In this document: positions 1 through 64,000 of the stretch, one piece after another | Layout of the letters: every line of letters begins with the position of its first letter | How positions within the stretch are numbered: position 1 is the first letter of the stretch | NCBI GenBank assembly: GCA_051530055.1 | Contig: CM121341.1 | Span: 806,001-870,000 of the forward strand | DNA from: Neoechinorhynchus agilis | Taxonomy: Eukaryota > Animalia > Acanthocephala | Length of the DNA: 64,000 nt | Reading direction: 5' to 3' | Notes under the pieces: generated by a model | What the model was told of the DNA's origin: nothing | Database searches by the model: none | What the model saw: only the letters and a program-made list of their open reading frames with translations | Program-made: the position numbers and the translations under genes

Positions 1-173
1 AATGTTTGCATACGCTGGAAAAATGCGAGATCAATGTAATTTTTGGAACGAGATAGGAACGATTAGAAGTTGTGTCGAAATTTATGGGCTGAATTATGTA
101 TGCCGTAGCTTACCCTACCAGCAGGTTGAAACAGAAAGAGAATCCGCCGTTTCCACAATCGAACAGTTGTCAA

Positions 174-1276
174 CTAAACATAAATCGATTCTGGACAGAA
201 TGTTTCCTCCGAAATAGAATGTCCTTTTTTTGGAAGATGGATAACTCTAGCAGTTTTGAGGCATGAGGTGTAGATGCCATATAAAAAGCTGTGATTTATA
301 ATGTGGGTAAGAGGGTAGATGAGTTCGGGGATGATGTAGCGAAGAGCCCAGTTTGGGATTTCGCAGCTGTAATACTTCATATGATGAAACTAATGGGAGT
401 ATTGGCGAGTTGACAAAAGTTTCAGGTGTGGACGTGATAGATTGTGTGGTGTCTGATGTGGACCAGTGACTGTAAATTGAGTCAAGGTAGAGGTTCTGAT
501 TAATGGAATCCAAAATCTGCTTTAATGCAGCGTAGGTCAAATTAGGGAAGGGATCCGCGTTGCGTAGACCAAGGGAGTAATTGACGGCCCGCCACCATGT
601 TGAATTGCCACCCGAATGGATTTTAGAGGAAAGAAAGTTTTTGCGGGCGATAAGTATTTTGTTAGTTAGTGCTTTTTGTAAACGGGTAAGGTCTGGAGAG
701 TTATTGCGATGGGCCTTAGAAGCTTGCCTTGTAAGAAGTTTCAAATGGGGGTTATCCATGGTGAATCCGAGTTAAAGATCCCAATGAATTTCTTGGGAAT
801 AGTCGAAGTTAGGGAGCGAATATTAGAGTTGAACAATTTTATAAAAATTTTGATGTAATGATCACGTTTATCCCAGACGGTTAAACGGGTAGATTTATAC
901 GCTGAGGTGGGGTGGAGGGTGTGCAAAGAGCAGAAGAGTGGTCAGAGTTGGCGGGGGGAGGAAGTTTAGAGGCGGATGAGTAGGCGTCGATATTTATGAA
1001 CACCTTTTCGAAGTGAGCGTCAAGACGAGTTGGGAAATCAATAAGTTGACGCAACTCGGAGAAGGACAGAAGCGGAAATAGATTATTGAAGTCTCCTGCA
1101 CGATGGACGCCAACAATGGTGAATTCTCTAATGCCGTTTTTCAGAGGAGCTATGAAATGGACTGCGATGAATTCTAGATCGGAGTTTTGTAGAGATCCTA
1201 TGAGAGATAAAAAGTATGGTAGCGATTGCCGTACGTAAATTGAGACCCCCTCCTGGACGATCCTCCCGGTATGCAT
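174..1276 (-). mobile_element. Degenerate APE-type non-LTR retrotransposon (L2/CR1/Jockey-like) ORF2: endonuclease, linker and start of RT
   Basis: ORF 881..1276 has APE motifs (GVSIYVR, TIVGVHR.GDFN, SDH). ORF 174..380 has RT-start motifs (PLTHIINHSF..G.Y..CLKTARVI.LPKKG). Broken by frameshifts. Confidence 0.85.
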
Positions 1277-1998
1277 GGTAGGATGGCCATTTCTGCGAAA
1301 ATGACTACGGCAGCTTTTGAGGTAGATAAAATGAGTGAAATTTCATCTAGTTTAGGAAGGAGGCCACGAGTAATCTAGTAGATTATGGTTTGGAAGGAAA
1401 TTTTGAAAATGGGGAAGAAAATTTGGAGCTGGGAGGAAAATTCTGGGAGTGGTATCCGAAGCACGATCATGCTTTTCAAGAAGTACGAGAATCTTTAACG
1501 ACGACCCGAGTTCTAATAACATTTCACATGGGCAAACCGACGCAGCTATGGTATGATGCAAACGAGAAAGGTCGTGGAGCCGTATTGATGCAAGTTAAGC
1601 ACGATGGAAATCCGTAACCGGTCGCTTACGATTCAAGGACTCTTAAAGGACCAAATAAAAACTATTCACAAGTCGAAAAAGAAGGACTGGATATCATTTT
1701 CGCCGTACGAAGATTTCATCAATACTTGGTTGGACGGAAATTTCAGCTATGCAGAGACTATAAACAACTGAAGTATATTTGCGGAGTTAACCGGTTGGCT
1801 AAGATGACGAACCAACGTTTAATCCGTTGGGGTATCGAAATATCCCTCGTAGACATGAATTGCGGTTAGAGGACGGAGTAATCCTGGTGTTGCAGCGTCT
1901 GTTGGTCCCTCAATCATTGAAAAATAAAACACTTGATGTCTTGCATACAGAACACCCAGGAATATCGGCGACGGGGGATCTGGCGATATACTAGTGCT

Positions 1999-2192
1999 GG
2001 TGGCCTGAGGTGGTCAGGTAAACTACTGCTCCAGATTCCAGTTAAGGGTCAGCGGGTTGGAATCCATTACCGCCAGTGACGCACATCAAAGGGGACGAAA
2101 TACTGCTGAAGGGAGGAAACTCACTGATAAGTCTCGCCTCCTGGAGGTATCTGAGAATTCGGAGGGATGTACAAAATTATAACTGAACGGTC
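1999..2192 (+). mobile_element. tRNA-derived SINE, copy A
   Basis: A-box-like GGTGGCCTGAGGTGGTC and B-box-like GGTTGGAATCC, followed by a body ending CGGAGRGATGTACAAA shared with five other copies in the window. Confidence 0.65.
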
Positions 2193-2447
2193 ATGGGCAC
2201 TGAGCGCAGACCAGCGCCTCCCAGACCGAAATTGCTGGACTGTGTGTCCATTCGGCCGTGTAGGGAAAAATATCTATCAAAACGAAATACCGTCCGGTGT
2301 AGGAGAGTACAACCAAGAATCCAACCAAGACGACAATACTCGTGGTGTGGCAAGAATCGGACACAGCAAGAGCGAGCTCACCAATCACGCCACCAAGACG
2401 AGGGGCCGTACCAGAGATATAACTCCCCCCCCCCAAAAAAGAGGATA

Positions 2448-2551
2448 TGATGCTCGGGCGCCCGTGAGGGCTACATAAATGACCACGGTGTGTGTGAAGA
2501 GTCAGTTCTTAAAACCCCCCCAATAAAAACAGTTATGCCGGACAGATTACA
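2448..2551 (+). repeat. Putative short (~104 bp) 3' LTR
   Basis: Purine tract AAAAAAGAGGA directly before TG; internal TACATAAA and AATAAA; ends in CA. A similar GAGGGCTAYATAAATGAYCACGG segment recurs near 11387-11410. Confidence 0.5.
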
Positions 2552-3089
2552 AAATAGCCTTGTGAAATACCATTTTATTTCCAACCGCTTAAACCCCACT
2601 TCACATCACCATGCGCCTTGGTAGATTCCTGAAGAAGCTGAAAGATCGAAAATAAAGACTTTCTTTGCCCGTCATCTAACAGAAATATTCATTTTTACAT
2701 AAAATTTAATAATTATGTACTAAATTAACATTGCGAAATAGAGAAAAAATTCATCAATTAAAAAATGTTGCCCTTAAAGAAGAACAGCATTGTTTCCATT
2801 AAAAATTATATTTAAAAAACTTAAGTGATATTTGACGATTTCCTTTGGCCGAGTAAAATGCCTCTTGTTTGGGACCGGACGCATCTTTAGAAATGCATTG
2901 AGAGAAAACTACGTCGTTTGTCGTTTTTCACTGACGCGTAAAGTTGTGAAGGGAAAAGAGATGATAAAAGGATTCATTTAATAGTTTACTAATAATTGTA
3001 CGATTGAAAGCTTCTTAATAAGCCGCAGCCAACCATAATGCATCGAATTTTCATTCATTTTTGTCCAGAATTCCGCCGAAACAATCGTT

Positions 3090-3740
3090 ATTAAGCGTAA
3101 TATTTTAAACATAAATATCCTATCTCGATATTTTTATCTTAATTGAAGTTTAGCTTATTAAGGCGCCGTTTCGTCTTCATAATTTTTTCCACCAAATATA
3201 TGATCTCCACCACGATCATGCACAAAAAGTCTTTATTTTTAGAACTTAGAACGATAAAATCCATAGTTAAATGACTGAAAAGCGTAATATTTTAAACATT
3301 AATGTCCAATCGGGATATTTTTGTTTTAAATTAAGTTTAGTTTATGAAGGCGTCGTTTTTCCTTAATAGTTTTATTTGTCTACCAAATATATCCTCTCCA
3401 CCACGACCATGCACAAAAGTCGTTTATTTTTAGAACTTAGAACGATAAAATCCATAGTTATAAGAAAAATCCATAGTAAAGACTGAAAAGCGTAATATTT
3501 TAAACATTAATGTCCAATCGGGATATTTTTGTTTTAAATTAAGTTCAGTTTATGAAGACGTCGTTTTTCCTTAAAAGTTTTATTTGTCCACCAAATATAT
3601 CCTCTCCACCACGATAATGCACAAAAGTCGTTTATTTTTGGAACTGAGGACAATAAAAAGTATAGTTCTAAGGCTGGAAAGCGTATTATTTTATACATAA
3701 ATATCCTATCTCGATAATTTTATATTAAATGAAGTTTTAT
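3090..3740 (+). repeat. Satellite array 1, about 3.5 units of a ~190-bp monomer
   Basis: Anchor GCGTA(A/T)TATTTT at about 3095, 3282, 3490 and 3681; same monomer as 12590-13935. Confidence 0.95.
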
Positions 3741-4153
3741 TTTGCTTTCATTTTTTCATGTGTGTGTCCAGATATTTTCATAATAACGACGAATGTCTTG
3801 TCTCATTTTTTGGTTTAACTGTCGATTACTAATTCCTCATGAAATCCATAATTTTCCACGGCTTTCAAACTTTCTTTCTATATGACTAATCTAAACCCAG
3901 GTATTCATCATAGACAAAATTCTGATTCAGATCATCGACACACCTTTACAAGGGGATGACAGTTCCCTTAAAAAAAGGTGATCTCATTCGTTAAGCAAAA
4001 AAAGTGTTAAGCCCTTGTATAGATGAGTGCTTTTCCAACGCAAATGCACAGCAAAAACTTCTTAAAGGATGCATCATTCTTCATTAATGTGAATCACCAA
4101 ATGGTATAAAAACGGCAAACGCTTAAACTCAAGTAAATTTTTCAAATCTTAAG

Positions 4154-6263
4154 ATGGAGAACCCAATGGAAACCAGACGTAAAAAGTCTTCGGCAATGTT
4201 TGTATCTCCAAAAAGTCTTATTTTCACTGCAATCAATCACCTTGCAGAGTCACTCCGGTGTTAATTACAATCATTGGATTGATATCACTCGCTCTGGTAG
4301 TAATCATAGCGGGTGTCGGTATTGGATTGGCATTTAGAAATCGGGGAAATAGTACTAACAATGGATTCGTAGCTCCGACACTTTTCGGTTCGTATTTTTT
4401 TATTTGGTGATGTTTTACGAAAAAGTGCAGAAACGAGAGGAGATGCAGTTCTTAATGCGAGGATACTTTCAGGAGATGCAAGAGTGGGGGACACTATTAA
4501 TAGAAGGATCCTGCAAGACGACGTTAGTCTTTTTCTTGTAATCAACGAAAATGTTAATTTTTAGATTAACGCGAGATTAATAAGAGGTTTACGCCAATTG
4601 GGAAGATTTCCGTTTTTTCTACGTGTGTTAGAAGTACAACCAATTCAAAGTATAAGCGGTAGAATGTTGAAGTTTGTATTCGGTAGTTTAAAACTCAATA
4701 ACCTTATCATATTCTTTTCAGCGTCACCATGAACTTTATAGTCTATTTTCAAAGAAGATGTTCGGATAATTGCACAATAGGGCGACAAACGCTTTTAGCG
4801 AATGCCTTTAAAAATCTGACCATCAATATTGGCACGGGTATTGTTGTAGTGGAGAATGCAACCGTTAATCTCGGTGCTGGTAAGTTACTCGAATGTAGAA
4901 TGAAGTTATGTATTATCGAGCTAAACAGAAACCGAATCAAGCGCTGGAACTTTGGCAAATATCACTGCGGAGAGAAATCAGCTACCACTGTCAACAAGTC
5001 TTCTACCGTTGGGTAAGTCGTTGACTGTTTAATGTTCAGGAAAGTCATCTAAAAATAGTGGCTGACTGGAAACAGGCTACAATAACGCTGGGTAACAATG
5101 CCGGTACTTTAACTCCGGCGGTGGTGGGAAACCAAGTGAATCAAATCATTCACGATGTAAGTTATTTTTAAAAAGTTTAATGGAAATTCAAAATTCGACG
5201 AATAGCTTAATGCTTATGTGAGTGGTGAGACAATTTCCAATCAATCTGTAATCTTCATAAACTTTATCGGCACTGCGCCGACAATCAATGCAGCTGGTAC
5301 AACATTAACAATCAAATTAAGAACCCTTCACCATCGTGGATGTTTGAATTGCAATTCAACATTGCTTGCTGCCTTAAGACACCTACTCTCAATTTTAAGG
5401 ATCTCGTGTTATAGAGAGTCGATGTCATACGAACTTCGCTGAATGGACGGTTCGCATCTCAATTCGTTGCACGGCCCAGCCCAGGCCGCTGCGAATTATC
5501 AACCCAGACCTCTAACGAACGTTGCGGGCATGAATTTTGTCTTAGAAAACAGTAAGATTAGGTGTTGAGACCAAACAAGAATCCGCGTTGGTTTTTAGCT
5601 ACGGAATTGACGGTACAGGAAGCTCAAACCATGCTAGAAGCAAAATCGTTATTAGTACGAACACGTAATGAAAAAATGTTTCGTTCAATACATTAATGTT
5701 GATTTAGAAATACCATTGACGTTGACAATAACTTGCAGAAATGCTGAAAATAACAATAATAAGGAATGTCCAAGGGTCGACGCCCGTCCCAGCACAAGCG
5801 GATGTCCAAAATAGAGTAAGCATTTATTTTAATTCAACATCATCACGAAATTAATCAACTTAACAGATTATACAGATTTTAAGAGGAATGAATAAAACTA
5901 ACACTCAAAACGAACCTTACGCAGTCGGAAACGTCGCATATAAGACACCAGATCCTGCAGCGTAAGGGAACCGGGAAAAAGACTTTACCCATTGTGATTT
6001 TAGACTAACGACGACAATCACAATGAACCTCTATTATAATACTTCTCTCACTTCGTTTAAGGAAAGACAAGATGCATTACAGGCAGTTTTTAAAAATCAA
6101 CTCATAAGGATTACTAAGTTAAATGCAGTAATGGGGAATACTCCAGTAGGCGGTAGCCCAGGTAATTTTTACTATTATAGCACAATTCTTCAAACGTTAA
6201 AAAATTATAGGCAGTGGACTCTATGTAACGCCAGCGGCATGGAACGCTCTGACTCCACTTTAA
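4154..6263 (+). CDS. Multi-exon type II membrane protein: N-terminal TM helix and beta-rich ectodomain with at least two SEA-like repeats
   Basis: Spliced by eye: MENPMETRRKKSSAIVTPVLITIIGLISLALVVIIAGVGIGLAFRNRG...; repeated modules VTMNFIVYF...RQTLLANAFKNLTI and ITMNLYYN...RQDALQAVFKNQLI; short GT-AG introns; last exon GSGLYVTPAAWNALTPL* ends at 6263. Internal exon boundaries are not all resolved. Confidence 0.6.
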
Positions 6264-6676
6264 GTCTTCACAAGGGGATGAGAGTTTGAAGTTATTGTGA
6301 GTGAATAAATTACCATTCGTTTGAAGACTTTGAAGGCTATCATAAAGATCGATATCGATCAAATTAGTCGATGCCTAACAATAAGCCTAAGTGATCCTTT
6401 ACTATTTCATCTAACTCTATAAGCGATTTAAAAAATCAATAATTTCAATCGTATTGAAAATGTAGATAGCGAATCGTGCATTTTTCAACAATTTAAAAAT
6501 CGGAGAAAAAACGAATCGCAAAAACCGACATTTTTAGTTTTCGAACTCAAGGGTAAAAAAGCGTTTTATGCAATATTCTTGCTGTTAATTTTCGTCAACT
6601 AATCGCAGTAGAATGCTCGAGCGTAATAATCTAGACCTTAATTTTCGCACCGGTTTATTTCATAACGCATGCAAAT

Positions 6677-7070
6677 TCAACAAAAGTGTTCATTTCCACC
6701 ACTGCTTTTACTAAAGGCAATCGCACTTCTCATGGACTCTTCTCCTACCAAAAGCTGCATCAGTCTATCAAGTCCAAAAGCAATTCCGCCTTGAGGGGGC
6801 GTAGCGTAATCCAAAGCGCGTTGTAGATGATAGAATTTCGATGAATTTATATTCAAGTATTTTGTAAAAATATGTCGTTGTATATTGGCATCGTGAATTC
6901 GCATAGATCCAGAAGCGAATTCGACGCCGCTTAATACGAGATCGAACGCATAAGACCGAATTTCAAGGGATCTTTGCGATCAAGATTTTCAGGAAGCGTG
7001 AAAGGATGATGTGCTGATCTTAATGCTCCATTTCCCGACCGTTCGAATAGCGGCATAATCGGTGCATTTG
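6677..7070 (-). pseudogene. DARS2: Frameshifted C-terminal fragment of mitochondrial/bacterial-type aspartyl-tRNA synthetase
   Basis: PLFE..SAHHPFT, frameshift, then LEIRSYAFDLVLSGVEFASGSMRIHDANIQ...ALDYATPPQGGIAFGLDRLMQLL...AIAFSKS. At least two frameshifts; no N-terminal part found. Confidence 0.85.
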
Positions 7071-7101
7071 GATAAAAAGACATTTAGAAGGGAAAAACTC
7101 T

Positions 7102-7719
7102 TTATGTCGAAGAAATGTTCAATCTCGAAACATTTTTAATGTGCCAGAAAAACTGGAATACTACTAGAATGCAGCAATTAGACGACACGATAAATGTACG
7201 TACACGAACTAGAATATCAGCAGACATAAGCCAACCTCTTCTAATATCAACAATTTTGTCACTGGTTGTCAACGAGTACAGAGAACGCAACGCCGTTTTA
7301 GAACCAGCTCCCGATGCCGGGAAGTTATGGTTCATGAGGAGATTAGCCCATACCACTACGCAGTATGAATCCGAATCTGGTACAGTCAATCGCTTCCCGC
7401 AGTCGACACACAACTCATCGATTACGGTGAAGTAAGCAGCTCGTAAACCGAAAAAGGTGGTAAACCCAGCTTGTTTGGCGATCGTCCATATTTTAGATGA
7501 AGAGCCGTCCGTTATTGAGCACCTTTGCCCAGCCATGGATGCGAAAAATGCAAGGACACGGATATAAATGTAATCATTTATAGGGGCACCTCCGTCAGGG
7601 AGAGGACCATAGGTAATACCACCTTCCAAAATAGTCAGTGAGTTATATCCGATACTCGCTTCAAACACCCGTGAGTGAAGACGTGTGAGCAGCTGAACTA
7701 TTGTCTTAACTAGGCGCAA
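7102..7719 (-). CDS. 205-aa ORF of unknown function
   Basis: Long ORF for this AT content with no recognisable motif. Begins at a non-ATG codon in the ORF track. Confidence 0.25.
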   Translation of the reverse strand: MRLVKTIVQLLTRLHSRVFEASIGYNSLTILEGGITYGPLPDGGAPINDYIYIRVLAFFASMAGQRCSITDGSSSKIWTIAKQAGFTTFFGLRAAYFTVIDELCVDCGKRLTVPDSDSYCVVVWANLLMNHNFPASGAGSKTALRSLYSLTTSDKIVDIRRGWLMSADILVRVRTFIVSSNCCILVVFQFFWHIKNVSRLNISST

Positions 7720-7924
7720 AGGATGTGCAGACGCCCTATTAAGGTGGGATTATTGTAGGATGAATGGAACGAGTTAATTTCCGAGCAATAAAAAACCCTT
7801 TTAATATCTAGCTCGGCACCTCAAAAATCGTCTAATCCACACTCACTCACTTCAGACCAACGCCTCTTCCATTGCACGAAGTCGGCCGAGGAACATTTAC
7901 ACTTTTGAATCCAGCAGAAATGAG

Positions 7925-8100
7925 GATTTTTTAAAGCTCATTGCGATGGATTGGGTTTTAAATAGCTCTCATCATCAGCGCGAGCTAGTCTCTTTTTACA
8001 CTTTGTACAATTCGAGGCGCGGAGAGAGCCAACCGCCCCAAAGTACAAGCCCTCAACGAAGCACTCCCTGCTCCAGAGATCCTTAAACAATCCTCCGGTG
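7925..8100 (-). mobile_element. Possible C-terminal RLE remnant of an R2/NeSL-like element
   Basis: Translates to ECFVEGLYFGAVGSL, resembling the V..LVFGARG end of RLE domains. Confidence 0.3.
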
Positions 8101-8299
8101 GACAAAAATCTCAACATCTTTTCTTTTTATAGTTATCCCCACCAGGATTTAAATGCATAGATTTATTGCCGAAATTTCCCGTCGGATAATTCCGACATTA
8201 TCAATTGTTTATCATCTAAAATACTAACACACAAGTGTTATCCTGTAGACTAGTTATTATCATGCGACATGATTTAGAAAACCAAGTTTCTGGACTCTT

Positions 8300-9060
8300 T
8301 GTTCACTGTAACCTCTGAAAAAGAGCACCACTGTTTCCTCATTGGTAATTTCAAGCTGATGCTCGCCTCGTTGCCTTCCATAGGTTGAACTGAACAGCCT
8401 ATTTCGGTGGCTTCCAATATTAATCGAGTTCGATTAGCTATCGCTCAGGAAGCATCTTGACGCCTACATGCATATCTGTGCTCTGCGATCCTTTTGCTGA
8501 GTCCTTGTTTTGTCTGTCCCACATATTTAGCTGGACAGTCTTTGCAGCGGACATCGTATACAAATTCATGTTGCTCATATTTTGGCTTATTTTTAAGGAT
8601 GACTGCGAGGTTGCCATCCTTTGTATTGTACAGAATGATTGTTTTGTCCAAGTTTCGCAAATCTTGATTAAAAAGTATGGATTGAAGTTTGTTATTCACA
8701 AATTTAATTCCTATATATTTAGGTTTTTTTAAACAATAAGTTTTACAATAATAAAGCACAAAACGTGCAATCACCACCGTCCGCAAAATCTTAGCTTCTC
8801 TCCTTCCTCGACTGTCGCTATCACACTAGCAGCAATCATATTACTACGTTTGAAATTCTGTATAGTGTTTCGCGAAGCTAATAAAATCAGTTAACTCGTC
8901 CTTCAACGAGCCTACAGCGTGGAATTTAAAGATTTCGTCCAAAATGTGATCTATGGTTGAAGTAGACAGCCACGCAGTAATTTTAGATTCCCAAGGAATA
9001 AACTTTTTTCTTTGGAAGGCGTGCCACCATCTAGAGGAGAAAGGTGTAAGGTTTCCCATG
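8300..9060 (-). mobile_element. Penelope-like element 3' part (RT thumb and GIY-YIG), with a CRE tail inserted at about 8785-8835
   Basis: VYDVRCKDCPAKYVGQTKQGLSKRIAEH (GIY-YIG); RKKFIPWES thumb-like motif. Confidence 0.8.
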
Positions 9061-9099
9061 CGAGCATCGTCGTTCTGTTGCTGCTGGCGGCATCGAGCT

Positions 9100-10920
9100 G
9101 CCCAGAATTGCTTGGAAAGGACACTGGCGAGGGCTCCGTCATCGGAACGCTTAGCGAGGAAAAGTTGACGTCCAAGGAAGCGTAGAGAGCGACTCTCGTA
9201 GGGACGATTAAACACCCTCACCGTACGTTGGAGAAAAAGGTTCGTTACGGTGTTCAGGGCGGAATTGATTAAAGGTAGCGCGTACGATGGATCGATGTGA
9301 TAAGTAAATCCTGCTAGGAAGCGTTTACTGACTAGACGGAAAAAGGCAACGTTAAGTGGCGAAAAATGGTATGATTTGCGCAGCTCATCGTTGAGACCAG
9401 AGGACTATATTAATATATCGTAACCCGAGAGGTCAAACGAAGAGACTTGACGATCGTTCTGGATCGAAAAATTGAGATATCGTCTATAGATGACCCGGTC
9501 GAGGAAGGAATGTTGATTGGACGATAGATTGTGGAAGGCAGGTGTTTCAGGTATAGCGAGGGCGAAGAAAGACCACTGAATTTGCGATAGCTTTAGTCCA
9601 CTTCAATGACGGGTCTCCATTTAACTCGGTCCTTAATACAAGGCCGATGGATAAAATATGGTCGTGTGTACAAATTGATAAAAGTAATATATTTACAATT
9701 AATTAGTATTTTAAAAAGCGAATAAGACATTTCCGATGAAGTGAAGGAAGATATGAGTACTGGATCGAGGGAGGCTTTAAAAATGGAAGCAAGATCTTTA
9801 GACGCGACATTAGCAGATGGTGTCACGAAGGCTACATATTCCGCTGAATCAACCTGATCCGTAGATGAGAACACAGAGAATCTAAATTGCAGATACTTTT
9901 CGTTTTCTGAATTAGGACTATAGACACTCCGGATAGAAAACGCGCGAGCTTCCTGAGATTAGTCGCCCCACCACAGTTACATTGAAACACCCGAAGATTT
10001 CCCACCAATACCTGAGAGGAGCCATCAGTGTTTCCTGGCTGAGGCATTCTTGATTAGATCCACTGTGCCTTTGTTGATCAAATTCGTTTGGGTGGCGATG
10101 ATAGCGGAGACAAACTCGTTGTCCGATTCCTCGACTTCCATGCGATAGTCATCGTTGTCCTCCGCCGCTACATCGTTAAGCTTCTTCATTTTCGTGTATC
10201 TCATGTCTTCCTTTGTGGGTCTTTTAGAAGAATAGGTTTTTTGGATTGGGGCACCTGAAGCAAGAAGGTCAGGAAGCTTGAATATATTGTCAAAGAGCTT
10301 GCAAATCTTGCTCTCGAAGGTTGCGATCGATTCAGAGAAACGAGCTTGTATGATAGCCAAAAGTTTGTTACATGTCTCATCCATCAACATTTACTGCTTG
10401 TGATGAGGTAGGGGGCTCTTATGAAACCTGTCCAGAGAATCAACAGTGGCAGGTTGCTAAGTTCGTTGAACGTGCGTAATCCTTTAAACCTGACTCTTTT
10501 GGAACCACGTCCAGTTTTTCTTGAAGTGTGAACACCCGCGGTAAAAAACAGAGTGCTTTCCGCTACAATTGGAACAATATTTGTTGTTGCCTTTGTTGGG
10601 CATTTATCCGCCGAGTGATCGGTTTATGCGCAATCGGTGCATTTGGTGCTCTTTGGATTTGGGCATTTAAATTCCAATTCGGAAATATGAATTCGTCTTG
10701 TGCACGGCCGGATATGCAAGTGAATCCTATTTCAAAACAGTTGAAGGCACCATATTGCCTATCGCAGAGCTCGTCCCGAACCTGTCGCGATCCTTCCACT
10801 AAGGCAATTGAAATCGGAAGTCCAGTTTTTCGGGATTCAAGAAGAAGTTGCTGAACGCCACTAGCCAAAAATTGGACCTTTTGAGACGATTTAGATATTT
10901 GAAAGATTTTGTTGGACAAG
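9100..10920 (-). mobile_element. 5' part of a decayed APE-type LINE (ORF1-like region and APE endonuclease)
   Basis: LRVFQCNCGG...IVLIQKTK (APE N-terminus), FINLYTRP, ETPAFHN...SFLDRVIY. Upstream charged ORFs 10025..10390 and 10563..10919 are ORF1-like. Confidence 0.6.
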
Positions 10921-11494
10921 TGAGACTGCGAAATATTCCAATTTCTTAAGCCACTTCTGATCTGTTAGATAAATCCCTAATGTTCCACCGGAATAGGTTA
11001 CTCTATCCATGCACTTTATTCGGTCGTTTTATAATGATCGAATTCAAGGACTTAGAGATTGAGAATATATCACATCCTTTGGGATGATCGGATATGAAGT
11101 AATCGTTAATATATGTGGTCACCTTTTTAAGGGAAGAACCAAGTATTCCTCCGCGGTCGAGATTGATGATGATACTGAGCCTGGGAGCAGTTGCTCTCCA
11201 ACAACAGTGGAGGATAATGGGGTGGGAAGAGAATAGGGTGACCGTTTGCCACCCTCCACCACAACAGCTTGTTGCACAAACATTGAACGATTATGGTCTT
11301 TGTTGTCAATAGTCTTGATAATGAACTATATGATTCGCACCAAATATCGATTCGCGCGCGTTGCACCACATATCGATCGGCGTCCATGAGGGCTATATAA
11401 ATGATCACGGTGGCGACAAGGTATTGCGAACCGTTCTAAAGCAGAAGCAGCAACTATTGTAGCAGTTGCTAACGCGGGACGATCCTAGTCAAAT

Positions 11495-12489
11495 TTGACC
11501 AAGTTAAGAGCTATACAATTCTGGTGTCGATATGTAGACGACACCTTTATCATATTGGACCAAGACAGATGGACAGCTGTCCAACTTCAACAGGAACTAA
11601 ATGACAAAGATTCCCATATTCAATGGACATGCGAAAAAGAAGATTGTGGTTTTTTACCATTTCTCGATGTACAAGTCAAAAGAAACTATGATAACACTTT
11701 CTCAACATCGGTCTATATCAAACAGGGTGTCCCGCATCGAATAGTACCTTGGATCTCAGCTCAACCACACAAATATAAATTATCGAGATTCCGATCACTA
11801 GTCATCAGAGCATACCGATATAGCTCGAACTTGAATTGCCTCAATAACGAACTCGATAGATTATGGAATATATTTAAAAGTGGTGGCTATCCAAAGAAAT
11901 TAATGTTAAGAACATTGAAAGATACCCAACAAATGATCGGAAGGGAACCTACAAAAAAATCGGGATATCGGATCTTCAACGAATGCAGACACACGATATA
12001 TAGAAATTCCTTACATAAATGATAGGTGGAATTCCAATATAGAAACATTGATCAAACAACTCGATATGAAGAAGGAATGCATTATGTATTCCAAAAGGGG
12101 ACAAACACTATATAGTTTGTTACAACCTAAAAGAGTGGACAATATAAACGAGTGCGTCTATAGGATCCCCTGCATGGACTGTGATCAATCGTATGTAGGA
12201 CAAACGAACAATATAAAGAGACGGCTCAACGAACATCGCAGAACTGTGTCCAGAAAAATGGATACAAGCTCTGCGATTGTACACAAACTACGTGATTGAA
12301 AATGATCATCGGATCAATTTTGATGCCACTGAGATTCTAGCAAAATGTGACAACCGTAGAGACAGAACAACGATGGAGGCCATTTTAATACAAACAACGC
12401 GTACATTTACGCACAATAAAGCGGATTACAAACTCCACCTGCGCCTTCCACCTGATATACGCCTTAAAGGACAAATGGTTGTAAAGTGA
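11495..12489 (+). mobile_element. Penelope-like element: RT C-terminal half and GIY-YIG endonuclease, frameshifted
   Basis: WCRYVDDTFII, IQWTCEKE..GFLPFLDV, FSTSVYIK; VYRIPCMDCDQSYVGQTNNIKRRLNEH; HRINFDATEILA...MEAILI. Confidence 0.95.
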
Positions 12490-12496
12490 CGTGTTT

Positions 12497-12550
12497 TAGA
12501 TATCTGAAGAAGGCCCACGCTCAGGCCGAAAATTAATTAAATTAATCTAT
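12497..12550 (+). ncRNA. Hammerhead-ribozyme-like motif at the 3' end of the Penelope-like element
   Basis: CTGAAGA-A-GGCC-cacgctca-GGCC-GAAA followed by the self-complementary ATTAATTAAATTAAT. Stem I register is imperfect. Confidence 0.55.
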
Positions 12551-12589
12551 AATTCTTTAATTACGCCAAATATCAATTTAACAATGGCA

Positions 12590-13935
12590 AATATATATTC
12601 AATTAAATGAAGTTTAGTTTATGAAGGCGTCGTTTTTGTCTTCAAAGTTTTGTTTGTTCACTAAATATATCCTCTCCAACACGATCATGCACAAAAGTCG
12701 TTTATTTTTAGAACTTAGAACGATAAAATCCATAGTTATAAGACTGGAAAGCGTAATATTTTAAACATAAATGTTCAATCGGGATATTTTTGTTTTAAAT
12801 TAAGTTCAGTTTATGAAGGCGTCGTTTTATCTTCATACTTTTATTTGCCTACCAAATATATCCTCTCCACCACGATCATGCACAAAAAGTCTTATTTTTA
12901 GAACTGAGAACAATAAAAAGCGTAGTTATAAGACTAAAAAGCGTAATATTTTAAACATTAATGTCCAGTGGGGATATTTTTGTTTTAAATTAAGTTCAGT
13001 TTATGAAGGCGTCGTTTTTCCTTAATAGTTTTATTTGTCCACCAAATATATCCTCTCCACCACGATCATTCACAAAAGTCGTTTATTTTTAGAACTTAGA
13101 ACGATAAAATCCATAGTTATAAGACTGGAAAGCGTAATATTTTAAACATAAATGTTCAATCGGGATATTTTTGTTTTAAATTAAGTTCAGTTTATGAAGG
13201 CGTCGTTTTATCTTCATACTTTTATTTGTCCCAATATATCCTCTCCACCACGATCATGCACAAAAACTTATTTTTAGAACTGAGAACAATAAATATTTGT
13301 CCCAAATATATCCTCTCCACCACGATCATGCACAAAAAGTCTTATTTTTAGAACTGAGAACAATAAAAAGCGTAGTTATAAGACTAAAAAGCGTAATATT
13401 TTAAACATTAATGTCCAGTGGGGATATTTTTGTTTTAAATTAAGTTCAGTTTATGAAGGCGTCGTTTTTCCTTAATAGTTTTATTTGTCCACCAAATATA
13501 TCCTCTCCACCACGATCATGCACAAAAAGTCTTTTATTTTTAGAACTTAGAACAATAAAATGCATAGTTATAAGACTGAAAAGCGTAATATTTTAAACAT
13601 AAATGTTCAATCGGGATATTTTTGTTTTAAATGAAGTTCAGTTTTTGAAGGCGTCGTTTTATCTTCATAGTTTTATTTGTCCACCAAATATATCCTCTCC
13701 ACCACGATCATGCACAAAAAGTCGTTTATTTTTATAACCGAGAACAATTAAAAGCATAGTTATAAGACTGGAAAGCGTATTATTTTAAACATAAATGTCC
13801 TATCTCGATATTTTTATCTCAAATGAAGTTTAGTTTATGAAGGTGCCTTTTTGTCTTCATAGTTTTGTTTGTTCAAAAAATATATCGTCTCCATCACGAT
13901 CATGCACTAAAAAATGGCTTATTTTTAGAACTTAA
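12590..13935 (+). repeat. Satellite array 2, about 7 units of the ~190-bp monomer with alternating A/B variants
   Basis: Anchors at about 12751, 12941, 13132, 13391, 13583 and 13775; a ~70-bp internal duplication near 13290. Confidence 0.95.
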
Positions 13936-14777
13936 AACAATTAATAGCGCGTTTATTTAAGTACATGGGAATCAAAATGATAAGCCAGAATTATATTTTC
14001 TCCAATTGACGGGTATTAAAGCGAAATTAAAAAATATAAAATATTATGAAGTTGTCGAGGGTAGAAATATTAAAGTATACTTTTGCTGAAAAAATCCCGG
14101 TCATCACATATTTAATTTATTGGAAATATTTCGCGAGGTTACTTCGAATCAAATATGTGATAACTGGGATTATTTTTAACAAACTAAACTTTTATTAACC
14201 CGTAGAATTTCTTATCGATGAAATATCGAAGTTGTCACTAAAGGTGATTAGTGCTGTTCTTTTCTTTAATTTTGATCGTTCTCATAGAACCCCCAAAAAT
14301 GTTGTTTCATCTCAGTACGAATGCTTTTTTGTCCTGAGTGTGAGCGTTGATCATCTGAATTGGAAGTATAAAAGTTCATGAGCCACTTGTTAAATTTGAT
14401 CTTAAAAAATTAAATAAAAACATCTCGTATGCGAAAAAAATTTTCATCAACTCCATCAAAATTATATGAATTTCAACTTTTTATACAGGATGATAGAGTT
14501 CAAAGTAAACGCATCAACTACGATGGCGGTTAATGCGTATACCCCAATTTGCCGATTGCTCAACCCATTTACATTTTTGAATTGATTGCTTTGAACATTC
14601 AATTAAAATTATCACTCTCCATCTAATCGACTTTCATGCATCAAGAACAACAGATAAACCAAGTTAATATGAAGGTCAAGGAAGCTTCTAATCTGAAACG
14701 ATCTAAAGAACAACGAGCGACCAAACTCAAATTGAATCAAGCAAATGAGGTAGAGCTTGAAATGTTGGATAATGATT

Positions 14778-15391
14778 CTAGTGATCGGGATTATATAAAC
14801 TCGTTTTATTTATGTAAAAAATGCAAGATCCACACACTTGCCAGCATCTATCTTTGCTAAACGGTGTCTGGATGTTGAAGGCAAGGGAGGTGGGACTTGT
14901 TTTTGAAGGGGTTTTAATGTGCGATCGGAGGCTTTGTACAGGAGATGGCAGATTAGGAGTCTTTCCTTGTTCTCCGGTTATTAAGGAAAGATTGGGCTTG
15001 AGGGAGGAAAGATTTTTGGTAGAGGGTGGTACGAGCGAGGGGGGATGAAAAAGGTTGGGGTTGCGGGTGTTTACGAAGGAAGAGTATTTAGAGATGAGGG
15101 AAGAAAATTGTGGAGGGGGTTGAAGAAGACGGAGGGCATTTTTGGAGAGAATGGAATGGAGGTGGGCGTCGAGAGGAGGGAGTGAAGTCCCGCATATTCT
15201 AGCTGCGCTCTTGTGGAAGGTCCCGAGGGAATGGAGAGCATTGGCGGAACGGGCGAGGAAAGTGGGGAAGGCGTATGTAAGGATAGGGAGGATGGCAGAA
15301 AGATAAAAGTGGGCAAGGTGTTTAGGGATACGTTGAGACGCCGGGGGAGTTTGAGGAGGTAAAGACGAGGATTTGTTTGGGACCAAAGCAC
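14778..15391 (-). mobile_element. C-terminal fragment of a LINE RT (C-rich coding strand)
   Basis: HFYLSAILPILTYAFPTF, the post-RT 'Y...I.P.L.Y' motif; similar to 30118-30321. Confidence 0.65.
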
Positions 15392-15924
15392 AAAATCGTA
15401 AAGCGTATCAAAATCGATGAAGAAAGAGATTTACAAATGTTCACCGTAAACATATTTAAGAATCCAAACCTCGATGCTGCCTTCTCTTTTTATTGAGAAG
15501 ATTAAATTGCTAAAGTTCTTATTGGACTTTGAATATGCAACCAAGAGCATTAAACTGGCGAACATCGAGCGTTAATATTCTCCGTATTATAATCTGCAAC
15601 GAGGAAACCCAACAGCTAATTGGCAATATCAGTCGAATCAGAAATGAAGTTACGGAAATCCTTAATCGTTAACCTCCGGAAATGTCCAATATTTCGATGG
15701 AAGATACATCCGGATTGCAGTTAAAGAATAAATCACAGAACGAATCCATTTCGCAAAAGTAAATATAAATTTTTAGATTAAGGTGGAAGGCATGATTCAA
15801 TCGTCCACGATCTAAGGCATAGATATTACAATTGGCTTTTCACGGAGATTGGAATGAAGCAACTTCTGCTTCTAATTGACTTGCAGTTCACAAAAATTAA
15901 AAATTCACATTCCCTAAAACGATT

Positions 15925-16443
15925 ATGTCGAATCTCGGTTTCGATGCGAAGAAACGGCCACTTTTGCAGCAAAGATCATTGTACAAATTAAGCCATGTTC
16001 AAGATTGTGATATGAAACTTATGAAGAAAATTGACGAAATCCATAAATACAGCCCTTCGGCTGTTTTTGCCATAACAAACAAATCACTGATAGTTTCTGG
16101 AGGAGATGACAAAATGATAAAAGTTCATAGTGGTCAAGATCTTTCCATGGTAGCCTCTGTTCCAAGTGCACATGAAAACGGTTGCTGTTCGCTTATGGAA
16201 GCGACCGACGATTTGTTTTGTTCAGGTGGATTTGAAGGAGAAATCCACGTTTCGGACATTGGGAAGATTACGGGTAAGACGGAAGGCATTGTGAGTACCT
16301 TTGAGAGCAAATTTTATAAACCGCGAAATATAGAATGCCAGCGTCCTTATAATTGCATTTGGGATTCGAAAATGTACTCGTCGCATAAGGATCCTCATTG
16401 TTATGAACCCTTCTCTGTAATAGACAACTCCGATCTACACTGA
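15925..16443 (+). pseudogene. WD40-repeat coding fragment, probably decayed (WDR55-like pattern)
   Basis: LIVSGGDDKMIKVH...AHENGCCSLM..TDDLFCSGGFEGEIHVSD: two WD blades. Flanks are frameshifted and too short for a full propeller. Confidence 0.55.
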
Positions 16444-18849
16444 TGGGATCCGTTACTTTCTATGACCTTAAACTTTTATTTGAACTGCTATATGATGAAC
16501 TGTTCCATTAATTTTTTGATTTGTTCGAGTGGGATTTTGAAAAATTGTTTGGAATGAGAACCACTCATCTCATAAAAAGATTCCAAGAACGATCGTAGGC
16601 TGAAGAAATTTTTAAGGGTGAGAATTGCTTGATCCACGTTCAAGTTGAGCAAATCTTGGATTTTTATTTTATTTACTTCACTTGCATTCCGCGTCATTGG
16701 TTGTTAGAGAAAATGTTATAGCAGTTTGCATTAAAGTAAAGATAGTTTTAGTGAGGATCTCCACTTCAATACATTAAATTCTGCTTATGCATCGTCCTGC
16801 GCTAAAATTTCATAAAAACTTAAATCTTCTTAATCGAATTCAACCTCTCCTGGTTTGCTCTTCTTGACTAATGAACACACTGTTTTACTCCTTAACAACG
16901 ATTTATGCTTCTGTCCTTTTTATCGGAATTCACGCATCTTCCTTTAAACCATTTCGCCAACTTTTGTCTTTATCCAACAAAATAAAAAATTTATGATCCT
17001 TGTGCACTGTCGCCGCATTTTTAATAGTATTTTACTTCTATCGGCACAAACTCTAGTACTTAAGCAAATTCCATCTTTTTATCCACTTCTGAAACTCTCT
17101 TTTTCTCACCTTTTTGTCAACCTCGATTTTAACTTATTTTCCAAGTCGCCATTCGTGCTCCATATTTCTTTATTTAAATGTTTTATTTACTTCACTTGCA
17201 TTCCGCATCATCGATGATTGGAGAAAATGCGAGAGCATCAAGCGTTAAAGTTACGAGTTTCCAATGGATGGTCTCCACTTAAATTCATTGAATTCCGCTC
17301 TCACCTAAGTTTTCGTGCCCCGTAAATGATTAAAAAATGTTGTGATTTTTTATTTGTGTTTCAAATCCGGGAACGCTAACGGAAAAGAGAGGAAATACAT
17401 GAAGAAATCGAGAAGTTTCAATGCAACCTCCTTCGAACTATGAGACATTGTTGAACGAATCTGGCTCATTGAACTGCAGATTTACGATTGATTGCGACTG
17501 TTCTCTATAGGCCAACGTTTTACAGTGCTCTGATTAAATGGTCAGCTCATTTTTTTCGTGTCCAGGCCAAACTCGATGAAAAATGTAAAATCATCCTAGT
17601 AAATTAAGAGTGACCTTTAGGGGACTTTTAATCTATGTTTAATTTTGGTTGAAAGGTTCACTGGTATCCGTTTAAAAAATCCGATGATACATCGTAATGA
17701 TTTTTTACCATAATCAATTTAAGTAGGAACACTTTCTTGTGATAACAGTCATTTTGGCTTATCGATGAAGCTATCAAACTCTTTAGTGTCCTGTTCTAAC
17801 CGAAATGTTTTTTCTCATTTGCCTTCCAGTTAATGAAACCTATTTATATGGATCCAATTTAAAATGTTATGGGAAATTGTCAACATGCAGACTGTAGAGA
17901 TTTTTGTTGAGCTTTCATTAAACGTTCTTGTTTTTTGTCTACATTTAAATACACTCGTTTTTGCTGAACACAACGCCGATTGAACTACAATATAGCAAAA
18001 ACGCGCATGATATTTCGCCAATTCGACCAGATTTTGCTTGTTAATAATCTATAGCTGTTGAGGAGAACTAAACGAGCTAAAAATAGTAGCTTCAGTGTCT
18101 TTGATTTTGAAGTATTTATGGCTTCATAGTCCAAATACGAAAAACTAATGTAACAGTAGGCGGAATTAATCATCGGATTGAGATAACAAATCGGTTTATT
18201 GATTTGTGTCTAAGCGAAGGCAAATCACTATTTAGATCGATAAATGTTAATTAAAAAGTTGAAGTTGTGTACGAAGGTCCAGAATGGCGACAATATCAAA
18301 TCCCAAATCGACATAAAGATGAATAAACAGAATTCAAAAAATAAATTTTGAAATCATTTCTGGAAATGCGCGGTAATCCCAGGCAACTTACGATTCGATG
18401 AACGGCATTATACATCCAAAATAATCGGCGGTAGCTTAAATTAAAAATTTAGAGAAAAAAATATAGCTTGCGTTGAAATGTTTTTTCATTAAAATCAAAT
18501 TTACAAATTCGCATTATCCTCCAATTTTTGATATTAATTATAAATATTTTTGAATTGGGTCTCTTTGCTATCAAAGATTTTGTTTGAAAATCGGTTGAGT
18601 GCATTATCATTCGCTCGCTCTAATGTAGTTTTTGCGAAATTATTACTTATTCAAAATCTGCCCTCATTTTTATCAATTGAAACCGTGCCAGCTAATTGAT
18701 TCCTTAGCTAAAAAGCCACTCCTTCAAGTTTAGAAATGAGTCTCAACGCAAATATTCGTGATATGATTACCAACCTCGTCGCAGTTTCAGTGTCTCCGAC
18801 ATGCAAGATAAGACGCAATATCAGAATTTGGATTTTAACCAATGACCTA

Positions 18850-19950
18850 AGTGCTGTTTATAAAATATTGGAAGATATTTGTTGCTAAATTGAAAAACCC
18901 GTCACTAAACAAAACCTACATGAATATTTTGAAATGTTTGGAAAAAAGACCGAGCGAAATGAAAAAGTTGCTGGAGAATCCCTTTAAGATGGCGATTAAA
19001 CCAATAGAAATATTAAGACGCGCTTCCTTGATTTTTAGCTTTTTCGGCTACGGACTATTTACGCCTTCCATAAAATACTTTTCCTTAAAATGTATTCAAG
19101 ACTAAACGATGGCGACCAAAAGATACTCACTTGTCTTTTATGGAGGTTATTGTTCAATGGACACAACGACAAGAAAACCGCAATAAACTATGCGCTTGCA
19201 AGTGAAGGTGAAAAATCATATGATAAAAATTGCTCGTACTCGTCGTTATAGGATGTTTTGGCTACCTTGGAAAACAAGGAAAATGGCCAGTCGACGGAGC
19301 AGAAAAACACTAGGAAACAACTAAGTTTGTGAATTCAAAGAGCAAAGAAAATAAGGACGGCAAAGAAAATTCAATTAAATTCCCAGATGTTGTAAATGGC
19401 TCAGAATGTAAGGAAATCGCAGGCGAACAACCAAAAATTATCAGTCTGATAACCTGCCTTTCGGTTAGAACAAGAATAAAAATGAATTTTCGCAATGTGA
19501 AAACGAAAAAAATGTGAATGTTGCTGATGTTCATAAACAAAACAACGAACCTCAAACGGAAAGTCGAACTCCCAAAATCCAAGATGTTTATTTTCAGTGC
19601 AAAGTGCTGATGGAGAGGTTAAGTGAGAAAAAATCTGCTGCAGAATGGCAATCGAAGGCCAAAAGAAATATATGAGGAAAACAACGAATTGAACGTAGAA
19701 ATTAAGAAGATGAGAATGAACAAGAAGACAATGGAAAGCTATTTGGAGTAAAGCTAAAGTGTTCAGATCAGATTTTGACTATCATAGAGTTAACAAAGCA
19801 GAATACGGCGGAAGGAAGGAATCGTGATTTATCGAAAAAAGAAAATCAGCTGAAATCGCTCGCAGAAGACGCACAAGAAGAGATGAAATTGGAGAAATAT
19901 CACAAGAAAATTCTGGAAAATTTTAATGAAAGGGAAAATCGTTTGATTGA
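18850..19950 (+). pseudogene. Decayed RRM plus coiled-coil gene
   Basis: KIFVAKLKNP, frameshift, VTKQNLHEYFEMFG (RNP2 and helix); FGYG (RNP1-like); then E/K-rich coiled-coil pieces in several frames. Confidence 0.4.
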
Positions 19951-20249
19951 CAACCAACGCGCAATAATTCTCAGACCCCAATGTTTTATGGTAGAATAAA
20001 GTCACTTTTAATCAATGTGCGAATGTCATTTTCAAGTTTTTTCAGTCTTTTGCAGCGAATTTACATTATATTCTGCGGCCAATTAGAAGCTAGCATAACA
20101 TTTTCAGTTGAAAAGTTACAACTTTCAGCTTTTTTTTTGATCGTAGACTGTTGCCTAGGTGAAAGATTCGTGCAAAATCGAACATAAATTTTGAAAATGA
20201 AACAAACCCAAAGCTCAATTGCTCATATCATTCTTGAATACAGAGCAAG

Positions 20250-20856
20250 ATGCAAGAAAGTAAGTCTAAATCACATATTTACGACCGATATACTTTATTT
20301 CCTTTTAGAAATTGTAAAAATGAACCAATTTGGCAGAGTTTACGTCCAAAGCGAACCGCTGAAGGATTCTCTTCGTCTTCGGATAATTGTGATGGCCAAT
20401 CAAGGAATGAAGCAAAACGAAATAGCCACACAGACCCGTGTTTCATACGGCACAATTTCCCGAATTTTGAAAAGGTAGCGCGAGTTTTTCTAACAAAACA
20501 TAAAAATTTAAATTCATTTTAGAATCAATGGCGTTGAAACAATAAAGAAACAAAAAGTCTCTAGAATACAGTACAATAAAGATCAACTTTTCGTACTGGA
20601 ATCTTCTTTTTACATGAATCAAAGGCCGAGTAAATCAATAATGGAAGGCATCGCCGATTCGTTAGAGCTCTCAGTTCAAAAAATAAAGGTAAGAAAACGA
20701 AATATTCACTATTTTTATTTTTAACGGTGCGACATAAAGAAAAACTTCTAATTTTCGTGTACGCTTACAACTTTTCATTTTTAGACTTGGTTTACTAATC
20801 GTCGTCAAAAGGAATGTAGATTAATGATTGGCCGATCATCCTTTCTTGACTTCTAA
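20250..20856 (+). CDS. Pax-like transcription factor, 137 aa: PAI subdomain directly followed by a PRD-class homeodomain
   Basis: Exons 20250-20259, 20309-20474, 20523-20688, 20785-20856, all GT-AG. Protein MQEKIVKMNQFGRVYVQSEPLKDSLRLRIIVMANQGMKQNEIATQTRVSYGTISRILKR-INGVETIKKQKVSRIQYNKDQLFVLESSFYMNQRPSKSIMEGIADSLELSVQKIK-TWFTNRRQKECRLMIGRSSFLDF*. Confidence 0.85.
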
Positions 20857-21399
20857 ATTTGGAAATAAAAAACTTTAACTCATTGTAGAGCGCTTAATAT
20901 AGAAATTAAAAATATCGTTATAATTAAAGATTTTTTAGTAGTAAAAAGCATTAAAAATTGTGCGGTTGTCATTTTTTTCATAATTTTGAACAATAAAATT
21001 TAAATCAGATAGAACAACTCGATGAATAATGTTTTTTCGTTTTCAATAAATCAATGATGATCAATCGCTGTACTTTTAAACAATCGACTTTAGTGGAACC
21101 ATTTAATTAACTGTAACTTATCGCAAGATAAGGAGATTTAAATTTTCGTCAACATCGAACGCCGTTTTTTGAATGTGGGCCCGAATTATTCGTGGCTGTT
21201 TGTGTCCTAAATAGAAACATTAAACAAACATCGCTGTTTTAAGACTCAATGATGATGTCTAAAAGTATTTCAGAAATGTCGAGGAAAACATTGATAAATA
21301 TATGCTATCGGCTCATAGACTCATAAACCCTTAAACATCGAGAATTTTGCATAAAGACACAAAAACGCAATTTAAATATTCGCGGACTAATATTTGATC

Positions 21400-23400
21400 G
21401 CGTTCAGCATATTTTCGAGGATCAGCATCGGAGTTGTTTGTTCACAAAACTCCAATGTATCCCAGGGAATTAAAGACTGAGGTTAGTATTGTTGTAAAGT
21501 AAAGGTTTGAATTTTAGAACTTGATATTGCTAAAGAAAGACGTCGATTGCCAATTCAAAAAGGTCGATTTTTTCTTACACATTTTCGAAATTGATGCAAA
21601 ATCAATAAATTTATGTCGTCCGATAAATATTATGAATGACCCTATTTGATTTCGAACTTTTTGAGGCCCATTTGTACGATCGAAACATTTCTACAGTTCT
21701 CAATTCTAAATCTTTTAAGGACAATGAAATAACTTTTAATTACATAAAATATATCATGATTAATAAAGACAGTGTTGGTGAAAGTAGTGATCCATACGGA
21801 ACTCCATATTTGGAGTATAAAGTTGTGAAAAAGGATCAACACCTCGTTATAAAAGGATTTTTATTCCACAAAGATTTAATCTCGCAAAACATATTAAGAA
21901 ACAATTTAAAATGAAATAAAACATTACATAAAAATTACTTGTCTTAAGAATTAAATGCTTTGCTTAGATCCACTTGAATTAATAATATATTAACATTCAT
22001 TCTATCATTCATGGAATGGAGCTCCGCTAACAGAGAATGCACTCTACGGCGACAACCAAATCCGTGAAAATATTGTGGAATGTGGTTGCGATATTCTAAT
22101 AAATTTGTCATTTTTGAATTCATCACTTGTTTAACGCACGAGATGATTGGTTTTCGTGTGGCTATTTTACTCACATGACTAAGTTACGATATTGAGCTCT
22201 TAAGCAAAGGAATAAAAACCTTTTTAACTGTATTGATTTTTTGATAGATCATCATTATACTATTCAGTACGATAAAATTTATGAAAAAGATCTTTAAACA
22301 GGAAATGCTTATTGAAGGAATTTTTCGGACAAACAGAAATGCATTTAAAAGCAATATAGTTGCTGTGATTGAATGCCAAACTAAAATCATCCATACTCAA
22401 ATTCCAAGTAAATGATTTCGATTTTAGCATAGGTTGGGAAGTGGAAATGTATTTACTGAACGCGTGGCACAGCAAGATAATGTCTGTAACATTTGGACAG
22501 ATACTTTTTCAAATCCAGCCAACCGCTTTACTGTTCCAAATAGTCGGTCGCCTATTCAACAATGTTCCCCAATATCCTTATATAAAACTTTTTGTTTAGA
22601 TAAGAAAGTTCGATCTTGTCCAATTTGGAAATAGAATTCGGAGGCATAAAATCTTTTCATTAGGTTATCACGCAAAGTAATGTCACCGTCTGGGTTGGAA
22701 ATCATGGACTTTTTGTATAGAAGATTCTCCTTTTTACATGCAGGAAATCTTTTTGTAAAAGAAGTAGTTAAAAGATTGCGTTTGGCAGAAATTAAAGTTT
22801 AAGCATTAAAATTAGAAAGATCAATTACCTTCAAAGAAGAGATGGCAAAATTGATATTTTGGTTTAATTTATTTATCCGAAAAGAAAATGCTCTTAAGAA
22901 TCGCCCGTCGATAAAAGAGCCCGTGAATAATTGTAAAAGAAGGGAAACTAAGGCACACGAAAAACATGATCCATAAATTGTAGTCTGAGTCGTAAGAAAT
23001 TCCTTAGGTGTGAGTATATGCTCCAAATAATGAAATTTGGATTCAGTCAATTTGGTAGAGGATTTTATGAGCTATAAACGGATAAAATTTGTACGGGGAA
23101 AATGTCTGTTGTTATCCTTAAAGCGAAAAGGAGTTAAATACTAATATTTATAGTCCAACGGGAAACCTATGGTAGAATTAGCTAGTAGATTGGATGGACG
23201 GACATTGAAGCTAGTTTATGTTGATCAGTTTATTATTGGAGTGGATCCAATCTTTTAGAAAAATAAAAAATCATTAGATAGGTCTACTGTATTTTTTAAA
23301 TGTATAATAGTAGACAAAATGCTCCATAAACATTATACGCCAAGAAGCTAAAATTTAATCAAGAAAGATCCTTATATGTTCATTTCAAGGTTTGTTGCGC
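21400..23400 (-). mobile_element. Heavily decayed LINE ORF2 (APE and RT)
   Basis: HGFGCRRRVHSLL...LIQVDLSKAFNS, KYGVPYGSLLSPTL, LSDDINL. Related fragments at about 34140-34270 and 35950-36100. Confidence 0.7.
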
Positions 23401-24379
23401 TTTAGATATAAAACGGTTAAACAGTATCCAAAGCTTCCTTGTGGACTTTGATGATATAATCCTTCTAACGAGTTTGTCCTTATAAATTAAACGAAACATC
23501 GTGATTAAAATGTGCACTTACGGATTTTCACTGTCAAACGGAAGGCGAATGGGTTCTTTAACACGAGTTGCAAAATACACATTTGCATCGTATTTGCAAA
23601 TAAAATGTTTTCATTTTGAGATGTTTGTCCATTTCGTAGTCCGTGCTTAGAAAGGCAAATGAATACTGCAAAGCTTTTAAAACTAAAACTTCAAGCATTC
23701 TGTCATTAATCGGGATAGCAATTATTTACTTTTGTTGAATATTTTCATACAAAATTCACACATTTTCATGAAATTGGACTCATTAAAGAAATTTTTGTTG
23801 TATAAAAGATTTGTCTTTCATTTATCTAGAAAAGATGAAGTTTTCAGTATGCAACGTTATATGACGGGATTTCTTAAATGGTTGTAAAATAATTTTAAAC
23901 ATTTAACCACATAAAAAATTACATAGTACTTCTTTGCATCAAACAAGAAATGTTAGAATATTATTAACCGCATCTAAAGGCCTGTGAAAATTAAAAACTG
24001 AAAAAACGTTCACTGAGGAATTTCGAATTATTTTATTGTTAATCGAAATTAGACGATTAGTAATAATTTCGGCAATCCTATTCTTCGATAGAATGTAGCT
24101 ATTTTTCGTAAGATTGTGCAAGAAATTTGGGGCTTTATATAGATCTATGCTGGCATCAAAAATTAACAACAAATTTAAACATTTTGCAATTTATGTTTGT
24201 TGAATTACAAACTAGTAAATTTGTATGATTCTTTAAATTTCCATGGAACAGAACTGCGGGAATCAACAAAATCAATTTCATTAGAGAAAAAGAAAGCGCT
24301 TCTCAGGGCTAAAAGCTGAACTGTCACGATGCGACGCTATTAACAATCACGCCAACACAACTTAAAATAATAATCGATA

Positions 24380-24880
24380 TTATATACGAGACGGCTCTAT
24401 TCACAACACCAAAGGTAAAACAGTGGTGATCATTGATCGGGACCCTTATATGTTTCTAGACGTTTAAGTCTACTCGTCCCGTGAAAATTCTCAAAACTAA
24501 ACTAGGACCCTACGAAATAAAAAGAAGGGAACTTCAACTCTTCTATTAAAACTTAAAAACGATGGAAAACTTGATGTTATTCTTTACTTCATAAATGTTA
24601 CTGGCAAGCCGGTTCTATTGATTCAGATTATTACATCCCGTCCTGGAGGTATCTGATAATCCGCAGGGATGTACAAACTCTTTACCGTACGCATCAGAGT
24701 CTAAGTGGTTCAATCACTTTTCTGATGTAAGAGATCGGTGTTGTTACTCTTTACATCAAAGTTCTTTTAAGATGTGCTTTCTAAGAATGCCTTTCAATAT
24801 AATGGTGAAATTTATGATCAGATTGAAGAAGTGGCGATGGAGTTTTCCTTAGGACCCGCATAAACCGATCTCTGCCTAAT
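24380..24880 (+). mobile_element. Penelope-like RT fragments interrupted by SINE copy B (about 24635-24745)
   Basis: KGKTVVIIDRDPY and NAFQYNGEIYDQIEEVAMEFSLGP, matching the PLE motif YEQ..G.AMGSPLGP. Confidence 0.65.
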
Positions 24881-25109
24881 TGGGAGCATTAAGTGTACAG
24901 TAGAATTCTTGATCTGCAAACAACAGCAAGGAGAATTTATTCAGCGTGCTGATCTGATAAAATGGTGGCGCCTGCGTTGTGCTGCGTTTTTCATTGATCT
25001 GCTTTAAGCAAAAGTTTTGTTTCGTTCGATGCGGTAACGGGTAATCTCGGAATTTAAACGCGTCGAAGGGACTTAAGATTAAGAGATGACTTCCGTGATC
25101 GAAATAATT

Positions 25110-25265
25110 AATTTGTTCCCTTTAGCGTCGAGACGCTCGGGTCTTTTTGGTACCCCGGCGCAGGACCTGGCAAATCAACTGTCTAAGAGATTGAGACGAA
25201 TCACTGGCGATCAGAGGGCAAGAGCATTCCTCCTACAAAACATAGCCAATGGGAGAACGCAATAA
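25110..25265 (+). mobile_element. 3' tail of a CRE-clade RLE retrotransposon
   Basis: FVPFSVETLG motif followed by a degenerate QR(G)NA end. Confidence 0.55.
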
Positions 25266-25612
25266 GATTCCGAAAACGATCTATAAGTGATCAAAGCCGC
25301 AAATTCAATATTTCATTTCCTAACTTAAGAAAGTAAAAAGGGTAACTTTATAGAATATCATCTCCATCTTCTGTATTAAAGAAAAGATTTACGCACTGTA
25401 TTAGCAAATAATAAATTTTTCTTGTGAGAAATTTTGGAAGACATCTTATTTTTAAAAGACCCGTGCTGTAAATATATACGGTTTTAAACCAACGGAATTT
25501 ATAAACCGATTGAAAGTGATCGAAGAAGTTAAATTTTATACCGAATCATCATTGACATATAGAAGCTCTTTTAGCCAAAAGTATTAAATACAATGTCCAT
25601 ATTCTGAATGTC

Positions 25613-25685
25613 GGCCTCGTGGCGCAATGGATAACGCGCCTGACTACGGATCAGGAGATTGCAGGTTCGAATCCTGCCGAGGTCG
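25613..25685 (+). tRNA. tRNA-Arg(ACG): tRNA-Arg, anticodon ACG
   Basis: 73-nt cloverleaf GGCCTCGTGGCGCAATGGATAACGCGCCTGACTACGGATCAGGAGATTGCAGGTTCGAATCCTGCCGAGGTCG; paired acceptor, D, anticodon and T stems; intact A and B boxes. Confidence 0.97.
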
Positions 25686-25849
25686 CGATTTAAAATTAGA
25701 TTGAAGGTTCGATAGCTCCGACCCGTCGCTAGGGAAACCCGAAAACGTTCGGAAAACAAAGCGAGGTTACGAACGAGACAATTCATTCGTTCGAGGTGCA
25801 GAGGAAGGGAGGAAAATACGGAAATATCTTCACATATCGAGCACTCACT

Positions 25850-26090
25850 ATTTTGTCCCCTTTGGGGTAGAGACGTAATTTTGTCCCCTTTGGGGTAGAG
25901 ACGTATGGAGCGCTCGGCAGCTCGGCACTCTCTCTGTTCCAGGATCTCTCGAAGAAATTGAGAGAAACGGCCGGCGACTCAAGAGCAGGCGTATTCCTGC
26001 GACAAAATATCTCGCTGGCAGTACAACGGGGCAATGCTGCCAGCGTGATGGCGACGGTCGAGGAAGGACAAAAGCTGGAATTCGGCGGGA
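25850..26090 (+). mobile_element. CRE-clade 3' tail with a 27-bp tandem duplication
   Basis: ATTTTGTCCCCTTTGGGGTAGAGACGT twice (FVPFGVET); FLRQNISLAVQRGNAASVMATVEE. Confidence 0.75.
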
Positions 26091-26479
26091 GGTGGGCAGT
26101 GTGTTAATTGTCGAGAAATGAAGATTGATTGAATACATTTACAAGATAACCAAAAAATTTTGGTGTATTGTGGAAATCAACACTAAAACCATCTTTACCT
26201 GCAACATTTTCTCTAACCACCAACGACGTGGAATGCAAGTGTGTGGTTGCGATTTTTTCCAAAATGTCCAGCGAAGTTAGAGATATATTTCGCGGACCTT
26301 AACAGTGGCAGATCGTTACGCACGTAAGGATAGACAAAAGATTGAATAGAACTAATATAAAATTAGATCCAACCTCTCGCCATTCAGACGATTGTTACTG
26401 TCGGACCAATAACCGCAGAATTTTTTAACTGGAAAATGGTTGTTTGCAACAATAAAAGACTGCTGTGTAGTGGCGACAA

Positions 26480-27200
26480 TTTTTTTTGTAAATTTATTGA
26501 ATCGACATTATCAAGATCTGAAAGGTTAGGATTACATTTACACGACTCATCTGTAAACCGTGATCCGCTTTGTTGCCTTCCACCGTTTTTAATTTTCGAA
26601 TTATTATGGCTTCCATGATGACCCCGTCAATGCGTAAGTCACTGCGAACCATGATTTTGGTTTTATCAAAATCCATAAGGTGTCCATGATGGGCAAAATG
26701 ATTGAGCACAGCAGAACTTCGATCAGTTCCCCTTCTGAGTGCGTATTGATGCTCTTTAATTCTTCGGACTATATCGTTCGTCTGTCCAACGTAAGAGTTT
26801 CCTCATCTCAGACGCAAACGTATTGCCGTCCTTATTGTACGAAACGCAGGCTGATAAAAGCGATCTTAATAAAGCATTGATCCTTTAGATTAACGGTGAT
26901 TGAAACACATATAACTGGCGATGATTGGACGGCATTGAAGAGTAGGTTTGTGAATCTTCGGAAGTAGACATAAAAACGCAGCCACGGTAGACGAAGTTCT
27001 CGTCGTATTATAGAATTGTGGACTTATAAGAGATCGGTTCAACGGACTCCTAAGGAAGATCTTAAACTTAGACTCTATTTCGAGTGGGATCTTTTTCCAG
27101 TCTCGAATTTGTCTGTGTTTAGCATTTGTAAAGTCGCGTTCCTATAATCATCTATGTCCACCGTAGCGAACTTGCCAACCCGAGCCTATTAGATGAAACA
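26480..27200 (-). mobile_element. Penelope-like element 3' part (GIY-YIG)
   Basis: SYVGQTN..VRRIKEHQYA...SSAVLNHFAHHGHLMDFDKTKIM...MEAIII. Confidence 0.8.
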
Positions 27201-27527
27201 TAATAATAACAATATCCAAAAACCTTTTTAGATGAATGATAAGGCGAGGTTTCCTCGGGAAATATTTCAGTACATAAAATGATTTTTTTTGAGCTTCCAA
27301 ATTATTTTTCTACCTTTTAATAGCGAATTATAATAATCACACAACAACAAAACGTTTATACAATCAACACCGTTTACGAAGAAGAGGCATCGCTCTCTAA
27401 CCGGGATTATCTTCCCCTTTCGCTTGAATGCATAAAATCTTTCAGTTTTAACTTGATAACAGAATTTTCAGCCAGCTCAACGACATAAAAAACTTTTTTG
27501 AAGGTATCGATACTTCAGTTAATACTT

Positions 27528-29654
27528 TTAGAGGTCGTAAATTACTTCAATATTTGTATTGTACATTTTTATTGTTTGCAAAGATTGATGATCCTTGAAA
27601 GGTTTATTGTGAAATTGGCGTATCGGATTGCTGGAAATATTAAGAATTTTTAGACTTCTGAGATCGGACAAGTGATGGGATGGAAATAGCGAGAATCCAT
27701 TATTTGCCATACGAAGGTAAATGAGTCTATCAAGACCGTAAAATAAGTGAAAAACGTCAATATCTTTCAATTGATTATTGGCAAGGTCCAGCATTCTTAA
27801 CAGGGGAGTATTTCTAAATGCGCGAGGAGCTATTTTCTCAATCCGATTAGACTGTAGACAAAGAAATTCAAGAGTTTTCAAGTCTTCGAAGTCGTCGTAA
27901 TTGATTGCCGATATCTCATTATTACTCAAATCGACTGAGAACGCATTACCACGGATAAAGAGTCGAACATCTTGTATTCGGGTCAGGTTTTTACTAGCAA
28001 GCAAAGTAAAATTTTCTGTATGATTATAGACTGTAATCACATCGTCTACACCAGCAGCTATTTGTATCGGTTCAGGTATATATCTGGCAAGAGTACGTAT
28101 CGAGAAATATGTCTCCGTTCTGTTTCTAGGGTTATCGTATATTAGAACATAAAAAAAGGGATTATTTTTTACCAGACAATAATCGATCGTTTTGGAACCA
28201 AGTCCATGTACATCAATGCCTGTCATAGGGGTGCCTGATACGTCCAAGTACCGTAAATGTTTAACGTTTTTAAAAACACCATCATCGAAAACATAAAAAT
28301 TAGTATTTGCTAATATGAGTTTTTGAAGTAATTCGTTGTTTCGAAAAATTCCCGTCCGAAACGAGGTCAAATCGAAATTTTGTCCGAGATTAAGTACTTC
28401 AAGTTTTTTCAGTGGAAAAAATGCATCCTTGTATATTTGCACGATTCCGTTCGATGACAGGTCCAATTGGGTAACATTTGTCCACGAATCGAAGTAATTA
28501 GAGCGAATTATTCCTATACGATTTCTTTTTAGAATCAACTTTTCCGTCCAATTGTTTCCACGTGGTACTTCTCCAAGATTTGAGCCCATAATCTTCACAA
28601 CTTTGACTTTTGGCATTCTGGCTAGAATTGTTGAATTCAAACTGTGAGCGATTCCACCGTGTACAATAAATTTTTTCAATTTTTCGAATTGAAATTCCTC
28701 TTCAAACAATTTGTTTAAATCTGCTTGGTATGAAAATTCCAAGATTTTAAGTTTCTCTAGTTTTGCTAATTGACTCAAATTGATCTCATTTAAAGGATTA
28801 GCATCGATCCGTATATTTTCCAGTCTTCTAAAATTGAATTCATTGGTTAGCACGAATCGCTCAATTAAATTATCCGACAAGTCTAAAACCTTCAAGCTTT
28901 TCATCTTCTCCACAACATTTAGGCAATCATTACGCAAACCATTGCGTGACAGTTGTAATGATTGAAGATTGTAAAGATCCACTTGCATGTTCAAGCCCAA
29001 TCGCCACAAGCTATTTATACTCAAATCGAGATCGTTCAAATTGTTAAAACCTTCAAACGCGTCATCTTCGATATATCCAAATACTGCGTTTTGGATTTGA
29101 AGTCTTCTACAATGCCAGAATTTATGAATAAGAGATTTCGTAATGGTAATACTCTCATATTTATTTCTCGTACAATATATCGATAAGTCCGCGACGTTTG
29201 GAAGGATGTGATTGTCACTGTTTATAATGTCGTAGAAAAAAGCAAACTTAATTTTGATTCGATTGATTGAACTGTTTATTGCTATCTTGTTCAAGACACT
29301 TGATACTGAGTTGCTGGATCTAATTGTTGAGCTCAAAATGTGCACACCGTCGTATTTTGTGTATTGAAGCGACCATTCATAGCAAAAGTCAAATCCGAGG
29401 GTTAGAACGAGTAAAGCTTTCACGATGGACAAAAATATCATTCCAGTTAAAAGGAAGTACAAGACTTTCTTATGGTTTGCTTTTATATGCAAGGTGGATT
29501 TAAACGTCAAATTTGATGAATCACTTGTCAACGATCCTTGCAACAGTTTGATCCCTTTTACCCGTTTTAGTTCGAGGTTAAAATGCATTACACCATTTCT
29601 TGTTGTACATAAAAATGAATTTAGTTTAGGCTTCGCTTTTGCCAAAGAAGACAT
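27528..29654 (-). CDS. Intronless extracellular leucine-rich-repeat protein (708 aa; Toll/chaoptin-like ectodomain), apparently C-terminally truncated
   Basis: Many LxxLxLxxN repeats (LNDLDLSINSL, LKVLDLSDNLI, LEVLNLGQN, LRMLDLANNQL); hydrophobic signal-like segment near aa 65-90; no LRRCT, TM or TIR before the stop. Confidence 0.9.
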   Translation of the reverse strand: MSSLAKAKPKLNSFLCTTRNGVMHFNLELKRVKGIKLLQGSLTSDSSNLTFKSTLHIKANHKKVLYFLLTGMIFLSIVKALLVLTLGFDFCYEWSLQYTKYDGVHILSSTIRSSNSVSSVLNKIAINSSINRIKIKFAFFYDIINSDNHILPNVADLSIYCTRNKYESITITKSLIHKFWHCRRLQIQNAVFGYIEDDAFEGFNNLNDLDLSINSLWRLGLNMQVDLYNLQSLQLSRNGLRNDCLNVVEKMKSLKVLDLSDNLIERFVLTNEFNFRRLENIRIDANPLNEINLSQLAKLEKLKILEFSYQADLNKLFEEEFQFEKLKKFIVHGGIAHSLNSTILARMPKVKVVKIMGSNLGEVPRGNNWTEKLILKRNRIGIIRSNYFDSWTNVTQLDLSSNGIVQIYKDAFFPLKKLEVLNLGQNFDLTSFRTGIFRNNELLQKLILANTNFYVFDDGVFKNVKHLRYLDVSGTPMTGIDVHGLGSKTIDYCLVKNNPFFYVLIYDNPRNRTETYFSIRTLARYIPEPIQIAAGVDDVITVYNHTENFTLLASKNLTRIQDVRLFIRGNAFSVDLSNNEISAINYDDFEDLKTLEFLCLQSNRIEKIAPRAFRNTPLLRMLDLANNQLKDIDVFHLFYGLDRLIYLRMANNGFSLFPSHHLSDLRSLKILNISSNPIRQFHNKPFKDHQSLQTIKMYNTNIEVIYDL

Positions 29655-30039
29655 TTTATCATCTATTTAGATACCGCGAGCTTTTGTGATTTAGGTCAAC
29701 TACGGTAAACAATGTTGAATATCTTTGGATAAGGCCAAGTGCGATGATCCTTTCATGTTTCTTTGAATTTGAAGAGTGTTGCTTTTTTAAAAAGAACCTA
29801 AAATTTCAAACTTGACTGGAGCTGAAAACTCCAAGGCCAATTTACGTATCTTAAATTTGAAATAAACGGTTTGTGTCAAAAATAATTTTATAGGTCTATG
29901 CAACTCGTATCCGTTCGTCGTTCATCCAATTCGACCCTCGATCGAAGAAGATAGATGATAGCATTTAATGAAACGAACTCCATCTGAATTTCTCTAAATG
30001 CTTCGAAATGATCCTCTCAATCTCCCGCAACCCCACATC

Positions 30040-30560
30040 ATCCCCTGAGCTTCCAAATGACATCCTACGAGTAACCTCCCTAAGAATTATGGGTATCCAA
30101 TTTCAATCAAACCTGAAATGAGACTCGTACATCACTCTCTCCCTCAAGCTAAAATTTATCTCCTCAAACGTCTCCGAGATTTAGGAATCCCTTCACTCGA
30201 TCTCTACAAATTTAACTTCAGTTTTATTTTACCCTCCCTAACCTACGGTTATCCCGTCTTCTGCAACCTATCAAAAAATCAAAGCCGCCGTCTTGAAATG
30301 TTTCATAAAAGGGCATCTTAAATTTGCACAACTGACGTTCCCTCTCTCACCAAATGTCTTGATACTATTTTCATAAAACAAAAAGCCTATCAACTCTACC
30401 TCCACAATCCCTTTTTCACACGACCACAGCACTCGTAATCCCAATTCCTTTCATCTTCTTTCGACCTCGCACCTCCTTATAGCTACGCTCCTTTTCCCAT
30501 GCGGCCCAATCTTCTCGGATATCATTGCCCGAAATTCAATTAACCTAGCAACAAACACTA
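30040..30560 (+). mobile_element. LINE RT C-terminal fragment
   Basis: KIYLLKRLRDLGIPSLDLYKF..SFILPSLTYGYPVF. Confidence 0.7.
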
Positions 30561-31049
30561 TCATAATATATCTTCTAACAACAAACCTACACATAATATC
30601 TTTCCCCCAGGTATCCCGAAATCACAGCATTGTCTAAATTAGACCTTCAGAAACACTACATTCCCTTAACAGAAACTCTAATAACTCCCGTCATCGTCAA
30701 CTCAAAATCACTTTCCATCAACCAGACATCGCATCCTCCTTTCTTCAAAAGCGCTTCTTAATTGTCAATTCCTCCCCACCATACCGAATATACCCAGACC
30801 GCTCACTTCAAACTGTGAATTCCATCCATCATTCGTCTATGCATAACCGTCTTCTCCCCCCTTCCGCTAACTTATTACAAGCCAAAATCTACTCTCTGAA
30901 CTCACATGTAAATTTTTGGACACTTCCGAAAATCCCCACTGTACGTTGGCAGAATAAAACATTGATACTCGCTCAAAATCCGTTCAGGAACATATCCACC
31001 CAACTTTTCCATCAGGCAATTCCCACAAATTTCATCCCCCTTCAACCTC

Positions 31050-31650
31050 TTTAAAACAGCTATTTCCCTCCATTCTTTTCACTAACACAAGAAATCTGTT
31101 ACCAAAAATAGATCATCTTCCGCTTTTAGCCACCACCACCAACGCAGACATTCCGGTCATTGTGGAAACATGGCTGCACTCCTCCAATTCCGACATCGCC
31201 TTTATTCCTGGCTACACGTCTTTCCACTCTTACAGAGAAGAACGCGTAGAAGGTGGAGTCTCCTTTTTCATTCGGTCTGACCTACCTTACTCCCCCTCCC
31301 CTCAACTCCTTAGCAATGACCATACTTAGAGTACATCTACATAATACACTCTCTCAAACTTCGATTGGGCAGCCGAAATTTAACCATTATCGATATCTAT
31401 CGTCCTCTCTCAGCCGATCTACAAATGGCATCACAGGAGATTGATGCACTGATAGCAAATCTTCACTCTCTTGGTCTTCCTACCCACCACTCCTCACATC
31501 TCGATAAAATCTTTACCAACATCCAGAAATACAAGGATCTTAAAAAGCTACTTCCAATCTCATCATCAGACCATTGTGCAATAATCCTCTCTCCCGTTGC
31601 TCCTATCGATGAACCGTACATGAAGTCTTTCTTAAAAATCGTGAAATCAG
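31050..31650 (+). mobile_element. LINE APE endonuclease fragment
   Basis: ILFTNTRNLLPKIDHL...VETWL...PGYT...R....GGVSFFIR; IIDIYRP; LDKIFTN; SSDH. Confidence 0.8.
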
Positions 31651-33180
31651 GAAGCCAAAGCCCGCTCCAGCTTATTGATTCCTTAGCTAAAAAGCCCAAC
31701 GTGAATGTGATTATTTCAACTTGGTCAGCCAAGGGTACCACACTACCGAGCTTCTCAACAGGATTATGCGAGGTTTGTGATGGGTTTTTCTCCCTGACGA
31801 AAACAGGAGTTCTTAGGGTCCATGGACCCCGTAATTCACGCTGTGGCGACTCCGGTTCACCCCCTAAGTCAGTGCGCCAGAATCTTCTCACGACATCACC
31901 AGTACAAAATAAATTCCATTTGTAGGGAATATTGCGCGAATTCTGCCCAGGAACGTTCTGAAAAGAATCCCAAGGGGCGCGCGATATCAGGCCGCAAAGA
32001 GATTCACCTCTTTATTGACAGACTGCATCGAGACTAACGCAGAGGTGTCGTGGATGCGTCTCTTTGCGTTCCCTAGGATAGTGCTTTCCACTGGTGATGT
32101 TTCTGAGAGATCTGTTACAACAAAAATAAAAGAGCGAATAAGTTCTTTTGACGAAAATTTTACTCAATGCCTTTCGACAGCATGCGAATTACGTAAGGAG
32201 CGTGTCAGGAACATGACCACCGTCGAAACTCAAATCGGTTGCTTGCTGGACGCGTTTCTTCGAAGCTCGGAGACGGAGATGTCCGTGGAGCAGTTCGTCT
32301 TTTATCATCAAAGGACAGTCTCGCCAAAGATAACGAAGAAACTTTACGAACTCTTCGTACCAAACATCCGAGTGACGGCGGTCGGCAGTTTTTCGTTAAA
32401 TCCTCCTTTTTCGATACGATCACTTTTGTTTTAGCATCGAAATCTGAAGTGAAGATGGCAATCTCCTCTTTTGCTAACGGATCAGCTCACGGGCTCGACG
32501 AGCCCCGGCTGGCGCATTTTTGTGTGCCCTTGCGAAAATGGAAGGTGGGATGCGCCCCATTGCAATTGGAACAACTCTGGGCCGCTCAACAGCAAAAATT
32601 TTAAATAAAAGGATCGCGGAAAAAGTAGGGATGCTGCTTCGCCCTACTCAGTTGGACTGCTGTACACCTTGTGGTGGGGAGGCGATTGTTCATTCACTCC
32701 GCACGTTTATCACCGGAAACTCAAAGCCGTGCGTGATCTTGAAATGTGATTTCAAAAATGTATTCAACAAAGTTCACCGATCAGATTTGCTCGAAGTGGT
32801 TAGAGATCACGCACCAGAAGCATTTCGCTATTTCGTTAATGCTTAATGGGACTTCAAATCCCCTGTTAACGTTTTGTGGTCCGAAAGAGGAGTTCAACAA
32901 GGGGATCCTTTGGGCCCAATAGCTTTCTCATTCGCAGTCAATCTCGTCGCGCATCCTCTCCAATCCAGCTTTAACGGCTGGTACCTGGATGATACCGCGG
33001 TCGAAGGTAACCCCTCCGTAGTACTGCGCGATTCGGAGACACTCGTGAAGGAGACGGCGAAAATTGCCATTGAATTGAATGCTGGGAAATGCGAGATTTT
33101 AGTGATGAACGTGGACAATGAGGCGTCCAGGCAAACTATCGTGAAAGATTTTCAGAACCTGGCCCCTGGGATAGAACACG
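31650..33180 (+). mobile_element. CRE-clade non-LTR retrotransposon: N-terminal Zn-finger and RT, frameshifted
   Basis: CEVCDGFFSLTKTGVLRVHGPR; GGMRPIAIG; GGEAIVHSLR; KCDFKNVFN; SERGVQQGDPLGP; WYLDD. Confidence 0.9.
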
Positions 33181-34718
33181 GCGGACAGCTCACGTTTCAT
33201 TTTAAAGATTTACTTGGGTTTAAAGTCTTTTCGTCAACACGATATATTTTTAAACATACGCTGCGGACATTTCACGTTTAATTTTAAGGATTTACTTGTG
33301 TTTTGTGGTCTTTTCGCTTATAAAATATATCATATCGAGAAAATCCATCGAGATGGTAAATTTTGACTTGTGGTGGAGATAATCCCGGTTAAAAATCATT
33401 TTATTGTTCTGAAATATTTCGAAAGAGGAAACCTCGCCTAAAACTGACAACGAATAAAATTTTGTGTGTAAAACTGGCTTTAACAAAAAGCGCTTGCAAA
33501 CATTCACGCCGTCCAAATTTAAAGAATCGTCACCTTAAGGCTTGTTGCTCTAACATTTTCTCCAATCACCAATGGTGAAGAATGCAAGCAAAGTAAATAA
33601 ATAAAATTCATAAATCCGCAGTTGGGTGAAGGATTACTGAGGTAAGTTTGTTTGATTGGCTGACTTCTTGTGACAGCGAGAATTAGAGTGCAAGTGCACT
33701 TGTTACCCAAAGCGTCTCAATGAATTTAAAAAGACGTATTAGATTCATCCTCAGAGCCTATGAAATTATATTTCAAAGATAATTAGTTTAAAAAAGAAAG
33801 AAGGTTTAAAAGGTATTTCATCCAAAAATATTTTCTAAGACATTTCCATGTCGTGCTAATCTTTTTTAATCGTAAAGGAAAGGACTATTGTCTGAAAATG
33901 CTTAAAGATTTTAAGATCTCTTTCTTAGATCTATCACGAGTCACATTCCTAATGCTGAACTCTATACAAGATTTAGGAGTAAATCTAAAGTAGGCGCTAA
34001 AACAATAATATATTTGTACCGTAAAAATACGTCCACCGCTTGCGCCATTCCATGTTCAGCGCCTAAAATCAATGCAATAAAAAATCTTTGTATCCTATGT
34101 CAAAGGTTCGCATAATAGCATCATCTCGTATCTTTGACGAGTGATGAATTTTGAATTGATACATTTTTTAGAATCTCGAAACCTCACTTTTCAGGAGTTT
34201 GTTCGTCGTCGTGGAGCGCATTCCCTGTTAGCACAACCGGATTCTATGAATGAAAGGATGAATGTAAATACAGGACATTTCATGAATAAATATTTTAATT
34301 TCAGGAATATATATTTTACGTTAAAATGATGTAAATTTTATTTAAAAATCCTCAACATTCGAAATTAAATAACACTATAATTTCTTCACGCCACTGCAGC
34401 CATACGAATGCTCGCGGCGTTTCCCCGCTGCACGGCAAGACTTATGTTTTGCCGCGAGAACATTGGGGGCGCGATTATCCTTTGTTATTCTCGCAAATCG
34501 CCGACATATTTAATTGGTCAGTGCCAACGGAGAAAATATGAAATCTGCAAAGCGAAGTTGCTGTATTTGACAACTTTCCTTTATTCCGCAGCAGTGGCGA
34601 CTTCGCCGGCGCCTTTTTTTCTCACTTTCGAAGTTGCTCTTAGGGAGAAGACGATCACTCCTCCGGAAATTTTCCGTCGATGCGTCCTAAATTGCTTGGC
34701 TCGAGGACGTTGGGAATG

Positions 34719-35605
34719 TTAATGCGGGACAGAGCTCTGCTGATTATAAAGTTGAGTGTCGAGTGTCTCGGGGACCAAACTGCAGAGCTCACGTGTGCCA
34801 GTTTCGTCTACATGTGAGCCATAACGACTTTGGTGCGAAATTATGCAGATATTCAATCCCAACCGGAGGAAAAATGAGATGCGCAATGTCTCGTCGCCTA
34901 GTAATGTTCCCAAGTGTTCATTGGGCGAAGCTTCGAGCCATGATCCCGATTCTTTGGTCGAATAAGCAATCAGTCGAATTAGGGACCTCTCGTCCATCTG
35001 GTCCATTAAAGGGTTGTAAACCTGATGAACGACTGGTGAGTCCCAAGATTGCTGTTTTTCATAGTTTCCTGGAGATTGAACCAATCCGGTTAGTGACGAC
35101 CATTTCGATAAGGCCTCTGTGAACCGCCTTTCGTCAACCTCATCGGGAACTTGGTTTCGAGTGTTCACGGCTAACGCATATTTATTCAAGGAAGGAGGGC
35201 AAGGCAATGTGACTCGTACGTCTAATGCCAGAACCAGCGAAAGATGTGGGCAAGCTTGTTTGCCGTCATTTTAATTCGCCGAAGCCCACATTTAGAATGC
35301 TCTCAAGTTTGTCGAGCTTAGCCAAGTCTTTCTGATAGTTGAAGGCTGGAGTAATAAGCACTGGAAACGATGAGTGGAGACTTGAAGAACCACAACCGAA
35401 CATTTTGGGACAGGGTCCATGCAGCACTTCGCAGTGAATTAAAAACTATTGTTATTTTTTTAAATCTGGCTAGCCAGCAACTTTTATTTTGTTTGCATAA
35501 TACCTTAGATCATTCACACCACCGCTCTGGATCACTCAGCTACCGTCCTGGTGTAACGGTCAAAAGGACGGATGCAGCGCCCCCCCCGTTGCGCAGCCAG
35601 GCTTA
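34719..35605 (-). mobile_element. CRE-clade C-terminal fragments
   Basis: ESGSWLEASPNEHLGTLLGDETLRI...LRLG; a separate tail SLAAQRGGAASV at about 35520-35605. Confidence 0.75.
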
Positions 35606-35609
35606 TCAG

Positions 35610-35695
35610 TGAGTTTAGGAAACAACTCACTGAAGAGTCCCACCTCCTCGGGAACTACCTGCGAATTCGGAGAGATGTAAAGACTCATAAAAGTA
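35610..35695 (+). mobile_element. SINE copy C (body only)
   Basis: AACTCACTGAAGAGTCCCACCTCC...TTCGGAGAGATGTAAGACTCATAA. Confidence 0.6.
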
Positions 35696-36969
35696 TTGTT
35701 CAGAGTATTAAGTGATTTTATGCGCTTCGCATACCGAAATCGGTGGGCAGTGTGCCCAAGGAAAAATTATCAGCCGCGAAAAAACGGCCGCACTTAAACA
35801 CGAAACTATTGTCTAAATTATTTTATTTTTTTATTATTTTAACGTAAAATATATATTCCTGAAATCAAAATATATATATTCATGACACTTTAAATTGCGT
35901 CTTAATATGATTTACAAGTTTCAATGCTTGTTGGAATCAAATCTTTCTATTATGGGGTACTTCAAATATGGAGTTCCGCAATGATCGCCTCTTTCACCAA
36001 CACCATTGCTATTGATAATGATATATATTTTTAACCAAATTAACACTTTGTCCATCTTTCTTATTTTGTGATGCTATTTCTAAGAAAGTCTAATTAGCAA
36101 GATTTTAGGATTTCTAAATGGTTTATCCAATGCTCTCATGTAAGCCAATTTAATAATTAATCTCAATGAAACTTTTATTATGCCCTTGACTAGATAACAT
36201 GCCTCGAGAGCTTTCCTAAATTTTTAGTTAAATCTACCACATTTCTCACGCTTTGTAACCTCAAAAATCGCACCAGAAAATTAGTTGTCGATTTCCAGTG
36301 TAGAAACCACAGATTTTTAAACAATTGTTCTTTGAAGAGCACTTTAACAAAGTCAAATGTTTTATTAAACTTTCAAATCACCTTTAATTGACGACTAATT
36401 TAACAAAGATCACTGAAATCGCACGATTCTTTAGCAAAAATCGGGGTTCTAGTCCCCACTTTGGGTTCTGTAAGTTTGTCAAGCTGGGCTCGACCATTTT
36501 TATGGTATTATTAGCAAAATATTCCAATAATAAGGAGTGTAGATCGATTTTGATGCGGACCAATATATATATTCTGAGCCGGAGTGTGATTTATTCAATA
36601 TACTAATGGGGAATTTATCAAAATTGGATGCGATGCAAATATAACTGAATGGAGGATGTTTAATCTGGACGCATGAAGGGCATCTTGAAGAAAACGTCTG
36701 CGCGTAATCCTAATAAATTTGCGCAGGTTCACTTTTTACACTAATAAGCAGCTGGAATAAACTGATTGATTTGAGATCATTTAACACTCAATCTGAATCC
36801 TTGTGTCTGGATCAACTTACTACGGTGCTTATTATATTATTTGAAGAATAACTAATGGCGATTATAAATTAATTGTTGGCTTTTGTAATATTTCCTGGAC
36901 AAACAGCGAGCCAATAAAATCTTAAAAATTATAAAAGATGCGACTGATTAATTTTCTGCCGCTAAAACT

Positions 36970-37250
36970 AAGCTTTAAGTCTTTGAATAAAGTTTTACAA
37001 TAGTCAAAATGGAATCAGGTCTTCAAAACGAGTAAGCTAGGAAAAACGTGAGCCTATAAAAACTTTTAAAAGTGTAAAAGATGGGACGGATTGATATTCT
37101 GTCTTTAAAACCAAGAGAAGTGTCATTTTAGGCTTTAAGTCTTTGGATAAATTTTTACAGGGGTCAAAATCGAACCAGGTCTTCAAAACGAGTTAACTAA
37201 GCCAACCGTGAGCCTGTAAAACCTTGTAAAAGTGTAAAAGATGGAAATAA
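36970..37250 (+). repeat. Diverged tandem duplication, ~160-bp period
   Basis: GCTTTAAGTCTTTG...CAGGTCTTCAAAACGAGT...AAAAGTGTAAAAGATGG occurs twice. Confidence 0.7.
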
Positions 37251-37462
37251 TTGACAATTAAGTCGCCCGAAAAAACTCAAGCCAGTTCATTTTTTCCTCC
37301 TTAAAATTTCAAACTCTAGCAAAATTCATATTTGTTGGGCGAGCGATAAGATGGCAAAATCTAAGCATACATTGAATCCATACCTTTACCTCGCAGCCAA
37401 AAGTGAAGTATTGACCTTATTTTAGCGAAATCGCAAATTTGATCACCTACTCGGTGCCGTTT

Positions 37463-37975
37463 CTATATGGCCCATACTTGTTTGAGAGCATCTGCAATCC
37501 CGACGTCGTTGTAAATAAAGTAGACGAATCCAGCAAGCGCCAGTCCGCTAAGTCCGTAAAGTGAAGTGAGAAATGACTTTTGAAGTTTATTTGGGACGTA
37601 ATCTGCGATAATATGTTGCATTCCCCAATGAGCGTGAGTTACAATGAGTGCTACGAGTGTTGCTTCTAAAGCTTTGGAAGGAAATATGAAGATTGCTGGA
37701 ATAAGGAGTGCGATATCAAGTGAGACAATTCGTTCGATTGACCATTTCACATTTGCCGGCACTACAGATCCGGAAGCGGCTGCTTTTGGTTGACCGAATG
37801 CTAGAGCCTGCATTTTGAGCGATTGTTCCAATAGTCCGCTTCGTTGTCTATCAAACACATTGGTGCTCATGAACGCAGTTGGATTTATTCCAAACGAGGA
37901 TGATGAACTTCTAAGCAGACTGGTGCGTAGGGTCTGCTGAAGAGCGGATTTAGAAATCAAACGAGAAATGAGCAT
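37463..37975 (-). CDS. SDHD: Succinate dehydrogenase cytochrome b small subunit (CybS), intronless, 170 aa
   Basis: Ser/Arg-rich mitochondrial presequence; WSIERIVS; THAHWG (haem His); IIADYVP (quinone Asp-Tyr); LAGFVYFIYNDVGI. Confidence 0.95.
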   Translation of the reverse strand: MLISRLISKSALQQTLRTSLLRSSSSSFGINPTAFMSTNVFDRQRSGLLEQSLKMQALAFGQPKAAASGSVVPANVKWSIERIVSLDIALLIPAIFIFPSKALEATLVALIVTHAHWGMQHIIADYVPNKLQKSFLTSLYGLSGLALAGFVYFIYNDVGIADALKQVWAI

Positions 37976-38244
37976 ATCTTAAAAATAAGGATGAAGGTGG
38001 TAAAGGAGGAAAATATTAAGCAAATGATGGAAGGAGAAGGTTCTTTTTGTCTTGAAAAATAGCGTAGCGGAATGATGACGAAGACTCCGTGTACGGCAGG
38101 GAGTATTCTTCGTGTGCTTTTATAGAAGTAGTTAGAGGCATTTAGGAAACAATATTAGAAGATTCTCCGTTTTTTAATTAACGCAAATGCTGTATTCTAA
38201 ATTATTTATTAATTGAAAAGTAAAATTTAAACACCTCCGAGAGA

Positions 38245-38878
38245 ATACTTTTTTTTTCCTAGTTTTGCCACCCCGGAATTTGATTTAGTACATTTTATTT
38301 CCCCCAAAATTTCGACATTTCCTCAATTCAAGACGCATTCACATTTGAAAATAACTTACAAGCATTGACAAACCTTGAGGAAATGTCGGAATTATCCGAG
38401 AGGTGAAATATCGGTTAATTAGAGATTAGTGAATTTAAATCCCCGGGATGGTAAAACAAAGAAAGGGAAGTAAAATTTTAACATTCGGACACTTGGAAAC
38501 CTTTTCAACAAAGAAAATGAATCAAAGCTTTACAATACAAACCTTGGCAGTCAGAAAATGATTTTCTCTTTTCCGCTTGAGTTGAATATGAACAATTCGG
38601 AAAGAGAAGCCGAATCGAAAGAAAAATATGAATAGTGACGTCTATTTCTTTTAGTCCAGGTTGAATGTATTGGGAATTTCTTGGATTATTATCTTCGGGG
38701 GAAAAGATGCATTCTTTTTCTTAATTTTACCACCCTGGAATTTGATTTAGTACATTTTATTTCCCCGATATTTCAACCCTCGGATAATTCCGACATTTCC
38801 TCAAGGTTTGTCATTGCTTGTAAGTTTCCTAGTGAATTGAAATCCGGGGTGGCAAAACTAAGAAAAAGAAAGTATTGG
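38245..38878. mobile_element. Two MITE-like copies (about 38245-38480 and 38710-38878)
   Basis: TIR-like TAGTTTTGCCACCCCGGA / TCCGGGGTGGCAAAACTA; shared core GTCGGAATTATCCGA. Partial copies near 8130-8210 and 54720-54800. Confidence 0.7.
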
Positions 38879-39289
38879 AAATTGTGATTGAACTCTATTG
38901 AAACGTTTCGTTGCCCTTTGCCTTAACGAACTATTAAAAGTCGAGGTAGTACAGGACCCTAAAAATCGTGTTATTCTGTCATGAAGACTTGAGTTACCTC
39001 CTAAGAATTTAAAAGCGAGGAGATCACATTTCATTGTTCCTTTGCATCGTTAAAATTTGTTTCAAATAACGATTGTAAAATTAATCAAAAGTAGTTGGGT
39101 TTATCCTTAACACGAGCCATTTAGGCCGTTGATGATTTTCGATGGCTCTCATATTGGCTCTCTAGTGCGTTAGCACTTTCAACGTGAATTTTTAAATTGT
39201 AATTCGAGTTGTTTGAAAGAACTTAAAGCTGTATAAATTGTAACTATTAGCACACTTTAGCCTTTTACATTTCCATATAAAACTTATTG

Positions 39290-40039
39290 TTAAATTAAAC
39301 CAGCATCCTTGTATTCCCTAGCGAATGAACTTGTTGTAAGTTGCCTAATATTGTGGTGCCTCCACTTGTACACTTCGACATAGGCTTTGTAGGCCGCCAG
39401 CGCAACTTCCCTATCGAATTCGCAAAAGTTCCTTAGAAGAGATTCCCTATTGAAGAATTCGCAACCTTTACAGCATTCGTCCTACCGAGTCATATTCGCT
39501 CCTTTAGGACAATTACTCTAGTGCCGTCAATTATAGCCATTGAACGTAATATTAACACATTAAGGATGTCTCTAGAGATTTGGACAATCTCCTTCCCACT
39601 GAAGTTTTCAACCATATACAGAGCCATTGAGTAATAAAATTTCGGGAATTGAATGTTTGGAATATCTAGTTTACGACTGGAAATAAGGGCGTTTTCGTTA
39701 ACGCTACTAATTTCACTCGGATAATAAGGAATGAATATACCTTCCTTGTCGAGCCCCTTGCACATCCAGATTGGAAGACTGTATTGTAATGATTTTTACT
39801 CGTGAGCTTTTTATTCCTTAAAAACCATTTTAGAGCTTTCCCGCTTGGACGGCAATGGGTGGACGATTGTCATCCTCTAGACTGATTTCTGGCATTGACT
39901 CGCATACTCCGCAATCGATTAAAGTATTGCTCGATAGAATACTTGTGAGGTCGAAGTAATCATCCTCGACTAAAATAAAGCTTTCATTCGTACTCACTTC
40001 ACTGCTCAATCGAGACGATCCAAGTACTTGATTACTCAT
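39290..40039 (-). pseudogene. Decayed intronless gene of unknown family
   Basis: Consecutive frameshifted ORFs: MSNQVLG..., WMCKGLDKEGIFIPYY..., CEFFNRESLLRNFCEFDREVALAAYKAYVEVYKWRHHNIRQLTTSSFAREYKDAGLI*. Confidence 0.35.
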
Positions 40040-40228
40040 CGATCTATAAGTTAATTCTCAGGTTCAAAAGGCGCCGAATGGTTAGTCTCATCAAAAAAGC
40101 CTATAGCATAAAACAAAAAGCTTTTTTATTATTCATTAAATTTTTTTTGGCTAAATATCTCGATCAGTTACTAAGACAACTTTTCTAAATCATTATTTTT
40201 TTTATAAATATGCACTTTGAACTTCCGC

Positions 40229-40564
40229 ATGTCAGATCACCGATGTCCGAACGACAGATTACATTATGAAGCGACTAATTCTGACAGCGAAATCGATGAA
40301 GACCTTTCATTCGTCATGAATTCCATCGAACAAATAGGTGTACCTTTAAGACGAACGCCAACACCCGATGAACTGCAGGATATGCGAGATGCGGATATGC
40401 GATTATTTTTCCGTGAGAACCACTACCCAGCATTCGAAAATATGAACGACGGTCAACGCCCGCATGCTAGAAGGCGAACTTTTAACCAAACGAGGAGAAG
40501 GCATAGTAATTCGGACGAATGCAATACTCTGGACGAATGCTCAGATGAAGAATATAGCTATTAA
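40229..40564 (+). CDS. Orphan 111-aa acidic protein with a basic patch
   Basis: TATAAAT at 40203, ATG at 40229, AATAAA near 40615; no recognised domain. Confidence 0.5.
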   Translation: MSDHRCPNDRLHYEATNSDSEIDEDLSFVMNSIEQIGVPLRRTPTPDELQDMRDADMRLFFRENHYPAFENMNDGQRPHARRRTFNQTRRRHSNSDECNTLDECSDEEYSY

Positions 40565-41154
40565 AAGGTTTTTGTAATGGAGATGTAAATTCCACAGCTT
40601 TTACTCTTTTTGAAATAAAATCATTTTTCTTAAAGTTAAATTCTACACTGAAAAATGAAGCGTCTTAATAAATTAAAAACAGCAAGTATTAGTGATACAC
40701 CAAAGCTTTTTTATGCAACAGTTCAATCCATACTCATTTTTCGTAGTACAGGTTCTTCACAACACCAAAACGAAATTGAAAATGTTCAAACCTTCAAAAA
40801 AATCATTGGCCGGTAAAAATGCATTATTCACAAAATCCGATTTTGAAACACACGCATCTTAGATAAACTCTTTGTTCAGAATTTTTTAGTAAGCAAATAC
40901 ATTTTCTATAGTGAACCTAAATGAAAGTGTTAAATTCTCTTTTTTATACGTCTTCTGCTAAGCCGATTAGTTTTAACCAGTGTTTAGGTGATGTCTTACT
41001 CGGGTTTTTTCTTTAGGCCTACCGCCAATCGATATCCTGGATCAGAGAAGTGATTGAATCACTTAAGGATCCAAAGGTACATGAGTCCTCTTCTTTGTGA
41101 ATCAACAAATAAAACGTGTTAACCATCGATAGAAAGTCCTTCGGGATAATAAAA

Positions 41155-41331
41155 TTACACTTTCGGTGAGAATAATCCCGGTCATTACATATTTTATTTA
41201 TTCGAAATATTTCGCGAGGTATCCTGTTGAAAAAACTTGCAAACAATGACTGAAGAGGCGAGGATACCTCGCGAAATATTTCGAATGAATAAAATATGTA
41301 ATGACCGGGATTATTCTCACCGAAAGTGTAA
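41155..41331. repeat. Near-perfect inverted repeat (70-bp arms) of a dispersed hairpin/MITE family
   Basis: Arms 41155-41224 and 41262-41331 differ at one position. Family motif ATCCCGGT...GAAATATTTCGCGAGG also near 14095, 27240-27415, 33370-33440 and 58225. Confidence 0.85.
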
Positions 41332-41348
41332 AACGTGTTATTATTATA

Positions 41349-41715
41349 ACCGTACTGTTATGAGTTTGTACATCTCTCCGGGTCCTCTGAGCTTCCTTCC
41401 AAAGAGGTGGGACTCATCAGTTAGTTTCATCCTCCCTACAGCGGTATCATCGGTGCTAATGGGTATTGAAGCCTTTAACCCTTAAACAGAGATACAGAAC
41501 TAAAGTTTCCGTAGTTGTCGAGGTGGTCCAGTGGACTTGAGTTCTGAATGCCTATTGAAGGTTAAAGGGTTCAATATCCATTAGCACCGATAACTCACAA
41601 CCAAAGGGGCGAAGTGAGGAAGCTCACAGAACCCGGAGAGATGTACAAACTCATAACCGAACGGCTAGGGGGGTTTAAGTGATTCAATCACTTCTCTGAT
41701 CAAAGATATCGGTTG
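41349..41715. mobile_element. Divergently oriented pair of SINE copies D (minus) and E (plus)
   Basis: CCGGAGAGATGTACAAACTCATAAC and TTCAATAYCCATTAGCACCGA occur on both strands. E keeps the A-box GTCGAGGTGGTC and a B-box-like segment. Confidence 0.75.
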
Positions 41716-42282
41716 GCTTTAGGCTAAAAGAAATACCTAGTAAAGGATGATCTAAACACTAATTTAATTAAAGTGCCCTTCATAGAATTTTATTACTCAT
41801 ACTGTGTATTATAGGAATATCGTAGAAATTTTAAAATACGAACGTACAATAGAAAAATATGTTAGATTTTTATATCTTTTAATTTGCAAAAATTCCATTA
41901 TTCACTTCTTAATAACAACAACGCAAACGCAAAGAATCTCGACTAATTCAGAGAAAATATTTTAAAGTTCCGCTGTTAAAATCCTCGGAGAATGAGCAAT
42001 AATGCAAATAAAATCAGTAGTGCAATTGACGTTTTTTGGCATGTTCGCTTGAACAATTTAATTAGCGAAAAGTTATATTAAACGATAACGTAGAAGATCT
42101 TTTTCACAGCAATTCAATAAGATGTGACACTTTTGAAGGATAAGGATTCTCTTAGCTTGTCAGTGCATGTATAGACCGCTGCACCGCTTTCAAAATCGTG
42201 AAAAAAACTTGAACAAATAAACCCATCGAATTCAAGAATCACGCCCACGCATACTTTCTTATGTTTAGCGTTTCGTACATTC

Positions 42283-45020
42283 TTAGACAAATGTCCACCG
42301 TTGCCGTTGTATTTTGTCATCGCAATTGTTCAAAAATAGGTCGTGATTATTCGTGTCAAGTTGAATACACATATTGAATTTATTAGAAATCATTCCTTTC
42401 TAAAGAAAAAACGATCTCTGAGAATGAATATCCGGAAATCGATTTTGGCAAAGGGTGAACAATTAACGGGGTTTCGTTTTGGGATAATGCTACGAAATGT
42501 TTCTGATTTAACAGAAAAAGTCTGGTAAAAACAAATTAATGATAACTAATGTTGATCTAAAGTTTCCCAGGAAACATTAAGGAATCTTCTCGTATAAATG
42601 AACAGTATATCTCAACCGTTAAAGATTTTGAATTTCATGATAAAATGGGCGTTGTGCAGAGTTTTAACATGCGGAAAAAAATAACGCTAACCTTGTAATC
42701 CCAGAACTGATTTCCGTCCTGTCTTCCATTACATCGTTTCGGGAAAATCTTACTTTTCATGCCAGCCTTCTTCGGAGTACTTGCGTGCAAGCACTGCAGG
42801 TCACGGCGGATCTCATTGAATTTTGAATAATACCAATGCTAATGAGACGCATTGAGACCTCTCATAGAGTTTCTGACCTTCTACCTGATTCCCCTTCTGT
42901 CCATGACACTTATAACCAATAACTGCTTCAGTGTCCGTTTGAATACTCGAATCAATACAGAAATCGACATCGTTGTTTCTAATGGCACCAATTTTTAGGC
43001 TCTCCGATGGAATAAACAGTTCTGGATATACGTTTTGTATGTACCAGGAAAAGTTATTGCACTGGAGACTTTCTCGTATTTTCAGTCGGTCCGAAACATC
43101 TCCAATAAAATCTTTTTCAGTCTGTTATTAAAAAAATTACATTTGCCGGCTTATACAACGAACTCACGACAGTTTGAGGCAATCGTTCAAAGTAGTAATG
43201 GGCGTAATCATCGAGCCATACCTTGGCCAAACGGCCAAGATTGTGCGGTAAGATGTTTTTTTTAGTTCCCCAGGTATACGGACTGCGTTTCCGGAATATG
43301 TGACCTACGTGGGAGCAAAGAGCAGTCACCACTCGGCCTCCACACATCCAGGTTTTGAATGAAAGCTCGAGATTCTCACCACCCCATATTTCCATCCCAG
43401 GATCATACCGACCCAAATCTTCAAACCATTTTCGATCAATCGCAAAAAGTCCTCCCGCCATTGTAGGTGTTCTATGGAAACAATGGGTTTTGTGCAAACA
43501 TAAAAGTCACTTACTCTAAAGGTTCAGTTGAATCTTTTCGTGATTTCAATCTTTCCTTGCTTGGTACAAACCAGCGGAATATCAGACCCCAATCAAATCC
43601 ACCAACTTGAACACTTTCAATACGAGTACCACTTAATCTCATATCGCTATCGTTAATTGTTTCGATTATCGGTACCGCTGCTGTCTTTGGATTTTCTTCG
43701 ATTGGCGCGATCAGGGCTTCTAGCCAACCTTTAAAGAAGGAAAAATCGATACGTACAAAGCTGACGTTATCCCACTTTATTTTCTGAAAAATATTAATAT
43801 CAGTCATAGAAGTAGACTGAGGGTATTTTTAGGCAGTTTCAAATTCACGAGCTGCATTTAACAAAAAAATTCGCGAACAAAGAAACGGGTATTTTTAAAT
43901 ATATGCATTAAAAATTAGGAATACGAATTGGGATCGTTTTACAAAACCCATAGTATTAATAATTAACGCGGATGCTTTTAAAGCGACAATTTCTGACTTT
44001 TTCCTGGATAGTCAAAATCACGATGATATCAACCAAATCTGATATGCAATAGGGTTAGTAAATGTGATTTTCTTACATTCCGTATTACGACTATCAGTTG
44101 AACAACAGTATGGACCTCTTAGTTCAATACTTTAAAAAAAATACCAGAACCAATGACAAATAGAGGAACCAATTTCAAATAAAGTTATACCTTTAGTTGC
44201 TTCACAATGAGAATCCAAAAACACCAATGTATTTCCTGAAGCGTGATCCATTCCAACCAATCGTGACCGAATGAGACCTTCTCGCTTGGTATTTCGAATG
44301 AGTTTAACCTGGCCAGGAGTAAAGTTATTAGTGATGTAATCCCTTAGTGGCTCTCCGAGGTGATCTGCAAATGTATTTTTATTTTTTTATCACTTCGATA
44401 AACTCACCAAACACGGAGCAGTCATCGACGAGAACAATATCTTCTAAAAGATAAACTGGACTTCTTTCGATCACAGTATGAACCGTTCTCAGAAGACTAC
44501 TCCAAGCTTCGTTATAGAAGATGATAATCACGCTGATCCTTCGCCCAGAAAAAGCCGGATACTCTTTCTTCAAACACTTTGGATCTCTCATGTCAGGTAA
44601 AGACCGATGAAGAGACATCATAGAACTTGCATACTCATTAAATGCGTGATTTTTCCATCCTAAATCATATCGAACCTTCTCTTCGGGTGATAGATGATCC
44701 ACGTCGACAACTACGGGTTTCCCCATCTCGCCTGGCATGTTGGGATCTTCATGCGGTGCTTGAACTTGAATCGGTTGACCGTTAAACTTTTCTTGTTGCT
44801 GCTCTAGCCTATTTGCCTCTTCAACCGGGAAGCCAAACCGAAGCCGCCTTCGCTCCATTACTAATGGAATCGCGCCTGCAGCGCTGTCAACTTTGATGTT
44901 GAAATTGAACACGAAGAGAATTACTAGGAATATCCATATTACCATGGCTATCACCATATATTTTGTGTATTGATTAGGTGTTACCCGACCGGGTAAGAAA
45001 CGGGGACGAAATAATGACAT
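42283..45020 (-). CDS. GALNT: Polypeptide N-acetylgalactosaminyltransferase (GT27) with ricin lectin domain, 8 exons
   Basis: Type II TM; [21 protein letters not shown]; LVDDCS; REGLIRSRL; FLDSHCE; [12 protein letters not shown]; [10 protein letters not shown]; [12 protein letters not shown]; ricin QxW repeats; last exon [12 protein letters not shown]...QRWTFV* at 42283-42399. Confidence 0.97.
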
Positions 45021-45470
45021 CTAAAAATCGAAAAGACTGAACAACAACTAAATTCTCAATGGCAAGAGACATATAGCAAAAAATTCGCTTCATATCTGTC
45101 AAAAAATTTCGACAAATTAAATTTATCTGATAAGTTGCAAAATAATGTTGAGTGCGATTTGGATGAAGGCAGGCTTGAAAGCATCGTTCCGCTTTTGAGA
45201 ACTGCAATAACAAATTTGTTCAGCGACCACTTCTTCGGCCATCCAACGACCATAGCATTTTGAACATCGAATCTCAGCTTTCATTCCTGCCACAATTAAT
45301 AATAACTTCAAAAACATCGAAACGATTCACCACATCACGCCTCAATATGTGCGTTCGTGCATACACATTTCGAAATATTTGAATATTAAACTAGAAAAGC
45401 ATTTAGTGCTAATTTCAAAAGTAAATAATTGAAAGTGGCAACTTTATCGATTTGAGAATATCTTGGAAGC

Positions 45471-46046
45471 GCCTTGATATCGAAAATGAGTTATGGACTT
45501 CAATGAACGCACGGATCCGACTAGTTTGCTATAAAATAGTGAAGATTGGGTGTAGAGAAGAAGAACGTAACTAAGATTGAAAGTAAGAAATCTACCTTAA
45601 AAAACGACAAATTTGGGCTATTCTTAAAGTCGCAAAGATTAAAATGGGCGTCCACACTTTAAAATTAATACAGTAAACTGATTTAAACTTTATTAGAATC
45701 CATTACAACTTTCGAAATTCGATTTACGTAGACTAACGCAAAAGACGTTCGTGCTGATCAGCCTTGATATCGAAAATGAGTTATGGACTGCAATGAACGC
45801 ACGGATCCGACTAGTTTGCTATAAAATAGTGAAGATTGGGTGTAGAGAAGAAGAACGTAACTAAGATTGAAAGTAAGAAATCTACCTTAAAAAACGACCA
45901 ATTTGGCTTATTCTTAAAGTCGCAAAGATTAAAATGGGCGTTCACACTTTAAAATTAATACAGTAAACTGATTTAAACTTTATTAGAATCCATTACAACT
46001 TTCGAAATTCGATTTACGTAGACTAACGCAAAAGACGTTCGTGCTG
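45471..46046 (+). repeat. Near-identical tandem duplication, 290-bp unit x2
   Basis: GCCTTGATATCGAAAATGAG at 45471 and 45761; only a few substitutions. Confidence 0.95.
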
Positions 46047-46799
46047 GTAGAGTCGATGCATAATCGTTCTTGATGAATATAAGAGAACTTATCAGTGACA
46101 TTCCATAGCTTCTGGGCGTTAGAAAAACGAAATTAGAGTACCTCGGCCAAAACCTTCTCGATTAGAGCACAATATCTATAAAAATCTTATGAGTTTTAGT
46201 AAAATCACGGTCAGACTATTTATCTCAAATTACTTATTTTTATATTTGGCTTACGAATCTCGAGCAACAGACGTGCTTCTTCGAAATTAGTAATACTTCC
46301 AAGATGTCTACAATTCTCTAAGATTTATCAATCGCATATCTAATCTTTAAATATGAGTAGTCCTAAATAAGGTTTATAGAGACAGTCCGTAGATGGACTT
46401 TCATTTTAAAAGGGATTTAACTTTTCAATTGAGATAGCAAATGACATTCTCCATGTTTTTAAATGAGAATAATAAACTCATCACTTAGAAAACGTGTTAG
46501 ATTTTTAATTAAATTTCATATCTACCAACTTCAAAATGATTAAAAACGAGATTCTGTTTTTAAAGTGTGCCGAAAATCGAAAACCTTTCAGCCATAACGA
46601 TGAACATAAAAACAAAGGAATTTAAAGAAGATTTCGGTCTAGAATATAGTCAAATCGAGATATGAGTCAAAGCTCCCACGATCTAAGTTCAATGAACATA
46701 TTAAAGTCTATCAAAAAATAAAACGGTGTTTTACATATAATAAAAGGAAGTTGAAATGGGGAGAGAATTTTTAATTGAGCGTTCCTTTTTGTTACTATT

Positions 46800-47700
46800 A
46801 TCTCGTTTCATGTTTTGTTTTTAAACTAAAAAACTTCGAGGAATTCGTTCATCGACCAAATCACCAAATTTGTTTCAAAATGTTTCTAATGTTTGTTGGT
46901 TTCTTTTCTTCGTCGCTTTTCGTCCCATTTTTCCTGCAATTTAGCAGAAATATAATACGGCCGATGGGTTATTTTTTTCGCCACTCCGGTCGATCGATAA
47001 ACGGACCGATCTTTTACATATTCATCCCGGCACTCTTTGATAAACTCTTCGTTTCGGTACCTAAATCGAGCCAAAATTGTCTAGATAAACGTTTAAAAGA
47101 AACTAACCATTTATTAAGGCACTCGTTCAGTTGCTTTATTTCTGATTGGCATTTAAATAAGCTCCATCTTTAGACTGGATTCACACTTACGAAGGACGTC
47201 CGTGGGTGAGTCCAATCGAGTACCTTTCTCTTCTGAACATTTTCCAAGTGCTTTCGAAAAAATGGAGAATAATTAAAAATTAATAGTGAGGAATTTTTGA
47301 GTCAATTAAAAAGGATATATGGGCCCGGGAGCTCCATCAAAATTAAAAATATGGCGATTACTATTTCGATTATTTTTTTACTACCAATGATGATTGAGAG
47401 CAAAACGCATTTCCCTGTTCTTTTAGTTGAACCATAATTTTCTAGTATTATAAAGTTTAAATCGTTACTCTCAATTTGATCTCTATAATTTTTCGGTACC
47501 CAGAGCCAAAAATGATTTGTTTTTAGATACCTTCAGTAAAGTTGCTACATTTTTCCCTGTGAGCTTTTTCACGGATTCTTATGCTTACGAAAGCGTATTC
47601 CTCGACTCTACGGACGAATTTGCAATTCGGATCACCTTTAAATTTGCACATAAAGAATCACGATTTAATTGCAACGAACTAACCGCGACCTAAAGGACCG
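46800..47700 (-). mobile_element. Possible decayed DDE integrase (rve/Ginger-like)
   Basis: RQFWLDLGTE and HRPY segments resemble SDNG.EF and RPYHPQ; an HEKAHR piece lies upstream; many stops. Confidence 0.3.
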
Positions 47701-48429
47701 CCACTGTATAATTCCTCCTTCGTATACTTCTTAATCCGTGACTTTTCCTTTGGGTGACCTTCAGTCGACATTGAACAATTATTTTTAAGTAAAAAGGAAA
47801 TCAGTCCGAAGATTGATTCTTCCAGAATATTGGTTTTTTGTGTGCAAAAACGAGATAAAAGTTGGACAAACGCTTTTAAGGATTTCTATGTGTTCAATTG
47901 AGCAATCTCGAAAATCGTCGAGAGAAAATCCTTTGAAATGATAGAGTTGATGATGTAAAATAATCATGAAAGATTGAATTATTCGTGTTGGTTTTTGGAG
48001 GGAAAATTTAAGAAATTTCGGTTTAATCCGTGATATCTCGGCGAGGAAAATACAAACATTTTGGATGAATCTCAATTCAATAAAATATTTACTATCCTAG
48101 ATTGTGATCACCACATCTCCAATCTCAAAAATCATCTAAGTTCATTAGAGAGGCACCAACCTAAAAAATGGCATGCCGAGTTCCGCGCCTCCCCCTATCA
48201 ATTTCATTAAATATCGTTGTGCAAGCTAACGTCTTCTGAAATGAAAGAAGGAAATAATATTATTGGTCCTCTTGTTGTTAGATTTGATCTAATAATAGTA
48301 ATTGTCCTTAAGTGTTCTTATATTCACTCTAAATTAAGGATTAAACTTTTGTATTTTTACCTTTAGATAGCCTGAATTTGTTGACGAAGAGTGCCATCAG
48401 ATCGCGCATCTTCTGAATTAACAAGTATT

Positions 48430-49115
48430 CTTAATTATCTGAAGGCACTATTGGGTGTCCAAATGTTTTAACTGTATCAAAATCTTGGCGGAAAACTTTA
48501 TCCGGCAAAAAAATGCAAAGCCGTCATTGTATTCAATTGTCGCCCGAATGCTTGCAGTGTTGCCTCTCAATACGACGATGCTGATATTCTGAAACCTGGC
48601 CTTGCATCGCCGTTTGTAACCTGAAGGCGTCGCTTCATTTCCCTCAGCAGTTGAAGAGCTTCGCTACCAAGAGATCCGTAGGTCTCAACCCCAAAAGGCA
48701 CAAACTCATGGGCTAAATCCAGGTATTTCGCCGTTTAACGTCCTTCCGCAGCTCTCGCTGCACCCCCCAGCTTGAGCCACCAAAATTTGTTCGAATATTT
48801 ATAGGTCTTTAAAATTAAAGCGCTTAGTATTTTTAAAACAACGTTTTTTAACACGGTATATTTTGGACCGCCGAGTAGAATTAATTTTTCAATGAACAAT
48901 TGAACGCATCATTTTTTAACAAAAGAGTTTGTCCTCCTAAAATTGAAAAGTTATAAAACAAAATCATCCTTCAATAAAATCTAAAAATTTCGACGATTGA
49001 ACGACGCAAAAGAAGTTGTATTCCTGCGACAAAATATCTCCCTCGCAGTACAACGAGGCAATGCTGCTAGCGTGATAGCGACAGTCGAGGAAGAAGAGAA
49101 GCTGAGATCTTGCAG
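48430..49115. mobile_element. Two CRE-clade 3' tails (minus 48430-48760; plus 49015-49115)
   Basis: HEFVPFGVETYGSLGSEALQLL; FLRQNISLAVQRGNAASVIATVEE. Confidence 0.75.
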
Positions 49116-49627
49116 GTTTTAAACAACGACCTCCTTTTAGATCGTCCAGTTTAATCAGAAAATCCTTTGATTATCGAATGAGAGCATTAATTATTCAACA
49201 TAAAAATTCGCCCTGTCTAAAAAACGTTACGTAAAGAATATTCGCGAAATTTGATTCTAGCGAGTTTCATTAAATTTTTAAATATTAGCCCCTTTCCCCT
49301 AGATACAATTCAGGTTTTCGAAAGTCAATTTCTTTTTAGACCGCGCAATCTAATAAAAAGATTTCTAAAATAGGATTAGATTTGGCCGGCTGAAATAACG
49401 TGAAGGTAAAAATCGTTCGTCAATAAAATCTGATGCTTATGATCATCACATAATTTAAAAGTATGGATTTTCTTCAGAATATTTTTGTGTGCTCCCATTA
49501 ACTCACTGTTTTTCTTTATGAAACGCACGATTCGTAAAAAAAATAAAAATGTGCAAATTACCGTGTTGTTGTTAAAAATAACAACTCTATGGTTAATAAT
49601 TTCTCATCCGATACAAATCTGCTTTTA

Positions 49628-49671
49628 ATTGGACGAGTCGCTTATTAGGACCGAAACGATCGCGTCCCAAT
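49628..49671 (+). ncRNA. Degenerate type I hammerhead ribozyme (CUG of the core missing)
   Basis: ATTGG-ACGA-GTC-gcttattag-GAC-C-GAAA-CG-atcg-CG-TC-CCAAT: stems I and III, GAAA and the GUC triplet are present. Confidence 0.45.
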
Positions 49672-50417
49672 GTGGTCCGATTAAACACGTATTTCTGTAT
49701 GCAATTTCTCACACGAATTTGTTTTCGAATTTACTCAATGAAGTAATGTATTACCGCAAATGCATACAAACGCATGAACAAGCACTTAAAAATCTTTTAT
49801 AATAGAAGTCAGAATATGCAGATTTTATCATTATGCTCATTAACACAGTAAAACTGTCTTTTAAACACATTCAATCCATATTTAATTTTCCCTTGGCACA
49901 AACTGCTTTTGTTCAAAAAAAATCGATTATTGGTAAGTGTACCAACTGTCTTCCCGTAAGTTTTTTATTTTATTAAAATTTACAGCAATTCTAGGTTTTT
50001 GTTATGTCTGCTACTGAAACTGTTTTTCCTACAATTTAAACTTCAAGGTACTGTAAATGTGAGTTGTTTTGAAAAAATACAGCGAGAAAACTTCTATTAG
50101 CAATCACATATTTTTACTTTTTACATATCTTTAATATAAACGATTATTCACTGTCGCATTGATGAATTTGAACTCTAACGAGGAATTAATTGCGCGTATT
50201 GCCCGTGCACAGTTTTTAAAAATTCAGAGACTCAAAAGAGGCAAAAAATACTTTAAAGTATATTTACTAAGAATTAATGACCAAAAATGCGAATTAATTT
50301 CGTTTTCTTGATTTTATCTGAAAATTTTATTGTCTGTTACTTGCACAAATACTTTGTCTCAGCCACCATGCCCAAACGTTTAAAATATAAAAAAATTAAT
50401 TAATAAATGAAAAGCCT

Positions 50418-50783
50418 TTAAATTTCGTATATGTCTACATTATTTCCACAGGAGTCAATTTTTCCTTTTAGTTTTCCCACATTTATTAATTGCACGATCA
50501 AATCCTTTGTAGTTTTGAAAGGCAATTGGAGCAGCTGCGCAGTGTGTCGAATAGAGACATTGTAGCTCAAGTCGAAAAGACGTTCAAGGAAAAGGAATCT
50601 GGCTGCTTCTGTGTATTTCTCCAAATATTTTACCAAATTTTCATCTGATCTTACGAATTGTATTGATTTACATAGATAGTTCGCTGCGTCTTCAAAGTTA
50701 AATCTGACAAATAGGGAAACAAGGAAGTTACTGACTGGATCATCTGATCTAATAAATCTTAGATTGTCAAAAAATTCAGACAT
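50418..50783 (-). CDS. Intronless PCI/winged-helix-only paralog of eIF3e, 121 aa (gene A)
   Basis: DPVSNFLVSLFVRFNFEDA...DENLVKYLEKYTEAARFLFLE...VSI..TAQLLQL...IVQLINVGKLKGKIDS aligns with recalled eIF3e DPITEFVECLYVNFDFDGA...[21 protein letters not shown]...ISINMLADKLNM...IVNLIRNARLDAKIDS. First ATG is at 50783. Confidence 0.8.
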   Translation of the reverse strand: MSEFFDNLRFIRSDDPVSNFLVSLFVRFNFEDAANYLCKSIQFVRSDENLVKYLEKYTEAARFLFLERLFDLSYNVSIRHTAQLLQLPFKTTKDLIVQLINVGKLKGKIDSCGNNVDIYEI

Positions 50784-51251
50784 TGTATTAATCCTTGCAA
50801 TGCTTCGAAACACTTGATAATAGCTAAAATAGCTTTAGAAATGGCCATTTATTGAATCACGATTTTTTCGACAACTTATTCGTATGCTGATATTTAGGAG
50901 AAAAATACTTTTTTATTGATAGGTACCGAGCACAATCATGTGCCCGATTTTCCCACGATATAAATCACAGCTGGACGTAAAAATGCCGAGAAAAATCGTT
51001 TGAAGTATAAAAATCGATTTCGATTCAGTTAGCACGCCTGAGTGAATTCCCTTTGTTCTAATTCCCTTTTTTAATCGAAGTTAGTAAAAAGACGCATGCA
51101 ATTAGCTTCCTGAACGCTGATTGGCTGAAGTGGTTGGACACGTGATAGCACAAGTTTACACTAAAAACGAATCGTTCCTTGAGCAGCATTTTTAACTGCA
51201 ACTCGTTTTCACTTCAACAGCTAACAGTACTTCTCAACAAAACTTGCAAAA
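50784..51251. promoter_or_regulatory. Putative bidirectional promoter between PCI genes A and B1
   Basis: 468 bp between head-to-head ATGs; inverted CCAAT (ATTGG, 51120-51124) and E-box CACGTG (51139-51144), both kept in all three units. Confidence 0.5.
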
Positions 51252-51686
51252 ATGTGTCTCGAATCTGGAATCAATGTGGTAATTCATATTGGTCAAGACT
51301 TTGATGAAATTGAGAAGATGACTAAATTTTATACGTCCAAGACAGGGTTATCCGAATTCGAAGATCCAGCTCATAAGTTCTTACTAGCTATACTCGTCGA
51401 CTTTAATTTTGGAGAAGCTAGCAAAAAAATCAGTGAATCGATCGAAGCAATAAAAGAAGATGAAAATCTGGTAAACAGACTGGACCAATTCATAGAGAAT
51501 GCGCGAAGGGTATTTCTTAACAGATACTTCTTGATATACGCAGTAGTTTTGATTGAAAGTGTAGCAAAAGAACTTCAAATGCCTGTTAAAGAAGTAACGA
51601 TATTGATTGAGGATCTCATGATACAGAACGAATTGCCTGGACAATTCAATGAAGATAAAACCAAAGTGTATACCTACATGAAGTGA
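51252..51686 (+). CDS. eIF3e-PCI-only paralog B1, 144 aa
   Basis: EDPAHKFLLAILVDFNFGEASKKI...DENLVNRLDQFIENARRVF; intronless, intact ORF. Confidence 0.8.
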   Translation: MCLESGINVVIHIGQDFDEIEKMTKFYTSKTGLSEFEDPAHKFLLAILVDFNFGEASKKISESIEAIKEDENLVNRLDQFIENARRVFLNRYFLIYAVVLIESVAKELQMPVKEVTILIEDLMIQNELPGQFNEDKTKVYTYMK

Positions 51687-52522
51687 TTGAATTTCAACGT
51701 GGTTCACAAGTTTTGAAAAGCTGGTGTTTGCTTTAATGTGCTAATAATTTAAAAAAACTAAAATAATTTGTAAAATAAAAAAATGTGTGCTTAATTTCTT
51801 ATTCTATGATTTGGGCATGGTGCTAAAAGGACAAATGAATTTAAAAATAAACGCACAATATTAAGAAATACCTATAATAAACCTTAAAGTATAAAGATGA
51901 CAAAATGCATTGCAGCCTATTAATTTAGTTTTCAAAAAATTTACGGCGTTGTTTTAAACTAAGGATTTTATCCGAAACGTCCTTCAATTCACCTTTTTAG
52001 TCATTACGAAAATGTTCTCTAGGATTATTATGATAAAATAAAATGGAAAGACATTGTATTAATCCTTGCAATGTCTTCGAAACACTTGATAATAGCAAAA
52101 AAGCTTTAGAAATGGCCATTTCTTGAATCACGATTTTTTCGACAACTTATTCGTATGTTGATGTTTAGGAGAAAAATACTTTTTTATTGATAGGTACCGA
52201 GCACAATCATGTGCCCGATTTTCCCACGATATAAATCACAGCTGGACGTAAAAATGCCGAGAAAAATCGTTTGAAGTATAAAAATCGATTTCTATTCAGT
52301 TAGCACGCCTGAGCGAATTCCCTTTGTTCTAATTCCCTTTTTTAATCGAAGTTAGTAAAAAGACGCATGCAATTAGCTTCCTGAACGCTGATTGGCTGAA
52401 GTGGTTGGACACGTGATAGCATAAGTTTACACTAAAAACGAATCGTTCCTTGAGCAGCATTTTGAACTGCAACTCGTTTTCACTTCAACAGCTAACAGTA
52501 CTTCTCAACAAAACTTGCAAAA

Positions 52523-52957
52523 ATGTGTCTCGAATCTGGAATCAATGTGGTAATTGATATTGGTACACACTTTGATGATATTGAGGAGATGACTAAATTT
52601 TATACGTCCAAGAGAGGGTTATTCATATTCAAAGATCCAGTTCATATGTTCTTATTAGCTTTACTCGTCGACTTTAATTTTGGAGAAGCTAGCAAAAAAA
52701 TCAGTGAATCGATCGAAGCAATAAAAGAAGATGAAAATCTGGTAAACAGACTGGACCAATTCATAGAGAATGCGCGAAGGGTATTTCTTAACAGATACTT
52801 CTTGATTTACGAAGTAGTTTTGATTAAAAGTGTAGCAAAAGAACTTCAAATGCCTGTTAAAGAAGTAACGATATTGATTGAGGATCTCATGATACAGAAC
52901 GAATTGCCTGGACAATTCAATGAAGATAAAACCAAAGTGTATACCTACATGAAGTGA
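52523..52957 (+). CDS. eIF3e-PCI-only paralog B2, 144 aa
   Basis: Tandem copy; 14 aa differences from B1. Confidence 0.8.
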   Translation: MCLESGINVVIDIGTHFDDIEEMTKFYTSKRGLFIFKDPVHMFLLALLVDFNFGEASKKISESIEAIKEDENLVNRLDQFIENARRVFLNRYFLIYEVVLIKSVAKELQMPVKEVTILIEDLMIQNELPGQFNEDKTKVYTYMK

Positions 52958-53794
52958 TTGAATTTCAACGTGGTTCACAAGTTTTGAAAAGCTGGTGTTT
53001 GCTTTAATGTGCTAATAATTTAAAAAAACTAATAATTTGTAAAATAAAAAAATGTGTGCTTAATTTCTTATTCTATGATTTGGGCATGGTGCTAAAAGGA
53101 CAAATGAATTTAAAAATAAACGCACAATATTAAGAAATACCTATAATAAACCTTAAAGTATAAAGATGACAAAATGCATTGCAGCCTATTAATTTAGTTT
53201 TTAAAAAATTTACGGCGTTGTTTTAAACTAAGGATTTTATCCGAAACGTCCTTCAATTCACCTTTTTAGTCATTACGAAAATGTTCTCTAGGATTATTAT
53301 GATAAAATAAAATGGAAAGACATTGTATTAAATCCTTGGAGTCTTCGAAACACTTGATAATAGCAAAAAAGCTTTAGAAATGGCCATTTCTTGAATCACG
53401 ATTTTTTCGACAACTTATTCGTATGTTGATGTTTAGGAGAAAAATACTTTTTTTATTGATAGGTACCGAGCACAATCATGTGCCCGATTTTCCCACGATA
53501 TAAATCACAGCTGGACGTAAAAATGCCGAGAAAAATCGTTTGAAGTATAAAAAAATCGATTTCGATTCAGTTAGCACGCCTGAGTGAATTCCCTTTGTTC
53601 TAATTCCGTTTTTTTAATCGAAGTTAGTAAAAAGACGCATGCAATTAGCTTCCTGAACGCTGATTGGCTGAAGTGGTTGGACACGTGATAGCATAAGTTT
53701 ACACTAAAAACGAATCGTTCCTTGAGCAGCATTTTGAACTGCAACTCGTTTTCACTTCAACAGCTAACAGTACTTCTCAACAAAACTTGCAAAA

Positions 53795-54232
53795 ATGTGT
53801 CTCGAATCTGGAATCAATGTGGTAATTCATATTGGTCAAGACTTTGATGAAATTGAGAAGATGACTAAATTTTATACGTCCAAGACAGGGTTATCCGAAT
53901 TCGAAGATCCAGCTCATAAGTTCTTACTAGCTATACTCGTCGACTTTAATTTTGGAGAAGCTAGCAAAAAAATCAGTGAATCGATCGAAGCAATAAAAGA
54001 AGATGAAAATCTGGTAAACAGACTGGACCAATTCATAGAGAATGCGCGAAGGGTATTTCTTAACAGATACTTCTTGATATACGCAGTAGTTTTGATTGAA
54101 AGTGTAGCAAAAGAACTTCAAATGCCTGTTGCAGAAGTAACGATATTGATTGAGGATCTCATGATAAAGGTGAACGAATTGCCTGGACAATTCAATGAAG
54201 ATAAAACCAAAGTGTATACCTACATGAAGTGA
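53795..54232 (+). CDS. eIF3e-PCI-only paralog B3, 145 aa
   Basis: Tandem copy; differs from B1 by K>A, Q>K and an in-frame 3-nt insertion. Confidence 0.8.
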   Translation: MCLESGINVVIHIGQDFDEIEKMTKFYTSKTGLSEFEDPAHKFLLAILVDFNFGEASKKISESIEAIKEDENLVNRLDQFIENARRVFLNRYFLIYAVVLIESVAKELQMPVAEVTILIEDLMIKVNELPGQFNEDKTKVYTYMK

Positions 54233-55264
54233 TTGAATTTCAACGTGGTTCACAAGTTTTGAAAAGCTGGTGTTTGCTTTAATGTGCTAATAATTTAAAA
54301 AAAACTAAAATAATTTGTAAAATAAAAAAATGTGTGCTTAATTTCTTATTCTATGATTTGGGCATGGTGCTAAAAGGACAAATGAATTTAAAAATAAACG
54401 CACAATATTAAGAAATACCTATAATAAACCTTAAAGTATAAAGATGACAAAATGCATTGCAGCCTATTAATTTAGTTTTCAAAAAATTTACGGCGTTGTT
54501 TTAAACTAAGGATTTTATCCGAAACGTCCTTCAATTCACCTTTTTAGTCATTACGAAAATGTTCTCCAGGATTATTATGATAAAATAAAATGGGGAAAGA
54601 AAAATTAATCATTTATGAAAGTGCCAAATCAAAACTCTAAAACAATTTCCATACTTTGAAAATTAAGTTTTAATTTTTTGACATTCGTCAAAATTCCCTT
54701 CAAACCAATAATTCAGGTGTCTTGTATTATTATTTTCGGGGGAAAAGAGATTTTCTTTTAATAGTTTTATCGCACTCCGGATTTAGCGCGGCAAAAGTAC
54801 CAAAATGAATTTATTTAGGGTTTATTTACAAAGCGGAAGTATCTAATACTTTCATCCTTGAGGTCTCAATGGTCAGGATTAATAATATTTGACGAAATTC
54901 GATGGCCGAAGCCATACTTTGACTGAAAAAGGAGAAATAAGAGTTTCGGAAATTACTGAGAAAAATTAGAAAAATCGCGAACCTCAGAACTTTTCTTATT
55001 TTGCGTTCATGAATATCCGCGATGCCTTACTAAATTCTGACAGCAAGTCTAAGACGCAAATAATACTTAAAAATTTTATAGGATAAATGTCTCAAATTTT
55101 TTACACGTGAACGCTTGCGACAAAATCGCAGTTCAAAAATTATAACGTTATTCCACTGTATCAATGCTTTAAAGTCAGCAAAATATTTAATTAGAAAGAA
55201 TTGTCAGGAGGGAATTTTTATATTAAAAGAGTTTGTCTCGACCAAATCTTACTAACATTCACGC

Positions 55265-55900
55265 CACTGCTCTGGATCACTCAACGAGCGCCCTTGCTGT
55301 GGCGGTCGAAAGGACGGATGCAGCGTTGCCTCTTTGCACAGCCAGACTAATGTTTTGTAGGAGGAATGCTCCTGCTCTCTGATCGCCAGTGATTCGTCTC
55401 AATCTCTTAGACAGTTGATTTGCCAGGTCCTGCGCCGGGGTACCAAACGACCTGGGCGTCTCGACGCCAAAGAGAACAAAATAATATTATCGACTCAGGT
55501 CGCTGTATTTCGTCCTTTTGCATTCCTAAGCGCGGTTACTGCTCACTCGGCTCTAGGACGTTGGACGCATTGACCAGTATTCAGGGCACGTCTAAGAATT
55601 GCGTTCACTTCGGCGTGCCTTGAGTAGCTTCCGCCTGATTCGCGGCAGGCGAGACTATGACGTCCCGGTGGTTCCACGGTCGCTCCGATGGGCAGCGATG
55701 GGATGGACACATCGGTAACCAAAAGTTTCAGGGGCACTGCAATCCTTATTGTTTCGCCGGAAAGATGGGTACCCACAAAAGCGATTGGGATAAGCGTTGA
55801 GCCAAGCACCCGATTCCCTTGTAGATACTCACCAAGCCATGAGAATCTGAAATTAAAGGGTTGTGAATTCTCGCTACCAGGAGTGAATCCCAAACTCATT
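55265..55900 (-). mobile_element. CRE-clade C-terminal region and tail
   Basis: GETIRIAV...GRHSLACRESGGSYSRHAEVNAILRRAL (CCHC region); SLAVQRGNAASV end. Confidence 0.8.
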
Positions 55901-56344
55901 ATTTGCCACCATTGACGGGTACCTACTCGCTATCTATTTGATCAATTTTATGACATCGCGATCGAATATTTTAGGGCATTGCTGGGTTTTGTTAGCCACT
56001 AAATTTTGTCCAATATCATACGAGCGCCAATCACTAAATCAAGCATTTGTGTGTCTATTTTAAAGGAGAAAATTAAGCTCGTGAACTGGACATGAGAAGT
56101 ACGCTTAAAATTGCGTAATGATCTAAAAAATTGAATTTAGAAATTTGGCCTTATACTCGATGGAAACTGAGAAATTCCTGACATCATTGAAGCTGAATTT
56201 CGGAGGATGCTTATGAGCGCCTGCTCTTGTTCGAAAAAAAAACTGCAAATTTATGCCCGTTGAAGTTTCGAACGCAATTCGATTTTCAAGCGTATCTTCA
56301 TTCTAATCGAAAGTACTAGCCTCCAATAATTACGCCATCGCCCA

Positions 56345-56505
56345 CCGATCTGGGTATGAGTTTGTACATCTCTCTTTATTCTCAGGCATTCCTCCTGAGG
56401 AGGCGAAACTCATCAGTAAGTTTCCTCTTCTCTTCATCAGTATTTCGTTTCCTTTGGTTATGATTCATCGGCAATAATGGAGTTAGATCTCTTTGACCCT
56501 AAAAG
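56345..56505 (-). mobile_element. SINE copy F
   Basis: Reverse complement reads ...CGAAATACTGATGAAG...GAGGAAACTTACTGATGAGTTTCGCCTCC...GAGATGTACAAACTCATA. Confidence 0.7.
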
Positions 56506-56534
56506 AGGGATTCAATGCTATCACTGCATTTTAG

Positions 56535-58085
56535 ATGTCTAAAACATCAGCGACACTTTCATTATGTTCGAATTTAAAAGATATAATCCAATCTCATTTT
56601 AAAGGGCCAATCTCAATCGCGTTTGCTTATGGCTCAAAAGTGTTCAAACAAGCGTCGACAAGTGCAAATTCTATGGTAGATATTGTTGTTGCCGTGCCGG
56701 ACGCGCAACAGTTTCATAAGACTCAAATCTCGGCTCGCCCAAATGACTATTCATTTGCAGGAAGGTACATTATGAACACTGAACGTTTGAGCAAGCGTAT
56801 TCAATCATCAGGTGGAGGAATGTATTATGTTCCTTTTGTTCGCTCCGTTCATGGTTTCGAGTTCAAGTATGGTATAATTGAGCAAAGTGAACTAGTCGAT
56901 GACTTATGTAATTGGTCCAATCTTTACGTCGCTGGTCGCCTTCAGAAACCCGTACTATTCTGCAAACTTCCAAATAAATCCGTGGAACTTGACATTTTGA
57001 GAAATGCTCTTCAATGGAACCTAAAAAACGCTCTTAATCTTGCCATTTTATTGCATCCACCTAATAAGCCGATTCTCTTAACTCGTTTATTCGAGACGAT
57101 TTGCTCAATATCATACGTAGGAGATTGTAGAATGATGCTGGCTGAAAAGAGGAACAAGGTGGCAAATATAGTTCAGGGAGCGATTGAACATTTTATCAGA
57201 TTGTAGATCATCGGGTCATGGGGATCGATTGAGAAAATCAAGCCATATTTTTTGTTATGTGACTAGGAATTTTTTTGACATTTTAGAGCTTAGAATGTTG
57301 TGCCAATAAAGTTCGTTCAAAACAGACATTTTTGAGAACACGCTTGTTTTTCAGGAAAAACTGAGCCATTTATTTTTGAAACAAGACAGTTACATTAATA
57401 AATTATTCATTTATAATTTCACCATTGTTTTCTTTGCAGAGAGTCAAAATGCAGCCGAAAAAAAGTAAATTCTTGGCTTCGAAAATTCCAATCCGACATA
57501 GGGATATTCTACTTCGAATCTATCACACTAATTTAAATAGGAAATGGTGACTCGTTTTCGTTACAAAAATTTAATGGCATTCGAACAAGATAATACTTCC
57601 TTACGATTTTATCACATATAGAACCAAAAGTTCGAGAGGATTTTAAATAAAAATTTAGATGACCACTTTAATTTGGTGAAAACTTACGTCAACTGTCGAA
57701 AGTCCGTTAGTCTGAATAATAATCGGTGACCCGTTTTCTTTACGGACCATTGCTGACGGACATGGGATTGGTTGACGATAAAGAAGCAATTCGGCCATTG
57801 GACACAATAATAATCAGCAGTCGTCTCGATAAATTGTATGCGAATATAAAAAGTATTCCTCAGAATTCATTCAATGCATTGTTGCCTAAAGAGTCATTGT
57901 CTGTTCGACAAGATGCTCTTTTAACTATGCCGTGGTCGGATCGATGCGAAGTGATTGATCGGTCTATAAGGCGAATAAATAGACGAGTCAGTATGGTTCA
58001 GGTGACGAAAGGTTTATTAAGTGCAGGACCTGTTAAAAGCTTAAAGTACGTCTCGGCTAAAATATATAAAAGATTTGCGGGATAA
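56535..58085 (+). CDS. TAMM41: Mitochondrial phosphatidate cytidylyltransferase TAM41, split into two intact coding halves by a 537-bp insert
   Basis: FAYGSKVFKQ, MVDIVVAV, FKYGII, DDLCNWSNLYVAGRLQKPV, ISYVGDCR; second half ends VKGLLSAGPVKSLKYVSAKIYK. Expected junction is HFIRL/YGPLL. Confidence 0.92.
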
Positions 58086-58399
58086 AATGGCAAAATATGG
58101 TTTGTTTTGTAATTTGTGATTGACTATTAAAGCCGCTAAGCTAACAAATATTGAAGGGAAATATTTCGGTTGGACGTGAGGATTGATAAAAAACAGAATA
58201 AGATGTTTCGAGTGTGGCGATGTTCTTCCCCCGGATTGTTGTTGATCATTTATTTGAAATATTTCGTAAGCTTTTTGCTTCTTCAGTTATATTGTTTGTA
58301 AGTAATAAACGCTACCGATGAAGCAAAAAGCTTATGAAATATTTTAAATAAATGATCAACACCAGCAACAATCCAGGGGAAAAACATCGCCAAACTCGA

Positions 58400-58592
58400 A
58401 TATAAATCACCCCGACGACGGCGGTGAAATTTTTGAAAGAATTTATTGATTTCAATTGTTTTTGGCGCACAATTTTGTATGCGTTTATCAAGGTTGTAAA
58501 TAAATCTAATCGGCTAACCTGGATAAACGAGTATAAGATTGTGCCGCCTAAAACAATTGAAATCAATAAATTCTTTTAATTTTTCCGCCATA
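58400..58592. repeat. Inverted-repeat (MITE-like) element
   Basis: GGCGGTGAAA...AATTTATTGATTTCAATTGTTTT pairs with AAAACAATTGAAATCAATAAATT...TTTTTCCGCC; a degenerate related copy lies at about 58920-59090. Confidence 0.7.
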
Positions 58593-59611
58593 AACAATTC
58601 AATCAGACTTAAATGTATAAAAAATGCTTTACTTTTAACTTCCATTTCCTCGCAATAACAAAAGATGAGACATGAAACGAAACGTTTTTTTCCAAAACTT
58701 CTCTGAACGCCAAGAAAGCGAATAAATCGCATTTTGTTCCAAGAAAGGTTAAATTCAAGGTGACATTCTATTGGACAAAGCTTGAAATCCGCGACCTGTC
58801 CTAGCCACGTTTCAATTTAACCAAATTATCGATGAGTATTGGACCAATAAAATGCGAGTATTCTTTCGTTCCAGAGGTGTTCTTAAGCGCATAACTCATT
58901 TGTTCACTCTGATTTCGGTTGTTTTATGGCGTAGAGAAATTAAAATGATTTTATTTTAAAATCCGAGCGAGTACGCGTTTATCAAGGTTGTAAATTGTTT
59001 CGATATAAGAAAGTTAAGAAGCGGTTTTTCGTAGAGTTCGTTTTTCGCTAAAGATTGTGCTTAAAATTATTTTAATTTCTCCGCCAGAAAACAACTAATG
59101 TGAACACAATTCAATCTTCAAACACTTTGATTTTGTTCAATGCTGTCAAATATCGTTGAAGATCTTTAAGCTCCAAATGCCAGTGTACGACATGGGGCAT
59201 GTTTCTTAATCTTATAAAGTCATCTAATAAAAAATAAAACTTCAAAAAAAGTTAGATGTTTCACTTTAATGCCGATGAGCAACAGAGGAGCTACTTCCAG
59301 TTCCTCACAAGCCCTACTGCAAACAATAACCCTCTAACTTTCCCACCCGAATGTACATTTTCACCCAACCTCACCAAATCCGCGTTCCATAGTTTAAATC
59401 CGATATTGCTTATCGCTCAAATAACGATTACCTCATCTTCATCAAAATCAATGTAAAAAGAGGACTCAAAGGTACATGGGTTCAATTCTTGTTATCTAAC
59501 AAACAAATAAACGTGTAATTATGGTTCCGATCTTTTTTGACTGTAATTTAGAAGAGTTTTAAACAAAGTTTCGAGCAAAGCCTGAAATCTCGTATTGCAT
59601 CGTTTCAGACA

Positions 59612-59901
59612 ATGCCAGTGAGGACGGTTCGAACTGGTCAAACAGAAGTGTCTTGCTTCGATCGAATGAAGCTTGGATTCGGAATGGGGATGATCGTTGG
59701 TCTGAGTGCCGGTGTGTTAATCGGCGGATTTTCGTGTATAAGGTTCTATTCCATTTTCTAATGCAAAGACCTCAGATCGTTTTCCATTACAGAGCCGGTC
59801 TAAGAGGCCGTGAACTACTTTCGACAATGGCAAAAACCACATTTTCGTACGGTGGATCTTTCGGAACGTTTATGGCTGTCGGAACTGGTATCCGGTGCTG
59901 A
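59612..59901 (+). CDS. ROMO1: Reactive oxygen species modulator 1 (Mgr2 homolog), 79 aa, two exons
   Basis: Exons 59612-59742 and 59793-59901 (50-nt GT-AG intron) give [79 protein letters not shown]. Confidence 0.96.
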
Positions 59902-61242
59902 TGAGTGTTCGAAAATAAATAAATTGACACATTGAAATTAGTTTCATAGAGGCTTCTTACATGGCAATATGTGCGGTACGTTCATTGAGTCATTTTTAAG
60001 TTTAATAGAAACGCAAACGATGAGAAACACAGGGAAAAGATAGTTTTTGCAGTCTCGTCAAAAATGCATAGAGGGTTAGCGTCTTGAAAAAAATAATACT
60101 TAAATTCTTCTAAGATTTTCGGTTAACGCTCTTAAATAACAAATTAAAATCAATCATTTGCGTGTAAGTTGTCTTTCTTTACTTTCTTATCTATGTATTT
60201 TTGCAAATTAATTTTCATATCAATTCTCCGATTCTACAGATTTTAATCTGGAAAGGGAATTGCTTTGTTTAATTTAACATATTTCTCGGGTTCTTAAAAT
60301 AGCAAACCTTTATGACGTCGGCTTCAAAGCCGAAAAAAACAATTTACATAATATAACTGGAATTTCTAAAGGTTTTTAGACATGATTTTCAACATCAATA
60401 TTTTGGCCACAGACTCACTGCGCTTATCTTTCGATCGGAAATTGCGCGCCTCAGAAAATTCGTCTGAAATACATTCAACTGTACGATCTAATTGAAAGCT
60501 CGTAATTGATTGTGTAAATTTGTACAAAATTTATATTTGTCAGACTCGAGTCCGAGTTCAGGAGATGTTTGTTTGAAATTGTTCGCTTTTACTCGTCCCT
60601 CAACCTCTTACATTCTATTTATTGCTTAGTATAATCAATCCGTTGTGTTTGCAATGTGTAAATTAATCGATTTCCATTGTTTCAATCGGGTCACACAATT
60701 TGTAATTCTCTCAAAATGTCAATAATATTCGATAAAATATAATGTTAAATGCAAGCAATATAGGCAAGGAGCGGGACTGACGTTTATTATATGAAAATAA
60801 TTGAATTAAGGACAAAATACAATCGATACATTCTAATTGCCATGATTCCTTTTAAAGGTGTTTCGAAACATCAACTTTAAACTCGTTCGGGGTTAACGCT
60901 ACGTTATTCTAAATGTCTACCAATTAATACACTCATTCATAGTTCAATATCAGGGTCACGTCCGTGAGACAGACGCCTCTACCGTCTTCCTCATGACTTG
61001 GTTGCGCCATTTTTTTCTCGCTTTTTAAACGCACTTTGAGAGGAACCCTTACGTTTAGTAGGATCATATGCAAAAAAGAAGAAACGCCCAGCTCACCTTT
61101 TGGCTGACAAGCCCGACCTTTTCATGGACATGAAAAGACAAGGGAACTGATTGTTGTACATAAAGTAGAAGCGAGGTCTTCGCTCGCTGTTCTTGTGCAA
61201 GAGGATACTCGTCTCGAATAAAAGCATTTCTCTCGATCTTAG

Positions 61243-64000
61243 ATGCATCCACAGCACCAGCAGAGACCATCCCCATCACAGCGAACTCATCGATCGGCGG
61301 AAACTGGTCCATCGAAAATCGTAATCGGCCATCCTATCCATGGTATAAACTACCCTACCTATCGAAAAAATCCACCACAAGTCCCTGATCCGTTTTCTCC
61401 ACTTGGAAGCATACCCAATCGAGCTGGATCAAGTATGGGATGGAGAGCGAGACCTCAAGATCCCATGGTCCAGCACAAAGTAATGATGGATGCCTATGAC
61501 AAGCCTCGAGCATCTAATCAACCGTCTTAGTGAGTTTCCTGTACGAAAAGTTTGTATAGACTTTCTTTTAAGCGGATATAGTTCGCCGCCTACACAACAA
61601 ATTCCTGAAAATGACAACGACAGCCTGGTTGCTGATACCGAAATGGAAACGGGTAAGTATTATATGATTTGGTGCCCATTTCGGTATCCGAATTTAGCCC
61701 TAAAACTTATTCCGATGGAAACAAATTTTATGCTCAATGAAAATAAACAATCTCATAACACGGCCGAATATGAATTGCAGAGTCTTGTTCTAAGACGTGG
61801 ACAACAATTCAAACTCGGGATAAAGTTTGATAAACAGTATGACCCATCAATGCACAAGATATTCCTTCAGTTTACTCTGGGTGAGTTTCAAGACATGTTC
61901 AATCGGTATATGTATTTATAAGATGAACGAAAAATTGGTTAGGAGCTTTATTTTGAATTAAATTGTATAAATACTATCGATTTCCTCAGCAAATTATATG
62001 CTTCTCTCTAAATCGTTTGCCTGCAGTTTACTTTGAGGCCGAACTTTACATCCTTGTAGAGCAATTGCGCGTTTGATTTTCGTTTTGTATTTACCAAATG
62101 GATTTTTAGTGATAAAGCGAACGCTCCAAAATTGAGGTCCTAAGGATCACTCGAATTCCATAGTTCGTCTTGCTTGAAATGGTACGGGCATATGTGAAGC
62201 GCTTTTTTAATAAAAATGTCAACCGATATTTCTTTAAAATTCATTTCTCGTTTCTTTTTAACGTTATTATATCCGTCCCGGCTCCAACGAATTTTTTATC
62301 TCACTTGCTTTCATCGTCGATTAATTGCGCTTTAGGTTCACGCTCACTGATTTCCAAGGGGACGCACATCCGGATTCCAGTTCAAGGAGCAGCGACGATA
62401 ACCCCTGGCTGGTCTGCCAAGATAATGAACTCGAACGACATCGACGATGCCAACTACTTAACCCTAGCGATTGAAAGCCCGCCAGACGCCTTCATTGGCC
62501 GATACAAGGTCAGCGCTTTTCCCAAGGACTCGTTATCGATCATCTATCTGAATAGATGTACATTGAGACGCAAGTTGAAAATTCAAAGCCTTCTTTGTTC
62601 CGTTACACCGACGAGATTCTTTTAATATTTAACCCTTTCATAAAAGAAGATGCCAGTTATATGCAGAACGCTGATGATATCAGCGAGTATTTGCTAAGTG
62701 AGAAAGGAGTGTTTTACGTCGGTACGGAAAATAAAATCACCCCAAAGCACTGGCATCTCGGACAGGTAATAATGCTTTTACTGAGAAACGATAAATCATT
62801 ATTCGAAATGATCAGTTTCAATTTCCATGCATCGAAATAGCTCTCTGGTTGCTGGAAAGAGCAAACCTTCCTTATGAAAGTCGAGGCGATCCAATGCAGG
62901 TGACCAGAGCCCTATCCGCGATGATTAACGGAGGAGATCGTGGGATATTGATGAACGAGAAGTTCGATCCATCTATGCAATCCGGGCCACAGACTGGATT
63001 CCACCCTCATGAATGGGCTGGCAGTGTGAAGATCGTTAAGAAGTTTATGGAACAGCGAGGACAGCCTGTTCGACATGGAAATTGTTATGTATTCGCGGCT
63101 CTTTTATGCACAAGTATATTTCGACTGATTTTTTGTTTTAAATAATCTAACAAATCCCAGTGTGCCGATCAATTGGATTGCCATGTAGGATTGTGACGGG
63201 ATTCCGCGTGGCGCATGACTGTGACATGAACAGTACATTTGATGTTCATTGGGATAAAAACCATCGACCGATTTATCAGCTCAACAAAGATGTAATTTGG
63301 TTTATATTTTCTGTTTCATCAAAACACGAAAAATATCTCATTATTGATTAGGACACATCATTCCTGGAATGAAGTCTGGTTTTATCGAAAGGATATTCCA
63401 GCTGAACTTAATGGATGGGAAGCAGTTGATTCGACGTCAAACGCTGCCAGTGAAAGTGGGTATTTGAAATAGCAGGCGGGTTCGTGTAAATGAGTAATAG
63501 ACGAAAAATTCTATAGGTCTGTACCGCCTTGGACCTTGTCCGGTAAATGCAATAACCAATGGTCGATTGTCAACGATCTACGACTCTCAATACATCTCAT
63601 CATGTCTCAATAATTACATTGTGCATTGGATGGTTGGATCGAGTGGAGAAATGTCTCCCATTGGATTTGAAAAAGACGCATTGGCTCCTTTAATCGTCAC
63701 AAAAGCAATCGGTTCCGAAAATCCGGTCGACATAACGGCCAACTATAAACATCCAGGTGACTAATTGTGGTTCTTTTTAAAACACAAGGCCCATAAAATT
63801 CCTTTTAAGCTGATCCAAATAATGAATGGCCTTCTGCGTTAGCGAGAAGGGCACGAATTGAGGAGATGTGCAGCCCTCTGGTACGGACCGCAGATGATGT
63901 TGAAATCGATGTCATGGTGCCACATGAGACAACGGTGAGATGCTGATTTATTTTAAAGCTAACTTTGATTTAGCTGGGCGATACAATTGTTTTTGCGTGG
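61243..64000 (+). CDS. Transglutaminase-family protein with a Pro-rich N-terminal extension; continues beyond the window
   Basis: HNTAEYELQSLVLRRGQQF; SPPDAFIGRY; LLIFNPF; PHEWAGSV; VRHGNCYVFAALLCT; CRSIGLPCRIVTGF..AHD; HSWNEVW; GWEAVDST; YRLGPCPV; DITANYKHP; at least 10 GT-AG introns. Confidence 0.95.

What the first reader, a model, noticed from the sequence alone, without database searches (positions are those of the whole stretch)
20250..20856. Minimal Pax-like factor: PAI subdomain joined to a homeodomain with Thr50, RED subdomain missing
Seen: a cleanly spliced 137-aa protein whose exon 2 is a PAI subdomain (NQFGRVYVQSEPL...RVSYGTISRIL, compare NQLGGVFVNGRPL...RVSHGCVSKIL). Exon 2 ends in a phase-2 intron at the Arg where I recall Pax genes having a conserved intron. 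About ten residues later the homeodomain starts; it has the PRD-class intron between residues 46 and 47 and reads WFTNRR. Established: Pax homeodomains have Ser50; eyegone-type Pax proteins keep RED and lose PAI; nematode npax genes have PAI without a homeodomain. Inference: exon-level loss of RED, octapeptide and linker produced an unusual PAI+HD architecture with possibly altered DNA specificity.
Basis: partly seen in the sequence, partly recalled or inferred. Interest (0 to 1): 0.7.

Follow-up and report, generated by a model that had tools for sequence, protein, structure and literature searches.

The report
Mini-Pax gene that skips its homeodomain exon
A thorny-headed worm (Neoechinorhynchus agilis) has a small, expressed Pax-type regulator gene that joins half a paired domain directly to a homeodomain. 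The messenger RNAs seen in adult worms leave out the exon for the DNA-reading helix of that homeodomain.

Summary
Exon 2 is a true Pax PAI subdomain, exons 3 and 4 encode a divergent homeodomain with Thr50, and there is no RED subdomain.

The genome is Neoechinorhynchus agilis (Acanthocephala). The locus is transcribed. RNA contigs from four worms of one study confirm junctions 1-2 and 2-3. The reading frame then stops after two codons. The main product is therefore about 116 aa: PAI plus homeodomain residues 1-46, without the WFTNRR helix.

This scan found the family before on other DNA:
- a broken tandem array on contig 2;
- a Gly50 family at 6.5 Mb on contig 1;
- a Ser50 gene at 17.2 Mb.

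The window gene is the only intact Thr50 copy. It appears unannotated. Its lineage shows purifying selection (13 synonymous to 10 non-synonymous changes). The Thr50 and Gly50 genes share introns and a 9-residue spacer, so the RED-less layout is older than this gene.

No relative outside N. agilis stood out. RED-less Pax gene models do exist in Nematostella and in a chiton. I class it as a new variant of a known kind, of moderate interest.

The parts
19966..21033 (+). Duplication unit shared with the broken paralogs: four copies on contig 2 at 12.29-12.30 Mb and one on contig 1 at 17.907 Mb.
   Evidence: blastn identity is 74-78% over exactly this span and not beyond it.
20209..20259 (+). Exon 1: 5' UTR (at least from 20209) and the start codon ATG at 20250.
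   Evidence: The X3 contig holds 51 letters before the joint 20259>20309. An X4 loose end reads GCAAGAAA just before 20309.
20309..20474 (+). Exon 2, 166 nt: the PAI subdomain of the paired domain. It ends in a phase-2 intron after ILK-R.
   Evidence: Pfam PAX positions 4-54 of 125, 42.7 bits. Pax5 matches at 7e-9. The exon borders equal those of other Pax genes in this genome. RNA joints lie on both sides.
20523..20688 (+). Exon 3, 166 nt: a 9-residue spacer plus homeodomain residues 1-46 (helices 1 and 2 and the start of helix 3).
   Evidence: Pfam Homeodomain positions 3-45, 31.4 bits. The joint 20474>20523 is present in all four runs.
20785..20856 (+). It is intact in DNA but is not seen spliced to exon 3.
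   Evidence: Translation; Pfam Homeodomain positions 46-55. No joint 20688>20785 was found. The only cover is one unspliced contig, 20692-20902, at depth 3 in X1, against 267 for exons 2-3.
20864..20869 (+).
   Evidence: Read from the sequence. The X1 low-depth contig ends at 20902.
21244..21663 (+). The terminal exon actually used. The frame reads ACT CAA TGA, with the stop at 21250-21252. The rest is 3' UTR, with AATAAA at 21604-21609 and an optional intron at 21482-21535.
   Evidence: The joint 20688>21244 (GT..AG, skipping 555 nt) is present in X1, X3 and X4 on the same contigs as exons 2-3, with no mismatch in X1.

Best explanation
This is a real, transcribed gene of Neoechinorhynchus agilis. 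It is the only intact copy of the Thr50 branch of a RED-less 'mini-Pax' family seen so far only in this worm.

**Shown.**
- Its DNA encodes a PAI subdomain, a 9-residue spacer and a full but very divergent homeodomain.
- In adult worms exon 3 is spliced to a distal last exon at 21244. The frame closes two codons later.
- The main protein is therefore about 116 aa: the PAI helix-turn-helix plus homeodomain helices 1 and 2. It lacks W48, F49, Thr50, N51 and R53.

**Inferred.**
- Any DNA binding by this product would go through PAI helix 3 alone. The residues at paired-domain positions 42, 44 and 47 are Gln, Arg and Tyr. The beta-turn has changed from NGRP to QSEP, which probably weakens or alters binding.
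- The half homeodomain would serve, if anything, as a protein-contact surface, as is held for the partial homeodomain of Pax2/5/8.
- Choosing between the proximal last exon (full homeodomain) and the distal one (half homeodomain) could work as an on/off switch for the homeodomain. Only the 'off' form has been seen.
For: **Organism.**
- G000 has 102 contigs and 46.2 Mb, and contig 2 is 16,375,937 bases long. That matches the published N. agilis assembly (PMC12690905).
- Proteins of the paralogs carry that species name in NCBI.

**Domains.**

**RNA.**
- The joint 20259>20309 is present in X3.
- The joint 20474>20523 is present in four runs.
- The joint 20688>21244 is present in three runs, on contigs identical to the locus.
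- Depth in the distal exon follows exons 2-3 across runs: about 267, 26 and 33, and about nil in X2.

**Family.**
- All five Thr50 paralogs are broken.
- The Gly50 genes share both intron positions and the 9-residue spacer.
- The Gly50 protein is annotated as a spliced PAI plus full homeodomain protein, KAL7675226.1.
- The Thr50 and Gly50 PAI subdomains are sisters with 95/89 support.
- The PAI exon is 166 nt with the same borders in the window gene, the Ser50 gene and a canonical Pax gene.

**Selection.** The window branch has 13 synonymous and 10 non-synonymous changes. Omega is about 0.22, with P between 0.0003 and 0.002.
Against: **Limits of the RNA evidence.**
- It consists of assembled contigs from four worms of one study. 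These are probably adults from fish gut, going by the published study; the runs are coded, so this is assumed.
- Contigs drop rare variants, so a minor or stage-specific isoform that includes exon 4 cannot be excluded.

**Signs that exon 4 may still be used.**
- Exon 4 keeps an open frame and the key homeodomain residues.
- It has a good acceptor and its own AATAAA signal.
- The same junction is used in a transcript of broken copy C (X4 record 21).

**Limits of the selection test.**
- It relies on parsimony with a decayed outgroup and few sites.
- The window and contig 2 branches do not differ significantly (Fisher P = 0.14).

DNA binding and any role of the half homeodomain are untested.
Confidence: 0.68

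Rival explanations
1. The functional product is the 137-aa PAI plus full Thr50 homeodomain protein, made in cells or stages not sampled (embryos, acanthor or cystacanth larvae) or as a minor isoform. The distal-exon mRNA would then be a regulatory or unproductive form.
For: - Exon 4 is intact with W48, F49, N51 and R53.
- The unit copied to the paralogs ends at 21033, so it covers exon 4 and its 3' end but not the distal exon.
- An X1 contig, 20692-20902, stops shortly after the AATAAA signal.
- Copy C's transcript and the Gly50 mRNA both use the 46/47 junction.
- Exon 4 shows 2 synonymous changes to 1 non-synonymous on the window branch.
Against: - No contig in four runs carries the junction.
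- Exon 4 has zero depth in X3 and X4, where exons 2-3 stand at 26-33.
- In X1 its depth is about 1% of exons 2-3, and that contig is unspliced at the acceptor.
Confidence: 0.22
2. The gene is a transcribed gene in decay. Like its five paralogs it has lost its role. The exon skipping and the altered DNA-contact residues would be early steps of that decay.
For: - All other Thr50 copies are broken, and at least two of them still give RNA or gene models.
- The beta-turn NGRP has become QSEP, and His47 has become Tyr.
- The recognition helix is skipped.
- No annotated protein was found for the locus.
Against: - The frame is open through all four exons.
- There is an excess of synonymous changes on this branch (omega about 0.22).
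- Depth is high in one worm (about 267).
- All splice sites are intact.
Confidence: 0.1
3. The helix-turn-helix comes from a Tc1/mariner transposase and sits next to a homeobox by chance.
For: - Paired domains and Tc1 transposase N-termini are related (PMC4901127).
- The unit occurs in several copies on two contigs.
Against: - Pfam PAX is the best family. Transposase HTH models score far lower.
- The PDB hits below E = 0.1 are all Pax proteins.
- The exon borders are those of Pax genes.
- There are no terminal inverted repeats and no sign of a transposase catalytic part in the 1.07-kb unit.
Confidence: 0.01

Closest known systems
Pax / PRD-class genes (Pax3/7 and Pax2/5/8 type PAI)
   Same: - The PAI subdomain is recognisable at E = 7e-9 to Pax5.
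- It has Gln42 and Arg44, as in Pax5 and Prd.
- The PAI exon is 166 nt with a phase-2 intron after ILxR, as in canonical Pax genes of the same genome.
- The homeodomain has its intron at 46/47.
   Different: - There is no RED subdomain, no recognisable linker and no octapeptide.
- The homeodomain has Thr50 instead of Ser50 and is very divergent; its best PDB match has E = 0.03.
- The beta-turn reads QSEP instead of NGRP.
- The protein is only 116-137 aa long.
N. agilis Gly50 mini-Pax family (KAL7675226.1, contig 1 at 6.47-6.52 Mb)
   Same: - The exon plan is the same, and so is the 9-residue spacer between ILKR and the homeodomain.
- Both share derived PAI residues (GR in place of GG, YV, IA..TRVS).
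- They are sisters in the PAI tree.
   Different: - Identity is 45% in the PAI subdomain and 26% in the homeodomain.
- The Gly50 gene has Gly50, a long C-terminal tail and no separate first mini-exon.
- Its annotated mRNA includes the recognition-helix exon.
Vertebrate Pax2/5/8 partial homeodomain
   Same: A Pax protein that keeps only the first part of the homeodomain and lacks the recognition helix (PMC4901127). The main isoform here ends after residue 46.
   Different: - In Pax2/5/8 the loss is fixed in the gene; here it comes from the choice of last exon.
- Pax2/5/8 keeps RED and the octapeptide.
Nematode NPAX proteins (PAI only)
   Same: They have a PAI subdomain without RED (PMC4901127). 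Like the main isoform here, they have no working homeodomain.
   Different: - NPAX genes have no homeobox at all, and some carry an eh1 motif.
- They belong to a different phylum, and no orthology is shown.
RED-less Pax gene models in Nematostella (XP_048583500.1) and the chiton Liolophura (XP_064611778.1)
   Same: A PAI subdomain (Pfam PAX 1-67 and 1-78 of 125) is followed by a homeodomain with no RED.
   Different: - Those models keep a canonical PAI, the linker start and a Ser50 homeodomain, and have 40-100 residues between the domains.
- They are predicted models that I did not check against RNA.
- They do not group with the Thr50/Gly50 clade.

Membership tests
Pax / PRD class | PAI subdomain of the paired domain | tested here: met
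   Pfam PAX positions 4-54 of 125, 42.7 bits against a cut-off of 22. Pax5, Prd, Pax8 and Pax6 match at 7e-9 to 4e-6.
Pax / PRD class | RED subdomain (a complete paired domain of about 128 aa) | tested here: not met
   The PAX match stops at profile position 54-60. Only 9 residues lie between ILKR and the homeodomain, and intron 2 is only 48 nt long.
Pax / PRD class | PRD-type homeodomain, mostly with Ser50 | tested here: not met
   A homeodomain is encoded, but residue 50 is Thr. The exon that carries it is absent from the mRNAs seen.
Pax / PRD class | Pax intron positions around the PAI exon | tested here: met
   The acceptor lies 14 nt before the Asn codon and a phase-2 donor follows ILxR. 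These borders are the same in the window gene, the Ser50 gene and canonical gene L011. The donor is also shared by L012, L013 and L015.
Pax / PRD class | Octapeptide / eh1 motif (present in some families only) | tested here: not met
   No FxIxxIL-like motif occurs in the exon translations.
N. agilis RED-less mini-Pax (Thr50/Gly50 clade) | PAI exon, phase-2 intron, 9-residue spacer, and a homeodomain split at 46/47 | tested here: met
   Gene structures are, the PAI tree (95/89), and the profile search top hits.
Tc1/mariner transposase | Transposase HTH pair with a DDE catalytic domain and terminal inverted repeats | tested here: not met
   Transposase HTH models score far below PAX. The PDB hits below E = 0.1 include no transposase. 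There are no convincing inverted repeats at the unit ends.
Nematode NPAX | PAI-only protein with no homeobox in the gene | tested here: not met
   Homeobox exons are present in the gene. Orthology to the nematode genes was not tested.

The most novel reading that the evidence does not exclude
Acanthocephalans evolved a compact two-part DNA-binding module: a PAI subdomain tied to a homeodomain by a 9-residue spacer, arranged rather like a POU domain. In the Thr50 gene the homeodomain half would be switched on or off by the choice of last exon. One locus would then give either a PAI-only factor or a PAI plus homeodomain factor with an unusual Thr50 specificity.
Probability: 0.2. Interest if true: 0.6.

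Novelty: new variant of a known kind. Interest (0 to 1): 0.45.

Why it matters
**Why the layout is of interest.**
- Reviews of Pax 'domain tinkering' list the loss of PAI, of the homeodomain, of half the homeodomain and of the whole paired domain. They also list PAI-only proteins. The review I read (PMC4901127) does not list PAI joined to a homeodomain without RED.
- A small family with that layout sits in a parasite whose gene set is strongly reduced. That adds a new combination.
- It also offers a natural test of what a PAI subdomain can do without RED.

**Why the RNA result matters for this gene.** Any study of DNA specificity should therefore start from the 116-aa form, or from the Gly50 paralogs, which do include the helix.

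Tried and rejected
**Searches that found nothing.**
- A word search with the open frame around exon 2, covering candidate proteins of 53-166 aa, found nothing.
- The same search with the contig 2 paralog protein, covering 123-392 aa, found only the query itself. The window gene therefore seems unannotated.
- An exact look-up of a neighbouring LRR open frame, meant to reveal the local annotation, found no record.
- The N. agilis paper and its one held supplement never mention Pax or homeobox genes.
- Rfam gave no match in 19-23 kb of the window.

**Leads rejected.**
- The long X1 contig (1571 nt) seemed to extend the transcript beyond 21621. Its loose end maps 9.8 Mb away, and the link is an exact 31-nt repeat, so the contig is chimeric.
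- The 92-aa open frame at 21636-21914 looked like a possible second cistron. It belongs to a dispersed repeat with at least 24 mostly broken copies and has no Pfam match.
- The Ditylenchus hit P0094 looked RED-less by phmmer but keeps a diverged RED.

All searches were made exon by exon, by reference.
- For that reason I did not fold the 116-aa or 137-aa protein.
- The exons were concatenated only inside local scripts, to classify codon changes. One search also printed the joined translation.

Full report
**What is in the sequence.**
Every intron is GT..AG, and the total is 137 codons.
- Exon 2 matches Pfam PAX over profile positions 4-54 of 125 at 42.7 bits, against a cut-off of 22.
- Exon 3 matches Homeodomain positions 3-45, and exon 4 matches positions 46-55.
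- Against solved structures, every PAI hit below E = 0.1 is a Pax protein: Pax5 at 7e-9, then Prd, Pax8 and Pax6. No transposase appears.
- The homeodomain is very divergent. Its best matches are ceh-37, HMBOX1 and HESX1 at E = 0.03-0.07.
- It keeps R5, L16, F20, W48, F49, N51 and R53, and has Thr at position 50.
- Nine residues separate ILKR from homeodomain position 1. There is no room for a RED subdomain.

**Whose genome this is.**
G000 has 46,219,100 bases in 102 contigs, and contig 2 is 16,375,937 bases long. The published assembly of the acanthocephalan Neoechinorhynchus agilis has 102 contigs, 46.2 Mbp and an N50 of 16.4 Mbp (PMC12690905). Proteins of the paralogs are filed at NCBI under that species, on contigs of exactly these lengths. 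That paper sequenced poly-A RNA of 74 single worms. It never mentions Pax or homeobox genes.

**What the RNA shows.**
Four coded runs from one study hold the locus as contigs with GT..AG joints, so they are cDNA.
- Joint 20259>20309 is in X3. That contig also holds 51 letters of exon 1, reaching back to 20209. An X4 loose end carries the last eight letters of exon 1.
- Joint 20474>20523 is in all four runs.
- No contig joins 20688 to 20785.
- In X1, X3 and X4 the contig that carries exons 2-3 jumps from 20688 to 21244, skipping 555 nt. The skipped stretch starts with GT and ends with AG. The contig then runs on to 21481-21663.
- The frame then reads ACT CAA TGA. The product ends ...QKIK-TQ, about 116 aa, after homeodomain residue 46.
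- Depth in the distal exon follows that of exons 2-3 across runs: about 267, 26 and 33, and about nil in X2, where exons 2-3 stand at 2. It therefore belongs to the same transcription unit.
In X1 it is covered by one unspliced contig, 20692-20902, at depth 3. That contig ends soon after the AATAAA at 20864-20869.
- An optional intron, 21482-21535, lies in the 3' UTR (X3).
- The apparent continuation of the X1 contig beyond 21621 is a chimera. It arises through an exact 31-nt repeat shared with contig 1 at 10.62 Mb.

Contigs show presence, not absence. A rare or stage-specific isoform that includes exon 4 remains possible.

**The family in this genome.**
Searching the genome exon by exon gives three groups.
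1. *Thr50 branch.* It comprises the window gene, four tandem copies on contig 2 (12.294-12.303 Mb) and one copy on contig 1 (17.907 Mb).
   - Every other copy is broken: lost ATG, a 5-nt or 22-nt deletion in the PAI exon, stop codons, W48 turned into a stop, or deleted exon parts.
   - Two of them are nevertheless annotated as 'hypothetical proteins' (KAL7672664.1 and KAL7672663.1).
   - An X4 contig shows copy C spliced exactly at the 46/47 junction.
2. *Gly50 family.* It has four copies on contig 1 at 6.47-6.52 Mb. The annotated protein KAL7675226.1 (193 aa) is a spliced PAI plus complete homeodomain protein.
3. *Ser50 gene.* It lies on contig 1 at 17.18 Mb. It keeps the start of the PAI-RED linker (RYKKTGQVHPG) and then goes straight into a homeodomain.

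All three groups share the phase-2 intron after ILxR and the 46/47 intron. The Thr50 and Gly50 genes also share the 9-residue spacer and derived PAI residues, and they are sisters in a PAI tree (95/89 support, on long branches).

The PAI exon is 166 nt in the window gene, the Ser50 gene and the canonical gene L011, with an acceptor 14 nt before the Asn codon and a phase-2 donor. The same donor is present in canonical genes L012, L013 and L015, which do have RED. The canonical homeodomain-bearing Pax genes of this genome lack the 46/47 intron.

So the PAI exon is a true Pax exon. The RED-less layout is older than the window gene. It arose at least partly by deletion inside coding sequence rather than by dropping a whole exon.

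**Is the gene maintained?**
I polarised substitutions with the contig 1 17.9 Mb copy as outgroup.
- The window branch has 13 synonymous and 10 non-synonymous changes. Omega is about 0.22, and P is 0.0003-0.002 against neutrality.
- The ancestral branch of the contig 2 array has 7 synonymous and 14 non-synonymous changes.
- Exon 3 alone shows 5 to 3, and exon 4 shows 2 to 1, which is too few to judge.
- The two branches do not differ significantly (P = 0.14), and the outgroup is decayed. This is moderate evidence, not proof.

**Relatives elsewhere.**
I searched a profile of the Thr50 and Gly50 PAI exons against 1.84 billion representative proteins. It gave 1754 hits at E up to 0.001.
- Above the plateau of single-domain Pax hits (about 55-60 bits), the listed hits that I inspected were N. 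agilis proteins, Pax gene models holding two PAI copies, or multi-HTH repeat proteins whose scores add up over several weak stretches. P0017 (914 aa, six stretches) also lies above the plateau and was not inspected.
- No ortholog from another species stands out.
- The window gene's own product was not found among proteins of 53-392 aa, so it appears to be unannotated.
- Among the 150 best hits, two other predicted proteins have PAI and a homeodomain without RED: Nematostella XP_048583500.1 and the chiton Liolophura XP_064611778.1. Both have canonical PAI and Ser50 homeodomains, and I did not check them against RNA.
- The review of Buerglin and Affolter lists the known Pax domain combinations. 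PAI plus homeodomain without RED is not among them.

**How it most likely works.**
*Shown:* the main mRNA encodes PAI plus the first two homeodomain helices.
*Inferred:* the product cannot bind DNA through its homeodomain, so any binding rests on PAI helix 3.
- The residues at paired-domain positions 42, 44 and 47 are Gln, Arg and Tyr (alignment). From my own knowledge, these positions set Pax class specificity.
- The beta-turn NGRP reads QSEP. This includes Ser at the position of the mouse undulated Gly15Ser change, which from memory weakens binding.
- A low-affinity or altered-specificity PAI factor is therefore likely.
- The half homeodomain may act as a contact surface, as is held for Pax2/5/8.
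- The proximal last exon (full homeodomain) and the distal one (half homeodomain) could form a switch, but only one state has been observed.

**Rivals.**
- The 137-aa form is the real product in unsampled stages (0.22).
- The gene is transcribed but decaying (0.10).
- The helix-turn-helix comes from a transposase. This is refuted.

**Earlier notes of this scan.**
The family was found before on other DNA: the contig 2 array (whose note already names this window's copy as the intact relative), the Gly50 cluster and the Ser50 gene.
- I re-derived the broken state of the array, the structures of the Gly50 and Ser50 genes, and the species name.
- I did not test the claim that bdelloid rotifers share the layout.

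Searches were made exon by exon, by reference, so the spliced proteins were not folded. Exons were concatenated only inside local scripts for codon classification, and one search also printed the joined translation.

Noticed in passing
window 21636-21914: This 92-aa open frame just beyond the distal exon belongs to a dispersed repeat with at least 24 copies in the genome. Most copies carry stop codons, and there is no Pfam match.
   Followed up: partly
window 21591-21621: This exact 31-nt stretch is shared with contig 1 at 10,619,568-10,619,598. It makes the assembled RNA contigs of three runs chimeric at 21621.
   Followed up: yes
window 21101-21402: The sequence around the distal acceptor has two homologs (69-79% identity). 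One lies 2.7 kb past the contig 2 mini-Pax array (12,306,069) and one on contig 1 at 17.804 Mb. The acceptor AG reads AA in the contig 2 copy.
   Followed up: partly
L002 (contig 2, 12,302,834-12,304,292): Broken copy D is annotated as hypothetical protein KAL7672664.1. Its PAI exon, read from an upstream ATG through the unspliced first intron, is spliced at the usual ILKR donor to unrelated downstream exons.
   Followed up: partly
window 20191-20478: The frame stays open from an upstream ATG (20197) through intron 1 into the PAI exon, both here and in the contig 2 copies. A transcript that retained the intron would give an N-terminally extended PAI protein. The contigs seen here start at 20209 and splice intron 1 out.
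   Followed up: partly
P0151 / P0012 (Nematostella) and P0145 (Liolophura): These RefSeq Pax models have a PAI subdomain, the linker start and a Ser50 homeodomain, but no RED subdomain.
   Followed up: partly
P0005, P0007, P0008, P0011, P0015: These proteins of 350-740 aa hold six to ten tandem generic helix-turn-helix repeats. They scored high in the PAI profile search only by summing weak matches.
   Followed up: partly
L039 (contig 1, 6,298,055-6,299,640): The Pax6-type gene (Gln44, Asn47) has no intron after ILTR and none at homeodomain position 46/47. Instead it has an intron near homeodomain residue 19/20.
   Followed up: no

Follow-up and report, generated by a model that had tools for sequence, protein, structure and literature searches.

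How should four short open reading frames (ORFs) that resemble only one end of a housekeeping gene, and that stand side by side in the genome of a parasitic worm, be read: as relics of eIF3e or as genes in their own right? eIF3e joins the cap-binding subunit eIF3d and the k and l subunits to eIF3 and is normally encoded by a single-copy housekeeping gene, and the acanthocephalan parasite lineage is known for heavy gene loss. In Neoechinorhynchus agilis (Acanthocephala), positions 50418-54600 of the window, the whole stretch of 64,000 nucleotides under analysis, contain four intact intronless ORFs that we call A, B1, B2, and B3. Gene A lies on the minus strand (50418-50783) and encodes 121 aa from its first ATG at 50783 to the stop codon, the same length as database model P0004; counted from a GTG, the frame covers 50418-50813(-) and 131 aa. 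On the plus strand, B1 (51252-51686) and B2 (52523-52957) each encode 144 aa, and B3 (53795-54232) encodes 145 aa, its one extra codon, the sole indel, being in frame. ORF, Pfam, and phmmer searches bore out the preliminary description of this region as four intact, intronless, PCI-only frames of 121 to 145 aa derived from eIF3e, and A and B1 were again measured to lie head-to-head with 468 bp between them. The neighbors of the locus are ordinary genes. Rfam and tandem-repeat scans of 47-58 kb found nothing relevant.

All four frames, and the copies of a third subfamily, C, elsewhere in the genome, resemble one part of eIF3e. Against the Pfam PCI model (PF01399; gathering cutoff, 22 bits), A, B1, and B2 scored 33.1, 27.5, and 27.8 bits, B3 fell just short at 21.8, and C copies scored 30 to 36. 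In phmmer searches against the PDB, each ORF aligned to eIF3e residues ~287 to 390 with an E value of about 1e-6 (residues 288 to 386 in the case of gene A), and comparison of PCI families with a profile of the minis favored eIF3e (7e-20) over CSN2 and Rpn subunits (1e-3 or worse). The best nonself matches among 1.84 billion representative proteins were full-length eIF3e. At the level of sequence, the PCI region of the minis is closer to eIF3e than to other PCI subunits.

Predicted structures have the same architecture. AF2 models of B1 and A (pLDDT of 90.9 and 90.7) contain helices followed by beta1, two helices, and then beta2 and beta3, a three-stranded winged helix, and the top Foldseek matches of B1 were eIF3e chains in human 43S complexes (query-normalized TM-score of 0.80 over 147 columns), with CSN and Rpn PCI chains among the further matches. 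The module comprises the winged helix and the last two helical hairpins of eIF3e (a single hairpin in A, where the first helix of B and C is missing). Every ORF stops 12 residues past a G-K/Q-I/F-D/N motif and 4 to 5 residues past the last predicted strand, just as the frames had been described as ending right after the winged-helix hairpin. The minis are identical to eIF3e at 22 to 28 of 61 conserved columns, compared with 29 of 61 for the worm's canonical eIF3e. Because two eIF3e-conserved motifs are altered in all minis, D-F-F-L to D-E-N/T-L and the Trp of E-R-W to Leu, their partner surfaces may have changed.

A check left by the preliminary description was whether the genome also encodes a full-length eIF3e, and a single canonical gene is present at G000:C1:8704824-8706601; its database model, P0168 (421 aa), was taken as the full-length protein, with exon 1 searched by reference. 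The minis are 19 to 27% identical to this protein. A, B, and C all align from the first codons of its last exon, the exact intron ends being unclear, so that the start of the ORFs corresponds to eIF3e residue ~265, and they share one stop codon position. Canonical eIF3e runs ~45 aa past that stop and there forms the bundle helix that the minis lack, and no remnant of this C-terminal helix was found downstream of the mini stops. The minis also lack eIF3_N (PF09440), which in this genome matched the canonical gene alone. In a free eIF3e tree, which has long branches and is otherwise unresolved, they group as a single clade (SH-aLRT, 98); for placing them, only the AU test was usable, and a tree constrained to join them with the acanthocephalan eIF3e pair was not rejected (p-AU, 0.87) and lay 42.6 log-likelihood units above the free-search tree.

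The most likely origin of the family is a DNA-level copy of the last eIF3e exon of this worm. The duplicated exon would have gained its own CCAAT promoter (with a TATA box added in subfamily C), been cut short by an early stop codon that removed the C-terminal bundle helix, and spread by inverted, tandem, and segmental duplication. A retrocopy was considered and rejected on the basis of omega values of 0.15 to 0.27, the family's own CCAAT element (and the TATA box in C), a 5' end at an exon boundary, and a missing 3' coding end.

Because synonymous sites are saturated between A and B, pairwise dN/dS was dropped for this comparison and maximum-likelihood codon models were used. The GY codon model gave an omega of 0.27 for all 15 genes (2dlnL, 70.7; p, 4e-17) and 0.25 for C alone (p, 5e-13). 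On the deep branches joining A, B1, and C, omega was 0.145 (likelihood ratio test against an omega of 1; p, 4e-9) rather than the value near 1 that the preliminary description had associated with dead retrocopies. Pairwise values within C ranged from 0.10 to 0.34, apart from 0.49 for a single near-identical pair, and dS reached 0.30. The minis are under purifying selection. Since three lineages with saturated synonymous sites keep them, the intact frames are not there by chance; selection has preserved the mini ORFs, which therefore probably encode working proteins, and we consider it very probable that the minis are functional protein genes. The earlier view that the truncated architecture predates the triplication and has been kept also holds, as A, B, and C have the same start and stop and omega values of 0.15 to 0.27.

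Regulatory sequence has been retained along with the frames. The divergent intergenic region between A and B1 (50784-51251; 468 bp) is a candidate for one or more promoters and, as read from the sequence, contains an E-box-like CACGTG and one family-specific CCAAT element. This 19-nt element, CCTGAACGCTGATTGGCTG, has an NF-Y-type CCAAT core and lies on the plus strand at 51109-51127, 124 nt before the B1 ATG. It matched three times within the window, against 0.04 matches expected; across the 46-Mb genome it has 16 sites, every one of them upstream of a B or C copy (control, 0). Both B and C retain it, despite their saturated synonymous sites, at 80 to 124 nt upstream of the ATG. C copies also have a TATA box, TATATAAG, ~55 nt ahead of the ATG, and the ATG context caaaaATG is conserved. 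A shared head-to-head promoter, as first proposed, is possible in this divergent region, but the family element belongs to B, and gene A has no copy of its own. An upstream in-frame N-x-Y-Q-F in C that recalls the start of the canonical exon was judged a chance likeness; it sits between the TATA box and the ATG.

Triplication of the promoter together with gene B was confirmed as a direct repeat of three units on the plus strand. The 1.27-kb units are 93 to 100% identical and start 1268 to 1278 bp apart. Unit 1 (50802-52072) carries the promoter, B1, and a 3' flank, and gene A falls outside the repeat because the left edge of this unit lies 19 bp upstream of A's ATG. Unit 2 (52073-53340) carries its promoter element at 52380-52398 along with B2, and unit 3 (53341 to about 54595) has its element at 53652-53670 along with B3. 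The units are mosaic: the 5' flank of unit 2 equals that of unit 3, the coding sequence of unit 1 equals that of unit 3, and unit 3 has private indels. B2 is distinguished from the other two B copies by a cluster of mostly nonsynonymous changes, a tract at 52556-52661 on the plus strand (unit 1 positions 51285-51390 shifted by 1271), which holds 15 of the 18 differences between B1 and B2, nearly all of them amino acid changing. B1-B2 dN/dS is ~2, on small counts, and a DNA search of the whole assembly for a donor of the tract matched only B1, B2, and B3. Such a burst of amino acid changes fits diversification or the onset of decay, and less so a fixed partner.

The cluster of four genes is real, but it is one locus of a larger family, with at least 15 intact copies, the four in the window included, and 4 decayed ones. 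Subfamily C accounts for at least 11 further intact copies of 145 aa, mostly paired in 1.6-kb palindromes with near-perfect arms and ~345 bp between the two start codons, whereas the window locus combines a tandem array with a head-to-head pair that has diverged. A and B, which are 33 to 43% identical to C, are the older, diverged subfamilies. All minis are acidic (pI, 4.8 to 6.1). Current annotation gives the family no name beyond "hypothetical protein," and some gene models are incorrect. Copies are restricted to three genomic regions and small contigs rather than dispersed genome-wide, no mobile-element ends were found around the C palindromes, and transposable element cargo was rejected: there are no consistent ends, and C flanks run into shared sequence of varying extent. 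No described family of this kind was found in protein libraries or the literature, in line with the preliminary description, which had recognized none, and no relatives with the mini architecture were found among the 1.84 billion representative proteins, where short matches were fragments of ordinary eIF3e that all keep the C-terminal helix. The text and one supplement of the N. agilis paper make no mention of eIF3 or PCI (PMC12690905).

Three alternatives to a family of intact, independent genes have to be weighed. The ORFs could be dead copies, processed or unprocessed pseudogenes whose frames survive by chance, and the B1-B2 dN/dS of ~2 and the clearly broken state of c2p, c4p, and the C10 pair would agree with this. 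However, an omega of 1 is rejected both for the 15 genes (p, 4e-17) and for the deep branches (p, 4e-9), 15 intact frames keep a common start and stop across saturated synonymous divergence, the promoter element is conserved, and the sequence downstream of the stops holds no trace of the C-terminal helix, leaving this reading largely refuted and very improbable. It is improbable as well that the ORFs serve as last exons of longer messages assembled by splicing (or trans-splicing). Their 5' ends do fall where the canonical last exon begins, and BRAKER models P0162 and P0005 add N-terminal extensions; yet the ATG sits in the conserved caaaaATG context with the CCAAT element 80 to 124 nt and, in C, the TATA box ~55 nt upstream, the palindrome arms leave only ~345 bp between start codons, and the sequence on which the extended models rely is not conserved and passes through the promoter of the partner gene. 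BRAKER models alone do not prove expression. Exact-product RNA look-ups for B1, A, and one C copy were blank, but so was the canonical eIF3e housekeeping control, and these blanks carry no weight either way. A small chance also attaches to the B triplication being an assembly artifact in which alleles of pooled worms were set in tandem, as the source was a pool of ~50 worms and the assembler a hybrid one (PMC12690905). Against this, the units differ in a mosaic way, with private indels in unit 3, the 3.8-kb array is shorter than the long reads used (5 kb and over; PMC12690905), and tandem and inverted copies are normal across the rest of the family.

If the minis are working genes, what might their products do? 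The PCI domains of eIF3e and eIF3l are in mutual contact, and eIF3e anchors eIF3k, eIF3l, and eIF3d, with the helical bundle as the keystone of the octamer (PMC5159561), while deletion of the eIF3E PCI weakens eIF3E-eIF3L binding (PMC13043079). The candidate partners eIF3l (C1:14340462-14341598), eIF3c (C3:2020909-2023257), and eIF3d were found in the N. agilis genome. A mini module would act via the surfaces by which the PCI domain of eIF3e docks with other proteins, binding eIF3l/eIF3k, eIF3c, or another PCI complex that normally docks there. It would contribute neither the eIF3d-holding N-terminal arm nor the helix that fixes eIF3e in the helical bundle, and could thereby alter the ratio of eIF3 complexes that contain e and d to those that lack them. 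Lacking the bundle helix, the minis may associate only weakly with eIF3. Taken whole, the proposal of working genes that act by eIF3e-PCI docking is tentative, a good possibility that falls short of probable, and the mode of action within it, in which the minis would compete in, buffer, or chaperone the assembly of the right side of eIF3, is put forward with greater reserve. We think it decidedly unlikely, if worth stating, that the dosage-amplified stand-alone modules work as dominant-negative or buffering subunits of natural origin, sequestering eIF3l/k (or eIF3c) and switching cells between eIF3 forms with and without the e-d arm, in effect a genetically encoded regulator of eIF3 composition, possibly in germline conflict given the palindromic amplification.

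The minis could instead be functional in a new role outside eIF3, as a scaffold for a new partner, a nucleic acid binder, or an ampliconic, possibly germline-restricted or selfish family. The multiplication of copies in tandem arrays and near-perfect palindromes, the presence of decayed copies beside intact ones, the family-wide replacement of two eIF3e-conserved motifs, the clustered nonsynonymous tract of B2, and a family so far known only from N. agilis all point in this direction. An overall omega of 0.15 to 0.27 indicates conservative evolution rather than an arms race, though, conserved eIF3e positions are kept about as often as in the canonical gene, and the acidic pI argues against simple nucleic acid binding; we regard a role outside eIF3 as rather unlikely.

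A selected family of at least 15 docking-module genes would be a natural experiment in how free modules can tune PCI complexes or interfere with them. It would also be a clean case of an exon becoming an independent gene by duplication, promoter capture, a new stop codon, and palindromic amplification. Compared with canonical eIF3e/INT6, the minis are alike in the PCI region, both in sequence (7e-20) and in fold (TM-score, 0.80), but they lack ~240 N-terminal residues, namely eIF3_N (PF09440) and the arm of helical repeats for eIF3d, as well as the ~45-aa C-terminal helix of the bundle, and they are multicopy and intronless and have their own promoter. Small natural PCI subunits of a few helical hairpins and a winged helix are known in eIF3k, CSN8, and Rpn12, which are ancient, single-copy proteins with fixed positions in their complexes and are not derived from eIF3e; the minis share their short PCI build but differ in being specifically eIF3e-like in sequence. 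Insertion of MMTV reportedly yields a C-terminally truncated Int6 (Int6sh) in which the N-terminal part is retained and the PCI domain is missing. Int6sh is likewise a truncated eIF3e product acting apart from the normal subunit, but it represents the opposite half and is the product of a somatic insertion rather than an evolved gene family. In Drosophila, Sd-RanGAP and Stellate are shortened copies of housekeeping genes that have multiplied in palindromes or arrays. They resemble the minis by analogy only, as lineage-restricted partial copies of essential genes with inverted or tandem amplification, and the minis differ from them in an omega well below 1.

The four short ORFs of the window cluster encode folded, eIF3e-derived PCI modules maintained by selection. 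Our ORF scan bore out the preliminary description of the locus, with four ORFs, A and B1 head-to-head, and the promoter plus gene B triplicated. Gene A lies on the minus strand and, listed from a GTG, spans 50418-50813; from its first ATG at 50783 it encodes 121 aa, equal in length to database model P0004. Genes B1 (51252-51686, 144 aa), B2 (52523-52957, 144 aa), and B3 (53795-54232, 145 aa) lie on the plus strand, and none of the four ORFs is interrupted. A and B1 point away from each other across a 468-bp gap. Three sequence repeats of 1268-1271 bp (50802-52072, 52073-53340, and 53341 to about 54595) each carry one B gene, and because the first begins 19 bp upstream of the ATG of A, gene A stands outside the repeat. 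The window spans G000:C1:806001-870000, and the genes next to the cluster are ordinary ones, encoding a glycosyltransferase, Tam41, and a transglutaminase. Opposite each B gene runs an antisense ORF of 105-108 aa (51384-51707, 52661-52978, and 53927-54253, minus strand) without a family match; we take these ORFs as by-products of the sense frame that recur solely through repetition of the unit. Elsewhere in the window, 27528-29654 (minus strand) holds an uninterrupted 708-aa leucine-rich-repeat ORF (LRR_8, 154 bits); single exons of such length are unusual in the window.

That the ORFs match only the C-terminal part of eIF3e held up. Pfam searches found the PCI domain and no eIF3_N domain, single ORF sequences matched residues of about 287-390 in solved eIF3e structures, and alignment with the worm's own eIF3e showed the C-terminal helix to be absent. 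A profile of the mini-eIF3e family matched eIF3e at 7e-20, while a lid subunit and CSN2, next among PCI proteins, reached no better than 1e-3. AlphaFold2 models of B1 (pLDDT 90.9) and A (90.7) both show helical hairpins and, after them, a winged helix of three strands, and the top Foldseek matches of B1, over its whole length, were eIF3e chains from human 43S complexes (query-normalized TM-score, 0.80). The proteins are acidic (pI 4.8-6.1), so simple nucleic-acid binding is not favored.

Searching the 46.2-Mb, 102-contig assembly of the acanthocephalan Neoechinorhynchus agilis (PMC12690905) with B1 returned 22 matches and a third subfamily, C, of 145-aa proteins 41-44% identical to B and 37-40% identical to A. 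The earlier picture of a cluster of four mini-genes holds for the window and understates the family, to which C adds 11 intact and 4 broken copies, located at 4.21-4.33 Mb of contig 1 and on two small contigs, C52 and C10. A and B are two older, diverged subfamilies, both contributed by the window locus. C copies mostly form head-to-head pairs, near-perfect palindromes of about 1.6 kb in which arms comprising promoter, gene, and 3' flank meet at a center of about 30 bp; the palindromes have multiplied as segmental duplicates, and no mobile-element ends were recognizable around them. Roughly 500 bp of the window (30023-30525) is 71% identical to G000:C1:4331291-4331784, beside one C palindrome, and is probably an unrelated dispersed repeat. 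In several annotated C models, P0162 (208 aa) and P0005 (166 aa) among them, an N-terminal extension crosses the promoter of the partner gene or an intron deletes conserved residues (G000:C1:4211851-4212762, 4310088-4310999, and 4317829-4318506); the conserved product is 145 aa and begins M-T-V-E-Y.

A full-length eIF3e, whose presence elsewhere in the genome the preliminary description had wanted confirmed, exists as one gene at C1:8704824-8706601. Its exon 1, for which a reference search was used, encodes eIF3_N, and its exon 2 encodes the PCI domain; the full-length protein was taken from the database entry P0168. The gene groups with eIF3e of Pomphorhynchus laevis (SH-aLRT 94). Aligned to the worm's eIF3e, A, B, and C begin where its last exon begins, to within 0-7 codons depending on the real acceptor site, and all three stop at one alignment column, 12 residues past a G-K/Q-I/F-D/N motif and about 45 residues before the canonical protein ends. 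The exon-boundary match, the lost 3' coding end, and the possession of their own promoters suggest that the mini-genes arose when the last exon was duplicated at the DNA level, not by retroposition. In an eIF3e tree, the mini-genes are monophyletic (SH-aLRT 98); a topology uniting them with both acanthocephalan eIF3e proteins scored above the free-search tree and was not rejected (p-AU 0.87), which, given the long branches, signifies compatibility with such an origin and nothing more. The P0168 model splices H-W-A-M to N-L-Y-Q (L037:5560-6040; G000:C1:8705560-8706040), omitting about 34 residues alignable to conserved eIF3e in a frame open until R-F-A-P-Y-I. The actual intron may be non-canonical, since no GT-AG pair there preserves the conserved frame.

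Selection was assessed with codon-model likelihoods (GY+F3X4) against omega=1. Omega was 0.27 for all 15 intact genes (2dlnL 70.7, p 4e-17) and 0.25 for C alone (2dlnL 52.4, p 5e-13); on the deep branches of the A/B1/C triplet it was 0.145 (2dlnL 34.7, p 4e-9), far from the dN/dS near 1 between A and B that had been raised as a sign of dead copies. Pairwise dN/dS within C was 0.10-0.34, apart from one near-identical pair at 0.49, and dS reached 0.30; the sole indel in B3 is one whole codon. Across 81 eIF3e orthologues 61 columns are conserved, at which the mini proteins retain 22-28 identical residues and the worm's eIF3e 29; departures common to all of them are D-F-F-L to D-E-N/T-L and the Trp of E-R-W to Leu.

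The array itself is mosaic. In 5' non-coding sequence units 2 and 3 are alike and unit 1 differs; in coding sequence B1 and B3 show 3 differences, and B2 differs from both by 18-21, a pattern that argues for three real units and against one collapsed or expanded sequence. Fifteen substitutions in B2, nearly all amino-acid changing, fall in a 106-bp tract (52556-52661) between flanks 98-100% identical to the other units. The dN/dS of B2 is about 2, though from small counts, and the assembly contains no donor for the tract. Local positive selection, gene conversion by an unsampled copy, or early decay could each explain it. Where C allows polarization, the older state is in B1.

Upstream regions of B and C are unalignable save for one 20-nt block containing the 19-nt element CCTGAACNCTGATTGGCTG, whose core we take to be an NF-Y-type CCAAT box. 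With at most 1 mismatch, it occurs at 16 sites in the 46-Mb genome, every one before a mini-eIF3e gene (3 B, 13 C); the reversed pattern gave 0 sites genome-wide. The gap to the ATG is 124 nt in B; in C it is 80 nt, and a TATA-box stretch, TATATAAG, lies about 55 nt before the ATG of C copies. The start context caaaaATG is common to the two subfamilies. That CCTGAACNCTGATTGGCTG was retained while synonymous sites became saturated points indirectly to transcription of the genes. The published models are BRAKER predictions and do not prove expression, and look-ups for A, B1, and one C copy were as blank as those for canonical eIF3e, the housekeeping control. A promoter shared by A and B1 is possible; A has no CCTGAACNCTGATTGGCTG of its own, the sole element in the spacer lying about 325 nt from its ATG.

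Against 1.84 billion representative proteins from annotated proteomes, the family profile gave only four matches stronger than 1e-30, each of them an N. agilis protein, and then ordinary full-length eIF3e at 1e-17. Every short match inspected retained the C-terminal helix and was rejected as a fragment of a normal gene. The P. laevis annotated proteome was in the library, yielding its canonical eIF3e and no mini-type protein among the matches listed. These genes form a family not described before, encoding stand-alone PCI modules of eIF3e under selection and so far found in N. agilis only.

The main rival to a role in eIF3 is a new function outside it, perhaps in an ampliconic germline family. 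The genome encodes the partners eIF3l, eIF3c, and eIF3d. At L039:3135-3801 (G000:C3:2186135-2186801), 667 bp from the 3' part of eIF3c, covering the end of eIF-3c_N and the PCI domain, are present a second time, 99.85% identical to the canonical gene (compared with L038:3615-4281) and 163 kb from it. This copy adjoins a 130-bp satellite, and canonical eIF3c likewise has the satellite arrayed downstream. The copy probably reflects very recent duplication of a fragment or an assembly join, and it does not look like a mini-gene under maintenance. The preliminary interpretation is supported in part: the mini-genes are eIF3e-derived and have been kept in truncated form, and their proteins may act as decoys, competitors, or adaptors of eIF3 assembly. 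A free module with the winged helix, lacking the arm and the bundle helix, would be expected to bind eIF3e's lateral partners and leave the complex incomplete, and could serve as competitor, buffer, or chaperone for the right side of eIF3. In known complexes, eIF3e and eIF3l touch through their PCI domains, eIF3e holds eIF3k, eIF3l, and eIF3d on the octamer, and the helical bundle is a keystone of assembly (PMC5159561); plant eIF3E without its PCI domain binds eIF3L more weakly (PMC13043079).
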